NCBI GenBank assembly: GCA_963782525.1
Contig: CAWAKC010000011.1
Span: 1 to 64,000, forward strand
Direction of reading: 5' to 3'
DNA: 64,000 nucleotides
From: Candidatus Bathyarchaeota archaeon
GTDB lineage: Archaea; Thermoproteota; Bathyarchaeia; Bathyarchaeales; Bathycorpusculaceae
The position numbers and the translations under genes are program-made. The notes under the pieces are model-generated. The model was not told the DNA's origin. It was given only the letters and a program-made list of their open reading frames with translations, and searched no databases. Shown one piece after another: positions 1-64,000 of the stretch (within the stretch, counting starts at the first letter, position 1; each line of letters starts with the position of its first letter).

Positions 1-280
1 TCTTATATGCTGGAAATGTGCTAGTAGGTTTCCCCACGTATGCAACTCGGCATCAAGGTAAAATGCGCGAGTGAAGAATGCAGAAGAAGCAAAAGCGACG
101 CCGGAAACATCGCCCACAAACCATAGTTGCGGTTCAACGATACACTTATATTAACGAAATCTGCTTCTATTGCAGTTCAGCAATTATGGGTATATACCAT
201 AAAAGAGATGCAACTCCCCACATAATCAGTGTGGAGTGAAGGGTGAGATGAGTTCCTGATCACTGGGGATTCACAATGAC

Positions 281-299
281 ACCATGCATAGGCCAAACA
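281..299. repeat. 5' arm of pre-23S processing stem
   Basis: ACCATGCATAGGCCAAACA is the perfect reverse complement of 3461-3479. Inner pairings also exist (CAGACACTAC/GTAGTGTCTG). Confidence 0.9.
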
Positions 300-374
300 A
301 CAACGACGCAACACACTATACAATGAAATATGTGTTTCACCAAACGCCAAACAGACACTACCATTGGCCCGAAA

Positions 375-3390
<3,016 letters not shown>

Positions 3391-3460
3391 TGTCGAGTCA
3401 ATGTAGTGTCTGAGCGATATTTGGTTGAAACGCATCTTTCGGTGTAAGTGTGAAGTGAAG

Positions 3461-3479
3461 TGTTTGGCCTATGCATGGT
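3461..3479. repeat. 3' arm of pre-23S processing stem
   Basis: TGTTTGGCCTATGCATGGT pairs with 281-299. Confidence 0.9.
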
Positions 3480-3668
3480 AACTCATAAATTGTTGAAAAA
3501 ATTTTTGTTTTTATAATTTTTTAGAATTCTGTCTGTTTTTTTCATTTTTTAATTTGTTGTTTATATCTGTTGACTGTTTGATGCTTTTAGATAATTGGTA
3601 TATGTTTTGGTGGAATCGGGGGTTTTTCTGGGCAACAGTTATATCAGCAAAAATACAGCATAAATTCG

Positions 3669-3812
3669 ATGAGCTCCATGATATCTAAAGCGCCCCTTTG
3701 TCCTACTTGTTACATAGAAATGAAACCCAAATGCAACAAAGACAAAATCGTAATCTATCACATATGCCCCCAATGCGGCACCTTGATTTTTTTTACTCAC
3801 TCAGGGCACTAA
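3669..3812 (+). CDS. C(P)xCG-type zinc-finger microprotein (47 aa)
   Basis: Manual translation MSSMISKAPLCPTCYIEMKPKCNKDKIVIYHICPQCGTLIFFTHSGH, with CPTC and CPQCG knuckles. Confidence 0.6.
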   Translation: MSSMISKAPLCPTCYIEMKPKCNKDKIVIYHICPQCGTLIFFTHSGH

Positions 3813-3924
3813 AACTTGGTTAGCTGTTTGCTGTTTGGTTGCAACCACAATTTCTTTTATACGTGGCACTGATACAGACTAGTTATAGCCTGCTTTGAAC
3901 TCAAGCAAGTTTACGCTTAATTTA

Positions 3925-4419
3925 ATGGTGAAAATGTGAAGAAAAAATTTGGCTCCGCCAACAGTGGGCTCATAATCGTGGGCTTCGCGCTTTTTATAAT
4001 CGGACTATTCATGATTCTCCGTTTGAATTCTTTCTTTTTAACTTGTTAACTCAAGTTGTATCTGACGCGCAAGTAATCATGGCTTCGGAGTAATCGCTCA
4101 GTTTGCTGGGCAAGCATTCGTAGTTTTCGGCGCCATGCGGTCAACTTCCCAACCATTTAATTTCTAACATGCAAACGGAAAGAAGAATTACTTTGGAAGG
4201 CTTTAATCAAAACATTCGTCAACCCAGAATACACTTCTAAGTGAGCAGCAGGCGTTAAAGACAGGATACTTGCAAGCAATGGCAAAAATTGATTTGTTGG
4301 CTGCAAACCAAAAGGCCACTGCCAACCCGGCAACGGTACCTTTGTCGTCAAATTGCAAGTTCTGCGGAGCAAAAATCAGCCAAAGCCGCTTTTGTCTCCA
4401 ATGCGAAAAAGCAAACTAA
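3925..4419 (+). pseudogene. degraded membrane protein with C-terminal zinc ribbon
   Basis: Hydrophobic fragments in shifting frames ending in NCKFCGAKISQSRFCLQCEKAN*. Confidence 0.45.
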
Positions 4420-4518
4420 GCAATATCTCACTCAGCATTTAGTAACAATAAGAACTTCCTGAATCCTGAATTCATAAAATCTATTTGTATCTTAAGTGAA
4501 CGTGTTTTTTGATTCAAA

Positions 4519-4656
4519 ATGAAAAGTAAACAAGTCCTTGAAACATGCGGTTTAGAGTTTCCGGTTACTATAGACTTTTTTGATTTAGGCATAGTTGAAC
4601 AAGTAGTTGAAGAAGCTTTCATTAAAGAACCGAAGAGACGAAGAAGAAAAGCCTAA
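4519..4656 (+). CDS. small hypothetical protein (45 aa, basic C-terminus)
   Basis: Manual translation MKSKQVLETCGLEFPVTIDFFDLGIVEQVVEEAFIKEPKRRRRKA. Confidence 0.45.
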   Translation: MKSKQVLETCGLEFPVTIDFFDLGIVEQVVEEAFIKEPKRRRRKA

Positions 4657-4838
4657 GCCTTCAGACTTCAGCAGCCAAAACGCTTAATCTTAGCTTTCTA
4701 TTTTAGAGAGAAAACAAGTTTTAGGTTCATAAAAGCTGGATTTACTACGAATATTATGTCCGGATAAAAATAACTCAAAGTTCCAAAACGGTTAAAAAAT
4801 GAGAGAAGTGTCAAAAAATTGCCGTAATGGTTGAGACT

Positions 4839-5042
4839 TTATTCGCCCCAGTCTTCACCTTCAATGGTTAACTCTTGAAGATCTATGCATCCACCTCCAT
4901 CACTTATTTTTTTGACTTCTAGTTCAAGTCCGCAGCCTGGACAGCTTAGGATTTCTCCTTTTTCTGTGTCGCTGGGAACGGTTAGTTCGAATTCGCAGTC
5001 TGGGCATTTGGTCTTGTTATTTGGATTTTCGGAGTTGATCAT
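4839..5042 (-). CDS. lysW: amino-group carrier protein LysW
   Basis: CPDC...CPGCG zinc finger, acidic composition, diagnostic C-terminal EDWGE. Confidence 0.9.
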   Translation of the reverse strand: MINSENPNNKTKCPDCEFELTVPSDTEKGEILSCPGCGLELEVKKISDGGGCIDLQELTIEGEDWGE

Positions 5043-5235
5043 TGTGTTTTTCTCTTTTTGTTTGTTGACCTTTATGGGTGAAGATTTCTTTTAAATATTG
5101 TGACTTTTATGTTACAAATTGTGCTGTAACTGTCCCATTTGGGACAACGCTGGTGCCCCAATTGCAAAACATTTATTTCACAGCCAAAAATGTTGATAGC
5201 TAACTAGAGAGTTCTGGAGAAACAGAACCGAGGAG

Positions 5236-6126
5236 TTGGATGGCATAGCGTTACTAAGAAAAGCCATATTGATTGTTGCCATCTCGTTTCTGCTCTACAA
5301 CATCTATTCGGTAATAACCGCAACCATCTTTGTCGTCCACTTTCCCGCCATAGTTACCCATTTGCCCAACTTCATAGAAAGCTCCCAGCCAAATTTGCAA
5401 CTGGGACTTTTCTTGTTCCAAGAACTTTCCATGTTTTTTGGCAGTTATCTACGTTTGATAGGCGCAGCATTTGCCTTGAATTGCATTTTGCTCTTTTATC
5501 GAAAAGACCCCAAATACCTTGTAAAACTACGATTTGCTCTGCTCTTTGAATCACTCTACTTTCTCCTCCTAATTCCAACAGCTATGAACCATTTGGTGGG
5601 CTCAGTAATCTCAACAAGTGCATTTTTGAATATTTACACTGGGCTATCAGCACTACTTCAAGTCATGCTGATTTTTCCATCGTTGTTTATGCTGAGCCGC
5701 AAGTTGAAGCACCCCCAGGATACTGCTTCGATTATAAAATGGACAAGTATTGCTGTTTCTTTGTATGTTTTGGGTTTTTGGGTTACGAATGGCTTAATGT
5801 GGATATATGCAATTTCACCTGTAGAGAACTCGTGGGGAAGCTTAGTTGCGGCGGTGGGGTCTGTTAATTCATGGTTAACGCTGCTCATTGGCTCTGTGGT
5901 TTGCTCCTTTGTTTTCTTAAGTTTTAAGCAAAAGAAAAACATCAACATCAAGCTGGTTGGGACAGCCGCAATTTTGACGGGTGGTTATTTTTTGATTTAC
6001 GATTTAGTTTCAGTTTGGGACCCCATTTACCGTGCTTTTTTGTCTCTGACGGATTTTTGGATGATAAGTTTGCTGGTTCTGGCCGTCGCTGTAATGATTG
6101 ATTCAAGGAATACGGCTACTGTTTAA
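5236..6126 (+). CDS. multi-pass membrane protein, unknown function
   Basis: 296-aa ORF with about 8 hydrophobic segments. Confidence 0.8.
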   Translation: MDGIALLRKAILIVAISFLLYNIYSVITATIFVVHFPAIVTHLPNFIESSQPNLQLGLFLFQELSMFFGSYLRLIGAAFALNCILLFYRKDPKYLVKLRFALLFESLYFLLLIPTAMNHLVGSVISTSAFLNIYTGLSALLQVMLIFPSLFMLSRKLKHPQDTASIIKWTSIAVSLYVLGFWVTNGLMWIYAISPVENSWGSLVAAVGSVNSWLTLLIGSVVCSFVFLSFKQKKNINIKLVGTAAILTGGYFLIYDLVSVWDPIYRAFLSLTDFWMISLLVLAVAVMIDSRNTATV

Positions 6127-6484
6127 TCAGTTTTCTGTAGTCGAGGATAGCAAAAATGACTAGCAGAATCGTCCACGTGATGAATAAGAGATGAGCTCCC
6201 CCAATGAAGAGGGGTTCCGAAATTACTCTGTTAATTATTGAAATGCCGATCAGAAAAAGCGGACCTTTTCTGTTTCTTCTAAAAATCAAAACGTAAGCCA
6301 CAAGGTTCAGGGCTACAAAAACCGCAGCATTAGCAACCGCTATCCTAAAATCTACCGCCAAGGTGACGCGTGCTTTTCCAAGTGGAATTGTTGGGTTTAC
6401 GGTCCAGAAAATTATGGAAGCAACCTCAGCAATGATGGTTATTGCAACTAGGGCTAACAGAATTTTGTGCTGCAGATCTTTCAT
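6116..6484 (-). CDS. small membrane protein
   Basis: About 4 hydrophobic helices. Start moved to MKDLQ to avoid overlap with dinB. Confidence 0.7.
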   Translation of the reverse strand: MKDLQHKILLALVAITIIAEVASIIFWTVNPTIPLGKARVTLAVDFRIAVANAAVFVALNLVAYVLIFRRNRKGPLFLIGISIINRVISEPLFIGGAHLLFITWTILLVIFAILDYRKLIKQ

Positions 6485-6523
6485 GGTGCAATTAATTAGG
6501 TTGCTAAGATAAAAGCTTAGATA

Positions 6524-7600
6524 GTGCAGGTGACGGCGATCAGGGTAATCTTCCATTTGGATATGGATCACTTCTACACGGCGGTTGAGGAGCGGGAGCG
6601 CCCAGAAATCAAAGGCAAACCCGTTATCGTTGGTTCAGACCCAAAGGAAGGCAAAGGCAGAGGCGTCGTATCCACAAGCAACTATGAAGCCAGAGCATCT
6701 GGCGTATGCTCAGGCATGCCGATTTCCCAAGCTTGGCGGCTATGTCCTCGGGCAGTGTATTTGCCACCGAATTTCCCGCTCTACATTCGAGTTTCAGGCG
6801 AAATCATGGAGATTGCACGCAAATATGCTGGACGGTTTGAGCAGTGGGGGATTGATGAAGCTTTTTTGGATATCAGCGACAAAGTGAGCAGTTATACTGA
6901 AGCAGAGGCGCTGGCGCTTCAGATAAAGCACGAAATTAAGGAGAAAGAGGGGCTCACCGCGTCGATTGGCGTTGGACCCAACAAGCTTGTAGCTAAAGTT
7001 GCCAGCGATTTCCAGAAACCCGACGGCTTAACAGTTGTCAAAGAGGAGGAAGTGGAAAAGTTCCTCGTTCCCCTGCCCGTGCGCAAACTGCTTTGGGTGG
7101 GACGCAAGACCGAAGCTAAACTTAAAGAATTAGGCGTGAACACCATCGGCGACCTGGCTCGCTACGACCCAACAGCTTTGAGCTCGATGTTTGGGGTAGC
7201 TGGTTTGCAGATGCATCTGATGGCAAAAGGTATCGACCGCAGCGAAGTTCAGGAACGCATGGGCGTCAAAAGCGTCAGCCACGAAACCACGTTTGAAGAA
7301 GACACCGCAGACACCACCGTCATCTTTCAAGCGTTGGATGCTCTCTGTGAAACCGTGTTAGAGGAAACAGTTGACCAGCACTTGATGTTTAAGACAGTTA
7401 CGGTTAAGATTCGTTATCAGGGCTTTGAAACTCATACAAGAAGCAAAACTCTGCCTTTCTTAACCAATCGACTGCGCGACCTTCAGAAAACCGCCAACGA
7501 ACTGCTTTTTGCTAATCTGCGTAAAGACCGCAAAGTCAGGTTGATTGGGGTGAGGGTCTCGAGTATGGTTTCGGGCGAGAAGCAGCGGACGCTTGTTTAG
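6524..7600 (+). CDS. dinB: DNA polymerase IV (Y-family)
   Basis: HLDMDHFY, NYEAR..GV.SGMP, GIDEAFLD, ASDFQKPDG motifs. Confidence 0.95.
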   Translation: MQVTAIRVIFHLDMDHFYTAVEERERPEIKGKPVIVGSDPKEGKGRGVVSTSNYEARASGVCSGMPISQAWRLCPRAVYLPPNFPLYIRVSGEIMEIARKYAGRFEQWGIDEAFLDISDKVSSYTEAEALALQIKHEIKEKEGLTASIGVGPNKLVAKVASDFQKPDGLTVVKEEEVEKFLVPLPVRKLLWVGRKTEAKLKELGVNTIGDLARYDPTALSSMFGVAGLQMHLMAKGIDRSEVQERMGVKSVSHETTFEEDTADTTVIFQALDALCETVLEETVDQHLMFKTVTVKIRYQGFETHTRSKTLPFLTNRLRDLQKTANELLFANLRKDRKVRLIGVRVSSMVSGEKQRTLV

Positions 7601-8148
7601 AGTTCTTCAATTTTCTTGGGCACAAGTCGTTTGCCGAACTCTTCTTCGCTTACGACTTCGCTGAGTGATTTTCTGGTCCGCACAATGTTTAGGAGTTTGC
7701 TTGAGAGATCTATTTTGCCGCTTGGATAGCCGACTGCTAACATGACGAGGACTTCGAATTTCTCTGGGATTTTAAGGACGGCTTTGATGTCTTTTTCGCT
7801 GAAGCTGCCTACGCAGCATGTTCCTAAACCCAAGCTGACAGCCGTTAAAACCATGTTTTCCACGGCCAGTGCGACGTCGATGGCATACCAGTCGGGGGAG
7901 GCTTTTTTTTCGCCACATGCAACAATCACCAGTGGCGATTGAGTCAGGAATTTGGCATATGTGCCTCCAGACATAGCTTTCCGTTTTGCAAGGTCGGTTA
8001 CTGTGACGAAGTGCCAGGGTTCACAGTTCTTCGCTGACGGTGCCAACCGTCCAGCCTCCACAATCTTCTCCATCTTTTCTCTGTCCACGGGCTGGTCTGT
8101 GTAGCTGCGGATTGAACGTCGTTCCTGTATGGCTTCAAAAACATCCAT
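7597..8148 (-). CDS. nitroreductase family protein
   Basis: RRSIRSY, APSAKNCEPWHF, LGLGTCCVG motifs. Confidence 0.92.
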   Translation of the reverse strand: MDVFEAIQERRSIRSYTDQPVDREKMEKIVEAGRLAPSAKNCEPWHFVTVTDLAKRKAMSGGTYAKFLTQSPLVIVACGEKKASPDWYAIDVALAVENMVLTAVSLGLGTCCVGSFSEKDIKAVLKIPEKFEVLVMLAVGYPSGKIDLSSKLLNIVRTRKSLSEVVSEEEFGKRLVPKKIEEL

Positions 8149-9043
8149 TTTCGGTCGCTTCCTAAACTAGCAAATAACCTTATACCTAATATTGGTTTTT
8201 ACCGCTTAGCTCTTAGTTTATTTGTTCAAATATCAGTTTCAAGCTGGACGAGGAGAAAAATGTTTGTTAAGAGTTTTTGTTCAATATAACAACAACACTT
8301 GAAATTGCTGCGATGATAACCTTATTTTAGGTTGCTTTCATGTTTTCGGGCTTATGGTGTTTGCAGGTTGAGTCTGGGGTAGTCGTTGTTCGTCTGGGTG
8401 CGGCTGGTTAAGGTTTGGCGTTCTTCTTCTCAGATGAGGTATAGAGTGTTTTTGGTTGTGGCGTTAGCGTAAAGTCGATTATGTCATAGTTGTGCCAGCA
8501 ATTGCTATTAGTTTTAAGTGCAGTATAATTGACTGGGCACAGAGGGGTTTCTGTCTCTCTGATAGAAGAACAACACATGTTTTGCGTTTTGTAAAGGGCT
8601 TTATTTTGGGTTGATTTTTTGATTTAGGGCTTGTATTGTTTAGGGGCTGCGTCTGGGGAAGTCTGGGTTTGTCTGGGAAAGGTTGGGTAAGTTATACAAT
8701 TCTGAGCATAGTAACCTACCGATGAATATCGTGCCCACTGATGAGCTGACTATAGAAACTAACAAGCCCCACAGCACTTGGAAGCTATCCTTCGCTGAAC
8801 CTTAGTAATATCTGCCGCTTTACTCATGTGCAAACGTCTCAACGATACTTTAAAGTGAGAGGGTTATCGGTTCTGGCGATTGACGCCAAGTTTGTCTGAA
8901 ATTTTTGGTCCATGGTTAGTTTTTGGAAGCTATAAAGTTGAAGACTCCAAGTACTTATTAAATTTTTTTTGAAAGATGACCCTGTTATGCAGAATTCAGT
9001 TGCATTATCATCAGTATCACATCTTCTTGAGGTTGTCTGAGGA

Positions 9044-9700
9044 CTATTCTTCGTATTTTGTTCGATCAGCGATGCATGCTTCCTTGAAGGCTTTTTTGCG
9101 ATTTACACAAGATTCGCACTTGCCGCAGTGTTTGGTGTCCTCACGGTAACAGGACCATGTTAACTCAAATGGCACGCCCAGTTTGACGCCTTCTTCAATT
9201 ACCTCGGATTTGCGTTTGCCACTGAATGGCGCGTGAATACTAATGTTATCGCCTGTACCCAACTTTGCCGCTTTCTCAAATGTCTCGTAAAATTCTCGAC
9301 GGCAATCAGGATAAAACGGTTCATCTGAGCCGTGTGCGCCATAAAAAATTTTGTCAGCGCCAACTGAAACCGCATAGGAAACGGCTACGGATAAGAAGAT
9401 GGCGTTTCTGAAGGGGACAATGATGGGTTGGCTGAATTCGGCTGTTAGGGGGATGTCGCTATTGCAGAGTGAGGTTACGTCGCCGAACACGCTTTTTAGG
9501 GCTGAGAGGTCAACGATTTTTGTTTTGGCGCCGAGGCTTTCAGCGATTTTTTCTGCCGAATGGGTTTCTTTTACTGCGATTTGTCCATAGTTGAAAGTTA
9601 TAGGGTACAATTTGTACCCCTCTTTTTTTGCCCAGTACGCCACAACGGCTGAGTCTGGTCCGCCGCTGAGGACGATTACGCATTTTTTGTTCTTTTTCAT
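9044..9700 (-). CDS. queC: 7-cyano-7-deazaguanine (preQ0) synthase
   Basis: SGGPDS PP-loop, VPFRNAIF, YPDCR, TWSCY, CGKCESC. Confidence 0.95.
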   Translation of the reverse strand: MKKNKKCVIVLSGGPDSAVVAYWAKKEGYKLYPITFNYGQIAVKETHSAEKIAESLGAKTKIVDLSALKSVFGDVTSLCNSDIPLTAEFSQPIIVPFRNAIFLSVAVSYAVSVGADKIFYGAHGSDEPFYPDCRREFYETFEKAAKLGTGDNISIHAPFSGKRKSEVIEEGVKLGVPFELTWSCYREDTKHCGKCESCVNRKKAFKEACIADRTKYEE

Positions 9701-9712
9701 ATTATTTTCACC

Positions 9713-10249
9713 TTAGTTTTGGGGAGGCTGCGGATAGTTTCCTTTTTCGTTTCCAAACCATCTCTGGAATAAGCCTGTCCTTTTTAGTAATTTGAAGATG
9801 GGCCATCCAATTAGCACTGTGGCAATGATGTTTCCGATGGCAACGTAGGCGATTGTGAGAAGCAGTGGCAACCCGTATAGGTAGGATAGCATCCATCCGA
9901 CCGTTGTGCCGATGACGAACGAGTAGGCGATGCAGGTTGCGATTACAGTGTAATCGTTTTGGGTGCGTTTGTAGGTGTAGTAGACTACAAAGGACATGGC
10001 GAAGGAGGGTATGGTGTTGAGGAGATCGATGGGGCCAGCTGACGAGAAAATGTTACCGATGAACACTCCGAGGGTGTGCCCTAAAACTCCTGCTATTCCA
10101 AGTAAGGGAACAGCCGCAACCATTGAATCGGCGATTCGGACTTGGATTGGTCCATAAGAGAACCCTCCTAAAACAATGACGAGCGCTGCGTAGAGTGCAG
10201 CGTAAATTGCAATTACAGCTAATTCTTGTGTGCGTATTTTCAGTTTCAT
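9713..10249 (-). CDS. queT: QueT-family queuosine-precursor transporter
   Basis: AIYAALY...SYGPIQVRIAD motif, multi-TM, directly upstream of queC. Confidence 0.85.
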   Translation of the reverse strand: MKLKIRTQELAVIAIYAALYAALVIVLGGFSYGPIQVRIADSMVAAVPLLGIAGVLGHTLGVFIGNIFSSAGPIDLLNTIPSFAMSFVVYYTYKRTQNDYTVIATCIAYSFVIGTTVGWMLSYLYGLPLLLTIAYVAIGNIIATVLIGWPIFKLLKRTGLFQRWFGNEKGNYPQPPQN

Positions 10250-10316
10250 TTCTCCCTACTCCCGGGTTTTATTTTGGTTGGCGGAACGGGTAGGAGAACC
10301 ACTCACCCGCCAATTG
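10250..10316 (-). promoter_or_regulatory. structured 5' leader, candidate preQ0/preQ1 riboswitch
   Basis: P1 UUGGCGG/CCGCCAA, loop containing GUGGUUC, A-rich tail, and a 3' GUAGGGAGAA (RBS region) complementary to loop UUCUCCUAC. Confidence 0.55.
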
Positions 10317-10414
10317 CCCATAAAAGTATGAGTGTCGCCTAAAAACCTTATGAAAAACTTTTTCACAGACGTGTGTTTGATTGCTGGGGTAATGAATTTT
10401 GTTTGTCAAGAAAT

Positions 10415-12090
10415 GAGACCGTGTAAAAAATAGCGCAGCGGCCAGTTGTTAACTTGAAAAAGTACTTAATACTTTTTGAGATTTTACTTTCTCTTATTCT
10501 TTATTTTTTAACAAGCGCTTGGATTAGAGCTTCAACCCCAAGAATGTTTAGAGCTCTCCTCAAATTATAAGAAAACAAAAGCAACCCAACCTCCCCACTA
10601 ACCTTGCGAAGACCTTTAAGCAGCAAATATGGAGCACCAAACGCTCTCTTCAAAGTTCCAAACGTATGCTCAATCACTTTTTTGCGTTCACCCATAATCT
10701 CTGGATGCAATTTCATCCGCTTTCTCATATCATCGACAACTTCTTCGTGCACCCACCGCCAAATTACCCGACCTACCTTATTGCCTGTGCACTTAGTCAT
10801 AAAAAATTGGCATGAAGAGCAAACACCTTTCTGGCATCTGTAAATACGCATCTCAATCCCTTCACGAACGCTCAAACAATAAAACAAAAGACGCCGCCCA
10901 GCTGGACAAACATACACATCAGCACTCTTATCATAACGGAATTTGTCAGCAGTAAACTCCGGAGACACAAGACCGCCACCGCTTCCAGATCTCTTCACTG
11001 CAACATAAGGCGTAACCCCACTGTCGACACATTGCTTAATCTGCATGAAGTCAAAATAACCTTTATCAGAAATACAATCAATCTGCTCTACTCCTAGTGT
11101 TTCTTTTGCGCTTATAGCTACTCCGCTGAGCTGATTTAGGTCTGAAGCTTCGTTAGTCACCAGGTAGTTGACGATGAGATGGTTTTTTGAATCCACTGCT
11201 GCCTGCATGTTATAGCAGGATTCAACTCTGCCATGATTCATCATCTGCCGACAATCCAGATCAGTTAGAGCAACTTCCTTTTGACCACTCTTTTCTATTT
11301 TACCAAGGATTTCTTGGCTCTTTTCTTTTTTCTCAAGCAACGCAGCCAATTTGTCTACCATAAAAGCCTTCGCCACTTCACCTGACTCGCTACTTGCTTG
11401 TTGCTCGTCAGATGCTTCCTGCTCATCTGCAGCATCTAACTCGTCTAGGTAGTGTTTTACTGATTTTTCCATGACCTTTATTCTCTTTGCAAGCGCTCGT
11501 TGGGTAAAGGCTTTATCATTGGAGTTGACGGCCCGAAGTTTGGTGCCATCTACGGTTACTTGTTTTGCTCCATAGAGACTGAGATCTTTTAAGAAAGCTA
11601 CAAAATCTTTGAACAAGGCGCATATGGCTGCTGGGTTGTCTTTTCTAAAATCCGCTATGGTTTTAAAATCGGGTGCTAAGCCTTTGAGCAGCCACATTGC
11701 CTCAAGGTTTGTTTTGCATTCTCGTTCTAGCTTTCTGCTTGATCGGATGTGGTTTAGGCCTCCGTAGAGATAGAGTTTACAGAGATCTTTTGGGTTGTAT
11801 GATGGTCTTCCAAGGTCTTGTGGTGTTGAGTGGGTGAAGCCTAACTTTTCCATGTCCAGCGTGTTTACGTAGGCGTCTATGAATCTGACTGGGTTGTCTG
11901 GTTCTACGTATTCTTCTATGGTTTTGGGCAGTAGGAACGTTTGGTTTCTGGATAAGCCTTCTACATAGCTGTCGGTTTCATCGTTCATTGTCTGCTCACT
12001 TATTTTGGTCTTGTTTGTTATGGGCGAAGGGTCTAGATTTAAGGTTAACGGCATAATAGACGAGTTAGAGCAGACTTTTCACACAGTCTC
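10415..12090 (-). mobile_element. IS1182-family insertion sequence (1676 bp)
   Basis: Terminal IRs GAGACCGTGTAAAAA / GAGACTGTGTGAAAA. 4-bp AAAT target duplication at 10411-10414 and 12091-12094. Confidence 0.9.
10501..12054 (-). CDS. IS1182-family DDE transposase
   Basis: GRPSYNP, SSRKLERE, PDFKTIADFRKDN, VDGTKL, SDKGY, IEHTFGTLK motifs. Confidence 0.95.
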   Translation of the reverse strand: MPLTLNLDPSPITNKTKISEQTMNDETDSYVEGLSRNQTFLLPKTIEEYVEPDNPVRFIDAYVNTLDMEKLGFTHSTPQDLGRPSYNPKDLCKLYLYGGLNHIRSSRKLERECKTNLEAMWLLKGLAPDFKTIADFRKDNPAAICALFKDFVAFLKDLSLYGAKQVTVDGTKLRAVNSNDKAFTQRALAKRIKVMEKSVKHYLDELDAADEQEASDEQQASSESGEVAKAFMVDKLAALLEKKEKSQEILGKIEKSGQKEVALTDLDCRQMMNHGRVESCYNMQAAVDSKNHLIVNYLVTNEASDLNQLSGVAISAKETLGVEQIDCISDKGYFDFMQIKQCVDSGVTPYVAVKRSGSGGGLVSPEFTADKFRYDKSADVYVCPAGRRLLFYCLSVREGIEMRIYRCQKGVCSSCQFFMTKCTGNKVGRVIWRWVHEEVVDDMRKRMKLHPEIMGERKKVIEHTFGTLKRAFGAPYLLLKGLRKVSGEVGLLLFSYNLRRALNILGVEALIQALVKK

Positions 12091-12223
12091 AAATTTTGAC
12101 TAACTTTTGTCAAGAAATCTTTACAAAAACCCATTTTACCATAACGTAAAACTATAAGGTAATGGAGAAGTGATGATTACGGCGCTAAACCACTATATAA
12201 TAAATCACAGAATCTTAATACAG

Positions 12224-12349
12224 ATGCAGAAGGACGGCTGCGTTTTCTGCGCAATATGTCATCAACCCATCGTTGAAGGACAGCGAGTAGCTTCTAGAAA
12301 AAGCTCTGCTGTTCGACATGAAGAATGTTACCAGCGCTCATTTGTTTAA
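12224..12349 (+). CDS. putative zinc-binding microprotein (41 aa)
   Basis: MQKDGCVFCAICHQPIVEGQRVASRKSSAVRHEECYQRSFV, with CxxC...HxxC. TATA-like TATATAA about 30 nt upstream. Confidence 0.55.
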   Translation: MQKDGCVFCAICHQPIVEGQRVASRKSSAVRHEECYQRSFV

Positions 12350-12486
12350 CAAAATGTTCTCCCAAGTTTGGTGTATGTCTTTTTCAACATCGGCGAAATA
12401 TTAATTAGGCTCACGGAAAGATTAGATGATGCTACTTCCTAGTAGATGGCATTCCGAACCAACGGAGTTTTAGGGAGCAAAAACAT

Positions 12487-13131
12487 ATGTCACAAAATAA
12501 TTCAGCTAGCCAACTAGTCCTTAAAGGTACCACAACTATCGGCGTCGTTTGCAAAGACGGCGTTATCCTTGCTTCAGATACCCGAGTAACCATGGGTTAC
12601 TATGTTGCCCATAAATTCGGTAAAAAAGTCTACAAAATCGACGACCACATGGGTATGACCATCGCTGGAACCGTAGCTGACGCTCAGCGTGTCGTGGATA
12701 TCTTAACTGCCAATGCGCGCCTGTACAAGATTAACTTGAACCGCCCCATGCCAATCAGCTCCGCGGCAAGAATGGTTGCTAACTTGCTCTTTTCAGCAAG
12801 GTATGTGCCCCTCTCAACGCAGGTCCTGGTCGGTGGCATAGATGAAACTGGACCACACGTCTACAACCTTGACCCCTACGGCAGCTTAACAGAGGAAAAA
12901 TCTGTTTCTACAGGCTCCGGCTCACCAGTCGCCTACGGCATACTTGAAGACAAGTACCGTGAAGGTTTAACAATCGAAGAAGTTTTGCCAACAATCGCTA
13001 AAGCCGTTAATGCAGCCATGAAACGTGACGTAGCAAGCGGCAACAACTACAACATCATCGTAATTGACCAGTACGGTTACAAAGAATTATCAGACGAGGA
13101 GAAAAGCAAACTTCTCAACGTAGGAAGTTAA
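12487..13131 (+). CDS. psmB: proteasome subunit beta
   Basis: Propeptide followed by GTTTIG; GSGS motif. Confidence 0.96.
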   Translation: MSQNNSASQLVLKGTTTIGVVCKDGVILASDTRVTMGYYVAHKFGKKVYKIDDHMGMTIAGTVADAQRVVDILTANARLYKINLNRPMPISSAARMVANLLFSARYVPLSTQVLVGGIDETGPHVYNLDPYGSLTEEKSVSTGSGSPVAYGILEDKYREGLTIEEVLPTIAKAVNAAMKRDVASGNNYNIIVIDQYGYKELSDEEKSKLLNVGS

Positions 13132-13136
13132 AGTCT

Positions 13137-15071
13137 GTGGCTCGAACCCAAGAAAAACGAACTCAAGATAAAGACAAAATAGAAATAAGCCAATATATTC
13201 TTCAAAAAGTTCCCCGTGAAGCAGAGGTAACCAGAATCGAGTACGAAGGCCCCATGCTTGCGGTTTACACTAAAAAACCCGAAATTTTGGTAGATCAGAG
13301 CAGCATCGTTGCTGAAATCGTCGGAGTCATCCGAAAAAGAATAGTTATCCGACCCGACCCGTCGGTGCGTATTCCTGAAGTGGAAGCAGAAAAAATTGCG
13401 CGCGAACTCATTCCGGCTGAAGCTGAAGTAACAGACATTAATTTTGACCCGAGCCTTGGTGAAATTATCATCGAAACCAAAAAGCCCGGCTTAGTTATTG
13501 GCAGAAACGGTGCGGTTTTACAGGAAATCATAAAGAAAACCAAGTGGCGCCCACATGTTTTGCGGTCTCCGCCGATAAAATCAAAGATTGTAACTCACAT
13601 GCGTCACTACTTACACTCTGAGAGTAAAGAACGCGAACGCATCCTGCGCACAGTAGGCGAACGGATCTTCCGCCCCAAAACTTACGACGTCGGCGACATT
13701 CGTATGACTGTGCTTGGCGGCGCTCAAGAAGTCGGTCGCAGCGCATTCCTCATTAAAACACGTGAAAGCAGTGTCCTACTCGACTGCGGCATTCACCCAG
13801 GTTCGAATAGGCCGTTTGAGTCTTTTCCACGTTTTGACTGCCCAGAATTCCAAATTGACTCCTTAGACGCAGTAGTTATCAGCCACGCACACCTTGACCA
13901 CTGCGGGTTAACACCCTTTCTCTTTAAGTACGGTTACGATGGACCAGTCTACTGTACTGCGCCAACTTCGAATCTTATGACGATGTTGCAGCTTGACTAT
14001 TTGGATGTTGCCAGCAAACAGGGTGTTACTCCGTTCTACGATCAAAAAGATGTGCGTGAATGTGTATTGCACACGATTCCACTTCGCTACGGGGTAGTCA
14101 CCGATATTGCTCCAGATATCCGTTTAACCTTGCATAATTCTGGTCACATCTTGGGCGGTGCAATGCTTCATCTTCACATCGGCGAGGGTTTACATAACAT
14201 CGTTTACACCAGCGACTACAAATTCGCTCGAACCATGCTTTTGGAAGCTGCTGCAACAGAGTTTCCACGCATCGAAACTGTAATCACCGAGAGCACCTAC
14301 GGCGGCACCGAAGATTTCATGCCTACTCGCGTGGAAGCTGAAGAAGCTATGACAAAAGTCATCAACCAAACCTTGACGCGAGGTGGCAAAGTCCTCATAC
14401 CTGTTCCCGCAGTCGGTAGAGCACAAGAAATCATGCTTATCATCGATGGCTACATGAAACGTGGCTTAATGAAAGAAGCCCCCGTTTTCATCGAAGGAAT
14501 GATTAGCGAAGCCACAGCCATCCACACTGCATATCCAGAATACCTTGGCAGAGAAGTTCGTCACAGCATCCTCCATGAAGAAGTTAACCCCTTTCAAAGT
14601 GACTACTTCACTATAGTTGAGCACCCAAGCGTACGCCAAAGTATAATCGACGGAGAGCCATGCATCGTGATGGCAACTTCAGGTATGCTTGAGGGTGGAC
14701 CAGTAATCGAGTACTTCAAGAATTGGGCAAGCGATGAACGAAACACCATCATATTCGTCAGCTACCAAATCGAAGGCACTATGGGAAAACGTGTCCAGAA
14801 AGGCGTAAACGAAGTAACCATGATGGATAACGAGGGCAAAATGGCCGCAATATCCGTGAAGATGCAGACAGAATCCATAGAAGGCTTCTCGGGTCACTCT
14901 GATAGACGCCAACTTGTCAACTACTTAACACATTTAAACCCGAAGCCAGAACGCATCTTCGTTGTTCATGGAGAAAAACAGAAAACCCTGAATTTCGCTA
15001 ACTTCATGGACAACAAAGTAGGGATAAATACGGTTGTTCCAGCTATACTAGAAACCTACCGGCTACTTTAA
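13137..15071 (+). CDS. fttA: beta-CASP ribonuclease aCPSF1 (FttA)
   Basis: N-terminal KH domains, HAHLDH, GFSGHSD; conserved position next to psmB. Confidence 0.95.
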   Translation: MARTQEKRTQDKDKIEISQYILQKVPREAEVTRIEYEGPMLAVYTKKPEILVDQSSIVAEIVGVIRKRIVIRPDPSVRIPEVEAEKIARELIPAEAEVTDINFDPSLGEIIIETKKPGLVIGRNGAVLQEIIKKTKWRPHVLRSPPIKSKIVTHMRHYLHSESKERERILRTVGERIFRPKTYDVGDIRMTVLGGAQEVGRSAFLIKTRESSVLLDCGIHPGSNRPFESFPRFDCPEFQIDSLDAVVISHAHLDHCGLTPFLFKYGYDGPVYCTAPTSNLMTMLQLDYLDVASKQGVTPFYDQKDVRECVLHTIPLRYGVVTDIAPDIRLTLHNSGHILGGAMLHLHIGEGLHNIVYTSDYKFARTMLLEAAATEFPRIETVITESTYGGTEDFMPTRVEAEEAMTKVINQTLTRGGKVLIPVPAVGRAQEIMLIIDGYMKRGLMKEAPVFIEGMISEATAIHTAYPEYLGREVRHSILHEEVNPFQSDYFTIVEHPSVRQSIIDGEPCIVMATSGMLEGGPVIEYFKNWASDERNTIIFVSYQIEGTMGKRVQKGVNEVTMMDNEGKMAAISVKMQTESIEGFSGHSDRRQLVNYLTHLNPKPERIFVVHGEKQKTLNFANFMDNKVGINTVVPAILETYRLL

Positions 15072-15092
15072 GAATAAAGGAAACAAAAATTT

Positions 15093-15683
15093 TTAGGCTG
15101 ATGTAGGTAGCGGTTCACTGGAAACTGGCGCTGGCGATTTTTCTCGCCAAATTCTTATTGTTTTGGGGCAGATAACTACACGTTCTTCGCCTAATCGTGC
15201 GATGTCGCCGCCTATTGAATCGGCGAACTGGTAGAGATCGTTAACTGCGGTTTTTACGTCCTCGATGCTTTTGCTAGCAAGGGGTGTTACCCGTAAAATT
15301 ATGATGTTGCCGTTTTTAATTTCGTTCTTGATGTTTTCGAGGTCTGATAATTCGCGCAGAGGCATGGCTTTTAGGTAGGTTTTGCTTGGGGCAATTGTAG
15401 CTTCGGTTTTTGGTTCTGCGGGCGGAGGCATGTCTTGTTTTTGTTCAGTTGGCGCTGCAACAGTTTCTTGGACGGGTACAGTGGTTTCTTCTGTTGTTGC
15501 GGTTGATGGCTGCTCCTGAGCAATAACCGTTGGTTCCTCTGTTTTTTCCTGAACGGTTGCGATGGGTTCCTGCTGAGATTCAACAAGTGTTGGAGGCGTT
15601 TCTTCTTTGGGTTCTTCTTGAGGAGTCACGGCTGGGATTTCCTGTTCAGGTTGTTTCTTTTTGTGGAATAGGTTGAACGGCAT
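15093..15683 (-). CDS. sepF: cell division protein SepF with long acidic/Pro-rich N-terminal linker
   Basis: C-terminal GNIIILRV...IGGDIARLGEERVVICP. Confidence 0.85.
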   Translation of the reverse strand: MPFNLFHKKKQPEQEIPAVTPQEEPKEETPPTLVESQQEPIATVQEKTEEPTVIAQEQPSTATTEETTVPVQETVAAPTEQKQDMPPPAEPKTEATIAPSKTYLKAMPLRELSDLENIKNEIKNGNIIILRVTPLASKSIEDVKTAVNDLYQFADSIGGDIARLGEERVVICPKTIRIWREKSPAPVSSEPLPTSA

Positions 15684-16180
15684 TTTTTTCTCCTCTAAAC
15701 CCACTATTATCTAGCTTAACAGTTAAGCGTTTCTTTTAACACAACTCTCATATGTTGTTATCTTGTAGATTTATTGGTACCAGAATATTTGATTTGTGCT
15801 TTACTGGTATGTGCTTTTCAGTTCGAGTATTGCGTCTTGGTGTTTACGCTAACAAGTTAGTTATTATAGTGTAGAGAATGCCGATTAAAAACAAGAAAAC
15901 TGCAACAAGGCTTGCCTTGAATAAAAGGGAATAGATTTTCCTGTTTTGCGTAATTTCCACAAAACCGCCAGACAAGCAGCAACGAAGACTAATGCAAAAA
16001 ATATTGCTATCGGGAACGGAATCAGTTGTAATGGCATAAGTTAGCATATTTCTTTACCTATTTAAATCCTAAAGAACTGCCTTCAGAAAATTTAGAATTA
16101 GCCAAATTACTTCAAGGACCTTGCTCATCGTTTAAATAACTAAGCTATCATATGCGGTAATAGAATCCTAAGGTGCTGCT

Positions 16181-16534
16181 TTGAGTCATAAACATGAAAT
16201 TAAAAAAACTCATGTTTCATTCATAGAATTTGACGACGTGCAGTTCCACAAACTTGTGGACCTCAAATATTTTGGTGAAGGCAACTCCAAGGGAAGGGTG
16301 CTAAAGTTTGATTTTGAATATTGTCTTAGCTGCAGTCTACGGTTGCTTGATGGTAAGCCTATTATGACTAGGGATATTTTGGAGGATGAATTCGAAAAAT
16401 TAGTTAATCAAGCAAAAAACGGTAAATACGCTAGCGCTAAGGAAACAACACTGCAGCATTCGGATTTTGAAACTGTTGAACGTTTAATTCAGCGTGCTTT
16501 AGAATTTGGTAAACTAAAAGAAAAACAAAGTTAA
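16181..16534 (+). CDS. hypothetical protein
   Basis: 117-aa ORF with plausible composition; no recognised motif. Confidence 0.6.
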   Translation: MSHKHEIKKTHVSFIEFDDVQFHKLVDLKYFGEGNSKGRVLKFDFEYCLSCSLRLLDGKPIMTRDILEDEFEKLVNQAKNGKYASAKETTLQHSDFETVERLIQRALEFGKLKEKQS

Positions 16535-16548
16535 TTCTGGGGATTATT

Positions 16549-18702
16549 TTAGGGCGTTATTACCCTGGTGTCGTATTTGTAAAGGTAGTATAGGTGTGTT
16601 GCATCGTAGGGGTAGCTTTCGTTGGCTGGGTAGGGGAAGCTGGTCATTGCTTGGAAAGGCATTGGGCTTACTGTAAAGGGAACATAAGATAATCCGTTTC
16701 CCTTGAACCAGACGCTCGCAACGAAGAAGAAGTCGCGTTCCATGCCGGGTGCAACTGGAGGCAAGTTCGCGGGGAATTTTAGTTGGACTCCGTCGCCTTC
16801 TCGCCCAATCACGAACTGGTCGTCAGCTGAAAGCATCAATGCTGTTACGTTACCATACCTTGTGAAGGCGCCTGAAGAGTTTGACCCAGTAGCGTAAACC
16901 TGCTGGAAATCAGCGGCGCTTGGAAGAATTGAGTGAACATTCACGGTTTGCTGTTGTGTGGTGTCTACTCCGATGTAGTCAAAGCGTATGTCTTGGTAAG
17001 TGTTAATTCTGACCGAGTAATCGTTTGTGGGGAAAAGCCCTGTCATGTTAACAACGAAGACTTCGTCTGTGACATCGGGCAATGGAAATTGTCTGTCATC
17101 TGGCACGCGGATCCAGCTTCCGTTTGCAGCTTTTACTTCTATGTAGGGAGGCGGGGACGGCGTCACGTACGGTTGACTTTGGTACCTGAGGAAGTTTGTG
17201 CCGCCTGCACTTGTTGAGGGCCAGTTAATCGTTGCGGCGACAATCAATTTGATTTCCTTTGCTCCAGATAAGTCGCCTAAGTTGAGGGTAAGATTGTTCC
17301 ATTGCCATCTGGTTCCACTAGTGAAAACTCCATCCATTTTTGAGATTTGTGGAAGAACGTTTGTGCCTGACCCGTTAACTGCAGAAACTGGTGTTGATGG
17401 AGTTTTACTAACAGTGTAGTATGCGCCTTGGCCAGTAAGGTTGTAAATGTAGGTGCCCGCAGTCGAGAGCACATTTGTGTTTGCAGGGTGGTCGATTGCA
17501 ACTAGTTGAGCGGCGTCCATGTAGTAAATTTCATCAGAGGTCTCCATCACGTTCATCGTATAGTATCCATCTTTTGCTTGCAGCTGATTGGGCGCAATTT
17601 TCACGTAGTCCCAAGGATAATTATAGGAAAAAACCATCGTCCCATCAGGTTTGAAATAATTAACATATCCTAACCAGCCCGGTCCATCAGAAACCTCAGC
17701 TACATATGTGTAGGATGATCCGTTCCACGAATAAAGCGAAGGGCACGAACCTGGGCGAGTATAAGAAGTAACCACATAAGTTTCTTTTTCGAGGTCAACT
17801 ATTTTTGTGGTACTTGTGCTTCCTCCGTTGTAATTAGAGAATGTAAAAGTTACTTGACCCCAAGTACCTATTGAAAGTACAGTCGAGGATGGAAAAACCA
17901 CGTTATGCGGTCCCACATCTAAAAGTTCCACGTAAGTTGTCAAGTGGCTTTTGCCATCCAAAGTGAATGGTATACCTGGACGTGAGGAAATGACGTGTAT
18001 AGTGTGTTTGCCCGTGGGAACAATATGGATAGAGACACTTTTTCCTCCCACGCTCAAAGAATAATCCCCAAGGTTACTCACCGTTACTGTAGCTGCCAAA
18101 CTTGAGGATGCCCCCCCTGCAAGATTTATATCCACAGAAGTTGCTGGAGCACCGTTCACTAAAATGGGCAAACTGTAAGTTAGTTCTGAGCTCCCCTTGT
18201 TAGTGACGTCAAACGTTACGGTTATGGGTTGGTCAGACCATGCTTCGGTTGGATCAACCAAAAAGTTGGATACACTTAGGTCAGCTGGCATCGGTGTAGG
18301 TTTAGCTGAAACGGTTAAAATTCCGAATTGGTCCCCAACAGTTACGTTATAGTTTCCCTCTACTGTTTCGTTAACGTTAAAGTTTATTGTTTGCGATTCA
18401 TTTGCTGCAAGCTTTAACTCTTTGGTTTCCGTCGTTGTGCCATTAATTTTTAAGATTAAAGAATAACTTCCTTGAATATCCCCTATGTTAACAGCGCCAA
18501 CTGAAACGTTAACTTGTTGACCTATACTTGCCACTGGCGGAGTGATAGTTAAGTTGCCAAGTGTAAAGGATGTTAATGCTGATGCGGAGGGTGGAAAAGA
18601 TACGAAATTTTGCACATACCAGTAAGCTCCAGCCTCGGATAAGGCACCGATTACTAAGGCACAAATGAGTATAGTCCGCGCTTTGCTGAGAAGGGACGTC
18701 AT
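16549..18702 (-). CDS. membrane-anchored secreted protein with CARDB/Ig-like repeats and a C-terminal GSCP-type domain
   Basis: N-terminal TM, two CARDB-like repeats (V.N.G...G.Y), then GSCPSLYSWNG...AIDHP...RYGNV domain. Confidence 0.85.
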   Translation of the reverse strand: MTSLLSKARTILICALVIGALSEAGAYWYVQNFVSFPPSASALTSFTLGNLTITPPVASIGQQVNVSVGAVNIGDIQGSYSLILKINGTTTETKELKLAANESQTINFNVNETVEGNYNVTVGDQFGILTVSAKPTPMPADLSVSNFLVDPTEAWSDQPITVTFDVTNKGSSELTYSLPILVNGAPATSVDINLAGGASSSLAATVTVSNLGDYSLSVGGKSVSIHIVPTGKHTIHVISSRPGIPFTLDGKSHLTTYVELLDVGPHNVVFPSSTVLSIGTWGQVTFTFSNYNGGSTSTTKIVDLEKETYVVTSYTRPGSCPSLYSWNGSSYTYVAEVSDGPGWLGYVNYFKPDGTMVFSYNYPWDYVKIAPNQLQAKDGYYTMNVMETSDEIYYMDAAQLVAIDHPANTNVLSTAGTYIYNLTGQGAYYTVSKTPSTPVSAVNGSGTNVLPQISKMDGVFTSGTRWQWNNLTLNLGDLSGAKEIKLIVAATINWPSTSAGGTNFLRYQSQPYVTPSPPPYIEVKAANGSWIRVPDDRQFPLPDVTDEVFVVNMTGLFPTNDYSVRINTYQDIRFDYIGVDTTQQQTVNVHSILPSAADFQQVYATGSNSSGAFTRYGNVTALMLSADDQFVIGREGDGVQLKFPANLPPVAPGMERDFFFVASVWFKGNGLSYVPFTVSPMPFQAMTSFPYPANESYPYDATHLYYLYKYDTRVITP

Positions 18703-18908
18703 AATTAATCTCGCCTCATGGGGTTCCAGAAGATATAGGCATCGTTTGCATTTATTGGTTGTTCTTTTTGTAAGTTTCTGCAACGAATGGTCTCAACGCT
18801 GTTTGAGCATATAATTAAGAAATTCTGCGATAGTTCAGTTAAGGAAATCTTATTTAACCAATAAGTCGATGGAAACTAGCATATCCCACTCAAGAGGCAA
18901 CAGGCGAA

Positions 18909-20210
18909 ATGTCGAAACCTAAAGAGTATTCTTGGATGACAAAAAACAAACTGATGACATACACATTTGTTGCTCTCGTCATTCTTGCAGGCATTTCTGC
19001 CATATCATTTTGGCCCACGTCAATTATAATCTCGGTGATAGCCGTCGCGGTTGCGGTCGGACTGGATTATTTGTTATCAAAAGTCATGAAAGCCAAAGGC
19101 CCCCAGAATACCGTGTCTGCAGCAGTTTTCGGATTAATTGTTGCCCTCTCATACTCTTTAGGGTTGCCTGCTCAAAATACGGTTGAGATACTGCCACTTG
19201 AGGCGCCTCAAGCTTATCTTTACGTTGCCGTTGTCGCTGCGCTTGGTATGGTTGTGCTCAAGAAGGCTCAAAGCTTGATGGGCAGAAAATATGTGAACCC
19301 TGCCGCAGCAGCAAAACTTATTGTTCTTTTTCCTTTCTTAAACTCGATTCTTTTGGCTCAAGACCATTTATCAACCAGCTTCAACGGTTCAGGTTTACCA
19401 CCCCTGACCAGCCCAATCGGATACACGGGCACGTCTTCTTTTTCTTTCTGGATACGAACTTGCCTTGGCAACTCCTCAAGCCACTCGCCCACAGACATAT
19501 TCTACACTTTCCTCATACAGAAATTCCACGGCTGGGTAGGAGGTGCCTGCAGCTTAGCAGTCATCATTGTCGGCATAGCATTATTCTTGTTATGCCGCAA
19601 ATACGTCAAATGGAGAATAACCCTTGCGTATTTTGTTGCGGTATCGGCAATGTCACTCATCATGACGGGGATTTACGGTGGAGATGTATTGCTCAGGTTA
19701 GGATTCGAACTATTAATTGGAAGCTCCATATTCCTTGCGTTCTTCATGATAACTGACCCGGCAACCACCCCCCTAACTCGTTCTGGACAAGTCATATTCG
19801 GCGTGGGCGTAGGTGTTCTCACTGTGCTCATTCAGACGTACATGAACTTTTTAGGTGGCTCAATCCTTGCACTCGTTATAATGAACCTAACTTCACCATT
19901 GTTGGATAACGTCGGTTTGCGTAAACCCATCCTGGAGAAGAAGACGCCCTCTTTGCCAAAACCCCAAGCCTTCGAAAGTATAACAACCACCGATTGCATA
20001 AGATGCGGAGAATGCTTAGATGTGTGTTGCCATGATTTAAGCCCGATAATAATCAAGGAAGCTTTCGATAAGAACAATAAGAAAAAAATTGAGCGGCTTA
20101 AAGCGGATCTCTGTGATGGCTGCGGTCACTGCAGTTACGTGTGTCCAGCGAGAATTGACCTTCAAGGCTCAGTTCTGCGAGCGAAAGTGTCCATACGCAA
20201 AATAGAATAG
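18909..20210 (+). CDS. RnfD/NqrB-family membrane protein fused to RnfC-like 2x[4Fe-4S] domain
   Basis: NPAAAA, AFFMITDPATTP RnfD motifs; C-terminal CIRCGECLDVC and CDGCGHCSYVCP. Confidence 0.88.
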   Translation: MSKPKEYSWMTKNKLMTYTFVALVILAGISAISFWPTSIIISVIAVAVAVGLDYLLSKVMKAKGPQNTVSAAVFGLIVALSYSLGLPAQNTVEILPLEAPQAYLYVAVVAALGMVVLKKAQSLMGRKYVNPAAAAKLIVLFPFLNSILLAQDHLSTSFNGSGLPPLTSPIGYTGTSSFSFWIRTCLGNSSSHSPTDIFYTFLIQKFHGWVGGACSLAVIIVGIALFLLCRKYVKWRITLAYFVAVSAMSLIMTGIYGGDVLLRLGFELLIGSSIFLAFFMITDPATTPLTRSGQVIFGVGVGVLTVLIQTYMNFLGGSILALVIMNLTSPLLDNVGLRKPILEKKTPSLPKPQAFESITTTDCIRCGECLDVCCHDLSPIIIKEAFDKNNKKKIERLKADLCDGCGHCSYVCPARIDLQGSVLRAKVSIRKIE

Positions 20211-20254
20211 GTGCGACGTTGAATCAACTGTCAGCTGCGTTGGTAGTCTTAGAA

Positions 20255-21236
20255 TTAAAATGTTGAAATAAACTCTCTCTGTATTGGCCAAGGACAAAGC
20301 ATTCTAGCTATGCGGACATCTATCTTGGTAATGTTGGGCAAAACAGCCATTTCTTCTTGCATTTCTATAAAATGGTTAATGTCTCTAATCATAAGAGTAA
20401 ATGTTAAATCCTGGTAGCCTGCTGATTTGATAATCCTGTTAACATCGTAGGTCTTTGAGATTTTTTCGATGTTGTCAGCTAAGGCTTCCCGGGAAAAAGA
20501 AAAGTTGAAAATTCCGAAGGCGTAATATCCTATTTTAGTTGGGTCTATCTGCACAACTATTTTGAGGTCACCGTTTTCTCTTAGCTTTTCGTACCTTCGA
20601 ACAATTGTTTCTGTTGATACTCCAAGCGGGTCTGCAATTTCTGCAAAGGGCATACGACCATTTAATGCCTAGCTTGTTGATGATGGCTCTGTCAATGTCG
20701 TCTACTTCACTGTCTGTTTTCCTTCGATGCGAGGCAATCTTTTTCGGTGGTTTTTTGCCAACCTGTTCTTCAGCGTTGAAGATGGATAAGTTTTCAGGAG
20801 TGTTTCTCATTCCCGTCCAAATCGTAACGTCAGTTCCCAAAACGTACGGTTGACTCTGAACTAGTTTTTGGACAGCTTCTAATTCGCCTATGTTTTTCAA
20901 AGCAACTTCTGTCAAGATAACTTGTGGAACAGCCGAGGGAAAAGCGTGGACCACATTAGGTATCTTATTAACCGCTTGAATAGTGAGTTCCATTTTTCCT
21001 CGTTGAACTTGGATACGAAGGTTTGCGATAAAATTGGAGTCTAAGCATCTGGTGCTGTTTTGGGTTGTGAATCCCAAAATTACGCCTTTGGCTTTTTGTT
21101 GTTTGAATCTTTTTGCGATCACATCTTTAGATGTGTTGTTTTCTTTTGCTATATCTGCAAAGGCTTTTCTTCCGTCACTGAGCAAATCCTCAAGAATTTT
21201 AAGGTTTAATGAATCGTTTTTTATCTTTTGTGCCAT
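20255..21236 (-). pseudogene. double-domain Lrp/AsnC regulator with +1 frameshift near 20669
   Basis: Two Lrp HTH halves (DGRKAFADIAK; MPFAEIAD.LGVS). Removing one G restores KLALNGRMPF. Confidence 0.8.
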
Positions 21237-21464
21237 TTAGATTTGCCCTGTTGGTGTTTTTATGTTCATTTCTTTGTCTTAAATAGATTTTTGTGGAATA
21301 ATGTTATATTGTATGGTGCTGTTATGCGTCTTTTTTATTTACTTAATTTCTCCTTTTTCTTATTTTATAAAATTAAAATACGAAAAGCGTAAATATTATT
21401 GTGTGTATTGGTGATTTTGTTGGATCAATTACTATTGGTTCAAATAACAATGGAGAAAACAAAA

Positions 21465-24071
21465 ATGTCTAGAATTTTTAACATCAAAACTCAATCAAGA
21501 AAAGCCCTGACAACTGCATTTATAATCTTAATGGCAACAGCACTCATTGCAGGCAGCAGCCTTTTCGTTCAAGCACAAACAACAACTGACGCTCCCACTT
21601 ATCCCTATGTCGTCGCTAACCCAAACCCCTTAGGCGTAAATCAAACTGCACTCGTTGACTTCTGGATGTCCGACATCACCCCCAACTCAGTAGGAGCAAC
21701 AGGCGACTTCTACAGCGGTGTAACAATCGTCATAACCGATCCCACAGGTACAAACACAACCATGGGACCATACACACTCAACTCTCTTTCCACAGGCTAC
21801 TTCCAATACGTACCAAAAACCACCGGCAACTATACCTTCCAAATGTTCTACACCGGCAACAACTTCGCCGACATAAACATCAACTACTTACCCAGCCAAA
21901 GCAAACTCTTCACCCTAACAGTGCAAGATCAACCCGTAAACTCAATCCCACAAACTCCACTGCCAACTGATTACTGGACACGACCAATCAATGCACAGAA
22001 CTACCAATGGAGCCAAATTTCAAGTAACTGGTTAATGGCCGCTTGGAACAACACAGGCAACGCAGGCAGCGGTGCACGAGCATTCGACGACGGTTCCTCT
22101 TATGTTGGAGAAGGAACCTCGCCTAATAGTGCACATATTCTATGGACTTCACCACTAGACTTTGGCGGCTTAGCAGGGGGACAATACGGTAACGCAGCAT
22201 ACTACCAAGGAGCATCCTACGAACAATACTTCACCCCCCCAGTCATTATCAACGGAGTCCTCTATTACAACACTATAATCGGTCAAGAACCCAGCTCAGG
22301 AAGCTCAAACCCCAGCATCACAGCTATGAGCCTACAAACAGGAAAAACACTCTTCACCATCCAAAATGTATCGTTAACCTTCGGGCAAGTCTACAATTAC
22401 GTTTCACCCAACCAGGCAGGAACATACGCGTACCTATGGTCAGTTTCAGGCAACACATGGAACATGTTTGATGCATCTACAGGCGGCAAAATCCTCACGC
22501 TCACCAACGTCCCAAGAGGAGTCGTTGTTCCAGCATCCGACGGAAGCATCCTAGTCTACTCACTTACACCAAATGCAAACGGCTACGCTCTCTCGATGTG
22601 GAACTCAAGCCAAGCGATAGCCCAAGACAATAACCATGCACCACAAGAATCCAATAACTACTGGACCTGGAGACCCTACGCGTGGCAACTATCTCCATCA
22701 CACGGCGTAGTTAACGCCACCGGATTCACAATAGACTCATCGGACGTTCTACAGAGCACTAACGGAACCATGTGGACAGTGCAAGAACCAAACTCAGCCG
22801 CGGGCCTAACACTTAGCCCCGTATTCAACCAAGGCTCCTGGACCGATGGACCATACATAATCGCCGCAAACCCACCGTTTGGAATCTTCAGCTCTTGGGA
22901 CACCACCAGCAAAACACCAGTCAACATCGCAGCCTACAGCATGGCCGACGGAACCTTCGCATTCAATACAACCCTAGACCCTCCTACAAACCTGCCAAAT
23001 GACTTCGGCGACTCCTTCGAAACAATCTATGAATACAACGGTATCTTCTACTGCTTCGAAAAACAAACCAGCCAATGGGCAGCTTGGGACATCCATGCAG
23101 GTGGACAACCCATCTGGATCTCTGATCCCTACACCAACCCCTGGGGCATGTACGCTGAAAGCGGCGGAGAAATAAACGCCTTCGGCCTATTCTATGCAGC
23201 AGGATGGGACGGAGAAATCCACGCCTTCAATGCAACAACCGGCGCAGAAGTCTTCGATTTCCACTCAGCAAACTCCGGCTACGAAACACCATACGGCGTC
23301 TACCCATTCTACGGCGGCATAACCGTTACAGCTGATGGCAAAATCTTTGCACAAACTGGACAACACGGCAACGGCGTAACTGATATGTACCGTGGGCAAT
23401 CACTCTACGTAGTCGATGCACAAACTGGTGCAAGCCTCTGGAACATGACAGGCTGGTTCAACTACGGCGCACTCGCAGACGGCGTCTGGGTAACCCAGAA
23501 CAACTACGACAACCAAATCTACGCATTCGGCAAAGGACCAAGTGCAACAACAGTCACCGCAACACCAGGCATAGGAAACGTTGCAACCATACAAGGAACA
23601 GTCACAGACCAATCGCCAGGCGCAAACGGCACTGCAGCAATCGCAGACCAATACATGAGCGAATGGATGGCACACCAATACGAGCAGCAAACACTTCCAA
23701 GCGACTTCCCATGTGCCAACGCAGGCGTCCAAGTAACCTTAACGGCAGTAGACCCTAACGGCAACACAATCCCAATCGGCACCACCGTAAGCGACAGCAC
23801 AGGACACTATGCTATTAACTGGAACGTACCCACGGTTCCAGGACTCTATACAATAACTGCTTCCTTCAACGGCACCAACTCCTACTACAGCTCAGTTGCA
23901 GAAACTTCAATCGCAAGCAGCTTCTCAGGTACCACAAATCCAACAGCAACACCAACTGCCCCAGCGTCACCAGTTGACACATACTTCCTACCCGCAGTCA
24001 TCGCTATCATAATTGTGATAATACTAGTTGGCGCAGTACTCGCAATCCTTGTCCGCTCAAAACACGCATAA
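21465..24071 (+). CDS. secreted PQQ-like beta-propeller protein with C-terminal TM anchor
   Basis: Signal peptide, PLPTDYWTRPI, NDNQIYAFGKGPSATTV-type motif, C-terminal TM plus basic tail. Confidence 0.88.
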   Translation: MSRIFNIKTQSRKALTTAFIILMATALIAGSSLFVQAQTTTDAPTYPYVVANPNPLGVNQTALVDFWMSDITPNSVGATGDFYSGVTIVITDPTGTNTTMGPYTLNSLSTGYFQYVPKTTGNYTFQMFYTGNNFADININYLPSQSKLFTLTVQDQPVNSIPQTPLPTDYWTRPINAQNYQWSQISSNWLMAAWNNTGNAGSGARAFDDGSSYVGEGTSPNSAHILWTSPLDFGGLAGGQYGNAAYYQGASYEQYFTPPVIINGVLYYNTIIGQEPSSGSSNPSITAMSLQTGKTLFTIQNVSLTFGQVYNYVSPNQAGTYAYLWSVSGNTWNMFDASTGGKILTLTNVPRGVVVPASDGSILVYSLTPNANGYALSMWNSSQAIAQDNNHAPQESNNYWTWRPYAWQLSPSHGVVNATGFTIDSSDVLQSTNGTMWTVQEPNSAAGLTLSPVFNQGSWTDGPYIIAANPPFGIFSSWDTTSKTPVNIAAYSMADGTFAFNTTLDPPTNLPNDFGDSFETIYEYNGIFYCFEKQTSQWAAWDIHAGGQPIWISDPYTNPWGMYAESGGEINAFGLFYAAGWDGEIHAFNATTGAEVFDFHSANSGYETPYGVYPFYGGITVTADGKIFAQTGQHGNGVTDMYRGQSLYVVDAQTGASLWNMTGWFNYGALADGVWVTQNNYDNQIYAFGKGPSATTVTATPGIGNVATIQGTVTDQSPGANGTAAIADQYMSEWMAHQYEQQTLPSDFPCANAGVQVTLTAVDPNGNTIPIGTTVSDSTGHYAINWNVPTVPGLYTITASFNGTNSYYSSVAETSIASSFSGTTNPTATPTAPASPVDTYFLPAVIAIIIVIILVGAVLAILVRSKHA

Positions 24072-24117
24072 AATAAATAAAAAACTAAATCCTTTCTTTT
24101 TTTTATTTTTAAAAAAT

Positions 24118-24468
24118 ATGTATGAAAAAATGGAGGTAAAGAGTTTGGAAACAACCGAGATGGATTCATCATCATATTTAGAGGAGGGCGCCATGGTGGA
24201 GAAAATTATTCAAGAAGTGCCACCAGAAGCTTCGGTTTCAGAGACATCTTACTCTAGAAAAATTAAGCCAAGAGCCCTTATATTTAAAGCGACTGAGAAA
24301 GATCTTGATAAAATTAAAGAATTAATAGAAACACAATTTACGGAAGTTGAGATAATCTACGTTACGACCGGTCCAGCTACGAGCATCCTTCGCGTTACCA
24401 AATCGATGCCTTTTGAAACTGAGGATTCTTCTACGCAACCACTGTGTCATTTGAATAGCCAGAGCTGA
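24118..24468 (+). CDS. hypothetical protein
   Basis: ORF with plausible composition; start uncertain. Confidence 0.55.
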   Translation: MYEKMEVKSLETTEMDSSSYLEEGAMVEKIIQEVPPEASVSETSYSRKIKPRALIFKATEKDLDKIKELIETQFTEVEIIYVTTGPATSILRVTKSMPFETEDSSTQPLCHLNSQS

Positions 24469-24489
24469 TAAGGCCTATTTTAATTTACT

Positions 24490-25074
24490 TCAGTTAGTGC
24501 TATCCGAACTTCGCTGTCTTCTTACTAAATGTACTGAGCCACTGGTCCCTGCTCTTCCAAATCCAAAAACTACGAACCGATTAAAGTCGTTGCGGGGAGT
24601 CTGCCAGTTTTGACGCCAGTATCTTCTTCTTGACCGCCAAAATAGCATTCGAGCCGCAAACAGAATTAACATAATGACCAAAAGCACAATTAAGAACTCA
24701 CCTGGATAATAGCCTGCCCCAGTTTGAATGACGAAAAAGTAAAGCAAAACCACAACTATTAGGCCAATCGGCAGCATCAGTATTGTGCCTGCATACCGTA
24801 ACCAAGATGGCTGGTGTTCCCTGTTCGAACCGCCTGATTGAGTACGTTGTTGCTGAATTTGTCGGAGTCTTTCTTCGTTGAGGTAGTATTTGCCGTTTAC
24901 TTCGACAAATATGCCTGTTCTGCCGAGTCTGCGATGCATAGATTCTTCAAAGCGTGGAGGTAGCCCAAGTTCTTGGATGGTCAGGGCTTTTTCTGTGCTG
25001 GTTGCGCCTTTTTGACGGAACTTTTCTATTACCTCTTCCAGCCTTCTCCGCATTTCTTGTCGGTCTCTAAACAT
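24490..25074 (-). CDS. hypothetical membrane protein
   Basis: Soluble N-terminal domain plus two TM helices. Confidence 0.75.
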   Translation of the reverse strand: MFRDRQEMRRRLEEVIEKFRQKGATSTEKALTIQELGLPPRFEESMHRRLGRTGIFVEVNGKYYLNEERLRQIQQQRTQSGGSNREHQPSWLRYAGTILMLPIGLIVVVLLYFFVIQTGAGYYPGEFLIVLLVIMLILFAARMLFWRSRRRYWRQNWQTPRNDFNRFVVFGFGRAGTSGSVHLVRRQRSSDSTN

Positions 25075-25264
25075 TTTGTTTTCTCCATAGCTATATTTTT
25101 GGGAAACTTATTTTACTCCAAACATGAAAACCCGTATCATATGGGTTGGATGGAAATTGTGTATTTACGGATTTCCCAAAATCATACCAAACTTACAAAA
25201 CTCTAATTCCTTAATGTCTTTCAAATCAAGTACAGTTAGAGGCAACTTCATTTTTTTCCTTTTT

Positions 25265-25645
25265 GTTAGAAGAAGAACGGCTGAATTCCTGCGGGGACCG
25301 TCCTTCTTCTTTCAAACACACTGCAAAGACGTTCTTAACTGAAAGAAGAAGACACTGACTGCACACATCCACTGTCTTCTTCTACCTATTAAGAGAAGAA
25401 GAAAAAATCAGTTTTTTCCTAAAGCAATTTTTTCTTCTTTCAATCATGAAACGTCCAAGAAGAACAACAACTGCGTAATCCTACAAAAAGCGTGTTGTTC
25501 TACCAAATAAGACCAAAGACCTCAAGCAAACTAATTCTCTTTGGGTAGAAGAAGAAGATTGGAAAATTTGCTCTTCTTCTTTCAACTTAGAGTTCAGTCG
25601 AGAGAACAACAACAAACAAAATTTTGGCGTGTTGTTGTTCTACCA
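25265..25645. repeat. array of six inverted pairs of AGAAGAAGA/AGAACAACA-type motifs
   Basis: Stems such as AGAAGAAGACA/TGTCTTCTTCT, AAGAAGAAAAAAT/ATTTTTTCTTCTT and AGAACAACAACA/TGTTGTTGTTCT. Right arms end alternately in TTCAA and TACC. Confidence 0.75.
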
Positions 25646-25917
25646 GCTATTAAGTTACGGAATTGTTAAGCTAAGGCAAGCTTGCAAGAATGCTGCATAG
25701 TAAGCTGGGTTAAAGCTTGAATATCGTAATCTTTAACCAATTTTTAACAATTCATAATGTTTCCCATCAGAATTGTGTCAAAAGTAAAATCATGTATAAT
25801 AACTACACATGGTCTATATTGAATAGATTGCGCGGATCTGATTATCATTTTTTTAACCCCTTAAACGGGATTTTATGATTTACATGAAGAATCTGGGCAG
25901 TAAATTGAGTTGGAAAA

Positions 25918-26892
25918 ATGAGTATAACCCAAGTTAATATAATAAAAGAAATTCCTAAAGCGAATCAGCGGTTAGCTGATAAGTGCCCAGAATGTGCAAG
26001 CAAAAATCTCATTCATGATTACGACTCAGGCGAAACCATATGCGGAGACTGCGGTCTTGTTCTATACGAGCAGATGTTAGATAAGGGCCCAGAATGGCGC
26101 GCCTTTACTCAGCAAGAGAAGGCGTCAAGAAGCCGCGTCGGCATGCCCACCTCATATTCGATTCACGATAAAGGATTATCCACAACCATCAGTCAAATTG
26201 ACCGGGATGCATTTGGAAGAAAACTACCCTTATCTACAAGACTTCAGATGTGGCGTCTTAGGAAATGGCAAATACGCAGCCGCGTACACTCATCCACCGA
26301 CCGAAACCTCGCACAAGCAATGGCTGAACTCGAACGTTTATCAAGCAAAGTAAACATTTCAGCACCAATCAAAGAAAAAGCCGCCGTTATTTACCGAAAA
26401 GCATTAGACAAAACATTAGTCCGAGGAAGATCAATCAACGCAATCGCCGCAGCAGCACTATATGCCGCATGCCGCAAAAGCGGATCCCCCAAAACCCTCA
26501 GCGAAATTTCGGAAGCAAGTCTAGTGAACAAGAAAGATGTAGCAAGATGCTATCGATTGCTACTGCAAAAACTCGATTTTCACATGCCAATTTCAGACCC
26601 ACTTACATACGTTTCAAAGATAGCCGAAAAAAATGGAGTATCAGGGAAAACACAGGGTACTGCGATAGCGATACTCAGAGATGCTAAACAGAGACGGTTT
26701 TCAGCAGGAAAAGACCCAATCGGCATGGCAGCAGCTGCACTCTACATAGCCTGTCTCCAGAATAATGAAAAGGTAACACAAAAAGACATCGCAGAAGCAT
26801 CCGGGGTCACCGAAGTTACGGTTAGAAACAGATACAAAGCCCTAAAACAACAGTTAAACATCGAAATACCTGATCAGAAAACTCATTTTTAG
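25918..26892 (+). CDS. tfb: transcription initiation factor IIB
   Basis: CPEC...CGDCG zinc ribbon, GPEWRAF, GVTEVTVRNRYK. Confidence 0.97.
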   Translation: MSITQVNIIKEIPKANQRLADKCPECASKNLIHDYDSGETICGDCGLVLYEQMLDKGPEWRAFTQQEKASRSRVGMPTSYSIHDKGLSTTISQIDRDAFGRKLPLSTRLQMWRLRKWQIRSRVHSSTDRNLAQAMAELERLSSKVNISAPIKEKAAVIYRKALDKTLVRGRSINAIAAAALYAACRKSGSPKTLSEISEASLVNKKDVARCYRLLLQKLDFHMPISDPLTYVSKIAEKNGVSGKTQGTAIAILRDAKQRRFSAGKDPIGMAAAALYIACLQNNEKVTQKDIAEASGVTEVTVRNRYKALKQQLNIEIPDQKTHF

Positions 26893-26929
26893 TTTTCTTT
26901 TCTTTTGTTACAACAAATTTTTGTTTAAT

Positions 26930-27549
26930 TCATATCCAAAAGCACACGTAAATCTTGTACCTAAAGAGAAACAGGACAAGAGAAGAGGCAAAAACAGAGT
27001 AAATGGATTTTTCTACGTTTAAGAGTTCTCTTTCTTCAATTCCCATTTCTTGGGATTTTTCCATGCACCTCAAACGGTGTCGCTTGCTTTGACATGTTTG
27101 AATACCCTGTTTTAAGCTTAAGCTTTTAAGTATTTTAGCGGCGTTTAGGTCTGTGACGCCCTCGAGCATTTTGGAGTGATCCTGATTTGGATCACTAGGT
27201 TTCCCCGTTAAGGATCTGGCCGCCTGCAAAACTTCATCTCGAGTAAAAGGCGGGCTATCCTTATTCATCGATTCAACCGGGAATAGTGCTTCAACTTTGT
27301 AATAGACGGCATCTTTGTCTTCCTTCACAAACTGCAGCAGAAATTTTGCCCCTCAAAACTCTGCTTAATACCCGCTGAGCGAGCGGCACCTTGAAGATAA
27401 TAACTTTGGGTTTCATCTAAATTCAAAAACTTTACCCAATCAGCATATCGGGACTCGCCAAGCTGAGGTTCCTTGCTGTAATGTGTCAAAAAAGCAGCGT
27501 GAATCTTTTCGAAATCAGCATGCCGACTGCCACCACAAGACCTGCTCAA
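26930..27549 (-). pseudogene. fragmented virus-like gene (prohead protease-like)
   Basis: Two adjoining fragments; FTRDEVLQAARSLTGKP..N.DH resembles head-maturation protease N-termini (inference). Confidence 0.4.
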
Positions 27550-27754
27550 TTATTTGGGAACAAATTGCACTAATGGCTTATTGTCGCAAACACGACAGCA
27601 CACAAACCCAGCCAGCCCCAAGTATATAAACTCCAAAGGTTCCCTGTGGTGCACTCGAGTGCACAGAGGATAGAAAAATCAACATATGGAGAAAATGCTG
27701 GGATTTTAAAATTGAAATAACACTTTTATCGTTTATAATCTCTTAATACTAAGC

Positions 27755-28294
27755 ATGAGCAGTACAAGCAAGGGTTTCTCATTACTTCTCGTTGTTATCT
27801 TAGCAGTCTCAGGCCTAATCGTGGTTGAATCTGCATTTGCTCAAACAACTGAACCGTCAGTTCTAGGATCCCCTGGAGTTGGAGGTTTTAGTGTTCTGTT
27901 TTCAAGCAATGTCACAACTTTAGGGAGCCCCCTTGAAGTAATAGTGGTTGCATTTTATCCTAATGGCTATATAGACTCAAGTTTTACAGGTCATGTTAGC
28001 TTTAGTGCAAGTATAGGTACAATCAGCCCATCAATGTCTGGTGCATTTACTGAAGGCAGTTGGAAAGGTTTGATAAATATGAGTGAAGCTGGCTCTGATA
28101 TAGTAGTTTATGTAAATGACGGAAATGGCCACACAGGAAAAAGTGGTCCTATATCTGTATATCAGCCGAGTCCAACTCCTACTGTTCCAGAGTTTTCCTC
28201 ATGGACAATTCCACTGTTACTTACTGTAATGGTAACATTAGCTGGTTTTTTGGTCTACCACAAACGCAAAAGAAGTTTATTCAAGAAATCTTGA
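27755..28294 (+). CDS. secreted protein with PEF-type C-terminal sorting signal
   Basis: Signal peptide; PTPTVPEF + TM + basic tail. Confidence 0.8.
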   Translation: MSSTSKGFSLLLVVILAVSGLIVVESAFAQTTEPSVLGSPGVGGFSVLFSSNVTTLGSPLEVIVVAFYPNGYIDSSFTGHVSFSASIGTISPSMSGAFTEGSWKGLINMSEAGSDIVVYVNDGNGHTGKSGPISVYQPSPTPTVPEFSSWTIPLLLTVMVTLAGFLVYHKRKRSLFKKS

Positions 28295-28321
28295 CAAAAC
28301 CCAGTCAAGAAACCTTTACAA
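28281..28321. repeat. REP-like palindromic element
   Basis: TCAAGAAATCTTGAC-N8-GTCAAGAAACCTTTACAA matches the reconstructed IS1182 empty site. Confidence 0.6.
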
Positions 28322-28357
28322 GAAGTCTTTTATAGCGACCTTTCTCAAGTAGTAATC

Positions 28358-29725
28358 ATGCGAATCAGACATGTAGCAATCATTGTTTTCGCACTCCTAT
28401 GCCTAACCATTTCAGCTCAAGCGTGCTTGGTTTTGGCTGATTCAGCTTCTTCTGCTCCTTCGATTGCATGGCAGAAAACACTCACATTGGGTAATTTTGC
28501 CAATTCGTACTCAGGAAATTGCATGATTCAAACCAGCGATGGAGGCTACGCATTAGCTGGCAAATCTGCGGTACTTAGCCTTGCAAACATAGGTCCTTGG
28601 CTTGTTAAGCTGGACTATGGCGGTAACCAGCAATGGATTCAACCCTATTTTAGCCAAATGAAAAACAATGACTGGAACAGCCTAATCTCGGGTGAAGTGA
28701 CCTCACTTGTGCAAACTCCAGATGGAGGATATGCGCTTGCAGGCAACTTCAACAAAGGGGTCAGTATTATAAAGACTGATAAAATGGGCAATATTTTATG
28801 GAATCAAACTTACAATAACCTAAATGGTGGAAAAGCGTTGATTGTGACCAGTGATGGTGGCTTCGCAATGGTCAGCTCCACCGGCACCGCATGCTGGCTG
28901 GGGAAGCTAAATTCAAATGGCGACATCAAATGGAATCAAACTTACGCCAATCAAGATACGAGCGAAGGCGTGTCAGTTATACAAACAATTGATGGCGGAT
29001 ACGCAATCTTAGGATTAATTAACCCTTATAACACAAATGCAAGCGTTTGGATAATCAAAACTGACTCCTCAGGAAAAATGTTATGGAACCAAACCTACAG
29101 TTGGGATCGTGCTTTTTTTGAGCCTAAATCATTTATCCAAACAAACGATGGAGGCTACATCTTAGCGTCAGTGTTGAACGGTAGCCTTTGCGTCATTAAA
29201 ACTGATGTGAATGGTGCTTTAGTGTGGAACCAAACGTATAGTCAGTTCGGATTTGAGGGTTTAGTCTATTCTGTCATCCAAACAAATGATGGTGGATATT
29301 CATTGGGAAGCGGCTTTCCTAACCCGTCATTACCTGGAAATTTGATTAAACTTGATTCGGCTGGAAATCCACAATGGAACATCACGGTTAATGGAATTGT
29401 ATGCTCAGTTGTTCAGACCAGTGACGGCGAATTCACTTTTTCAGTTAGCGGTGAAGAGCAAGAAATAATGAGCACCGACTCGGCCACATCATCTCCGCAC
29501 ACAACACAAGAATCCTTTCCAACTGTTACAATGAAACCAACTGAGACCACGGGACCCACTCCAACGGCTACAACAAAACCAACTGAAGCCACGGAACCTA
29601 CTTCGCAAACAGGCAATTTCTTTAACCCTCAAAATTCGGCAATTTTAATTATAGCCTTTGTTTTTGTGGTCATAATATTACTTGTTGTTGGGTTTAAGAG
29701 AGAGAAAAAAAAGATTAAATCTTAA
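28358..29725 (+). CDS. secreted beta-propeller repeat protein with TM anchor
   Basis: Repeats of QT.DGGY...IKTD..G...WNQTY; Thr/Pro linker; C-terminal TM. Confidence 0.88.
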   Translation: MRIRHVAIIVFALLCLTISAQACLVLADSASSAPSIAWQKTLTLGNFANSYSGNCMIQTSDGGYALAGKSAVLSLANIGPWLVKLDYGGNQQWIQPYFSQMKNNDWNSLISGEVTSLVQTPDGGYALAGNFNKGVSIIKTDKMGNILWNQTYNNLNGGKALIVTSDGGFAMVSSTGTACWLGKLNSNGDIKWNQTYANQDTSEGVSVIQTIDGGYAILGLINPYNTNASVWIIKTDSSGKMLWNQTYSWDRAFFEPKSFIQTNDGGYILASVLNGSLCVIKTDVNGALVWNQTYSQFGFEGLVYSVIQTNDGGYSLGSGFPNPSLPGNLIKLDSAGNPQWNITVNGIVCSVVQTSDGEFTFSVSGEEQEIMSTDSATSSPHTTQESFPTVTMKPTETTGPTPTATTKPTEATEPTSQTGNFFNPQNSAILIIAFVFVVIILLVVGFKREKKKIKS

Positions 29726-30337
29726 TCCCTTCCCAGATTTGACTAAGGAGACCTTCATGCTTGAAATATGCATAAGAAAAGCAGGTTGTTGTAGTCGCAA
29801 TCATGAGGAGGGATTAGACTTTAATCTTCACGCCTACCTGGAGAGCAAAGTCTAAATCAGCCTGAGCCCACTCAATCTTGCGCAAGACAGTTAACCTTGA
29901 GCGAGTAACGTTCCCAGCATCAACTCGGATTTTTCGAGCAATCTCTATAGGCCTTAGTTCAATTTCTGACTCATCGATAACATGAAAAACTCTTGCCTCT
30001 ACTCCCCAGCTTATCTGCTAAACTGTTTAAACCTATGTTGCTAGAAGTGTTTGGGGGATTATCAGATGAGGCTGCCAAAAAAATTTAGCTCCTTTTTGCA
30101 CCTGAGAACTTGTCACTATCTTCAGATGAAGCCAGGTAGTTTCAAAGATGTCTTTCTCTGAGTCGTTGGCGCTGAGCAGCGACCACACCAAAAGGCACAA
30201 TCCATATAATGGAAAACTTATGCGCATAGAGCGTTTGAGGATAAAATTGGCAATTTAGAGTTTATTCTAAAAAATTTTGAAAACTGGAAAAAGAAAAAAG
30301 AGATTGAAAATTCAGTATAAATGTCTGAGGACAGAAG

Positions 30338-30412
30338 CGGGTCCGATGGGATTTGAACCCATGACTTTCAGCTTAGAAGGCTGACACGCTATCCGTACTG
30401 CGTCACGGACCC
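30338..30412 (-). tRNA. tRNA-Arg (TCT)
   Basis: Cloverleaf GGGTCCG...CGGACCC; anticodon arm TCAGC-CTTCTAA-GCTGA; T-loop TTCAAAT. Confidence 0.95.
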
Positions 30413-30559
30413 ACTTAAGGCACTGTAATGAAAACACCTTTACATATAATTTTACCTATCGATTTCTGCCAAACCCCATCTAGCCAAGTAACTCTTCACT
30501 GCTAGCGGTTGGTTGTTTTCATAAAGGGGCTATAGAAAAAAATTGTAGGCGAAAGCGGC

Positions 30560-31669
30560 TTAGGTTTTCCAGCCCGGTCCAGCTTTTTTGCCTAAAACAA
30601 TCACTTGGATGTGCCCGATGATTATCAGTATCATCCAGACGGATGAGTAGAAGAAGTAGTAGACGAAAAGTTCATGCAGTTTAACTTCTCTAAAGCCCAG
30701 TTTTCTTGCAAAGCCGTAGAATACCGCAGCAGTAAACGCAAAGCCTGACATGGAAATTATAAGTACTTTAATTACGTCAGCGGTTCCCAAAGACAAAAGG
30801 AAAAGGGGTAACGCAATGTTAAATTTCACCGACAAAAACAACGAAAAAACCAAGAGCGAATTGTACATCCAAAGACTGGGAATAACAGCGGTTAAAAAGA
30901 ATACCACAACTGAAGGATAGAGAAAGAATATGCTGGGCAAGAAAACCTGGGGCTTCTTGATGAAACGTTTACCTAACTGTTTATACCAATCCACAAGCCA
31001 CAAGGCTTGACCGATAGACCATCGCCTACGTTGGGTAAGCCATTTTCTCCAATCGCCATGAACCTCATTCTTTACTTCAACATCGGTTGTATAAGCAAAA
31101 CTGCTTTCTTCCAAAAAAGCGCGTGTAGCAAGGTCAATATCTTCTGCTACGACAGTTCGGAAACCATGAACTTTCTCGAACATTTCCCGTTTAATCGCAA
31201 ACGCTGCTCCATTTACAGCCGGACATTTATGCAGGTAACGAGATGATAGCCAAGAACTAATGTTGAAGGTTAAATATTCGTAATACGCCATTTTTGAGAG
31301 GAAGGACTTGTCTTTTACGACTCTCTTTTTTATGTCCAATATGTCGGTGTGCTGCATTTCCATTACAATTTTTCTTAAGTAATCTGGGTCGTTTGGTAAT
31401 CCAACGTCGGAGTCTAGGAAAAGCAGAACTTTACCCGTTGAAAGCTTGACAGTGTCGTTGCATGCATTGGCTTTTCCAATTCGTTCTTTGTTAAATATGA
31501 ATTTTACGTTGCCGTCATCAAGCTGCTTAATTTTCCCGAGGAAATCTTCAGTTGGCTCATCCACGGTCACAAATATCTCTTTTGAAACGTTCTGAGAAAT
31601 AAGTTCTTTCAGCACGCCCTCTATTTGATTAGACTCTTTGTAAACGGGAATGAAGATGCTGATGTCCAC
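30560..31669 (-). CDS. GT2 family glycosyltransferase
   Basis: IPVYKE, FLDSD, AEDID, QRRRW motifs plus C-terminal TMs. Confidence 0.92.
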   Translation of the reverse strand: MDISIFIPVYKESNQIEGVLKELISQNVSKEIFVTVDEPTEDFLGKIKQLDDGNVKFIFNKERIGKANACNDTVKLSTGKVLLFLDSDVGLPNDPDYLRKIVMEMQHTDILDIKKRVVKDKSFLSKMAYYEYLTFNISSWLSSRYLHKCPAVNGAAFAIKREMFEKVHGFRTVVAEDIDLATRAFLEESSFAYTTDVEVKNEVHGDWRKWLTQRRRWSIGQALWLVDWYKQLGKRFIKKPQVFLPSIFFLYPSVVVFFLTAVIPSLWMYNSLLVFSLFLSVKFNIALPLFLLSLGTADVIKVLIISMSGFAFTAAVFYGFARKLGFREVKLHELFVYYFFYSSVWMILIIIGHIQVIVLGKKAGPGWKT

Positions 31670-31778
31670 AACTAATCCTCAGTAAAGCAACAATAAATGC
31701 AAGTATTATCATTAGGGTTTTTAAATTATTCTACTGTCAGGAGGGTAAGCGTCAGCTTGACATGTTAAAAACTAGTTT

Positions 31779-32273
31779 TCAAGGAAAATTAATCGGGCCA
31801 ATCCTATAGAGGACCTCTTCCTCATGCTCATCATTTTCAAAATCTTCCTTGCTAAACAAAATTTCCCTCTTAAGCTTTGCACCCAGCAACTTAGCCAATT
31901 TCTCGAAATTGGCCTTACAGACTTCATTCGACGGATTAACTGTGCCCTCAAAAAATTTTGCTCCAGTCATCTTAATATGCTTGTAAAAAAGGCTCAGTTG
32001 CAAGCCGTTTCCTCGATAATCTTTATGAACCACAATTTCCCAACTAAAAAAAGTGTCCGGTCTCATCGGTGGTATGTACCCCGAAGAAAATGCAATTACT
32101 TTTTTATCGTGTTCGGCGACCAGGCAAGTATCGGAGAAATCTTTAGCCAAAAGAAAGTAGGTGTATCGAGAGTTCAAGCCGACATATGGTCTATTTGCTG
32201 CGAGTAGGTTGTAGACTTCTTTCATATCTGGCAGGGTTACTTTGCGAATTTTAAATTTCAAGTCGGGTTCCAT
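31779..32273 (-). CDS. EctA-family (diaminobutyrate acetyltransferase-like) GNAT acetyltransferase
   Basis: LNSRYTYFLLAKDFSDT, GYIPPMRPDTFFSWE, TVNPSN, HEEEVLYRIGP. ATG lies 1 nt after the kamA stop. Confidence 0.85.
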   Translation of the reverse strand: MEPDLKFKIRKVTLPDMKEVYNLLAANRPYVGLNSRYTYFLLAKDFSDTCLVAEHDKKVIAFSSGYIPPMRPDTFFSWEIVVHKDYRGNGLQLSLFYKHIKMTGAKFFEGTVNPSNEVCKANFEKLAKLLGAKLKREILFSKEDFENDEHEEEVLYRIGPINFP

Positions 32274-32274
32274 T

Positions 32275-33621
32275 TTAGCTTTTAAGAGCGGTTTGTACGC
32301 TTTTTTTTCTTCGGTCAATTCTCAGATTGCCTTTTGGCACGAGCGAAATCATTTTTTCAGCATCAGTTAGAAGTTTTTCGACGCCCACAGCGGTTTTTTT
32401 GTTCTCTTCCAATTCCAGTTGCAACAAACATTTTTTGCAGTTTTTGGTGCATTCAACCGATTTGTAGTCATCCGGTTCAGTGTAGGTGGTAATTACCCCT
32501 TCATAGTTTCTCAATACTGTCTTGTGCGTGGACCAAGAGATGATGTAGTTTGGCTGAATAGGAATCTTTCCTCCACCACCAGGGGCATCTACCACAAAAG
32601 TCGGCACCGCAAACCCGCTTGTATGTCCCCGAAGGCTTTCTATGATTTCTATGCCTTTTCCGATAGAAGTCCTAAAGTGACTAAGTCCTTCCGAGAGGTC
32701 GCATTGGAACAAATAGTATGGGCGAACTCGGTTTTGCACTAGTTTTTGGTTTAATTTCTTCATTATATTAGGACAATCGTTTACACCTGCCAGCAGGACA
32801 GATTGGTTTCCTAATGGGATGCCGGCGTCTGCAAGTTTTCTGAGGGCTTCCCTTGCTGGTTGTGTTACCTCTTTTGGATGGTTAAAGTGAGTGTTAAGCC
32901 AGAGTGGATGATGTTTTTTGAGCATTTGCACTAGTTTATCAGTTATCCTGTAAGGTAACACGACGGGTATTCGTGAGCCTATGCGTACAACTTCAACGTG
33001 GGGAATGCTGTTTAACTCAGTTAGAATCCAATCAAGATAGTCATCAGGCACCATAAGTGCGTCTCCGCCTGATAGTAATACGTCACGGATTTCGCTGTGA
33101 CTTTTAATGTATTGGATACCATTGATTATTTGTTGCTTTGAAGGAATATATTCTGGGTCACCGACTTTTCGCTTCCGAGTACAATGTCTACAGTACATTG
33201 CACAGCAGTTGCTAATCAAAAATAGAACCCGGTCGGGGTAGCGATGGGTAATTCCTTTGGTTGGGCTGTCCTTGTCTTCGTGTAGAGGATCTTTCATATC
33301 GTACTTTGAAATTTTTAATTCTGCTGGATTGGGGAACGCCTGCTTGAAGATGGGGTCGTTTCGGTAGTTTTCTTTTTCTATAAGAGAAGCATAGTAGGGG
33401 GTGATGCTGAGAGGAAATTTGCTCACGGTTTTCTCAAGTTCTACGTGGTCTTTTTTTGTGAACCTTATGCCTGTAAAGTTCTCGAAGTCAGCCACAGTTT
33501 TTATCGAATTGTCCAGTTGCCATCTATAGTCAGTCCACTCGCTTAAGCTAACGAAGTTTTGAAGGTTTTTCGGTAAGTCCGTTTCATAACTTATTAGGGA
33601 CGGGATTTTCTCAACAATCAT
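32275..33621 (-). CDS. kamA: lysine 2,3-aminomutase (radical SAM/PLP)
   Basis: [37 protein letters not shown]-terminal Cys cluster. Confidence 0.93.
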
Positions 33622-33844
33622 AACTTTGTTTTCTCCTTCAAAAAGCTTCTTTGTTTACTGATTTCACGTAGGTTCGATGACTTTTATTGATTTTTGACAT
33701 TGTCGCTTCACTAAAAAGCGAAATAGGTTTGACTAAGATGGTGGTTTTTGCGCAGAGGACTTTGCAAAAGTTGTGAAGTGAACCATTTTCGTGGATTTTT
33801 ATGAGGTAGATTATTATTTTGCGATGAAGGACTATAGCATCGTT

Positions 33845-34861
33845 ATGACTCATGTTAAAGCGTTAAGTTTGCTTTCTGGGGGTTTAGACAGTATTCTTGC
33901 TACAGAACTCATCCGAAGACAAAGCATTGAAGTCATAACTTTCAACGTTAAAACCCCCTTTGGTATCCCCAAAAAAGACGGGTCAAGCGAAGCCACCCAA
34001 GCTGCAGAACAACTAAAAGTACCGCTCAAAGTCCTCTGCGTTGAACAAGATTATTTGCGAATGCTACGTAACCCAACGCATGGCTACGGCAAAAACCTAA
34101 ATCCCTGCGTGGACTGCAAAATCTTCATCCTAAAAAAAGCAAAGAAATACGCTAAAGAAATCGGCGCAGACTTCCTGTTTACTGGAGAAGTTTTAGGCGA
34201 ACGCCCAATGTCGCAGCATGGCCCAGCTTTGAAGACTATTGCTGAAGAAGCTGGCTTGAAAGGAAAACTTTTGCGCCCTCTTTCGGCCAAATTGCTGGCT
34301 GAAACGGTTGCTGAAAAGAAGGGGTTAGTTGACCGAAACAAACTGCTTAGCATCCAGGGAAGGTCTCGTAAGCCCCAGTTTGAGCTTGCCAAAGAATATG
34401 GCATTACAACTTTTCCATCTCCAGCAGGCGGATGCCTACTTACTTGCGAAGAATACTCAAAGAAGCTACGCGACCTTTTCGACAACAAAAAACGCATCTC
34501 AATGACAGATATTGCCTTATTGCGGGTGGGCAGGCACTTTAGGCTTGGAAAAAACAAGATAATCGTTGGAAGAAACGAAGCCGAAAACAAGTTTTTAACG
34601 GTCAATAAAATGCCTGGCGATTTCTTTTTTGAACTCTCTGATGTAGTTGGGCCAACAACTCTTCTTCAAGGACCCAAAACAAAGCTGGCGATTGAGACCG
34701 CTGCGAAGCTAACGGCCTCCTATTCCGACGCCAAATCAGGAGAAGTCACGTTAAAATATGGCAAGAATGTCTTCAACAAAAACGTGACAGTGCCGCTGCT
34801 CCTGAAATCTGAGGTGGACAAACTCAGAGTAGGCTATTTAACGAAGAAACCAAAAAAATAA
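33845..34861 (+). CDS. ThiI/MnmA-like PP-loop tRNA sulfurtransferase-related protein
   Basis: SGGLDS, NPCVDC, TGEVLGERPMSQ, PAGGCLLT, VGRHFR. Confidence 0.85.
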   Translation: MTHVKALSLLSGGLDSILATELIRRQSIEVITFNVKTPFGIPKKDGSSEATQAAEQLKVPLKVLCVEQDYLRMLRNPTHGYGKNLNPCVDCKIFILKKAKKYAKEIGADFLFTGEVLGERPMSQHGPALKTIAEEAGLKGKLLRPLSAKLLAETVAEKKGLVDRNKLLSIQGRSRKPQFELAKEYGITTFPSPAGGCLLTCEEYSKKLRDLFDNKKRISMTDIALLRVGRHFRLGKNKIIVGRNEAENKFLTVNKMPGDFFFELSDVVGPTTLLQGPKTKLAIETAAKLTASYSDAKSGEVTLKYGKNVFNKNVTVPLLLKSEVDKLRVGYLTKKPKK

Positions 34862-34922
34862 TTTCTGCTTTTTTGCTATATAGCCATGCAAAAACTTATC
34901 CCTCAATCCACACATAATAGCT

Positions 34923-35750
34923 GTGGGGTTAAAGTTGACTATCCAAACTAACAGGACATTTGGCGGCGTCGGCGCTGTTTTCTCTGCGCTCGGCGTAGTC
35001 AGCACCGTTTCATCGGTCTTTTTGTATGGATATCCAAATTCAACACTTGTTAACTTGCCACTAGCTCTTGTTACCAGTTTTGTGGGGCTTTTTTCTTTTG
35101 TCGGATTTATCTTGTTTCTTGTTGCCATGTATGGCTTTTCAAGGGATTATAATGAACACCGCATATTCAACTATCTCCTATATGGATTTCTTGGAACCAT
35201 TGTGGCTGCAATCATAGCTGGAGTGATTGTAGTTGTCGTAATTTTATTGAACATCTCGAGTATAATTCCAAACCTTAATCACCCAACCACAACACCCTCA
35301 CAAGTTTCATCATCCATGTTAAATTTTATGTCGCCCTTCTTGGCGGTTTTCTCTTTTGTCGGTGTAATTTGGATTGTTTTCAATGTTCTGGCATTTAGGT
35401 TGCTGGGGAAAAAAGCTGCCGTACCCCTGTTTGGTACTGCTGCATCAATTCTGCTTGCGGGCGCCATAGTTAATGTTGCGGTGGGCATAGTGTTTGCTGT
35501 GCTGTTGTATTGGGGGCCGATTGGTTACAACACTTTCTTGTTGGCAGCAGTTCCGGGTGGACTAGTGCAAAATGCTGCATGGGTTTTGTTGGCTATCGCT
35601 TTCTTTAGGATAAAAGTGCCACCTGAACAAACGATTGCTATTTCCAGCGTTCCTCCATTGGCATTTCAAATGAAATACTGCCCAAACTGCGGAACACCAA
35701 ACCAACCAGACGCCGCTTTCTGCACTCGATGCGGACAAAAACTCAGCTAA
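34923..35750 (+). CDS. DUF996-like membrane protein with C-terminal zinc ribbon
   Basis: Multi-TM; CPNCG...FCTRCG. Confidence 0.8.
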   Translation: MGLKLTIQTNRTFGGVGAVFSALGVVSTVSSVFLYGYPNSTLVNLPLALVTSFVGLFSFVGFILFLVAMYGFSRDYNEHRIFNYLLYGFLGTIVAAIIAGVIVVVVILLNISSIIPNLNHPTTTPSQVSSSMLNFMSPFLAVFSFVGVIWIVFNVLAFRLLGKKAAVPLFGTAASILLAGAIVNVAVGIVFAVLLYWGPIGYNTFLLAAVPGGLVQNAAWVLLAIAFFRIKVPPEQTIAISSVPPLAFQMKYCPNCGTPNQPDAAFCTRCGQKLS

Positions 35751-36457
35751 TCTTTTTTCATTGCCTCAGCTTTGAGCTCTCTTGGCATCAACTCAATAGC
35801 ATACCGCAACGCAGTTCTTGGCATAACCTTGCGGTTCTTAAATACATAATCAAAGACTGCGTTTTGGTGTTTTCGGCTTTCCTCTTTAAGCAGCCACCCA
35901 TAACCCTTCTGCACCATATCATCCCCATCCGTTAAGAGCACGTTGCATATCTCAAAGGTATCCTGCAGAAAAAGACCCTTCTTTGCAGGGACAATGAGTG
36001 ATACAGCTGAAGCCCGCTTGAGCCAGCGGTTTTCGCTTTTAGCCCAGCTCTTCACTTCTCCCAAGACCTCAGGATATTTCTGGATTAAGTCCCCGATGGT
36101 ATGATTGCAGAATCCGTCACATTTTGCCCAGTTGTTAATGTAGCTTTCAATCCACTGCTTGAAAGTAGCCAAATCACTCGGCTCCAAGTTATCTATGTAG
36201 TTGGGCAGCCAAAAAGCAACAATGAATGCTTCTTCAGTGTAGTCGGAGCGGTAGAGTTCCTCGCATAAATTAAAAATCGCTTGTTTATCCAAAGTTTTTA
36301 CTTTTGGCCAATATTTCTTGGCGATTTTGCCAACTGTCTCGGTTTTGACACCATAATATTTTACTTGTTCTTTGAAAAATCGTTGAAAACTCTTCTGTGT
36401 TTTGGCGTCTGTGGTGGCTTTTAGGTCGGCTCTGATTTGTGCTAGGATATTGGGCAT
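35747..36457 (-). CDS. AlkD-like DNA alkylation repair protein
   Basis: NNWAKCD, VQKGYGWLLKE, RTALRYAIE. Confidence 0.9.
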   Translation of the reverse strand: MPNILAQIRADLKATTDAKTQKSFQRFFKEQVKYYGVKTETVGKIAKKYWPKVKTLDKQAIFNLCEELYRSDYTEEAFIVAFWLPNYIDNLEPSDLATFKQWIESYINNWAKCDGFCNHTIGDLIQKYPEVLGEVKSWAKSENRWLKRASAVSLIVPAKKGLFLQDTFEICNVLLTDGDDMVQKGYGWLLKEESRKHQNAVFDYVFKNRKVMPRTALRYAIELMPRELKAEAMKKD

Positions 36458-36537
36458 GACTGAAAGAAACAGAGTTTGATAATAATAGCTTTTCCAAAAA
36501 TACACAAAAATTAAAACAAAATTGGGGAAGATGGAGT

Positions 36538-36825
36538 TTAGTAGTCTTCCATCTGGTAGAGACCCAAATCAATATTCAAAGCTTTTTCGGGTCCACAGGT
36601 GTCTTCGAGGTCGTAGAGGTGACTTGTTGCTTTTTCTAAACGAGTTTTTTTAACGGTCACTTTAGCTTTAACCATCCTGACTTTCATTTTTTCCTTTGGT
36701 TTAGGCAATATGGCTGATGCGCCAAGGACCAGGGTGTTATCGATGATTTTTGGAGTGACCTCAATTTTGGGGTCTTCAAGTGATAGTCCAAGTTTTAGGT
36801 GGTCCTCATGCAGATGTTTAGTCAA
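36538..36825 (-). CDS. hypothetical protein coupled to the RHH gene
   Basis: TTG start overlaps the end of the upstream RHH gene. Confidence 0.55.
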   Translation of the reverse strand: MTKHLHEDHLKLGLSLEDPKIEVTPKIIDNTLVLGASAILPKPKEKMKVRMVKAKVTVKKTRLEKATSHLYDLEDTCGPEKALNIDLGLYQMEDY

Positions 36826-36973
36826 CGCCTTTACGCCTCCAAACTTCAGCACTGATTAGGTCTCGGATTGCGACTCGGATGGCTTCGGCACGGTTTGGAT
36901 AGAACCGTTCGTCAACCAGCTGGTCCAAAGCTTTTATATACGTTTCAGGCAGATACAGAGTGATTAGTTTCAT
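36818..36973 (-). CDS. CdrS-like ribbon-helix-helix regulator (51 aa)
   Basis: Manual translation MKLITLYLPETYIKALDQLVDERFYPNRAEAIRVAIRDLISAEVWRRKGVD; PNR.EAIR signature. Missed by the ORF track. Confidence 0.85.
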   Translation of the reverse strand: MKLITLYLPETYIKALDQLVDERFYPNRAEAIRVAIRDLISAEVWRRKGVD

Positions 36974-37184
36974 TAGGATTTCTCTCCCTGTGTAGGTTGA
37001 GTAATTAACTAAAACGTATATTCTTGGTTATACTTCTATATATTATGTGGCAAATATGCTTATAACATGTTCATCCAACACTATATAAACCTTGGAACAT
37101 GAAGGCTATAGTTATCTGTCAATTAAGGCACACCAAGGATCACGTTTTTATTCCTTGTTGAAGCAACTAACGAACGAACAAACC

Positions 37185-38471
37185 ATGGACAAGCGGGTTT
37201 TCATCAAAAACTTCGGCTGCTCCTCCAACACAGCAGACGGCGAAGTATTAGCAGGATGCCTAGCGCAAGCAGGATACAAAATAGTCCTATCAGAAACAGA
37301 CGCAGACCTGCTAATCTATAACACCTGTGCAGTCAAAGGACCCACAGAAAACCGCATAATCAACGAAATAAAAAATGCACCAAAAAATAAAAAAATTGTA
37401 ATCACAGGTTGTTTACCCAAGATAAGTTTTGAACGGATGATGCGCGAAGTTCATTTTGACGGTGCTGTTGGTCCGGCAGTTGGGGAAGAAATAGTTGACG
37501 TTGTCTCGCGGGTTTTTGAAGGTGAGGCAGTGGTGAATGTTGGAGCTTTAGAAAAGCCGCTTTTGGGTCTTCCAAGACAAACGTCCAACCCAATCGTAAG
37601 CATTGTTCCAATTAACTTTGGTTGCTTGGGCAGTTGCTCCTATTGTTGCGTGGTACATGCGCGTGGTCACCTTCAAAGCTACAGCATCGAAGAAATCACA
37701 AAACGCATAAAGAAAGATTATTCCGCTGGCGCCAAAGAGTTCTGGGTAACATCTCAGGACACCGCCAGCTACGGAAGAGAATTACACACTGACCTCGCAG
37801 AATTGCTTTTCACAATTGATGCTTTGGAGGGCGATTTTAGGGTTAGAGTGGGCATGATGACGCCAAACTTAGTTACCGACATGCAAAGCAGGCTAATTTG
37901 GGCTTTTGAGGATAAGAAAATCTTCAAGTTCCTCCATCTACCCGTGCAGACCGGAGACGATACTATACTACAGTACATGCGGAGATTCTACACTGCATCT
38001 GAGTTCAGGGGCATCGTTGAGTCATTCAGGGCTAATTACCGAGACTTAACGCTTGCTACCGATGTGATTGTTGGTTTTCCAGGCGAAACAGAAAAGGCTT
38101 TCCAGAATACCTTGAGGCTTTTGGAGGAGGTTAAGCCTGATGTGGTTAATGTTTCAAAGTTCTTTGCCAGACCTAAGACTCCTGCTTGGAATATGAAGGA
38201 TGGCTTGATAGAGAAGGGGGAGATTAAACGTAGAAGCACCGTTGCATCGGAGTTGGCGAAGCGGCTTTCAGCCGAGCGGAATCGGCGTTGGGTTGACTGG
38301 AGTGGAGAAGTGCTCATCGACGAGATAGGTAAGGTTGAGGGTTCATGGGTTGGACGCAACTTCGCCTACAAACCAATCGTACTAAAAAGCAAGGATAATC
38401 TGTTGGGTAGAACCTTGAAAGTTAAAGTCGTTGAGGCTTTGGGAACTTACCTAAAAGGCGAAATACAATAA
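37185..38471 (+). CDS. tRNA t6A methylthiotransferase (MiaB/MtaB family)
   Basis: FGCSSN, NTCAV, CLGSCSYC radical SAM motif, TRAM-like C-terminus. Confidence 0.92.
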   Translation: MDKRVFIKNFGCSSNTADGEVLAGCLAQAGYKIVLSETDADLLIYNTCAVKGPTENRIINEIKNAPKNKKIVITGCLPKISFERMMREVHFDGAVGPAVGEEIVDVVSRVFEGEAVVNVGALEKPLLGLPRQTSNPIVSIVPINFGCLGSCSYCCVVHARGHLQSYSIEEITKRIKKDYSAGAKEFWVTSQDTASYGRELHTDLAELLFTIDALEGDFRVRVGMMTPNLVTDMQSRLIWAFEDKKIFKFLHLPVQTGDDTILQYMRRFYTASEFRGIVESFRANYRDLTLATDVIVGFPGETEKAFQNTLRLLEEVKPDVVNVSKFFARPKTPAWNMKDGLIEKGEIKRRSTVASELAKRLSAERNRRWVDWSGEVLIDEIGKVEGSWVGRNFAYKPIVLKSKDNLLGRTLKVKVVEALGTYLKGEIQ

Positions 38472-38635
38472 GCATACTTGTAATTTTTTTCCATACCCTT
38501 CTGTAAAGGCAAGAGAAAACACCTCTCTCTCAAAGACACTCCTCCTCTCTATTAATAGACTGAATTTATTTGCAAATTGTCACCCATGTGAACGCTTATA
38601 TAATTTCGGCTCTGTATTTTGTTCGAGCTGAGATA

Positions 38636-40060
38636 GTGACATCCACGCAGTCAAAAATTTGTTTTTTTAACACTTTTACACGCCGAAAAGAAGCTTTTAA
38701 GCCGTTGCAAGACAGCGAAGTGAAAATGTACACTTGTGGTCCCACGGTTTATGATTTTGCGCATATTGGCAATTTTCGGGCTTTTTTGTTTGAGGATTTG
38801 TTGAAGCGTTGGCTGGTTCAGCGGGGCTTTAAAGTTACACATGTGATGAATATAACCGACATAGATGATAAGACCATTAAGGGCAGCCAAAATCAAGGTG
38901 TGCCCCTTCAGCAGTTTACGGATTTCTACGTGAAAGCCTTCTTTGAAGATATTAAAGCATTAAACATTGAACCCGCCAATGTTTACCCCAAAGCAACCGA
39001 CCACATCCCCGAAATGGTCGCCATAATCAAAACGCTGATTGCAAAAGGCATCGCTTACAAAGGCGAAGACGGCTCAATCTACTTCTCTGTCTGCAAGTTC
39101 CCAGACTATGGCAAAATGTCCCGAATCAAAGTTGACGAATTGAAGGCTGGGGCAAGAGTAAGCCAAGACGAATACGCCAAAGAAGAAGCGCAGGATTTTG
39201 CACTTTGGAAGGCGTGGAATCCTGAAGACGGTGACGTATTCTGGGAAACTGAATTGGGCAAGGGTAGGCCAGGTTGGCACATCGAATGCAGCGCCATGTC
39301 CATGAAATACTTAGGCGAAACTTTCGACATCCACTGCGGCGGAGTCGACAACATGTTCCCCCACCACGAAAACGAAACCGCCCAATCAGAAGCAGCCACG
39401 GGCAAAAAATTCGTTGATTACTGGATGCACAACGAGCACTTGCAGGTGGAAGGCAAAAAAATGTCCAAGCGATTCGGCAACTTCTACACCCTACGTGACC
39501 TCTTAGCCAAAGGCTATGACCCAATTGCCATCCGTTACCTGCTAATGTCTACGCATTACCGCCAGCAATTCAACTTTACTTTTGAAGGCTTAGACGCTGC
39601 TAAGGGTGCAGTTGATAGACTGAGGAATTTTGTTAGACGATTACATGATACTGATGGCAAGGAAAGCGGCGGAAAAGTCGCCAACTTTATCGCTAAAGCT
39701 GAGATTTGCTTTGGCGGTTCAATGGATGATGACTTAAACATCAGCATAGCGTTAGCATCGCTTTTTGATTTTGTGCGTGAGATCAATAATTTACTCGATG
39801 CCAACATGGTAAGCAAAACCGAAGCCGCTGACATTGGCGGGTTAATGATGAAGTTCGACGCAGTTTTAGGCGTAATCGGCAAGGTGGAAGTTGAAGAAGC
39901 GTTATCTGCAGACATCGATGCATTGGTGCAGAAGCGTGAGGCAGCCCGCAAGACCAAAAACTGGACAGAATCTGATGCCATACGAGCCCAGCTGAAAGCG
40001 ATGGGCATCGTGCTTGAGGATACAGCGCAAGGCGTACGGTGGCATAAAGAGAAAGTTTAG
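38636..40060 (+). CDS. cysS: cysteine--tRNA ligase
   Basis: CGPTVY, HIGN, GRPGWHIECSAMS, KMSK. Confidence 0.97.
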   Translation: MTSTQSKICFFNTFTRRKEAFKPLQDSEVKMYTCGPTVYDFAHIGNFRAFLFEDLLKRWLVQRGFKVTHVMNITDIDDKTIKGSQNQGVPLQQFTDFYVKAFFEDIKALNIEPANVYPKATDHIPEMVAIIKTLIAKGIAYKGEDGSIYFSVCKFPDYGKMSRIKVDELKAGARVSQDEYAKEEAQDFALWKAWNPEDGDVFWETELGKGRPGWHIECSAMSMKYLGETFDIHCGGVDNMFPHHENETAQSEAATGKKFVDYWMHNEHLQVEGKKMSKRFGNFYTLRDLLAKGYDPIAIRYLLMSTHYRQQFNFTFEGLDAAKGAVDRLRNFVRRLHDTDGKESGGKVANFIAKAEICFGGSMDDDLNISIALASLFDFVREINNLLDANMVSKTEAADIGGLMMKFDAVLGVIGKVEVEEALSADIDALVQKREAARKTKNWTESDAIRAQLKAMGIVLEDTAQGVRWHKEKV

Positions 40061-40839
40061 GTTTTGCCGCCTAAATTCCATTCTTTTGTAGAATACTTTT
40101 CTTTATAGAGCTTCTTTGCAGTTTCCAATTCTAAAGGGGTTAATTCGCCCTCTTCGAGCTGAATTTTTAAAATTGCCTTAAAGCCCTGTGCTAACGCGTT
40201 GGCAACTGTCTCTGGGCTGGTTTTGTGACCTAGTTCATCTTGTATGCTGGTGATTTTGCGTTTGGCGATGTCTGCTGCTTGGGTGCAGCTGGCATCTTTG
40301 AATTTCAGGAGCGTGAACATTTTGGACAAATCTACATTTCTTAGCAAAGTGCCATGTTGCAACACTACGCCGCGGGTAATGGTTTGGCTGCTTCCTGAGA
40401 TTTTTTTGCCGTTAACTGTTAAGTTTGGGCAATTCTTTGCATCCCCGCTGCTAAAATCGGCTGTTACCCCCAGAAGCCGGAGTGCGTCGGTTATTGCATG
40501 GTAAATTTTGAAATAGATTTCCGTTATGTCGGTGGTGCCCATGGTTGCTGTTTCGGCGATTACGCTGTAGGTGACTTCGCCTTCATAGTCATGGTAGACT
40601 GTTCCGCCGCCGCTGGTGCGCCTAACCACATCAACGTCCTGCTGTTTGCAGGTGTCAAGGTAAATTTCGTTTTCTGGATTCTGGTTTTTGCCGATGCTGA
40701 CTGTGGATGGTAGCCAACGGTAAAACCGCAGTGTGTTCGGAACCTGTCCAGCGATTCGTGCGTTTAGGATGGCTTCATCGATTGCCATGTTCATGAAAGC
40801 ATTGTTAGTCTGTAGAGGAAGTAAACGCCAAATATCCAT
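40057..40839 (-). CDS. lipoate-protein ligase A family protein
   Basis: NMAIDEA, RRTSGGGTVYHD, KKISGSSQ, QHGTLL. Confidence 0.92.
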   Translation of the reverse strand: MDIWRLLPLQTNNAFMNMAIDEAILNARIAGQVPNTLRFYRWLPSTVSIGKNQNPENEIYLDTCKQQDVDVVRRTSGGGTVYHDYEGEVTYSVIAETATMGTTDITEIYFKIYHAITDALRLLGVTADFSSGDAKNCPNLTVNGKKISGSSQTITRGVVLQHGTLLRNVDLSKMFTLLKFKDASCTQAADIAKRKITSIQDELGHKTSPETVANALAQGFKAILKIQLEEGELTPLELETAKKLYKEKYSTKEWNLGGKT

Positions 40840-40959
40840 TACACTTCAATCCTTCCGAATGAAAATTAAGTTGTGCTTAAAACTGTTACGCATTGGACTT
40901 GGTTAATGAAATTCTTTTTTGGATATGTTCTTATGCTAAGCAATAAAATAAGGTAAGAT

Positions 40960-41169
40960 GTGGTCGTCATGGTTGCTCGTAAATCTACCGTTCTTCTTGA
41001 ACCTGCAGAGGAAGGTGGTTTCATCGTTAAATCTGTGGAACTGCCAGTTGCAACACAAGGGGAAACCAAAGAGGAAGCTCTAAGCAATATTAAAGAAGCA
41101 ATTGAAGGCTATTTGGAAGTTAAAGCAAAACTTCTTAACAAAAACCTAAGGGCGAAAAGGCTGAAGTGA
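40960..41169 (+). CDS. hicB: HicB-family antitoxin
   Basis: EEGGF...TQGETKEEALSNIKEAIEGYL. Confidence 0.88.
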   Translation: MVVMVARKSTVLLEPAEEGGFIVKSVELPVATQGETKEEALSNIKEAIEGYLEVKAKLLNKNLRAKRLK

Positions 41170-41388
41170 TTGTCGAAGCTCCCTCTGCTCTCATGGCGTG
41201 AAATAGTTAAGGCGCTAACAAAAGCAGGCTTTCTAATTGAGCGCCAAAGAGGCAGCCATTTAATTCTTGTTAAGAACGAGCGTATAATTCCTGTTCCTGA
41301 GCATGAACAAATAAAGAAAGGGTTGCCTATGGCGATAATAGAAGAGGCTGGGTTAACAAAGAAAGAATTTCAACGGCTTCTTAAATAG
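41170..41388 (+). CDS. hicA: HicA-family mRNA interferase toxin
   Basis: L.KAGF...RQRGSH...VPEH. Confidence 0.88.
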   Translation: MSKLPLLSWREIVKALTKAGFLIERQRGSHLILVKNERIIPVPEHEQIKKGLPMAIIEEAGLTKKEFQRLLK

Positions 41389-41448
41389 AATTTAAGACAA
41401 GCCTTAAAACCTAATCCTGCATTTCTAAGTTGGCAAAGAGGCATTTAC

Positions 41449-42330
41449 GTGAAGGTTATCTCTGGTCCAGCATCCAAAGAGCTTGCTGAAGCGGTTTCAG
41501 CCCAAACAGGCTACACAAACATCCCAGTTGTAGCAAAGATTTTTCCTGACGGCGAATCCTACGTCCGTTTAGACGGTGACGTTAAAGGCGAAGAAGTCGC
41601 TATCGTGCAAACTACTTGTCCGCCCATGCAGGATGGAAGGCTTTTCCAGTTGGCGTTCATGGCTGATTCGGCTAAGCGTGCAGGCGCAAAAAAAGTAACC
41701 GCTGTTGTACCTTACTTGGCGTATGCTAGGCAGGACAAAATGTTCCTCTCAGGCGAGGGCATAAGTGTTGAAACCATTGCGCGGATGCTTAAAGCTGCAG
41801 GAATCGACCAGTTTCTAACTGTAAACATCCATTCCGAACCCACGTTGTCGCAGTTCCCGTTTCCAGCCAAAACCCTCAGCGCCATTCCACTCATCGCAGA
41901 CTACTTCGTCAAGAAAGGCTTCAAAGGAGCGTTTGCGCTCTCACCCGACAAAGGCGCTATGTACATCGCTAAGCAGGCGCAGGCAGTTTTAGGTGGCGAT
42001 GTGGGGCATCTAAGCAAAATCCGCGACCGCTACACTGGGCAAACTGTCCAAACTGCAGAAGGCTTGAATGTTAAGGGTCAAGCAGTCATAATTCTCGACG
42101 ATATCATCAGTACCGGCGGCACCATTGTTGGCGCAGCCAAAATCCTCCGTGAACAGGGCGCTAAGCGTGTGTTCTGCGGTTGTGTCCATGGATTGCTCAT
42201 AGGTGTTGCAGAAAAGCGGATTTTAGATGCGGGTGTGGAGGAAATTGTTGGAACTGATAGTGTCCCGGGTAATGTAAGCAAAGTTTCACTTGCACCGCTC
42301 ATTAGTCAAGAGCTTAAGGCGCAACGGTAG
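41449..42330 (+). CDS. prs: ribose-phosphate pyrophosphokinase
   Basis: FPDGE, YLAYARQDK, LDDIISTGGT. Confidence 0.96.
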   Translation: MKVISGPASKELAEAVSAQTGYTNIPVVAKIFPDGESYVRLDGDVKGEEVAIVQTTCPPMQDGRLFQLAFMADSAKRAGAKKVTAVVPYLAYARQDKMFLSGEGISVETIARMLKAAGIDQFLTVNIHSEPTLSQFPFPAKTLSAIPLIADYFVKKGFKGAFALSPDKGAMYIAKQAQAVLGGDVGHLSKIRDRYTGQTVQTAEGLNVKGQAVIILDDIISTGGTIVGAAKILREQGAKRVFCGCVHGLLIGVAEKRILDAGVEEIVGTDSVPGNVSKVSLAPLISQELKAQR

Positions 42331-43403
42331 TGCCCAAACTCTTCTTCCTCTTATCAGGCGAGAACGAAACGCTGCCCACCGCAGAAGTTAAGGCGATTCT
42401 GGAAGCTGAAGGCTACCTCTACTCCGGTGTGTCGGAGTTTGATCAGATTCTGCGGTTGGAAACGGATGTTGTAAGTGTGCAAGCGGTTCAGGTGCGGTCG
42501 GCATATACGCGGTTTTGTGCCTTGGAACTGTTTGTTGCAAATGCTGATTTTGATGACATCGCAAAGGCAGCGGCGGAAACAGATTTCAAAGCCGTCCTCA
42601 AACCCGGTGAAAGCTTCGTTGTGCGAATAAACCGTATTCGTAACTACGCTGACGAAGCAGTAAACACTATGACGCTTGAGGGCAGACTGGGCAAACAAAT
42701 CCTAAAGCTTACCGAAGGCACAAAAGTCAGCCTAAAAAACCCCGATAAAACATTCATCGGCATAATAACAGACGATAGACTCATTTTAGGCTTAAAATTA
42801 ACAGATATAACAAGCAAAACCTTCAGCGAGCGCCGCCCACGCAAAAAACCTTTTTTCCACCCTTCGGCGATGCCGTCGAAGATGGCGCGTTGCATGGTGA
42901 ATCTGGCGCATGCAAAAGCTGAATCGGTCGTGCTTGACCCATTTTGTGGCACAGGCACCTCACTTATCGAAGCCACATACATAGGCTGCCGAGCAGTAGG
43001 CGTTGACGCTCAAAGGCGGATGATTTTGGGCACGAGAAAAAACCTGCGATTCTTCAGCATTGACGCCGAAGGGTTGGTTTTGGCTGATTCACGAAATCCC
43101 CCATTCTTTAAAGTTGACTGTGTTGTAACTGACCCGCCTTATGGTCGCTCCTCAAGCACCCTGAAATCAACTACCAAGCAGCTGGTTGAAGAAGTTTTAG
43201 CCTCCTCGCTTGTGTTGCTCGGGGCGGGGCAACGGATTTGTATAGCCCTTCCTATACAGGTGAACGGATGTGGTGAAGTAGACCACATGGCACAAGATAT
43301 AGCAAGGTTTGTTAAGAATCTCGGATACAAAACAATTGAATCACATTTGGTTTACATTCACAGCTCATTGACACGGGAAATTATGGTTTACGAAAAAACA
43401 TGA
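42330..43403 (+). CDS. trm11: tRNA (guanine-N2)-methyltransferase Trm11/TrmG10 (THUMP + MTase)
   Basis: RPRKKPFFHPS, LDPFCGTG, TDPPYG. Confidence 0.9.
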   Translation: MPKLFFLLSGENETLPTAEVKAILEAEGYLYSGVSEFDQILRLETDVVSVQAVQVRSAYTRFCALELFVANADFDDIAKAAAETDFKAVLKPGESFVVRINRIRNYADEAVNTMTLEGRLGKQILKLTEGTKVSLKNPDKTFIGIITDDRLILGLKLTDITSKTFSERRPRKKPFFHPSAMPSKMARCMVNLAHAKAESVVLDPFCGTGTSLIEATYIGCRAVGVDAQRRMILGTRKNLRFFSIDAEGLVLADSRNPPFFKVDCVVTDPPYGRSSSTLKSTTKQLVEEVLASSLVLLGAGQRICIALPIQVNGCGEVDHMAQDIARFVKNLGYKTIESHLVYIHSSLTREIMVYEKT

Positions 43404-43505
43404 ACTGCTCACGGATGCGTATCAGCCACTTATTGTATTGATAACATATGAGCCATTTTTATCAAAATGACTCAAACTTACCTGCATATTAGAATAAAAC
43501 GTCTA

Positions 43506-44720
43506 TTAGTTGCGTCCTTTTTTCTTTCTTATAATTAGGAAGGGCCCAAACGTTGTGACAATGTTCGTTAAAATTATCATTGTAACAACTATTACAGGAT
43601 AAATACCTGCATTTGGGATTCCGTACTGTTGGGGAATTACGCTTAATGTCGCATGGGCGAGGCCTTGTCCACACATCAGCGTCATTATAGTCGCATCCTT
43701 TCGCATACCGCTTCTCGTCACAGATAGTCGCACAGCAACATTTCGTAAGCCCAAGTTCAAGAATAGAAAGATTAGTCCTATAGACAAGCCGAAAGTGACT
43801 GAATTATATGATATATCATAAATCAGCCCAAGAAAAACGAAGAAGAATGTTCTAATTAGAAAAGTAAGTTCTGAGTGAAGGTGAGTCAGCTTCTCTTTTT
43901 GTTCTTCAAAGTGTGTGCCAACAATTTTAATTCTAACTAAAGAAGCCACCTTTTTGTAATTGCCCATGACCAAGCCCATGACTAGTGCAGACAACACCCC
44001 ACTCCCTCCAAGGATTTCAACTCCCATAACTGTAAGTATCAGAACGGCTAGCGTTGAAATGTAATTGTACGGTTCATTCCTTATTCTAACGAGAACCCAT
44101 CCCCAAACGATGCCTACCGCTAATCCCAGAAGGATTCCTACTCCAAACTCTGCAAGTATGTTTTCCGTGAAGGTCAATAGGCTAAAGCTACCGCTTAAAT
44201 ACAAGCTCAGCAACGAGAAGAAGAAGACAATGTTAAGGACATCTGTAATTGTTGATTCCAACGACAAAGTCATTGCAGTTTCTTCCGTCATTACTAGTTT
44301 TTTACACAAGGGGATAATGACCATTGAGCTTGTGCCAGCAATCATCGGTCCAAACATTAGAGCCAGGATCCAATCGATGTTTAATAGAAATTTTGCTACT
44401 ACAGAAACAGCAATAGTTACCAAAACAAAATATATTACTGCCAAAAGGGTTGCTCTTCCACTCTGCTTCACCACTTTGGTTATGTTCATATCCATGCCTC
44501 CGTAGAACAAAATCATTATCAAAGACAACTCTATGATGTAAGGAGTTATAGGGGCTAAGTCGTTTTTTGAAAATAAGCCTAAAACAGGACCCAAAATAAT
44601 CCCCAGAATTAACAGAAATAGTATGTCAGGGAATCCTGTTTTTCTGAAAAAAACATCTGCTAGATAGCCAACAACAATCATGAAAGCTACAATTATAAAA
44701 GTTAAGGTCAGATCAATCAT
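43506..44720 (-). CDS. CPA1 cation:proton antiporter
   Basis: PDILFLLILGIILGP, ILFYGG, LESTITD, RTFFFVFLG; about 12 TMs. Confidence 0.9.
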   Translation of the reverse strand: MIDLTLTFIIVAFMIVVGYLADVFFRKTGFPDILFLLILGIILGPVLGLFSKNDLAPITPYIIELSLIMILFYGGMDMNITKVVKQSGRATLLAVIYFVLVTIAVSVVAKFLLNIDWILALMFGPMIAGTSSMVIIPLCKKLVMTEETAMTLSLESTITDVLNIVFFFSLLSLYLSGSFSLLTFTENILAEFGVGILLGLAVGIVWGWVLVRIRNEPYNYISTLAVLILTVMGVEILGGSGVLSALVMGLVMGNYKKVASLVRIKIVGTHFEEQKEKLTHLHSELTFLIRTFFFVFLGLIYDISYNSVTFGLSIGLIFLFLNLGLRNVAVRLSVTRSGMRKDATIMTLMCGQGLAHATLSVIPQQYGIPNAGIYPVIVVTMIILTNIVTTFGPFLIIRKKKGRN

Positions 44721-44809
44721 TTATGCTTCCAGCCAGATCGTTTCAAAATATCTTGGAAATATAGATATAAAAATCCTTGTAAAGTTAAAGCCAAGCTTTC
44801 GTTCAAATC

Positions 44810-44890
44810 TTCGGATACTGAAATCTAGAATCCAATAGAGTTCATGTTCATCGGACATTAACGCGGGAAATTGTGGTTTACGAAAAAACT
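44810..44890 (+). pseudogene. second, decayed copy of the trm11 3' end
   Basis: Translates FGY*NLESNRVHVHRTLTREIVVYEKT, versus the gene end LGYKTIESHLVYIHSSLTREIMVYEKT. Confidence 0.8.
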
Positions 44891-45314
44891 TACCTCTCAA
44901 AGTTGTTTAACGCTTTTCTTTGCTGTATTTTTTTCTAAACTTCGAAGGTTCCCCATTTAACATCTGCTCTCTGTCTACGGTTAATGTGTCCTGGTGCGTC
45001 GCGCTTTTTTGTCTTGGTGGCAAGTATAAAGGATTTGAAAACTGTAGAGCTACACTTTGAAAATCTTTTTTTTAACCTACAGAGATAGAGAATCGGAACT
45101 TCAAAAAGGAAGAAAAATTACATAACTACTAACTGTGTTCCATTCACTCCCATTTTCCGCTATTTTGCTTAAACTGCATCTGAACACACGGCAACCCTCA
45201 CACCAAATTCGCCGTATCTTCGAAACAGGACACATATACATTTCTTAAGTGCGGTGACGAGTTGTGCACAAACTTATTTGTATTGCTTCCCCCAAAACAT
45301 TAAACATATCATAC

Positions 45315-45416
45315 ATAGGCACTGAGCTGGGCTATCGGCATGTGGAATCCCACTTTGCCTGCGTCCACCAGTCGTTGACGAGAGAGATTGCAGTGTTTGA
45401 AAAGGTGACTAAATGA
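45315..45416 (+). pseudogene. third copy (likely ancestral) of the trm11 3' end
   Basis: Translates IGTELGYRHVESHFACVHQSLTREIAVFEKVTK*; its stop overlaps the rnz ATG (ATGA). Confidence 0.8.
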
Positions 45417-46333
45417 GTCTTCGTGTAGTGTTCTTGGGAACAAGCGGAAGTGTACCAACACTAAAACGCAGCTTGCCTTCTGTTGTGGTTCAGCGTCCAA
45501 GGGATCAGTGGATGTTTGACTGCGGCGAAAATGTCCAGCGCCAAATGATGCAGGCAAAGGTTAGTTTTCACCGTAAAATGAAGGTTTTCATTACTCACCT
45601 GCACGGAGACCACGTGCTCGGGTTGCCGGGGCTATTGCAAACGATGGCGCTGATGGATCGCAAAGAACCAGTACAAATCTATGGACCCGTCGGACTCAAA
45701 GATTTTCTGGTCTGCACCAAAGAAACCCTCAACTTCGGCTTAAACTACCCCGTAGAAATCAACCAAATTCTCAGCGAAGGCGTCGTTTGCGACGAAGAAG
45801 AATACCAAGTAATAGCAACCAAATCTAATCATGCCGTTGAAAGTTACGCTTACGCATTTGTGGAGAAGCCACGCCCCGGCAAGTTCTATCCCAAACAGGC
45901 TTTGGCGCAGGGGGTTGCGGCAGGCGAACTTTGGTCTAAGCTGCAGGGAGGCGAAGAAATCATACTCTCAGACGGCAAAGTGGTTAAGCCAAGCGACGTG
46001 ATGGGTCCGATGCGGGCTGGACGCAAAATCATCTATACGGGCGATACTAAACCCTTCGAAGCCTTCGCAAAATTTGCAGCGGGCGCAGATTTGGTTATTC
46101 ACGACTGTACATTTGACGATTCCTTAACTGAGAAGGCTGGGGTAGATGGGCATTCGACGCCAAGCCAGGCGGCTGAGCAAGCAAAAGCTGCAAACGCAAA
46201 ACAGCTGGTGTTGTCTCATATCAGTGCAAGGTACCCCAACGCTGGGCTGCTACTGGAACAAGCCAAAAAAGTCTTCCCAAACACCTTGCTTGCCGAGGAC
46301 TTTATGGAGCTGGAGCTACCCTTAAGCGAGTAG
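45413..46333 (+). CDS. rnz: ribonuclease Z
   Basis: FLGTSGSVP, DCGE, THLHGDH, YTGDT, HST, HISARY. Confidence 0.96.
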   Translation: MSLRVVFLGTSGSVPTLKRSLPSVVVQRPRDQWMFDCGENVQRQMMQAKVSFHRKMKVFITHLHGDHVLGLPGLLQTMALMDRKEPVQIYGPVGLKDFLVCTKETLNFGLNYPVEINQILSEGVVCDEEEYQVIATKSNHAVESYAYAFVEKPRPGKFYPKQALAQGVAAGELWSKLQGGEEIILSDGKVVKPSDVMGPMRAGRKIIYTGDTKPFEAFAKFAAGADLVIHDCTFDDSLTEKAGVDGHSTPSQAAEQAKAANAKQLVLSHISARYPNAGLLLEQAKKVFPNTLLAEDFMELELPLSE

Positions 46334-47104
46334 CTGCTTTAGCTTCTGAATGCTCTGGGGCACCTTATGCATGGATTCTACAACGACGGTTTTGTCGTAG
46401 CCGATTTTATTTAGTGTTTCTGCAAACCAATTGTAGTCAATGTTGCCGTCTTCAACGCCGTTGTGTTGGTCATCTGAGCCATCGTTGTTGCTGGCATGGA
46501 TATGTACGATTTTGTCAGCGAGTATGTTAAAGAAAGGCTGGATTTGCCCTTCCAAGTTGGCGTGTCCAAGGTCCAAGGTTATGCCGATAGGCAGGCTCGT
46601 TTCCTTGTACATCCGCATGAATTCCTCAGGGGTATTCATCAAAAACCAGTATTTTGCTGGCAGGTTTTCCAAGGCTATGTTTATTCCATATTCCTCAGCG
46701 ATTGAGTAGAGTTTTTGGATGCTTTGGCACATCGTTTTGAAATCAGCGCCTTGATAGAATTGCCCGATGCCTGTGCGTTGCCCCGGATGGAACACCCACA
46801 TTTTAGCGTCGATGGCGTTGGCGTTGGCTAATGATTGGGTCAGGCGCTTTAGAGAAGCGTTCAGTAGGGGTTTAACGGGCGAGGCAATGTTGATGTCGGC
46901 GAAGGGTGCATGTAAGCTGTAGGTGAGGTTGTAGCTTTTGGCGGCTTCTTTTAGGAGTGTGATGCGTTTTTTGTCAAGGTCATGGGTGCCGTCGTCCAAA
47001 ATCTCAATGTATTTTGTATCCATAGTGCCTAAGCGTTTTACCATGCGGTTGAAGGGCTCGCTCAGACAGTAGAGCATTGAAACGCCAACTTTTGCCTTAG
47101 ACAT
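46322..47104 (-). CDS. sugar phosphate isomerase/epimerase (xylose isomerase-like TIM barrel)
   Basis: HAPFADINIAS, ALENLP, LDLGHA, HIHASNNDG. Confidence 0.88.
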   Translation of the reverse strand: MSKAKVGVSMLYCLSEPFNRMVKRLGTMDTKYIEILDDGTHDLDKKRITLLKEAAKSYNLTYSLHAPFADINIASPVKPLLNASLKRLTQSLANANAIDAKMWVFHPGQRTGIGQFYQGADFKTMCQSIQKLYSIAEEYGINIALENLPAKYWFLMNTPEEFMRMYKETSLPIGITLDLGHANLEGQIQPFFNILADKIVHIHASNNDGSDDQHNGVEDGNIDYNWFAETLNKIGYDKTVVVESMHKVPQSIQKLKQLLA

Positions 47105-47335
47105 ATCCGTTCCTCTTGTGAGTTAGAATGTTTCTGGTTAAAAGCCAAGTCAACCTAAATAACTTAATCCCAAGACTATTCACGTCCTATTGGAAAGGAA
47201 TTTTCTTCCAAATTTTTGTATTTTATAGGTTCTGATAATAAAATAAATCGACATCTTCGCTCATTTTACGCAAATTTGGAGCACCTTGTAGCTTTGACAG
47301 CCAAAAAATTATAACCTTCTATCTAACATAATTAT

Positions 47336-47686
47336 ATGGAGATTATTGTCTTGACTTTGAACGCTGAAAGGGCACAGAAAATTCTCAGTCCAGTTTCTTA
47401 TAAGCTGGGCTTTCATTTTTTCATGCTGGATGGTCATTATTCAGGTGAAACCGCTATGTCTCTTTGCGGTTTCCTAAAAGATATGGGAAGCATAGATGTA
47501 CAATCAATCCGGTTCCATTTTGAGCGCGGTGATTTTCAAAAGTGGCTAAGAACCACAATTGATGATGAAGAGCTTGCGCAAAGAATAGATAAAATAGGCA
47601 AAACATTGTCAGATAAACAACTAATTCAACAGTTATCAGAGATAGTGCAAAAAAGAATTTCTGAACTGCAGCTGATAGATACTTAG
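47336..47686 (+). CDS. DUF5752-like protein
   Basis: FHFF...FHFERGDFQKWL...DEELA motif. Confidence 0.75.
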   Translation: MEIIVLTLNAERAQKILSPVSYKLGFHFFMLDGHYSGETAMSLCGFLKDMGSIDVQSIRFHFERGDFQKWLRTTIDDEELAQRIDKIGKTLSDKQLIQQLSEIVQKRISELQLIDT

Positions 47687-47779
47687 TGCTTTAGTTTTCA
47701 AAATCGATAGCCAAGTGAAAAGTCAAATTAACTCAAAAGCAAGAAGATTAAATTCCTTTCCAGCTGATATGTAGAAAAA

Positions 47780-48256
47780 TTAAGGTTTTGTGTAGAGGTA
47801 AATAGTGTGTGAAGGATATCCCAACGTTGGGTTTTCGCAGAAATTCTCTACTTTCGTGGGTCGCCAGCCGATTATTTCGTAGTCATGTGAGACGACACGT
47901 GCACCTTTTTTGAGGTCGCTTTCGAGTTTGGGTTTGATTTTCTCGTTGGCGCTCGTCGTTAAGTACAAGTAGACGACGTCGGCTGATGTTAGGTTTACGT
48001 TGAACATGTCTGCGTTCATGATGGTTACGCGGTCATCAAGTCCGCTTTCGTGGATATTGCCCATGGCTTTCTTCGCTAAATCTTCTCGTAGCTCGATGCC
48101 GACGCCTCGGGCGCCAAAAGTCTTTGCCGCCATAATGACGGTTCTGCCGTCTCCTGAACCCATGTCGAAGAGGACTTCGCCAGCCTTCAAATCTGCCAAC
48201 TTAAGCATATATTCTACAACGGTTTGTGGACTTGGAACAAAAGGCGCGATAAACAT
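47780..48256 (-). CDS. class I SAM-dependent methyltransferase
   Basis: APFVPSP, DMGSGDGR, VVSHDY. Confidence 0.9.
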   Translation of the reverse strand: MFIAPFVPSPQTVVEYMLKLADLKAGEVLFDMGSGDGRTVIMAAKTFGARGVGIELREDLAKKAMGNIHESGLDDRVTIMNADMFNVNLTSADVVYLYLTTSANEKIKPKLESDLKKGARVVSHDYEIIGWRPTKVENFCENPTLGYPSHTIYLYTKP

Positions 48257-48295
48257 TTTCAGTTCCTTCTTCTCAAAATATTGGCTATCATGCTG

Positions 48296-48622
48296 TTATG
48301 CCACGTAAGCGTCTTTTTTAGGTTGGGGTCTTTTAGCTTCCCCGCATTTCACGCAACTCTGTGCGCACAGTTCGAGGTATTTTTCTTCATCAGCTTTGCT
48401 TATGGCGTTTGCGGCTTTGGTGCACATTTCGCTAGGTTCATTGCAGCCTTCTTCTTTGCATAGTTTTGATATGTGCTCGCAGATTTCTTGGACGTCTTTA
48501 GGCTCTAAAACTGCTCGGTTTGTGCGTACAAGTAGGCAGAGTTCACGTGCCATGACGCAGGTTTTGACATATTTTATGCGTTCGAGAACTTCATTGCGTA
48601 GGTTCTTTCGGCTAATTTCCAC
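48296..48622 (-). CDS. Cys-rich hypothetical protein
   Basis: 108-aa ORF with multiple Cys; GTG start; co-oriented with neighbours. Confidence 0.7.
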   Translation of the reverse strand: MEISRKNLRNEVLERIKYVKTCVMARELCLLVRTNRAVLEPKDVQEICEHISKLCKEEGCNEPSEMCTKAANAISKADEEKYLELCAQSCVKCGEAKRPQPKKDAYVA

Positions 48623-48707
48623 TTTCTATTCTCCTATGAGCATGACAAGCAGATAAGCCAACTTATGCCTCTTTAAGCTTAAAAGGTTAATGCAATATCT
48701 AAGAAAA

Positions 48708-49532
48708 CTATCGTTTCAGAGTTTTCAGCATGCTTCCTGACTGGTACCCTTCTAAATCAAACGTCACGTATTTGAAGCCAAGTTTTTTCAATTCCCAAGC
48801 CACCTTATCCTGAACAACTACACTGCAAAACAATGCTCTTTCAGCTTTTGCAACTTCGATGCGTGCCAAACCGTCGTGGTCTCTAACGCGAACTTGCTTA
48901 ACGCCTGCCACAGCTTTTACTGCCTGCTCTGCCCTATGCACTCGGAACAGTTTCTCAACTGTAATTTTCTCATTAAACGGTATCCTTGATGCTAGACACG
49001 CCAAGGCAGGCTTATCATGCACACTAAGTCCCATTTGTTTGGCGACTTGGCGAATCTCCTCTTTTGTAAACTTGTTAGCCATCCAAGGACTGTAAACATC
49101 TTTGGCTTCCTGGACCGCTTTAAATCCCGGTCGGTGATCGTTTAAATCTGTAAAGTTAGTGCCTTCAAAAACCGCTTTAAATCCAAGTGCGCGTGTAAAA
49201 TCAACCAAGTTTTTTAGCAGTTCTTTTTTGCAAAAATAGCAGCGGTTTTCGGGGTTGCTGCAGAAATCGGGGTTCTCAAGCTCGTTTGTCTCTATCACGA
49301 ACATTTTGATGCCGATATCCTTCGCTATTTTTTTGGCGTCCTCCAGTTCCTCAGGTGTGTATGTGGGCGACTTGGCTATAACAGCCACCGCTTTCCCACC
49401 TAAAACCTCGAAGCTAACAGCCGCTAAAGTTGAACTGTCCACACCGCCCGAAAAAGCAATTACCACGCCTTCTTTGCCCTTTTCCACGATGAAATGCCTG
49501 AGTTTTTCAAGCTTCTGGGTTAAGTCTTCCAT
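48708..49532 (-). CDS. larE: ATP-dependent sulfur transferase LarE
   Basis: SGGVDS, NRCYFCK, DHRPG, ACLASRIP. Confidence 0.93.
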   Translation of the reverse strand: MEDLTQKLEKLRHFIVEKGKEGVVIAFSGGVDSSTLAAVSFEVLGGKAVAVIAKSPTYTPEELEDAKKIAKDIGIKMFVIETNELENPDFCSNPENRCYFCKKELLKNLVDFTRALGFKAVFEGTNFTDLNDHRPGFKAVQEAKDVYSPWMANKFTKEEIRQVAKQMGLSVHDKPALACLASRIPFNEKITVEKLFRVHRAEQAVKAVAGVKQVRVRDHDGLARIEVAKAERALFCSVVVQDKVAWELKKLGFKYVTFDLEGYQSGSMLKTLKR

Positions 49533-50789
49533 TTAAATTACCTCTTTTTTTAGAACTTCACGGGCTTTTGCAACTGCGTTATCTGATAGTTCTCGGAATG
49601 GTTTTTTGGTTTTTTCCGCTAGTTTCTTTAGGTCGTCGTACTCGGGTTTTATTTGGATGATTTCGCCGTTAAGGTTTTTTGTAACCTTAACCCGAACCGA
49701 CTCTTTGCTACCAGATATAGACAAATCCACATTGTGCAACTCGCGGTCTACGATATGTCGCTCGCAGAAGTAAACCCGAACTCCTAATGTGCCTGTTTCT
49801 TCAATCAAAACCTGAGAAAGGTGCTGTACGTCTTTTCGTTCAGTGATAACCTTGACTATATGCCCCGGCCTGTTCTTTTTGGTGTACATGGGAATGATGC
49901 TTACGTCTTTTGCACCTTCGCTAAGCAGCCTATCGAGTGTGTAACCTAAAACTTCTCCTGAGACATCATCGAGGTTGGTTTCTAAAACAGCGATTTCATC
50001 CTTCCCAATGTCATTTCCCAGAATTATACCGGTTGTAACTCGCAACAAGGCAGGCACCTCCCCAAACTCTTTAGTTCCAGCACCATAGCCAACCTTCAAA
50101 GGCACCATAGAAGGGTAAAAGCGGGTGACCTCATCAACTAAATTAACCAGAATTGAAACTCCTGTCGGCGTTGCAAGTTCGGCTTCTATGGGACCGCCCT
50201 GAAAATGAAAATTCTTGGATTGCAGAATAGCTAACGTGGCAGGTGCGGGACTTGAAACTATGCCATGGGAAAACCTGAATGTTCCACCGCCAACCGCCAC
50301 TGGAGTCGAATAAATCTTCGCTTCAAAAAGGCCCAAGTCATCAAGTGCAACCGCTACGCCAAGTATTTCCGCGGCCGTATCAACTAATGATACCTCATGT
50401 AAATGCGCTTCATCAAAAGAGGTTTTATGTAAATCAGCTTCTGCACCAACGAGTGTGCGGATGGTTTTAGAGGCAAACTGCTGAGCCTTCGCTGAAAGCT
50501 CAAGGGTCCCTGCAGCTTTTTCCACTATGTCGATTAGTTCGCTGCCAAGCCTTTTACTTGCGGATTCTGAGGTTACGTCGATTTGAGAGGCTTTGAATTC
50601 GCCCCGCATTACTTGGTTAATCTTGATTTGGATGTTTTTGTAGCCGTACTCTGGGTTTTCCAGCAACTTTATGGCGGAAACAACTTTGTCGGTGTCTGCT
50701 CCAAGATCCAATAAAGCAGCAAGAATCATGTCTCCGGCGACACCTGAAGCTTGACAATCGAATATCAGTATTTTTTTGGAGTCAGTCAT
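49533..50789 (-). CDS. larC: nickel insertion protein LarC
   Basis: SGVAGDM, HLHEV, PAPAT, ELATPTG, LETNLDD, KKNRPG. Confidence 0.94.
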   Translation of the reverse strand: MTDSKKILIFDCQASGVAGDMILAALLDLGADTDKVVSAIKLLENPEYGYKNIQIKINQVMRGEFKASQIDVTSESASKRLGSELIDIVEKAAGTLELSAKAQQFASKTIRTLVGAEADLHKTSFDEAHLHEVSLVDTAAEILGVAVALDDLGLFEAKIYSTPVAVGGGTFRFSHGIVSSPAPATLAILQSKNFHFQGGPIEAELATPTGVSILVNLVDEVTRFYPSMVPLKVGYGAGTKEFGEVPALLRVTTGIILGNDIGKDEIAVLETNLDDVSGEVLGYTLDRLLSEGAKDVSIIPMYTKKNRPGHIVKVITERKDVQHLSQVLIEETGTLGVRVYFCERHIVDRELHNVDLSISGSKESVRVKVTKNLNGEIIQIKPEYDDLKKLAEKTKKPFRELSDNAVAKAREVLKKEVI

Positions 50790-50869
50790 TCTTTATCACA
50801 AAAATTTAGACATTGGGAATGGGCATAATAGATATATTGCTTAAGGGTTTTTTTAAGTATTGTCCGGTT

Positions 50870-51655
50870 ATGTACACACTTAGAGAAGTTCTTGATAAAG
50901 TTGCCAAAAATGAGCTTTCATCGTCTGAAGCTGAAATCCTTTTAAAGCTTTGTGCCGTCGACGAGGTAGGCTGTTTCGCTAAGCTTGACGGAAACAGAGA
51001 GCTACGCAAGGGCATTCCAGAGATTATTTTGGCTGAAGGCAAAACTGCAGACGATGTCGTTCAAATATCCAACAGCATGCTTGCTAAGAACGGACGCGTA
51101 ATCGTTAGTCGATGTTCAAAGGAACAGGTTCTGGCACTTCAGGACACTTTTTCCAGTGACGTTGACTTAGAAATGAATGACAAAGCCCGAATGGTAGTGA
51201 TAAAAAGGAAAGATTTCGCCGTAAACCCGACTGGCGGAAAAGTTGCGATTTTAACGGCGGGAACCTCCGACATTCCTGTGGCTGAAGAAGCCAAAGTTAT
51301 CGCCCAAGAGATGGGTTGCACGGTTTATTCAACCTACGATGTTGGCGTTGCTGGGATTCACAGGTTGCTTGAGCCGTTAAAAGAGGTCCTGTCAAATGAT
51401 GTTGATGTAATTGTTGTTGTAGCTGGCAGGGAAGGAGCGTTGGCTTCGGTGGTTTCGGGATTAGTTGATGTTCCGGTGGTTGCTGTTCCAACCTCTAACA
51501 GTTACGGTTTTGGCGAAAAAGGTTTGAGTGCGCTTATGGCTATGCTTCAGTCTTGTTCGTTGGGGTTGGCGGTTGTAAACATCGATTCGGGCGTTGGCGC
51601 TGGAGCAGTTGCAACGTTGATTGCGAACCGCGCAGCTAAATTCAGGAATCCTTAG
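50870..51655 (+). CDS. larB: nickel pincer cofactor carboxylase/hydrolase LarB
   Basis: AGTSDIPVAEEA, DVGVAGIHRL, VPTSNSYG, VVNIDSG. Confidence 0.94.
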   Translation: MYTLREVLDKVAKNELSSSEAEILLKLCAVDEVGCFAKLDGNRELRKGIPEIILAEGKTADDVVQISNSMLAKNGRVIVSRCSKEQVLALQDTFSSDVDLEMNDKARMVVIKRKDFAVNPTGGKVAILTAGTSDIPVAEEAKVIAQEMGCTVYSTYDVGVAGIHRLLEPLKEVLSNDVDVIVVVAGREGALASVVSGLVDVPVVAVPTSNSYGFGEKGLSALMAMLQSCSLGLAVVNIDSGVGAGAVATLIANRAAKFRNP

Positions 51656-52186
51656 TTTTAACCAAAAAATTGGTTGCTAGTTGGTGGCTGTAGGTGACAA
51701 CAAATCAATATATTCTATGTAAACTATGATTATTTTGTCGGATGAGGAACACGCTTCACGGTGACACGCAGTATTGGTCGCTAAGTAACTGCTAAAATGC
51801 AGCTGAGATAACGTCAAGGCGGCAAATTGGTAAGTGCTAATGACTAGGCGGTGTTTTCTGTGAGGTTTAGACTCACCCGGCTTTGTTTTTGCTTCAAACA
51901 ATCTACAGCGTGTTGAGAAGACATTTTATTTGAAACCTGATTGATTTGGTTCAATGTATGGGTAAATTGGGTAATTATTTGGGTTTAAATCTGTAAATTC
52001 TTTAAAAGATGGAAATGAACAATGGACTATTGATGGGACGCAGTGTTTGCAGGGTTTTCTGTTTTCATTTTTCTCCTTTACCTGCAAGCACTACTCCCCA
52101 TATGCAAGTTCAAAAACGCGACCTTCTGTCACTGCTTATCCGCAAGCAATAAAAATCTCTAAGACACTTCTATTAGCGGTCTTTTT

Positions 52187-52561
52187 ATGGCAAACCAAAG
52201 AACAATAGATGAAATTTTAGGCAATCTCCAACCAGCCCAGAAAGAAACAATCCAAAACCTGCGTGTCCTCATCAAAAACGCGGTACCAGAAACCATGGAG
52301 TTGGTAAAAAACGAAAAAATCACCTACAAGTTAGATGCCAAAGACTTTGTTTGGATAAGTCATTATCAATCGCATGTTGACTTGGAGTTTTCAATGGGAG
52401 CCAGTCTTGATTCAAATTTGCTTAAGACTCGCGGAGTCGCCGAAAAAAACGATAATATTAGACATATCACGGTAGGCAACTTTGACAAGATAAAGCCTGA
52501 GTTAACTAAACTGCTCAAGCAAGCAGCAGCGATAGGCTTAGAACATTGCCCCACCAAATAA
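52187..52561 (+). CDS. DUF1801/YdhG-like protein
   Basis: L...IKNAVPET.E...HVDLEF..GA.L pattern. Confidence 0.75.
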   Translation: MANQRTIDEILGNLQPAQKETIQNLRVLIKNAVPETMELVKNEKITYKLDAKDFVWISHYQSHVDLEFSMGASLDSNLLKTRGVAEKNDNIRHITVGNFDKIKPELTKLLKQAAAIGLEHCPTK

Positions 52562-52573
52562 ATCAAGGAGCAA

Positions 52574-52939
52574 TCAGAGTTTAGACAAGTTTTCTTTAAC
52601 TCTAAACTGAACTATCCTCTTTACCAAATCATAAGGAATTGGCTTATCTAAAAGAAACCTAATTGTCCCTTTAGACAACTCATAACTCGACAACTCGTCT
52701 TTAAACGCCTCGATTGCTGAGACTTTGGGGAAGAACCCAATGTGATTCTTGAATGCTGCAAACCATACCAAAATGCCGTTCTGTTTGAAAGCAGGCATCT
52801 TATAACTGATGGTCTCTTCCGCTTTCGGCGCTGCTTCCTTGACGGCTTGCCTAACCTTCTCCAAAATCACTTGCACATCTTTCGGAAAAGCAGCGATGTA
52901 CTCATCTATAGTTTTGTAGGTTTCCATGGATTTTGGCAT
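52574..52939 (-). CDS. DUF1801/YdhG family protein
   Basis: TIDEYIA, EETISYKMP, KNHIGF, SKGTIRF. Confidence 0.9.
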   Translation of the reverse strand: MPKSMETYKTIDEYIAAFPKDVQVILEKVRQAVKEAAPKAEETISYKMPAFKQNGILVWFAAFKNHIGFFPKVSAIEAFKDELSSYELSKGTIRFLLDKPIPYDLVKRIVQFRVKENLSKL

Positions 52940-53240
52940 TGGGAATTTCCTATAATTGAATATTGCAAGGTTTCCTATTTCTTTTCTTGCGATCTGATTC
53001 GAAAAGAGTCCTTAGAGGCTATGGGTTAGAGTGTCCTTTGTAGAACAAAAAAACAACGCGAATTCACACAAACTTTGCAATATACTCTCCAAGCGCAGCA
53101 AATCTTTCATGTAAAGCTGTTAAAGTTACTGTTCAAGTGCATATCAGTTGTATTCGTGACAATTCTAGAAGGGTAAGTGTGGGTTTGTAATATAGATTAT
53201 ACACTACTAAAAGATGAGCTTCCCATGATAAAAAAAAAGC

Positions 53241-53555
53241 TTGTTATTTTTCTCTATGCTAGTATTGGTCGGTTTTTTTGATTGGTTAACCACTGTTGTA
53301 GGCGTTGCCTTCTTTGGAGCAAGCGAAACTAATCCACTGCTCTTTGGACTTTTAAGTTCAAACATGGTGCTTTTTAGTGCGGTCAAACTATTTGCTGTTG
53401 TGGCTGGGGGTTTAGCTTTCTACAAAGCAGCTGGACTAAGCACCCTTTTGAATCGGGGTTTAACTAAAAGATTCTTAGACGTCAGTTATTTTTTTACTTT
53501 CTTAGGTCTTATCTTAGTTGTTTTCAATAATTTGAGTGTTGTATTGAAGTTTTAA
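53241..53555 (+). CDS. DUF5658-like small membrane protein
   Basis: D.LTT.......E.NP motif; TMs. Confidence 0.75.
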   Translation: MLFFSMLVLVGFFDWLTTVVGVAFFGASETNPLLFGLLSSNMVLFSAVKLFAVVAGGLAFYKAAGLSTLLNRGLTKRFLDVSYFFTFLGLILVVFNNLSVVLKF

Positions 53556-53740
53556 CAAAAATCTCTTCATTATTTAAAATACTAATCTTATTCGTAGCGG
53601 GCGTTCTTCATGTTTTGGTTGCTGATTTGTTTTCCAAAACAGAGTCCTTAGGTGAGAGGAGGGTGTCCTAAAGGGAGTTGTACTCGCTACCCGAGGTGTT
53701 TTTGCTGGAAGTTGTACTATTCACGGTAATGCCTACTCGC

Positions 53741-54022
53741 TTACTCTAACCAACAGAAAATTGAGAACTTAGAAACTGTTTTAGTTTCAGAAAGATTTTG
53801 TTCTTTTGATTCACTTTCCCAATTAATTAGCCACCAACCAATACCAAATGCTAAAATACCAAACGAGATTAACAAAACGAAGTTAACCTGATGATTGTAA
53901 AAATAATTTAGCTTGTAGATTAACTCTTCAATGAAAAAGATGGATGCAAGTACAAATGCAAGTACCCATAGAATCAAACCTAACAATCTCAAAAGTCTCA
54001 TGTTACCACTGTTCTTTTTCAA
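53741..54022 (-). CDS. small membrane protein
   Basis: Two hydrophobic helices. Confidence 0.5.
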   Translation of the reverse strand: MKKNSGNMRLLRLLGLILWVLAFVLASIFFIEELIYKLNYFYNHQVNFVLLISFGILAFGIGWWLINWESESKEQNLSETKTVSKFSIFCWLE

Positions 54023-54298
54023 ATTGCAATCAACTTAAAACTATTATTTCAGCAATTTATTTATTCGGTTTTTTGTGCCTTTGCGTTCCAAAAACCGCTT
54101 TCTGATTACTCTTGTGCAGGCAGAGAGTAATTCATTTTTGCTTCTTTTTAATAAAGAAGGTTCTTTGTTGTTGAGTTGAGACCGATTATTTTCTCTACAG
54201 CGTGTTCTCGCTTTTGCCTTTGCCTTCTAAATGTATGAGCAGTTTCTCGACTTTTAGAAGAGTATTTATGTCTAAGTGGATGTTTGTGTTGTTTGCGT

Positions 54299-54443
54299 GG
54301 GCGAGTAGCTCAGTACGGATACTCAAGCCGCTTCCACAAGTGTCTCCTTTAGTGGGGGGTACTCGGATTTTCTGGCTTGAGCTGGATAGAGCACCAGCCT
54401 CCTAAGTTGGGGGTCGAGGGTTCAAATCCCTCCTCGCCCGCCA
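54299..54443 (+). tRNA. tRNA-Arg (CCT) with about 67-nt non-canonical intron in the D-arm; CCA encoded
   Basis: Acceptor GGGCGAG/CTCGCCC; anticodon arm CCAGC-CTCCTAA-GTTGG; intron closed by CTCAAGCC/GGCTTGAG. Confidence 0.92.
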
Positions 54444-54633
54444 TATTTCTTGATTTAGGACTAAGTCTTAACTCTTTTATTCCCATTGATTTATTCCCAT
54501 AATTGGGAGTAACTTTATGCTTGATGTATGTTCTTTTGCCGTTAGAAAAACCTTGATAATGCAGTATTCTTTTGCTATTTCCTCTCTCTTCTAAAATTCC
54601 TTCAGCGTTACAAACTGGGCAAAGAACCTTCAT
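54397..54633 (-). pseudogene. integrase N-terminal fragment (intN)
   Basis: MKVLCPVC... reads in frame into the antisense tRNA att (AGEEGFEPSTPNLGG). Confidence 0.8.
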
Positions 54634-54764
54634 TCCTTACCTGCCTCCATAAGTTTCACGGCGTTTCTAATTGCATTCTCAGAAATTTTTGTAACATTCA
54701 AACCTAGGTCATGGGCTTTCTTTAGGAGGTCCTCATCAATTCGCATAGTTGTTATTCTCTTCAA
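54630..54764 (-). CDS. CcdA-like/RHH small DNA-binding protein (44 aa)
   Basis: MKRITTMRIDEDLLKKAHDLGLNVTKISENAIRNAVKLMEAGKE; stop overlaps the intN ATG. Confidence 0.8.
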   Translation of the reverse strand: MKRITTMRIDEDLLKKAHDLGLNVTKISENAIRNAVKLMEAGKE

Positions 54765-54887
54765 CCCGATTACTCCAGTGTAATGCTTTGTATATACAAG
54801 TATTTATTTAAGTATTATTCCCCAACCTAATAGTCAATCGTGGTCTTGAGGAACATTGATATGCAAAACCAAGATAACTAAAGCACT

Positions 54888-55382
54888 ATGGAGACAGTAA
54901 GAAGAGCCAACCTAAAGAATAGCAGAAGTATCCTCGGAATGCTTTTAGAATTGGCAACAGTTCAAGCCCTCAAAAACATTCCTCTATACGTTGAACGAAC
55001 TTCTCAGTTTAACGAGTATTACGAGCGAGATATAAGCGAAGGACCAGATATAATTTTCCAATATGGTGACAGAAAAACTGGTGTCATTGAATGCAAAAAT
55101 CTTAATAAAGATTGCATTTTAAGTGAAGACTGGTTTAATAAATCAGTGAAGGATCGTTTCTTCCCAATGTATAAAGACCTTGATGCATATTTTTTGGTAA
55201 TATCCCAGTTCCAAACAAGTCCGATAGAATTGGCAAAGAAAATTGAAACGAGCTATTTTATCGTTGAAGTTGGTTTCCAAATAACCGATCAGTTATCTTA
55301 CGAGGCAGCTATACCGATAATTCAAAAGCAGTTCTTTTTGCTTACAGAATCCCTAAAGGGGAATCCTGAGAGCTCGGAATAA
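54888..55382 (+). CDS. putative PD-(D/E)XK nuclease
   Basis: E...GPDII...VIECKN motif. Confidence 0.7.
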   Translation: METVRRANLKNSRSILGMLLELATVQALKNIPLYVERTSQFNEYYERDISEGPDIIFQYGDRKTGVIECKNLNKDCILSEDWFNKSVKDRFFPMYKDLDAYFLVISQFQTSPIELAKKIETSYFIVEVGFQITDQLSYEAAIPIIQKQFFLLTESLKGNPESSE

Positions 55383-55861
55383 GAAAGTCGACCCTATTAA
55401 AATAATATAATAGTAATATAGTCATAGAACAGTCACGGAATTTCACTTGAAGAGTCTTCAGAATCGAGTCAATATTCTTTCCCAATATCCAAAATCAATG
55501 CTGAAATCAACAGTGGGAAATACCCTACTATATAATAAAAAAACTACTATATTATTTAAAATGCTTAATGTTTCACGCTCAAAAAAAACTATTATTACTT
55601 TTACAAATTGAGTGAAAAGATACGTGCTTTATACTACCCTATCGCTCTTCGCTCTCCTTTCTTAGCTCATCGCTCTTCAAGTAAAAATACAGTTGTAATA
55701 AAATTCTTAATCATTTGAATGTTAATAACGAAAGAAATAATCTCAAACTATCCCTATTATTTTCATTCAATAAACGTCTCATCATTAGCAAGTTTGAATC
55801 TTGGCTGCCTATTAGGGCTGATACAAACACTTAAGACTGTTCAAATAGATAAAGAAAATAG

Positions 55862-57097
55862 ATGAGGATATTTAGAGCAAGAACCCCTGTGTCAAAGTCT
55901 TCCTTCAAGATACAATCAAGAATCATAAAAAAATTCCGTCTTTGGAAAAAACTGATTCCCATTATTATCCTATTTCTAATTTCGAGCATATTGCTCGCAC
56001 AAGCAGCATACTGTTATGCTGATCCTCAAAATTATCCAAGTGTGTCGAGTCTTACTCGAAGAAGATATGATCCACGTATTGCACCTCAAGAAGTATACAG
56101 TATTCCATTTTTTGTACAAGCGCATGTAAACGGAAAAGTAAACTGTGAAATCACTTTGACTTCGATGAAATCAGTAGGAGTGACATGGACTCAAACAACA
56201 TATCTAACGTCTAATGGCACAACACTTAGCCTAACAAAGGTGAATATGCTTCCCATTAACGATATGAACGACCTGACTATAACTCTTAATGGTCAGACTG
56301 TTCCAGTTTATTTATCAGACGTTAATGGCGTGCAATCCTACACAACGAACGGATATAATTTGACGAATACTAACCAAGTAGAGACAATTATAATATCGTA
56401 TAATATTGAACGTTCCCCCGATAACGATTTTTATGTTAAAATTCCTTGGCTTTTTAATGAGAACTATGCACAACAAATTCAATTTCCTGTTAGTAATTCT
56501 CCTATAGAAGAAAACAAATCTTCTGATGAGAACACTTTCACAATAAATTTCGGGCTTCCTTTTAGACAGATTGTAACAAGTATGAGTGGGTGGATGGACG
56601 AATTTGATAACCTAAAAGATTATAAAATTTATGCTAATGGAACTGTTTCTACTTATGCACTCTTCGTAGAATTTCCCATAAATCAAACTTTCGAAACTAG
56701 TGGAAATACCTACTACTTTACCACTAATTTTTCTCAACAGAATAATGCAAATTCATTGGCGATTACAATAATTCCAAGCTTAAATGTCATTCTTTTTTTC
56801 CTTCCCTTCATAATATCGCCTTTCTACTTTCTCGCTGTCGAATATCCGATAAAGAAATATAACGAAACGAAGAGAAGAAATTCTCAAGTGAAGAGTAATA
56901 GAGCAAGATTCCTCAGATTAGCATATACTCTAATCATTCCATTTACGCTCTATATAGCTGGAAATTTTAACGAACTACTTTCTTTACTATCCTATATGAT
57001 AAGTGTAATGAGTCCAATTGGCTTTCTTGCTCTTAGTTACCCAATAATTTCTTACATTGTCTTACGTCAGACAGTTTTAAAGACCTGTCATTATTAA
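55862..57097 (+). CDS. membrane protein with large extracellular domain
   Basis: N-terminal TM, beta-rich Asn/Thr domain, 3 C-terminal TMs; low GC. Confidence 0.8.
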   Translation: MRIFRARTPVSKSSFKIQSRIIKKFRLWKKLIPIIILFLISSILLAQAAYCYADPQNYPSVSSLTRRRYDPRIAPQEVYSIPFFVQAHVNGKVNCEITLTSMKSVGVTWTQTTYLTSNGTTLSLTKVNMLPINDMNDLTITLNGQTVPVYLSDVNGVQSYTTNGYNLTNTNQVETIIISYNIERSPDNDFYVKIPWLFNENYAQQIQFPVSNSPIEENKSSDENTFTINFGLPFRQIVTSMSGWMDEFDNLKDYKIYANGTVSTYALFVEFPINQTFETSGNTYYFTTNFSQQNNANSLAITIIPSLNVILFFLPFIISPFYFLAVEYPIKKYNETKRRNSQVKSNRARFLRLAYTLIIPFTLYIAGNFNELLSLLSYMISVMSPIGFLALSYPIISYIVLRQTVLKTCHY

Positions 57098-57278
57098 GGA
57101 AAGAAATCTTACAGAGGCAATTATTCTAAATCTCTGTAAACAATACTAATACATTAGCTTTGAAAGCGATTACTTCAAGTACAATAATTGGTTCTACTGC
57201 TTTGGCATAATACATCTAATCGTTCAAAAAAGAGGAAAGTAGATTCTAACAAATAGATTTTATTCTTAAATAAGAAAG

Positions 57279-58175
57279 CTATTGGAATATTGTATGCTCT
57301 AAGTTTTCTTGTATACATAGTACTTGATTACTAAATGCTTTCATTGTTTCTGCTAAGTAGTGCCTACAGAAGACAGTCTTGGGAACCCTACCAGCTAGCA
57401 CATCTACCAGCTCCTTAGAGAACACCATTTTTTCTTAGGTAAGTGTTATTGTAACTCCTTAGCTCCTTCAGTCTTATCTGGAGTTTTTTCCTCATGAACC
57501 TACAGTGAATAGCATTATAGGTTACTGGTTGACTGTTGCATACCTGATTAATAATTTCTTTAGATACAAAGCTAATGTAAGCATTTTTAGTTCCACGCAA
57601 AAAAACCTTGCCATATTTGAAGTGCTCTAAAACCTCTAGTTCTTCATTGTAGTATTCGCCAAGCTTACCTTTAGAGTGAAGGTCTATTATCATGTTGAAA
57701 GAGTTCAAGCCTTCATTTTTTCTTAAACCAGTAATAGCTAAAAATCTTACGAATAATCTTTCATTGTCGCAAAGTACTGATTGAATTTCTTTAATGTATT
57801 TTGGCAAGCTATCATGCTTATGGTTGAAAATAGCTAGGAAGCCATTAAACGCAGTGTCTTCATTAGTCCATTTAATTCCATAGTTTTTGAGTTTCATTTT
57901 GTACTGTTCGTAGCATCCTAGATATTTTGAAAGACAAACGATGGCTTTTAGAACATTAGGTCTTTGTGATTGTGGTAAGGATAGAATCTTGGAAGGATTA
58001 TCTAAACATTCAGAATACTTCATAGCATTATTGAACTGCGCAGTAGCGTACTGCTTACTAGTATACTTGTTTCCTAGGAAAACTTTGTAGTTATTGGCTA
58101 AATAGTCCAAGTTACTCCCATGAAGCATGCCTCCTAAGTTGGGGGTCGAGGGTTCAAATCCCTCCCCGCCCGCCA
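57279..58175 (-). pseudogene. integrase C-terminal fragment (intC), frameshifted near 57420
   Basis: TGLRKNE, K.AYISF, ELRS tyrosine-recombinase motifs. The catalytic tail ELVDVLAGRVPKTVFCRHY is in the +1 frame after a TAA. Confidence 0.85.
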
Positions 58176-58407
58176 CGGACAATTCCCGCCCGTTTTGGCT
58201 CGGGTGATAGTTACTTGCGTTTCTTGAAAACTTTATTGTCTCCAAAGTCGCACACGAATTCAAAGCCACCTTCTATTAGTTGGCAGGTTTCGTGTTCAGT
58301 GTGTGAAACTCTTGCGACGAACTCTTCTCTTAAATAAACCAGCTGCGTGTACATATGAAAATTTATATAGCAAAATAGTCGAGTAAATAGCTAAGGAGAC
58401 AGACAAG

Positions 58408-60117
58408 TTGGCAAAAACAAAACAAATTCTAGTTTTAACCCTTTTAACTTTAATGATAATAACAGCTCTACCCCCTTTAGTGGGGGCAGCACAACCGGAC
58501 TGGCAAGCACAACCCATGTACAAGGTCAAAGCTACAAATGTTGACCCGAACTCAATAGGAGCAAATAGCCCCTATTATGCGCCCCTTGATATCAGAGAAG
58601 CATATAAAATCCCAATCACGGGCGACTCGGGCACTATAGCTATCATCGAGGCTTATGATAATCCAAAAGTGACAGCTGATCTAGCAACTTTTTGCAGCGT
58701 CTTTACTTGGCCATCAGCAAACCTCGAAGTACACAAAATGTCCCAGACAATCCTACCAAATGCTGGCTGGGCACTTGAATCAGATCTAGATGTTCAATGG
58801 GCTCACGCTGTTGCGCCACACGCAAAACTATTGCTAGTTGAAGCAAAAAGCGCCTCAATTGTTGATCTAATATCAGCAGTTGATTACGCAAACAGCAGAA
58901 CCGATGTGGTTGCAATTTCTATGAGTTGGGGAGCAAACGAAAATACTGGTCAACTCGCCTATGACAGCCACTTCACCACAAACGGAAAAGTCTACTTTGC
59001 ATCCTCAGGCGACGTAGGAGGCGTTGTCAGTTGGCCATCAAGCTCTCCAAACGTAGTCTCCGTTGGAGGAACAAAGCTAACAATGACGACTGATGGCTAC
59101 ACTGAAACCGCCTGGACTGATGGCGGCGGCGGAGTAAGCACAATTGAAAAAGTACCCAATTACCAAATAGGCGTAACAGACATATACTCCCAAGGTAAAC
59201 GAGCAACCCCTGATGTCTCCTACAACGCCGACCCTAACACAGGTTTTCTAGTATACGATAGCTATGGATACAACGGCGGTAGAGGTTGGTTCATCGTTGG
59301 AGGCACCAGCGCAGGCGCACCACAATGGGCAGCCATCTGCACCTTTGATAAGAGTGCAACAAACGCCAACTTTTACACAAACTACAACTACGGCACAACC
59401 TTCTCAGACATAATTAGCGGATCAAACAAATACTCCGCAGTGGTGGGTTATGATTTAGCAACCGGTATAGGTAGCCCCCTTGGGGTAAAATTTGGAGCGT
59501 CCCCAGCACCTGACTTCTCAATAACAGCACCTAGCGCAATACCAATAAGTACGGTCACATCAAGCGGAGCAGCAACAATAACAGTCAATTCCATCCACAG
59601 CTTTGCGAATAATGTTGTACTCACCGCAACAGACGTTAATGCGGTGGGTCTAGGAATTAGTTTTAATCCTACAACAGTAACAGGTGGGAGCGGATCATCT
59701 ACAATGACTATAACCTTACCAACAGGTATAACACCAGGCACCTATCCAATTACAATCCAAGGCAGCGATGGAACAACAACACACACTGCAAGCATAAACG
59801 TGCAAGTAATCAACCCCGACTTCACCTTAACAGCAAACCCAACAAACCTCAACATAAAACGAGGAAACATGGCCACTTCCACCATAACAGTGAATCCAAC
59901 CGGTGACTACAGCGGTACACCACAACTAAGTATAACGAGCAACAACCCAGCGGGAATGACAATCACATTCTCTCCAAATCCCACAGCAGGATCGACAACT
60001 ATGACAGTAAAGGTAGACCGAACAACAGCACCAGTCGCCTATACTCTGACAATAACAGGCAATGATGGCCAATTAAGTCATAGTCTTACATTCCAAGTTA
60101 AAGTGACGGTTAAATAA
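58408..60117 (+). CDS. secreted S53 (sedolisin-like) peptidase with Ig-like C-terminal domains
   Basis: ESDLDVQWAHAVAP, SSGD, PDVSYNADP, GGTSAGAP, YDLATGIGSP. Confidence 0.92.
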   Translation: MAKTKQILVLTLLTLMIITALPPLVGAAQPDWQAQPMYKVKATNVDPNSIGANSPYYAPLDIREAYKIPITGDSGTIAIIEAYDNPKVTADLATFCSVFTWPSANLEVHKMSQTILPNAGWALESDLDVQWAHAVAPHAKLLLVEAKSASIVDLISAVDYANSRTDVVAISMSWGANENTGQLAYDSHFTTNGKVYFASSGDVGGVVSWPSSSPNVVSVGGTKLTMTTDGYTETAWTDGGGGVSTIEKVPNYQIGVTDIYSQGKRATPDVSYNADPNTGFLVYDSYGYNGGRGWFIVGGTSAGAPQWAAICTFDKSATNANFYTNYNYGTTFSDIISGSNKYSAVVGYDLATGIGSPLGVKFGASPAPDFSITAPSAIPISTVTSSGAATITVNSIHSFANNVVLTATDVNAVGLGISFNPTTVTGGSGSSTMTITLPTGITPGTYPITIQGSDGTTTHTASINVQVINPDFTLTANPTNLNIKRGNMATSTITVNPTGDYSGTPQLSITSNNPAGMTITFSPNPTAGSTTMTVKVDRTTAPVAYTLTITGNDGQLSHSLTFQVKVTVK

Positions 60118-60410
60118 CCGCACTCTTTTTCACTTTTAATTTAAGCTGGTTCTTGATTATTTTTATAGCGCTTACACTTAATTTCATTAAGAGGCATCTT
60201 ATGCCACCTAACATTAAAGCGCCGCTATTTGTCTGTGCTTGCAATCTTAGGCTACACAATGCTTACGTCTTTGCTAATCAATGACCTAATCAAAGTGTAC
60301 CTTATTCATAAATAAGTCACATGAAAAAATAAAATGCGCTGTGGAAACTGACGCTTTTCGGAGGATCGATAAAAAAGGAGGGTTGCGGGTGATATCTCCA
60401 CTTACGCGGA

Positions 60411-60435
60411 GGTTCAAATCCCTCCCCGCCCGCCA
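60411..60435 (+). repeat. third att copy (tRNA-Arg 3' end)
   Basis: GGTTCAAATCCCTCCCCGCCCGCCA is identical to 58151-58175. Confidence 0.85.
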
Positions 60436-60674
60436 TTGGATCGCTTCAGTCTCCTTAAGCTGTAAGGTCCTTTGACACTTCTAGCAAGTTCCCAGATGCA
60501 ATTTTCACTATCCATAAAAGCGACGCATTCACCTTTTTCCAAATTTATCACAAGCATCTTGTCATTTTCATAGAGTTCCTTCTTTGAGCCTTCTATGCCA
60601 AGCAATGCTTTGAATGCCAAGCCAACTTTACCTTCAAGATCCTTAACTCTAACTGGAGATTTTATGCTAACCAT
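60414..60674 (-). CDS. hypothetical protein, possibly a decayed intN
   Basis: Same position and orientation relative to att as intN of element 1, but enters the att out of frame. Confidence 0.4.
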   Translation of the reverse strand: MVSIKSPVRVKDLEGKVGLAFKALLGIEGSKKELYENDKMLVINLEKGECVAFMDSENCIWELARSVKGPYSLRRLKRSNGGRGGI

Positions 60675-60920
60675 TTTCTCTTACACCTAAGTCTTGAGCA
60701 ATAGACTGGTCTATTAATGGTGAGACCACTAGTGTGGGCTCTCTATGTAAGATACCGAAGCATTCTTCATTCATAATTATCAATCCAATGATGTTAAGTT
60801 AGTTTTTCTTTAAGAAGTGAATGTTCGAACTAATAGTGAGGTATGCAGAGGGCTAAGTAAAAGTAAACCAGCAAAAACCTCTTAAGGACAGAATTTCTAA
60901 CCTACCGAGGGGTATAACGG

Positions 60921-62057
60921 TTGAAGAGAATCTCAGTATTTTTTCTTGCCTCTATTGTTATAGCAGTCTTATGCCAAATAAAATTGGATTCATTTGGTTC
61001 ACCAACCATTTCACCGATTGTATTAACAACCTCTTGCCCAGAAAACGTAACTGTTTACTTTTTAGACGTGGGCCAAGGCGATTCAATTCTGATAAAAACG
61101 CCTTCTAAGAACATATTGATTGATGGCGGACCAACTAGCGCAGGCACCACGGTACTAAATGACTTGAATGATTGCCATGTAACAAAAATTGATTTGATGG
61201 TTGCCACTCATCCTCATGAAGACCATATAGGTGGCTTAATCGCCGTTTTGCAGTCAACAATACCCACTCAAGACATCATCTACAATGGCTTTAACTCCAC
61301 AACTCAAACCTATGGTAATTGGAAAACTTTAGCTTTGGCACATAACTTAACTCAAGCCAGCAGAAGCCAGGTTTATGCAATGTCCCCAACAATTAACTTC
61401 ACTGTTTTAAGCCCAACCAATCCCCTTCTGTTTAGTGATGTAAACGCTGAAAGTATTGTTATGAAGCTTCAGGTTGGTAACACAAGTGTTCTTTTGACTG
61501 GAGATGCACAATTTGATACTGAACAAAGTATACTCTCTTCTGGCTATAATTTTCATAGTCAAGTTTTAAAAGTGGGGCATCATGGAAGTAGCACTAGTAC
61601 TTCTCAAGCTTTTCTAAGTGGTGTTACCCCAACTTGCGCCGTTATCAGTGCTGGGATTAATAATCAATATGGGCATCCTACCCAACAGACACTTGACATA
61701 CTAGCAAGTAATAGCATAATCACTTATGGCACTTACAGTTATGGAACAATAGTCTTTTCTTTAAACTCTGCAACTCAAACCACGATTCCTACGCCAACTC
61801 CCAGCCCAACCCCAACTCCCTCACCTAACCCTAGCCCAACACCTTCCCAAACACCTATTCCTACTCCCGCAAACACGCCAACTTCTACCCCTCCCCCTGC
61901 AAGTACACCAACTCAAAACCCAACAGCAAATACAACTTCTCATCCTTCGCCTACACCAACAATACCAGAGTTTCCATCAATGTTGATCATAGTAGCTCTG
62001 ATAATAGCAGGCTCCATCAATGTGTTAATGCTGAAAAAGAAACTCCGTAATTTTTAA
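60921..62057 (+). CDS. secreted ComEC-type metallo-beta-lactamase-fold nuclease with PEF tail
   Basis: [29 protein letters not shown]; PT-rich linker; IPEF + TM. Confidence 0.9.
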
Positions 62058-62590
62058 AGAATTAAGATTTAAGTTGATGGGGGATTATCGGGGAAATCCC
62101 CATCTTCTCATGAGAAGTTCTCCTTTCTCCTCAAACAAGAAGTTGGTTACAAGCCTTAAAAGGGATATTCCCAGAGTTAGACTATATCAAAAAGCAGTCA
62201 GCTCTATTATCTATCTATATTTTTAAAGAATGCTTCTTTACAATATCTTACTTTAATTGCTCTATCCTATACATTGAGTTAATTTACACCTTATTGTACA
62301 AACAATTTAGAAAAGTGAAATTGGGAATTGGGCATATTAAAACAAAAAATTGGGAAGAAGGGCAGAGCATATTTGAACCCTTTTTGATAGCAGAGTATTC
62401 AATGCTATTCGTTGGAGTCCTTTTTTAAATTGATTTTTAGGAAGATTCTCTTTCCTAATTGCTCTTTCCTTCCAAAATATACTTGACTTGAACCAAATTT
62501 AAGACTTGTGTGTTGTAAGGGTGATAACACAAATAATTGGGTAATAAAAATTCCTTAACCAAATAGAACTTATTTGCTTAGTCAGAAACC

Positions 62591-62721
62591 GAGACTGTGT
62601 AAAAAGTCAGTTTGGATTTTGAAAATTGCTTCATTGTTGTTAAAAGCCGTTTTATCAGCCATTGCTTTTTGCGAGCAAATCAGCAATTTTTTGAAAAGCA
62701 ATTGAGTTATCACACAGTCTC
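62591..62721. mobile_element. 131-bp MITE with IS1182-type ends
   Basis: IRs GAGACTGTGTAAAAAGTC / GAGACTGTGTGATAACTC; AACC target duplication at 62587-62590 and 62722-62725. Confidence 0.85.
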
Positions 62722-62789
62722 AACCTTCGACTAAAGGCAATAGTGCATTTTTTCCTCATCATCAGATAATTGCTTTTTTGGGTGTTCTC

Positions 62790-63006
62790 TTATAGGGAAC
62801 ATATTGTTCTCTAGAGAGAGTTTTAGGGATGTTAAGATAGACTAAGAGTTTACTTGGATTCTCTAAGCCCTCAAAATGTATTAGGGCATTGTTCAGTTGG
62901 CTTTTGGCATCCTCTTGCAGTAAAGGTCGTTCCGGTAAACTCTGTATTAGTCAACTTCAAAACCATGTGCTTGGTTGCTCCTGAGTTGGGGGTCGAGGAT
63001 TCAAAT
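62790..63006 (-). pseudogene. decayed att plus intC relic
   Basis: Degenerate att CTCCTGAGTTGGGGGTCGAGGATTCAAAT at 62978-63006. Adjacent minus-strand AKSQLNNALIHFEGLENPSKLL resembles intC ATAQFNNAMKYSECLDNPSKIL. Confidence 0.7.
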
Positions 63007-63266
63007 AGTCTTATCTGTCACTAAAATTTACCAGCTGTACATAACTGATGCATTACATGTGGGGCAATGTGGATGACCAAAAGAATCAAACTTTATCTTG
63101 GTTCCACTCTTAAGTTCATGACGTGGATTGCCTAAGCAGTGGGCATCATTTTCTAATTTATACTCATGTTCCATTTCAGAACCTTTGACCTTAACCATTC
63201 AGCGTTCGCTAGTATTAAATAAATTTGTTTAAGTAATTTGCGCAATAAATTTGGGGCATAGATTGG

Positions 63267-63731
63267 TTAAATTGTTGAGAAAAGTGAGAATGCAGTGAAT
63301 TTTCTGCTTTGGGGCTCCCACTTATGACATAGTTGGTGCTGGCTTTGACACTTCCTTTTTTTCCCTGAAAATGCGATTTTTCCACCTTTTATGCCCAGTA
63401 TAAAGCCTATTATGAATCCTCCACCCATGATTACGCTGGGTTTCGAGAATACTATTGCCATCATGCCCCATGTTTCTTTGTTCTCGGGTTTAAGGTGTAA
63501 CATTAGGGCTCCAAGTAATACTATAATGCCAAATATCAAGCCAACAGCTGCGAGTTCTATTAGAAACGTCGGATCATTTCCGGTTGACCCGGGTAGCGTA
63601 GGCATGATTCCAATAAACCACTTAGCTACAACTCCAAGGAGTATCCCGTTGATTATTATTAGAATTCCCGCAATTAAAGTCAGATTGAAAGCTTTAGTTG
63701 GTCTCTCAGTTAGAGCGCTCGATTTGTCCAT
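63267..63731 (-). CDS. small membrane protein (DUF6114-like)
   Basis: TMs; GGGFIIGFILGI.GG motif. Confidence 0.7.
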   Translation of the reverse strand: MDKSSALTERPTKAFNLTLIAGILIIINGILLGVVAKWFIGIMPTLPGSTGNDPTFLIELAAVGLIFGIIVLLGALMLHLKPENKETWGMMAIVFSKPSVIMGGGFIIGFILGIKGGKIAFSGKKRKCQSQHQLCHKWEPQSRKFTAFSLFSTI

Positions 63732-63874
63732 TAGTTGTAACCTCTATTAACTCTTTATGTTGGCTTTTTCTTTTTAGATTTTTCGTTGATTTTAAGGGCG
63801 GCCTAATCAATTCCTTCTCTGGTGCCTACCACATCGCGTATAAGTTTTTAAAGACAACTCTATACTGATGGCAC

Positions 63875-64000
63875 ATGCCTGACAAAAAGTTTTACGAAAA
63901 GAGCGTGACGATTGGCACGGAAACCGTCGCTGCTAGAACGTATCGGTGCCCCGTTCATCACGTTGTCTTATTCAGGGTTCCTGCAGACTTACCTGTACCT
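63875..64000 (+). CDS. 5' part of a hypothetical protein (runs off the window)
   Basis: Open frame MPDKKFYEKSVTIGTETVAARTYRCPVHH...; TATA-like TTTTTAAA upstream. Confidence 0.4.
   Translation, partial: MPDKKFYEKSVTIGTETVAARTYRCPVHHVVLFRVPADLPVP

Follow-up and report, generated by a model that had tools for sequence, protein, structure and literature searches.

To our knowledge, riboswitch predictions for Archaea are very few. The archaeosine pathway has preQ0 as its last free base, and preQ1 is made by the enzyme family QueF. In the consulted part of PMC11549558, the fluoride (crcB) riboswitch is the only native archaeal case named as experimentally validated, and it provides a precedent for riboswitch control in Archaea. 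The preQ1 riboswitches, as they are treated in the consulted sections of a review of 2024 (PMC11625349), are assigned to bacterial phyla only. Class preQ1-I also binds preQ0, more weakly, and carries UC (type I) or AC (type II) before the 3' strand of P1, with the C pairing with the ligand (PMC11625349). Control by preQ1-II is described as purely translational (PMC11625349, PMC11602147). We describe here an archaeal queT leader which, judged from comparative sequence analysis, probably belongs to a new riboswitch class that turns translation off, with preQ0 as its most likely ligand.

The leader lies on the minus strand of the window, by which we mean the whole stretch of 64,000 nucleotides that was analysed, in front of queT and queC.

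10250-10316, minus strand: queT leader, directly 5' of queT, with its quoted sequence verified
9713-10249, minus strand: queT, the presumably controlled gene (178 aa; PF06177, E 2.1e-23), with its start codon at 10247-10249
9044-9700, minus strand: queC (218 aa; PF06508, E 6.7e-63)

A first-pass annotation had proposed a preQ0/preQ1 riboswitch upstream of queT-queC at this place. The sequence that it quoted in transcript sense is found exactly at 10316..10250 on the minus strand, followed by ATG at 10249-10247, and the identity of both downstream genes agrees with their Pfam matches. The leader comprises the 67 nt before the ATG. A gap of 12 nt separates queT from queC, and the two genes are probably co-transcribed. 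No leader peptide was found, and there is no ATG within the leader.

A weak or partial match to the Rfam preQ1 models had also been expected. Rfam scans of 1.5 kb and 101 nt around the leader at E<=10 did not bear this out: they returned no preQ1 family and one chance snoRNA-like match each. Scans of the loci of ten relatives gave no preQ1 family and chance sub-threshold matches to snoRNA or sRNA families. In the scan of one relative's locus (L009) the 3' end of an archaeal LSU rRNA was recognised, indicating that the genus is archaeal. When RF00522 (gathering score 39 bits) was run over the source genome at E<=10, 16 weak matches were obtained, none of them at the leader (150 of 785 first-look candidates scored). 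No description of such an archaeal element was found in the main texts searched, and the terms 'preQ1-IV', 'preQ0 riboswitch', 'preQ0-sensing' and 'archaeal riboswitch' gave no match.

QueT is present in 51 of 61 related genomes. The 160 nt upstream of 25 QueT orthologues of the genus, which span 60-97% protein identity, are dissimilar except for a nearly constant block of about 65 nt. Conservation of the leader among orthologous queT loci, a check suggested in the first-pass annotation, thus goes far beyond that of the flanks. A covariance model search of the source genome gave a single strong match (E 6.9e-23), the second best having an E of 0.09. With model R1, the covariance model of the 65-nt block, the motif was found in 90 of 120 genomes of the genus, in one copy each except for two genomes with two, and was not found in the other 30. 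Over the order, R1 matched 125 of 151 genomes at E<=0.1 (115 of those at E<=2e-6, counted from the table), with matches in 57 of 63 genera and in each of the 12 families of the sample. Given a single strong match in the source genome and in most relatives, the leader element is far more than a chance occurrence.

Model R2, built from 150 diverse copies, matched 29 of 151 genomes in a sample of the phylum, including another order of the class and other classes. In other classes the motif was detected in 9 of 15 genomes of family f21, 3 of 3 of f33 and 2 of 2 of f37, and several large families gave no R2 match (0 of 19 in f15, 0 of 13 in f19). The weakest match of the phylum sample (G275, L335) showed no motif by eye or by regular expression and was discarded as chance.

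The exact pattern of the conserved blocks, searched in one genome per prokaryotic species, was found in at least 117 stretches. Among these matches as listed, 102 are titled Bathyarchaeia, Bathyarchaeota, Bathyarchaeum or Bathycorpusculum, six 'Nitrososphaerota/Nitrososphaeria archaeon', and four Methanomethylicota, Methanomethylicus or Methanosuratincola; Promethearchaeati, Methanocella and 'uncultured archaeon' occur once each, and two carry bacterial names. Both motif and QueT are present in the records titled Acidiferrales bacterium (L269), Krumholzibacteriaceae bacterium (L270), Methanocella sp. (L277) and Promethearchaeati archaeon (L256). In the records with such odd titles, QueT shares 59-100% identity with QueT of the window's order, which makes the taxon titles doubtful and argues against spread into other groups. 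Mis-binned contigs or wrong labels are the likely cause, and gene transfer could also account for them. With the exception of L277, the named records whose QueT is closest to the window's (62-84% identity) carry the titles Bathyarchaeota, Bathyarchaeia or Bathycorpusculum.

In one genome, a second copy of the leader precedes a queT gene broken into several frames or pieces (G023:C2:6253-6841, L033), which suggests a decaying duplicate. When QueT was sought in five genomes of other families, it was present in one (G267). This genome, from another family of the same phylum, has two queT genes (L361, L362) with short unstructured upstream regions and no motif, indicating that the leader is not universal for archaeal queT.

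Comparison of the copies indicates that the leader is an H-type pseudoknot made of three helices, P1, P2a and P2b. The predicted elements of the window copy are the following, in transcript order.

10307-10313, minus strand: 5' strand of P1, UUGGCGG with core GGCGG, pairing with 10278-10284
10299-10306, minus strand: L1, consisting of GU, then RRGUGG and a variable linker; the GU after P1 is invariant in 150 leaders
10292-10298, minus strand: 5' strand of P2b, UUCUCCU, an anti-SD mimic pairing with 10250-10256
10291, minus strand: unpaired A between P2b and P2a, at least 90% conserved
10287-10290, minus strand: 5' strand of P2a, CCCG with core CCG, pairing with 10261-10264
10285-10286, minus strand: L2, UU right before the P1 3' strand, first U at least 90% conserved, second invariant
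10278-10284, minus strand: 3' strand of P1, CCGCCAA, covarying with 10307-10313
10265-10277, minus strand: L3, A-rich linker with a 5' part of variable length and the 3' end A-N-AAA-N-CC
10261-10264, minus strand: 3' strand of P2a, CGGG, pairing with 10287-10290
10257-10260, minus strand: linker AGUA between P2a and P2b, varying in length and sequence
10250-10256, minus strand: 3' strand of P2b, GGGAGAA, the Shine-Dalgarno (SD) region, complementary to the 3' end of the organism's own 16S rRNA

The 302 motif loci, in which some genomic places occur more than once, contain 246 distinct sequences, from which 163 leaders at least 6 edits apart were retained. The structure-blind MAFFT alignment comprised 150 leaders, the first 150 in locus order. 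Over these, the pseudoknot is paired in 86.9% of cells, compared with 43-56% when the 3' partners were slid by 1-3 columns, and both-sided changes occur at 14 of its 19 pairs. The covariation score was 0.273 against 0.131 in shuffles, and 0 of 500 shuffles reached 0.273, a result which, like the Wilcoxon figures, overstates significance since relatives are not independent, so that p-values are not meaningful. An alignment restricted to the genus (n=27) gave 93.6% paired cells against 42-64% after sliding. In a duplex test that requires no alignment, a leader's own tail was the better partner for its loop, compared with tails taken from other leaders, in 192 of 237 distinct loop-tail combinations, with mean duplex energies of -12.7 kcal/mol for the own tail, -10.9 kcal/mol for other members' tails and -7.3 kcal/mol for the shuffled own tail.

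Covariation was found in both P1 and P2, as the first-pass annotation had proposed to check. The P1 that it had drawn (UUGGCGG 10313-10307 / CCGCCAA 10284-10278) is borne out, with covariation: its five core pairs form in 97-100% of the 150 leaders, GC is replaced by CG in 5 of the 150, and the next outer pair changes from GC to AU, UA or GU. The outermost two pairs are often unpaired. P2b is paired in 86.5% of cells and shows double changes at all 8 pairs, part of this signal being made up by the joint loss of one loop C and one tail G. Within the family, the loop sequences CUCCU, CCUCC(C) and CACCUCC occur with the SD sequences GGGAG, GGAGG and GGAGGUG, and distant copies have different yet matching P2b strands (UUCCG/CGGAA, GUCUCU/AGAGAC, CAUCUCC/GGAGAUG). 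The 3' end of the organism's own 16S rRNA (...GAUCACCUCCU, also given as CACCUCCU) identifies the P2b 3' strand as the SD and the loop strand as a copy of the ribosomal anti-SD.

The SD thus lies within P2b, in keeping with the original idea of a ribosome binding site buried in the pseudoknot. The loop-SD pairing proposed at that time holds in part: it is real and covaries, with CUCCU/GGGAG conserved, and its UAC/GUA pairs are not conserved. These last pairs are rejected, since the loop A does not pair and the linker in the tail differs in length between copies. The earlier description of P2 had also missed the second pseudoknot helix, P2a (CCCG 10290-10287 / CGGG 10264-10261). The P2a core is paired in 98-99% of leaders and is nearly invariant, so that its covariation support consists of one double change, CAG/CUG in place of CCG/CGG in the L168 leader, and of an optional fourth pair (CG in 52, UA in 18, AU in 1 and unpaired in 79 of the 150 leaders). 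The L1 linker after GUGAG varies from 2 to 7 nt across the genus, and the likeness to a preQ1 'GGUUC loop' drawn from this stretch turned out to be a coincidence of the window copy. In L3, two A and two C are invariant in the 150 leaders, and the linker measures between about 8 and 29 nt in the family. The whole element spans 60-80 nt from P1 to the SD across copies. The invariant or nearly invariant unpaired bases (GU, A, UU and the A-N-AAA-N-CC of L3) all surround the P1/P2a junction in the knot, making this junction a candidate ligand pocket.

The archaeal promoter layout has a characteristic spacing between TATA box and start, which was used to assign the function of the box and the position of the start upstream of the leader.

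10348-10351, minus strand: A-rich BRE-like stretch, just upstream of the TATA-like box
10338-10345, minus strand: TATA-like box TTTTTAGG, with T-rich columns at 10345-10340
10313-10316, minus strand: transcription start zone predicted from the promoter columns, about 26-27 nt past the TATA-box centre

In 169 distinct upstream regions, ungapped and anchored on P1, T-rich columns were observed at -35..-30, with up to 0.95 bit, and A-rich columns at -41..-38. This layout places the predicted start at the foot of P1, 3-6 nt ahead of the GCGG core. The first-pass annotation had raised the concern of a start within the element; the conserved TATA-like box predicts one just 5' of P1. Small parts of the stretch are contained in 14 metatranscriptome runs, four of which were compared. 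Their contigs, which belong to related strains (90-99% identity) and cannot show transcript start, strand or level, cover queC, queT and the leader, the leader being covered by run X2. One X2 contig spans 10130-10414, past the predicted start; it neither confirms nor refutes this start, and DNA carry-over is possible.

Further upstream, an IS-type transposase gene (DUF772 and DDE domains; 10501-12054, minus strand) ends about 185 nt from the leader and about 150 nt from the queT TATA-like box. In several relatives its position is taken by a common stretch starting ATTAATATTTCGCC, which may be a divergent promoter.

An element that begins at the predicted transcript start, the usual site for archaeal repressors, might be a DNA operator for a transcription factor overlapping this start. 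We regard such an operator as scarcely credible. G-U pairs are frequent in the pseudoknot helices of the 150 leaders, and each would be A-C on the other strand, which fits an RNA made from the minus strand and does not fit an operator. Long-range complementarity is kept, there is no palindrome, and conservation extends into the SD.

The genes behind the motif were then compared over the 302 loci. QueT lies directly behind it at 294 of them, 268 recognised by blastp and 26 more by a QueT profile. At four loci the sequence ends within 69 nt of the motif. The four remaining loci have genes of the preQ0 pathway in place of QueT.

Exception locus 1: queC fragment and QueD (PTPS family)
Exception locus 2: QueE-like radical SAM protein and QueC; the best NCBIfam matches of the former are all QueE models, below their cut-offs
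Exception locus 3: QueE-like protein and GATase-QueC fusion
Exception locus 4, L221:5724-6557, minus strand: 277-aa ORF and QueC, in a named Bathyarchaeia record

The 277-aa ORF of the last locus matches neither Pfam nor NCBIfam and could encode a new kind of 7-deazaguanine transporter or a QueT that has diverged strongly. Among 15 matches examined in distant genomes, QueT follows in all 14 that contain the motif as a regular expression. QueC is found behind the motif, on the same strand and within 1.5 kb, at 120 of 264 loci. The element combines general features of riboswitches: a covarying structured 5' leader, transport and synthesis genes of one pathway behind it, and the SD included as the P2b 3' strand, with the capacity for a competing 5' hairpin conserved. 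The observation made in the first-pass annotation is confirmed. Its riboswitch interpretation is supported, as far as sequence comparison goes, by the occurrence of the same RNA before queE/queC/queD operons, by the SD in the pseudoknot, by conservation and by covariation.

All the structural and gene-association evidence would fit equally well a real SD-masking pseudoknot that is set by a protein, either an RNA-binding regulator or an autoregulating ArcTGT or QueC. L1 has a purine-rich GAGUGG-like stretch, which we take to resemble the tRNA D-loop, where ArcTGT acts, and it has been speculated that ArcTGT may act on RNAs beyond tRNA (PMC4770233, in the part consulted). We nevertheless consider a protein-bound leader unlikely. 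The motif has no linked gene for a candidate protein, short variants show that L1 is dispensable except for its first bases, and invariant single-stranded bases gathered at one junction of a very small RNA form the known pattern of pseudoknot aptamers. A small-molecule ligand bound at the P1/P2a junction remains the preferred reading.

Riboswitch control would involve an alternative structure. The first-pass annotation had proposed a hairpin, Fold B (CGGGU/ACCCG and GAG/CUC), that competes with the pseudoknot. Fold B can indeed form in 93.1% of cells over the 150 leaders, against 41-53% after sliding, but it has almost no covariation of its own, the score of 0.160 being barely above the 0.144 of shuffles. 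Where Fold B bases have changed, compensation is found in their P1 or P2 partner and not within Fold B. For the window copy, P1 has an energy of -9.7 kcal/mol and Fold B one of -9.4 kcal/mol, or -11.0 kcal/mol on the first 32 nt made; P2 alone has -11.7 kcal/mol and the P2 duplex -13.2 kcal/mol. There are thus two folds that exclude each other and are similar in strength, as required for a switch. Fold B alone could also explain the invariance of the GU and of the loop A, with no pocket needed. A local GAG/CUC hairpin within the bound fold was ruled out, given linkers of down to 2 nt.

These structures are also relevant to a ligand-independent element, acting as an RNA thermometer, as a structure that affects mRNA stability or as a constitutive damper of translation, and conserved before queT by coincidence. 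The anti-SD copy would mask the SD even without ligand, and the energy of the nested fold is ordinary: the minimum free energy fold has -21.4 kcal/mol (z 0.05), and 95 of 200 shuffles fold equally well. An element of this kind is very unlikely, however, as about ten unpaired bases that simple masking does not need are strictly invariant across classes, different genes of a single pathway have this RNA in front of them, and two mutually exclusive, equally stable folds are conserved.

The nature of the ligand was approached through the gene content. The source genome has QueC, QueT and one TGT (a 549-aa frame). QueD (PTPS) was not found in it, nor was a full-length QueE, the matches being to the radical-SAM core with NrdG as the best. 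The lack of QueD and of full-length QueE suggests that CDG or preQ0 is salvaged and not made from GTP, and the organism seems to salvage a precursor and to finish it with QueC. The QueF family was not detected in the source genome (95.8% complete) or in any of the 81 genomes of the order that are at least 90% complete; the control search was positive in 7 of 14 reference genomes. With no QueF detected in these 81 genomes, preQ0 is a fitting ligand; it is the base inserted by ArcTGT (PMC4770233, in the part consulted) and would be the natural choice of a feedback signal.

A second leader motif was observed before paralogous QueT genes, whose products are about 30% identical to the window's QueT. 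Its copies are located as follows.

L028:1995-2041, minus strand: second motif
L029:1452-1498, plus strand: second motif
L326-L329 and L343-L348: second motif

This motif consists of P1 (GGUAG/CUACC), a loop UUU-CCG-...AAC and an A-rich tail, followed by C(C)GG, which continues into the SD. AC precedes the P1 3' strand, the hallmark of preQ1-I type II. The motif nonetheless gave no RF00522 match: an Rfam scan of it returned none, and over five genomes with the motif, no queT leader was listed (150 first-look candidates scored per genome). Its model, R3, matched 9 of 151 genomes of the order, mostly where the main motif is absent or weak. The twelve credible copies are almost invariant and give no covariation support for the structure.

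Comparative support for the main leader covers its conservation, its single copy, the covarying pseudoknot, the inclusion of the SD and the gene association. In the mechanism that we infer, with its transcript start, ligand, pocket position and direction of regulation, the loop closed by P1 (GGCGG/CCGCC) would pair through its 3' part with the tail, forming two helices stacked on each other. P2a (CCG/CGG) would adjoin P1, and P2b would be formed by the anti-SD copy of the loop and the SD before the start codon. A 7-deazaguanine, most likely preQ0, would bind at the P1/P2a junction and stabilise the knot; the SD would be hidden and translation of the transporter and of QueC turned off. Without ligand, the 5' half would fold into the local hairpin Fold B, tying up the anti-SD and P2a strands and leaving the SD free.

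If this proposal is correct, a widespread, single-copy, covarying leader of Bathyarchaeia, a group known mostly from metagenomes, would represent a new riboswitch class with preQ0 as the probably preferred ligand, and translational control by SD sequestration would operate in these organisms. The QueT transporters would receive a functional label, pointing to salvage of archaeosine precursors in organisms without queD/queE. As a small natural part, the element could also serve in preQ0 sensing or gene control.

Among known riboswitches, the leader most resembles preQ1-I (RF00522). Both are H-type pseudoknots with a 5-bp P1, a short P2 between loop and tail (P2a, 3-4 bp) and an A-rich L3 with an invariant AA; in both the SD takes part in P2 (part of the SD in preQ1-I), and queT and que biosynthesis genes are the targets. 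The candidate pocket is at the same junction that holds the ligand in class I (PMC11625349, in the part consulted). This common topology and target, and the presence in the same genus of a second leader even closer to preQ1-I before paralogous queT genes, could be explained by a divergent preQ1-I member that senses preQ1 or any 7-deazaguanine from bacteria, in which case the class would not be new. We find this quite unlikely. RF00522 does not match the leader, nor does the leader appear among the matches at E<=10 in the source genome within the 150 of 785 candidates scored. Where preQ1-I has its ligand-reading UC or AC, ahead of the P1 3' strand, the leader has an invariant UU. The element, at about 65-70 nt (60-80 nt from P1 to the SD across copies), is twice the size of the minimal preQ1-I aptamer of about 34 nt and has features that preQ1-I lacks: a long conserved L1 (GU-RR-GUGG), an invariant CC at the end of L3 and an additional helix, P2b, with a full anti-SD/SD duplex. 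The leader is archaeal, whereas preQ1-I is named from bacterial phyla only in the consulted sections of PMC11625349. The 0 of 81 genomes with QueF and the use of preQ0 by ArcTGT (PMC4770233, in part) also argue against a preQ1 sensor. We thus retain a distinct class as the preferred reading.

Like preQ1-II (RF01054, the COG4708/queT motif), the leader precedes queT and holds the whole SD in a pseudoknot helix. However, preQ1-II, an HLout pseudoknot, has a P4 hairpin embedded in it that contributes adenines to the pocket, and is known from Bacillota only, whereas L3 of the present element contains no conserved hairpin and no Rfam match was obtained. SAM-II and SAM-V are classic H-type knots in which a long L1 runs along P2 and the SD is sequestered; they differ from the leader in gene context, conserved bases and presumed ligand, and again there was no Rfam match. 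The preQ1-III riboswitch (RF02680) also precedes queT and uses an anti-SD/SD pairing (PMC11625349, PMC11602147, in the parts consulted). It differs in size and topology, with about 100 nt, a pocket in a three-way junction and the SD far off in a separate helix, and it too gave no Rfam match. The fluoride (crcB) riboswitch has another ligand, another fold and other genes, and its class is common to Bacteria, whereas the present motif occurs almost only in archaeal records. The chances are about evenly balanced that the leader is the first riboswitch class native to Archaea and essentially confined to them, tuned to the archaeosine precursor preQ0 and not to preQ1. On this reading, and taken with the second, preQ1-I-like queT leader of the same genus, Archaea would have developed 7-deazaguanine riboswitches of their own. 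As part of the same reading, the class would range over Bathyarchaeia, Methanomethylicia and neighbouring Thermoproteota, with a pocket of GU, UU and the CC of L3 that is unlike those of the three bacterial preQ1 classes.
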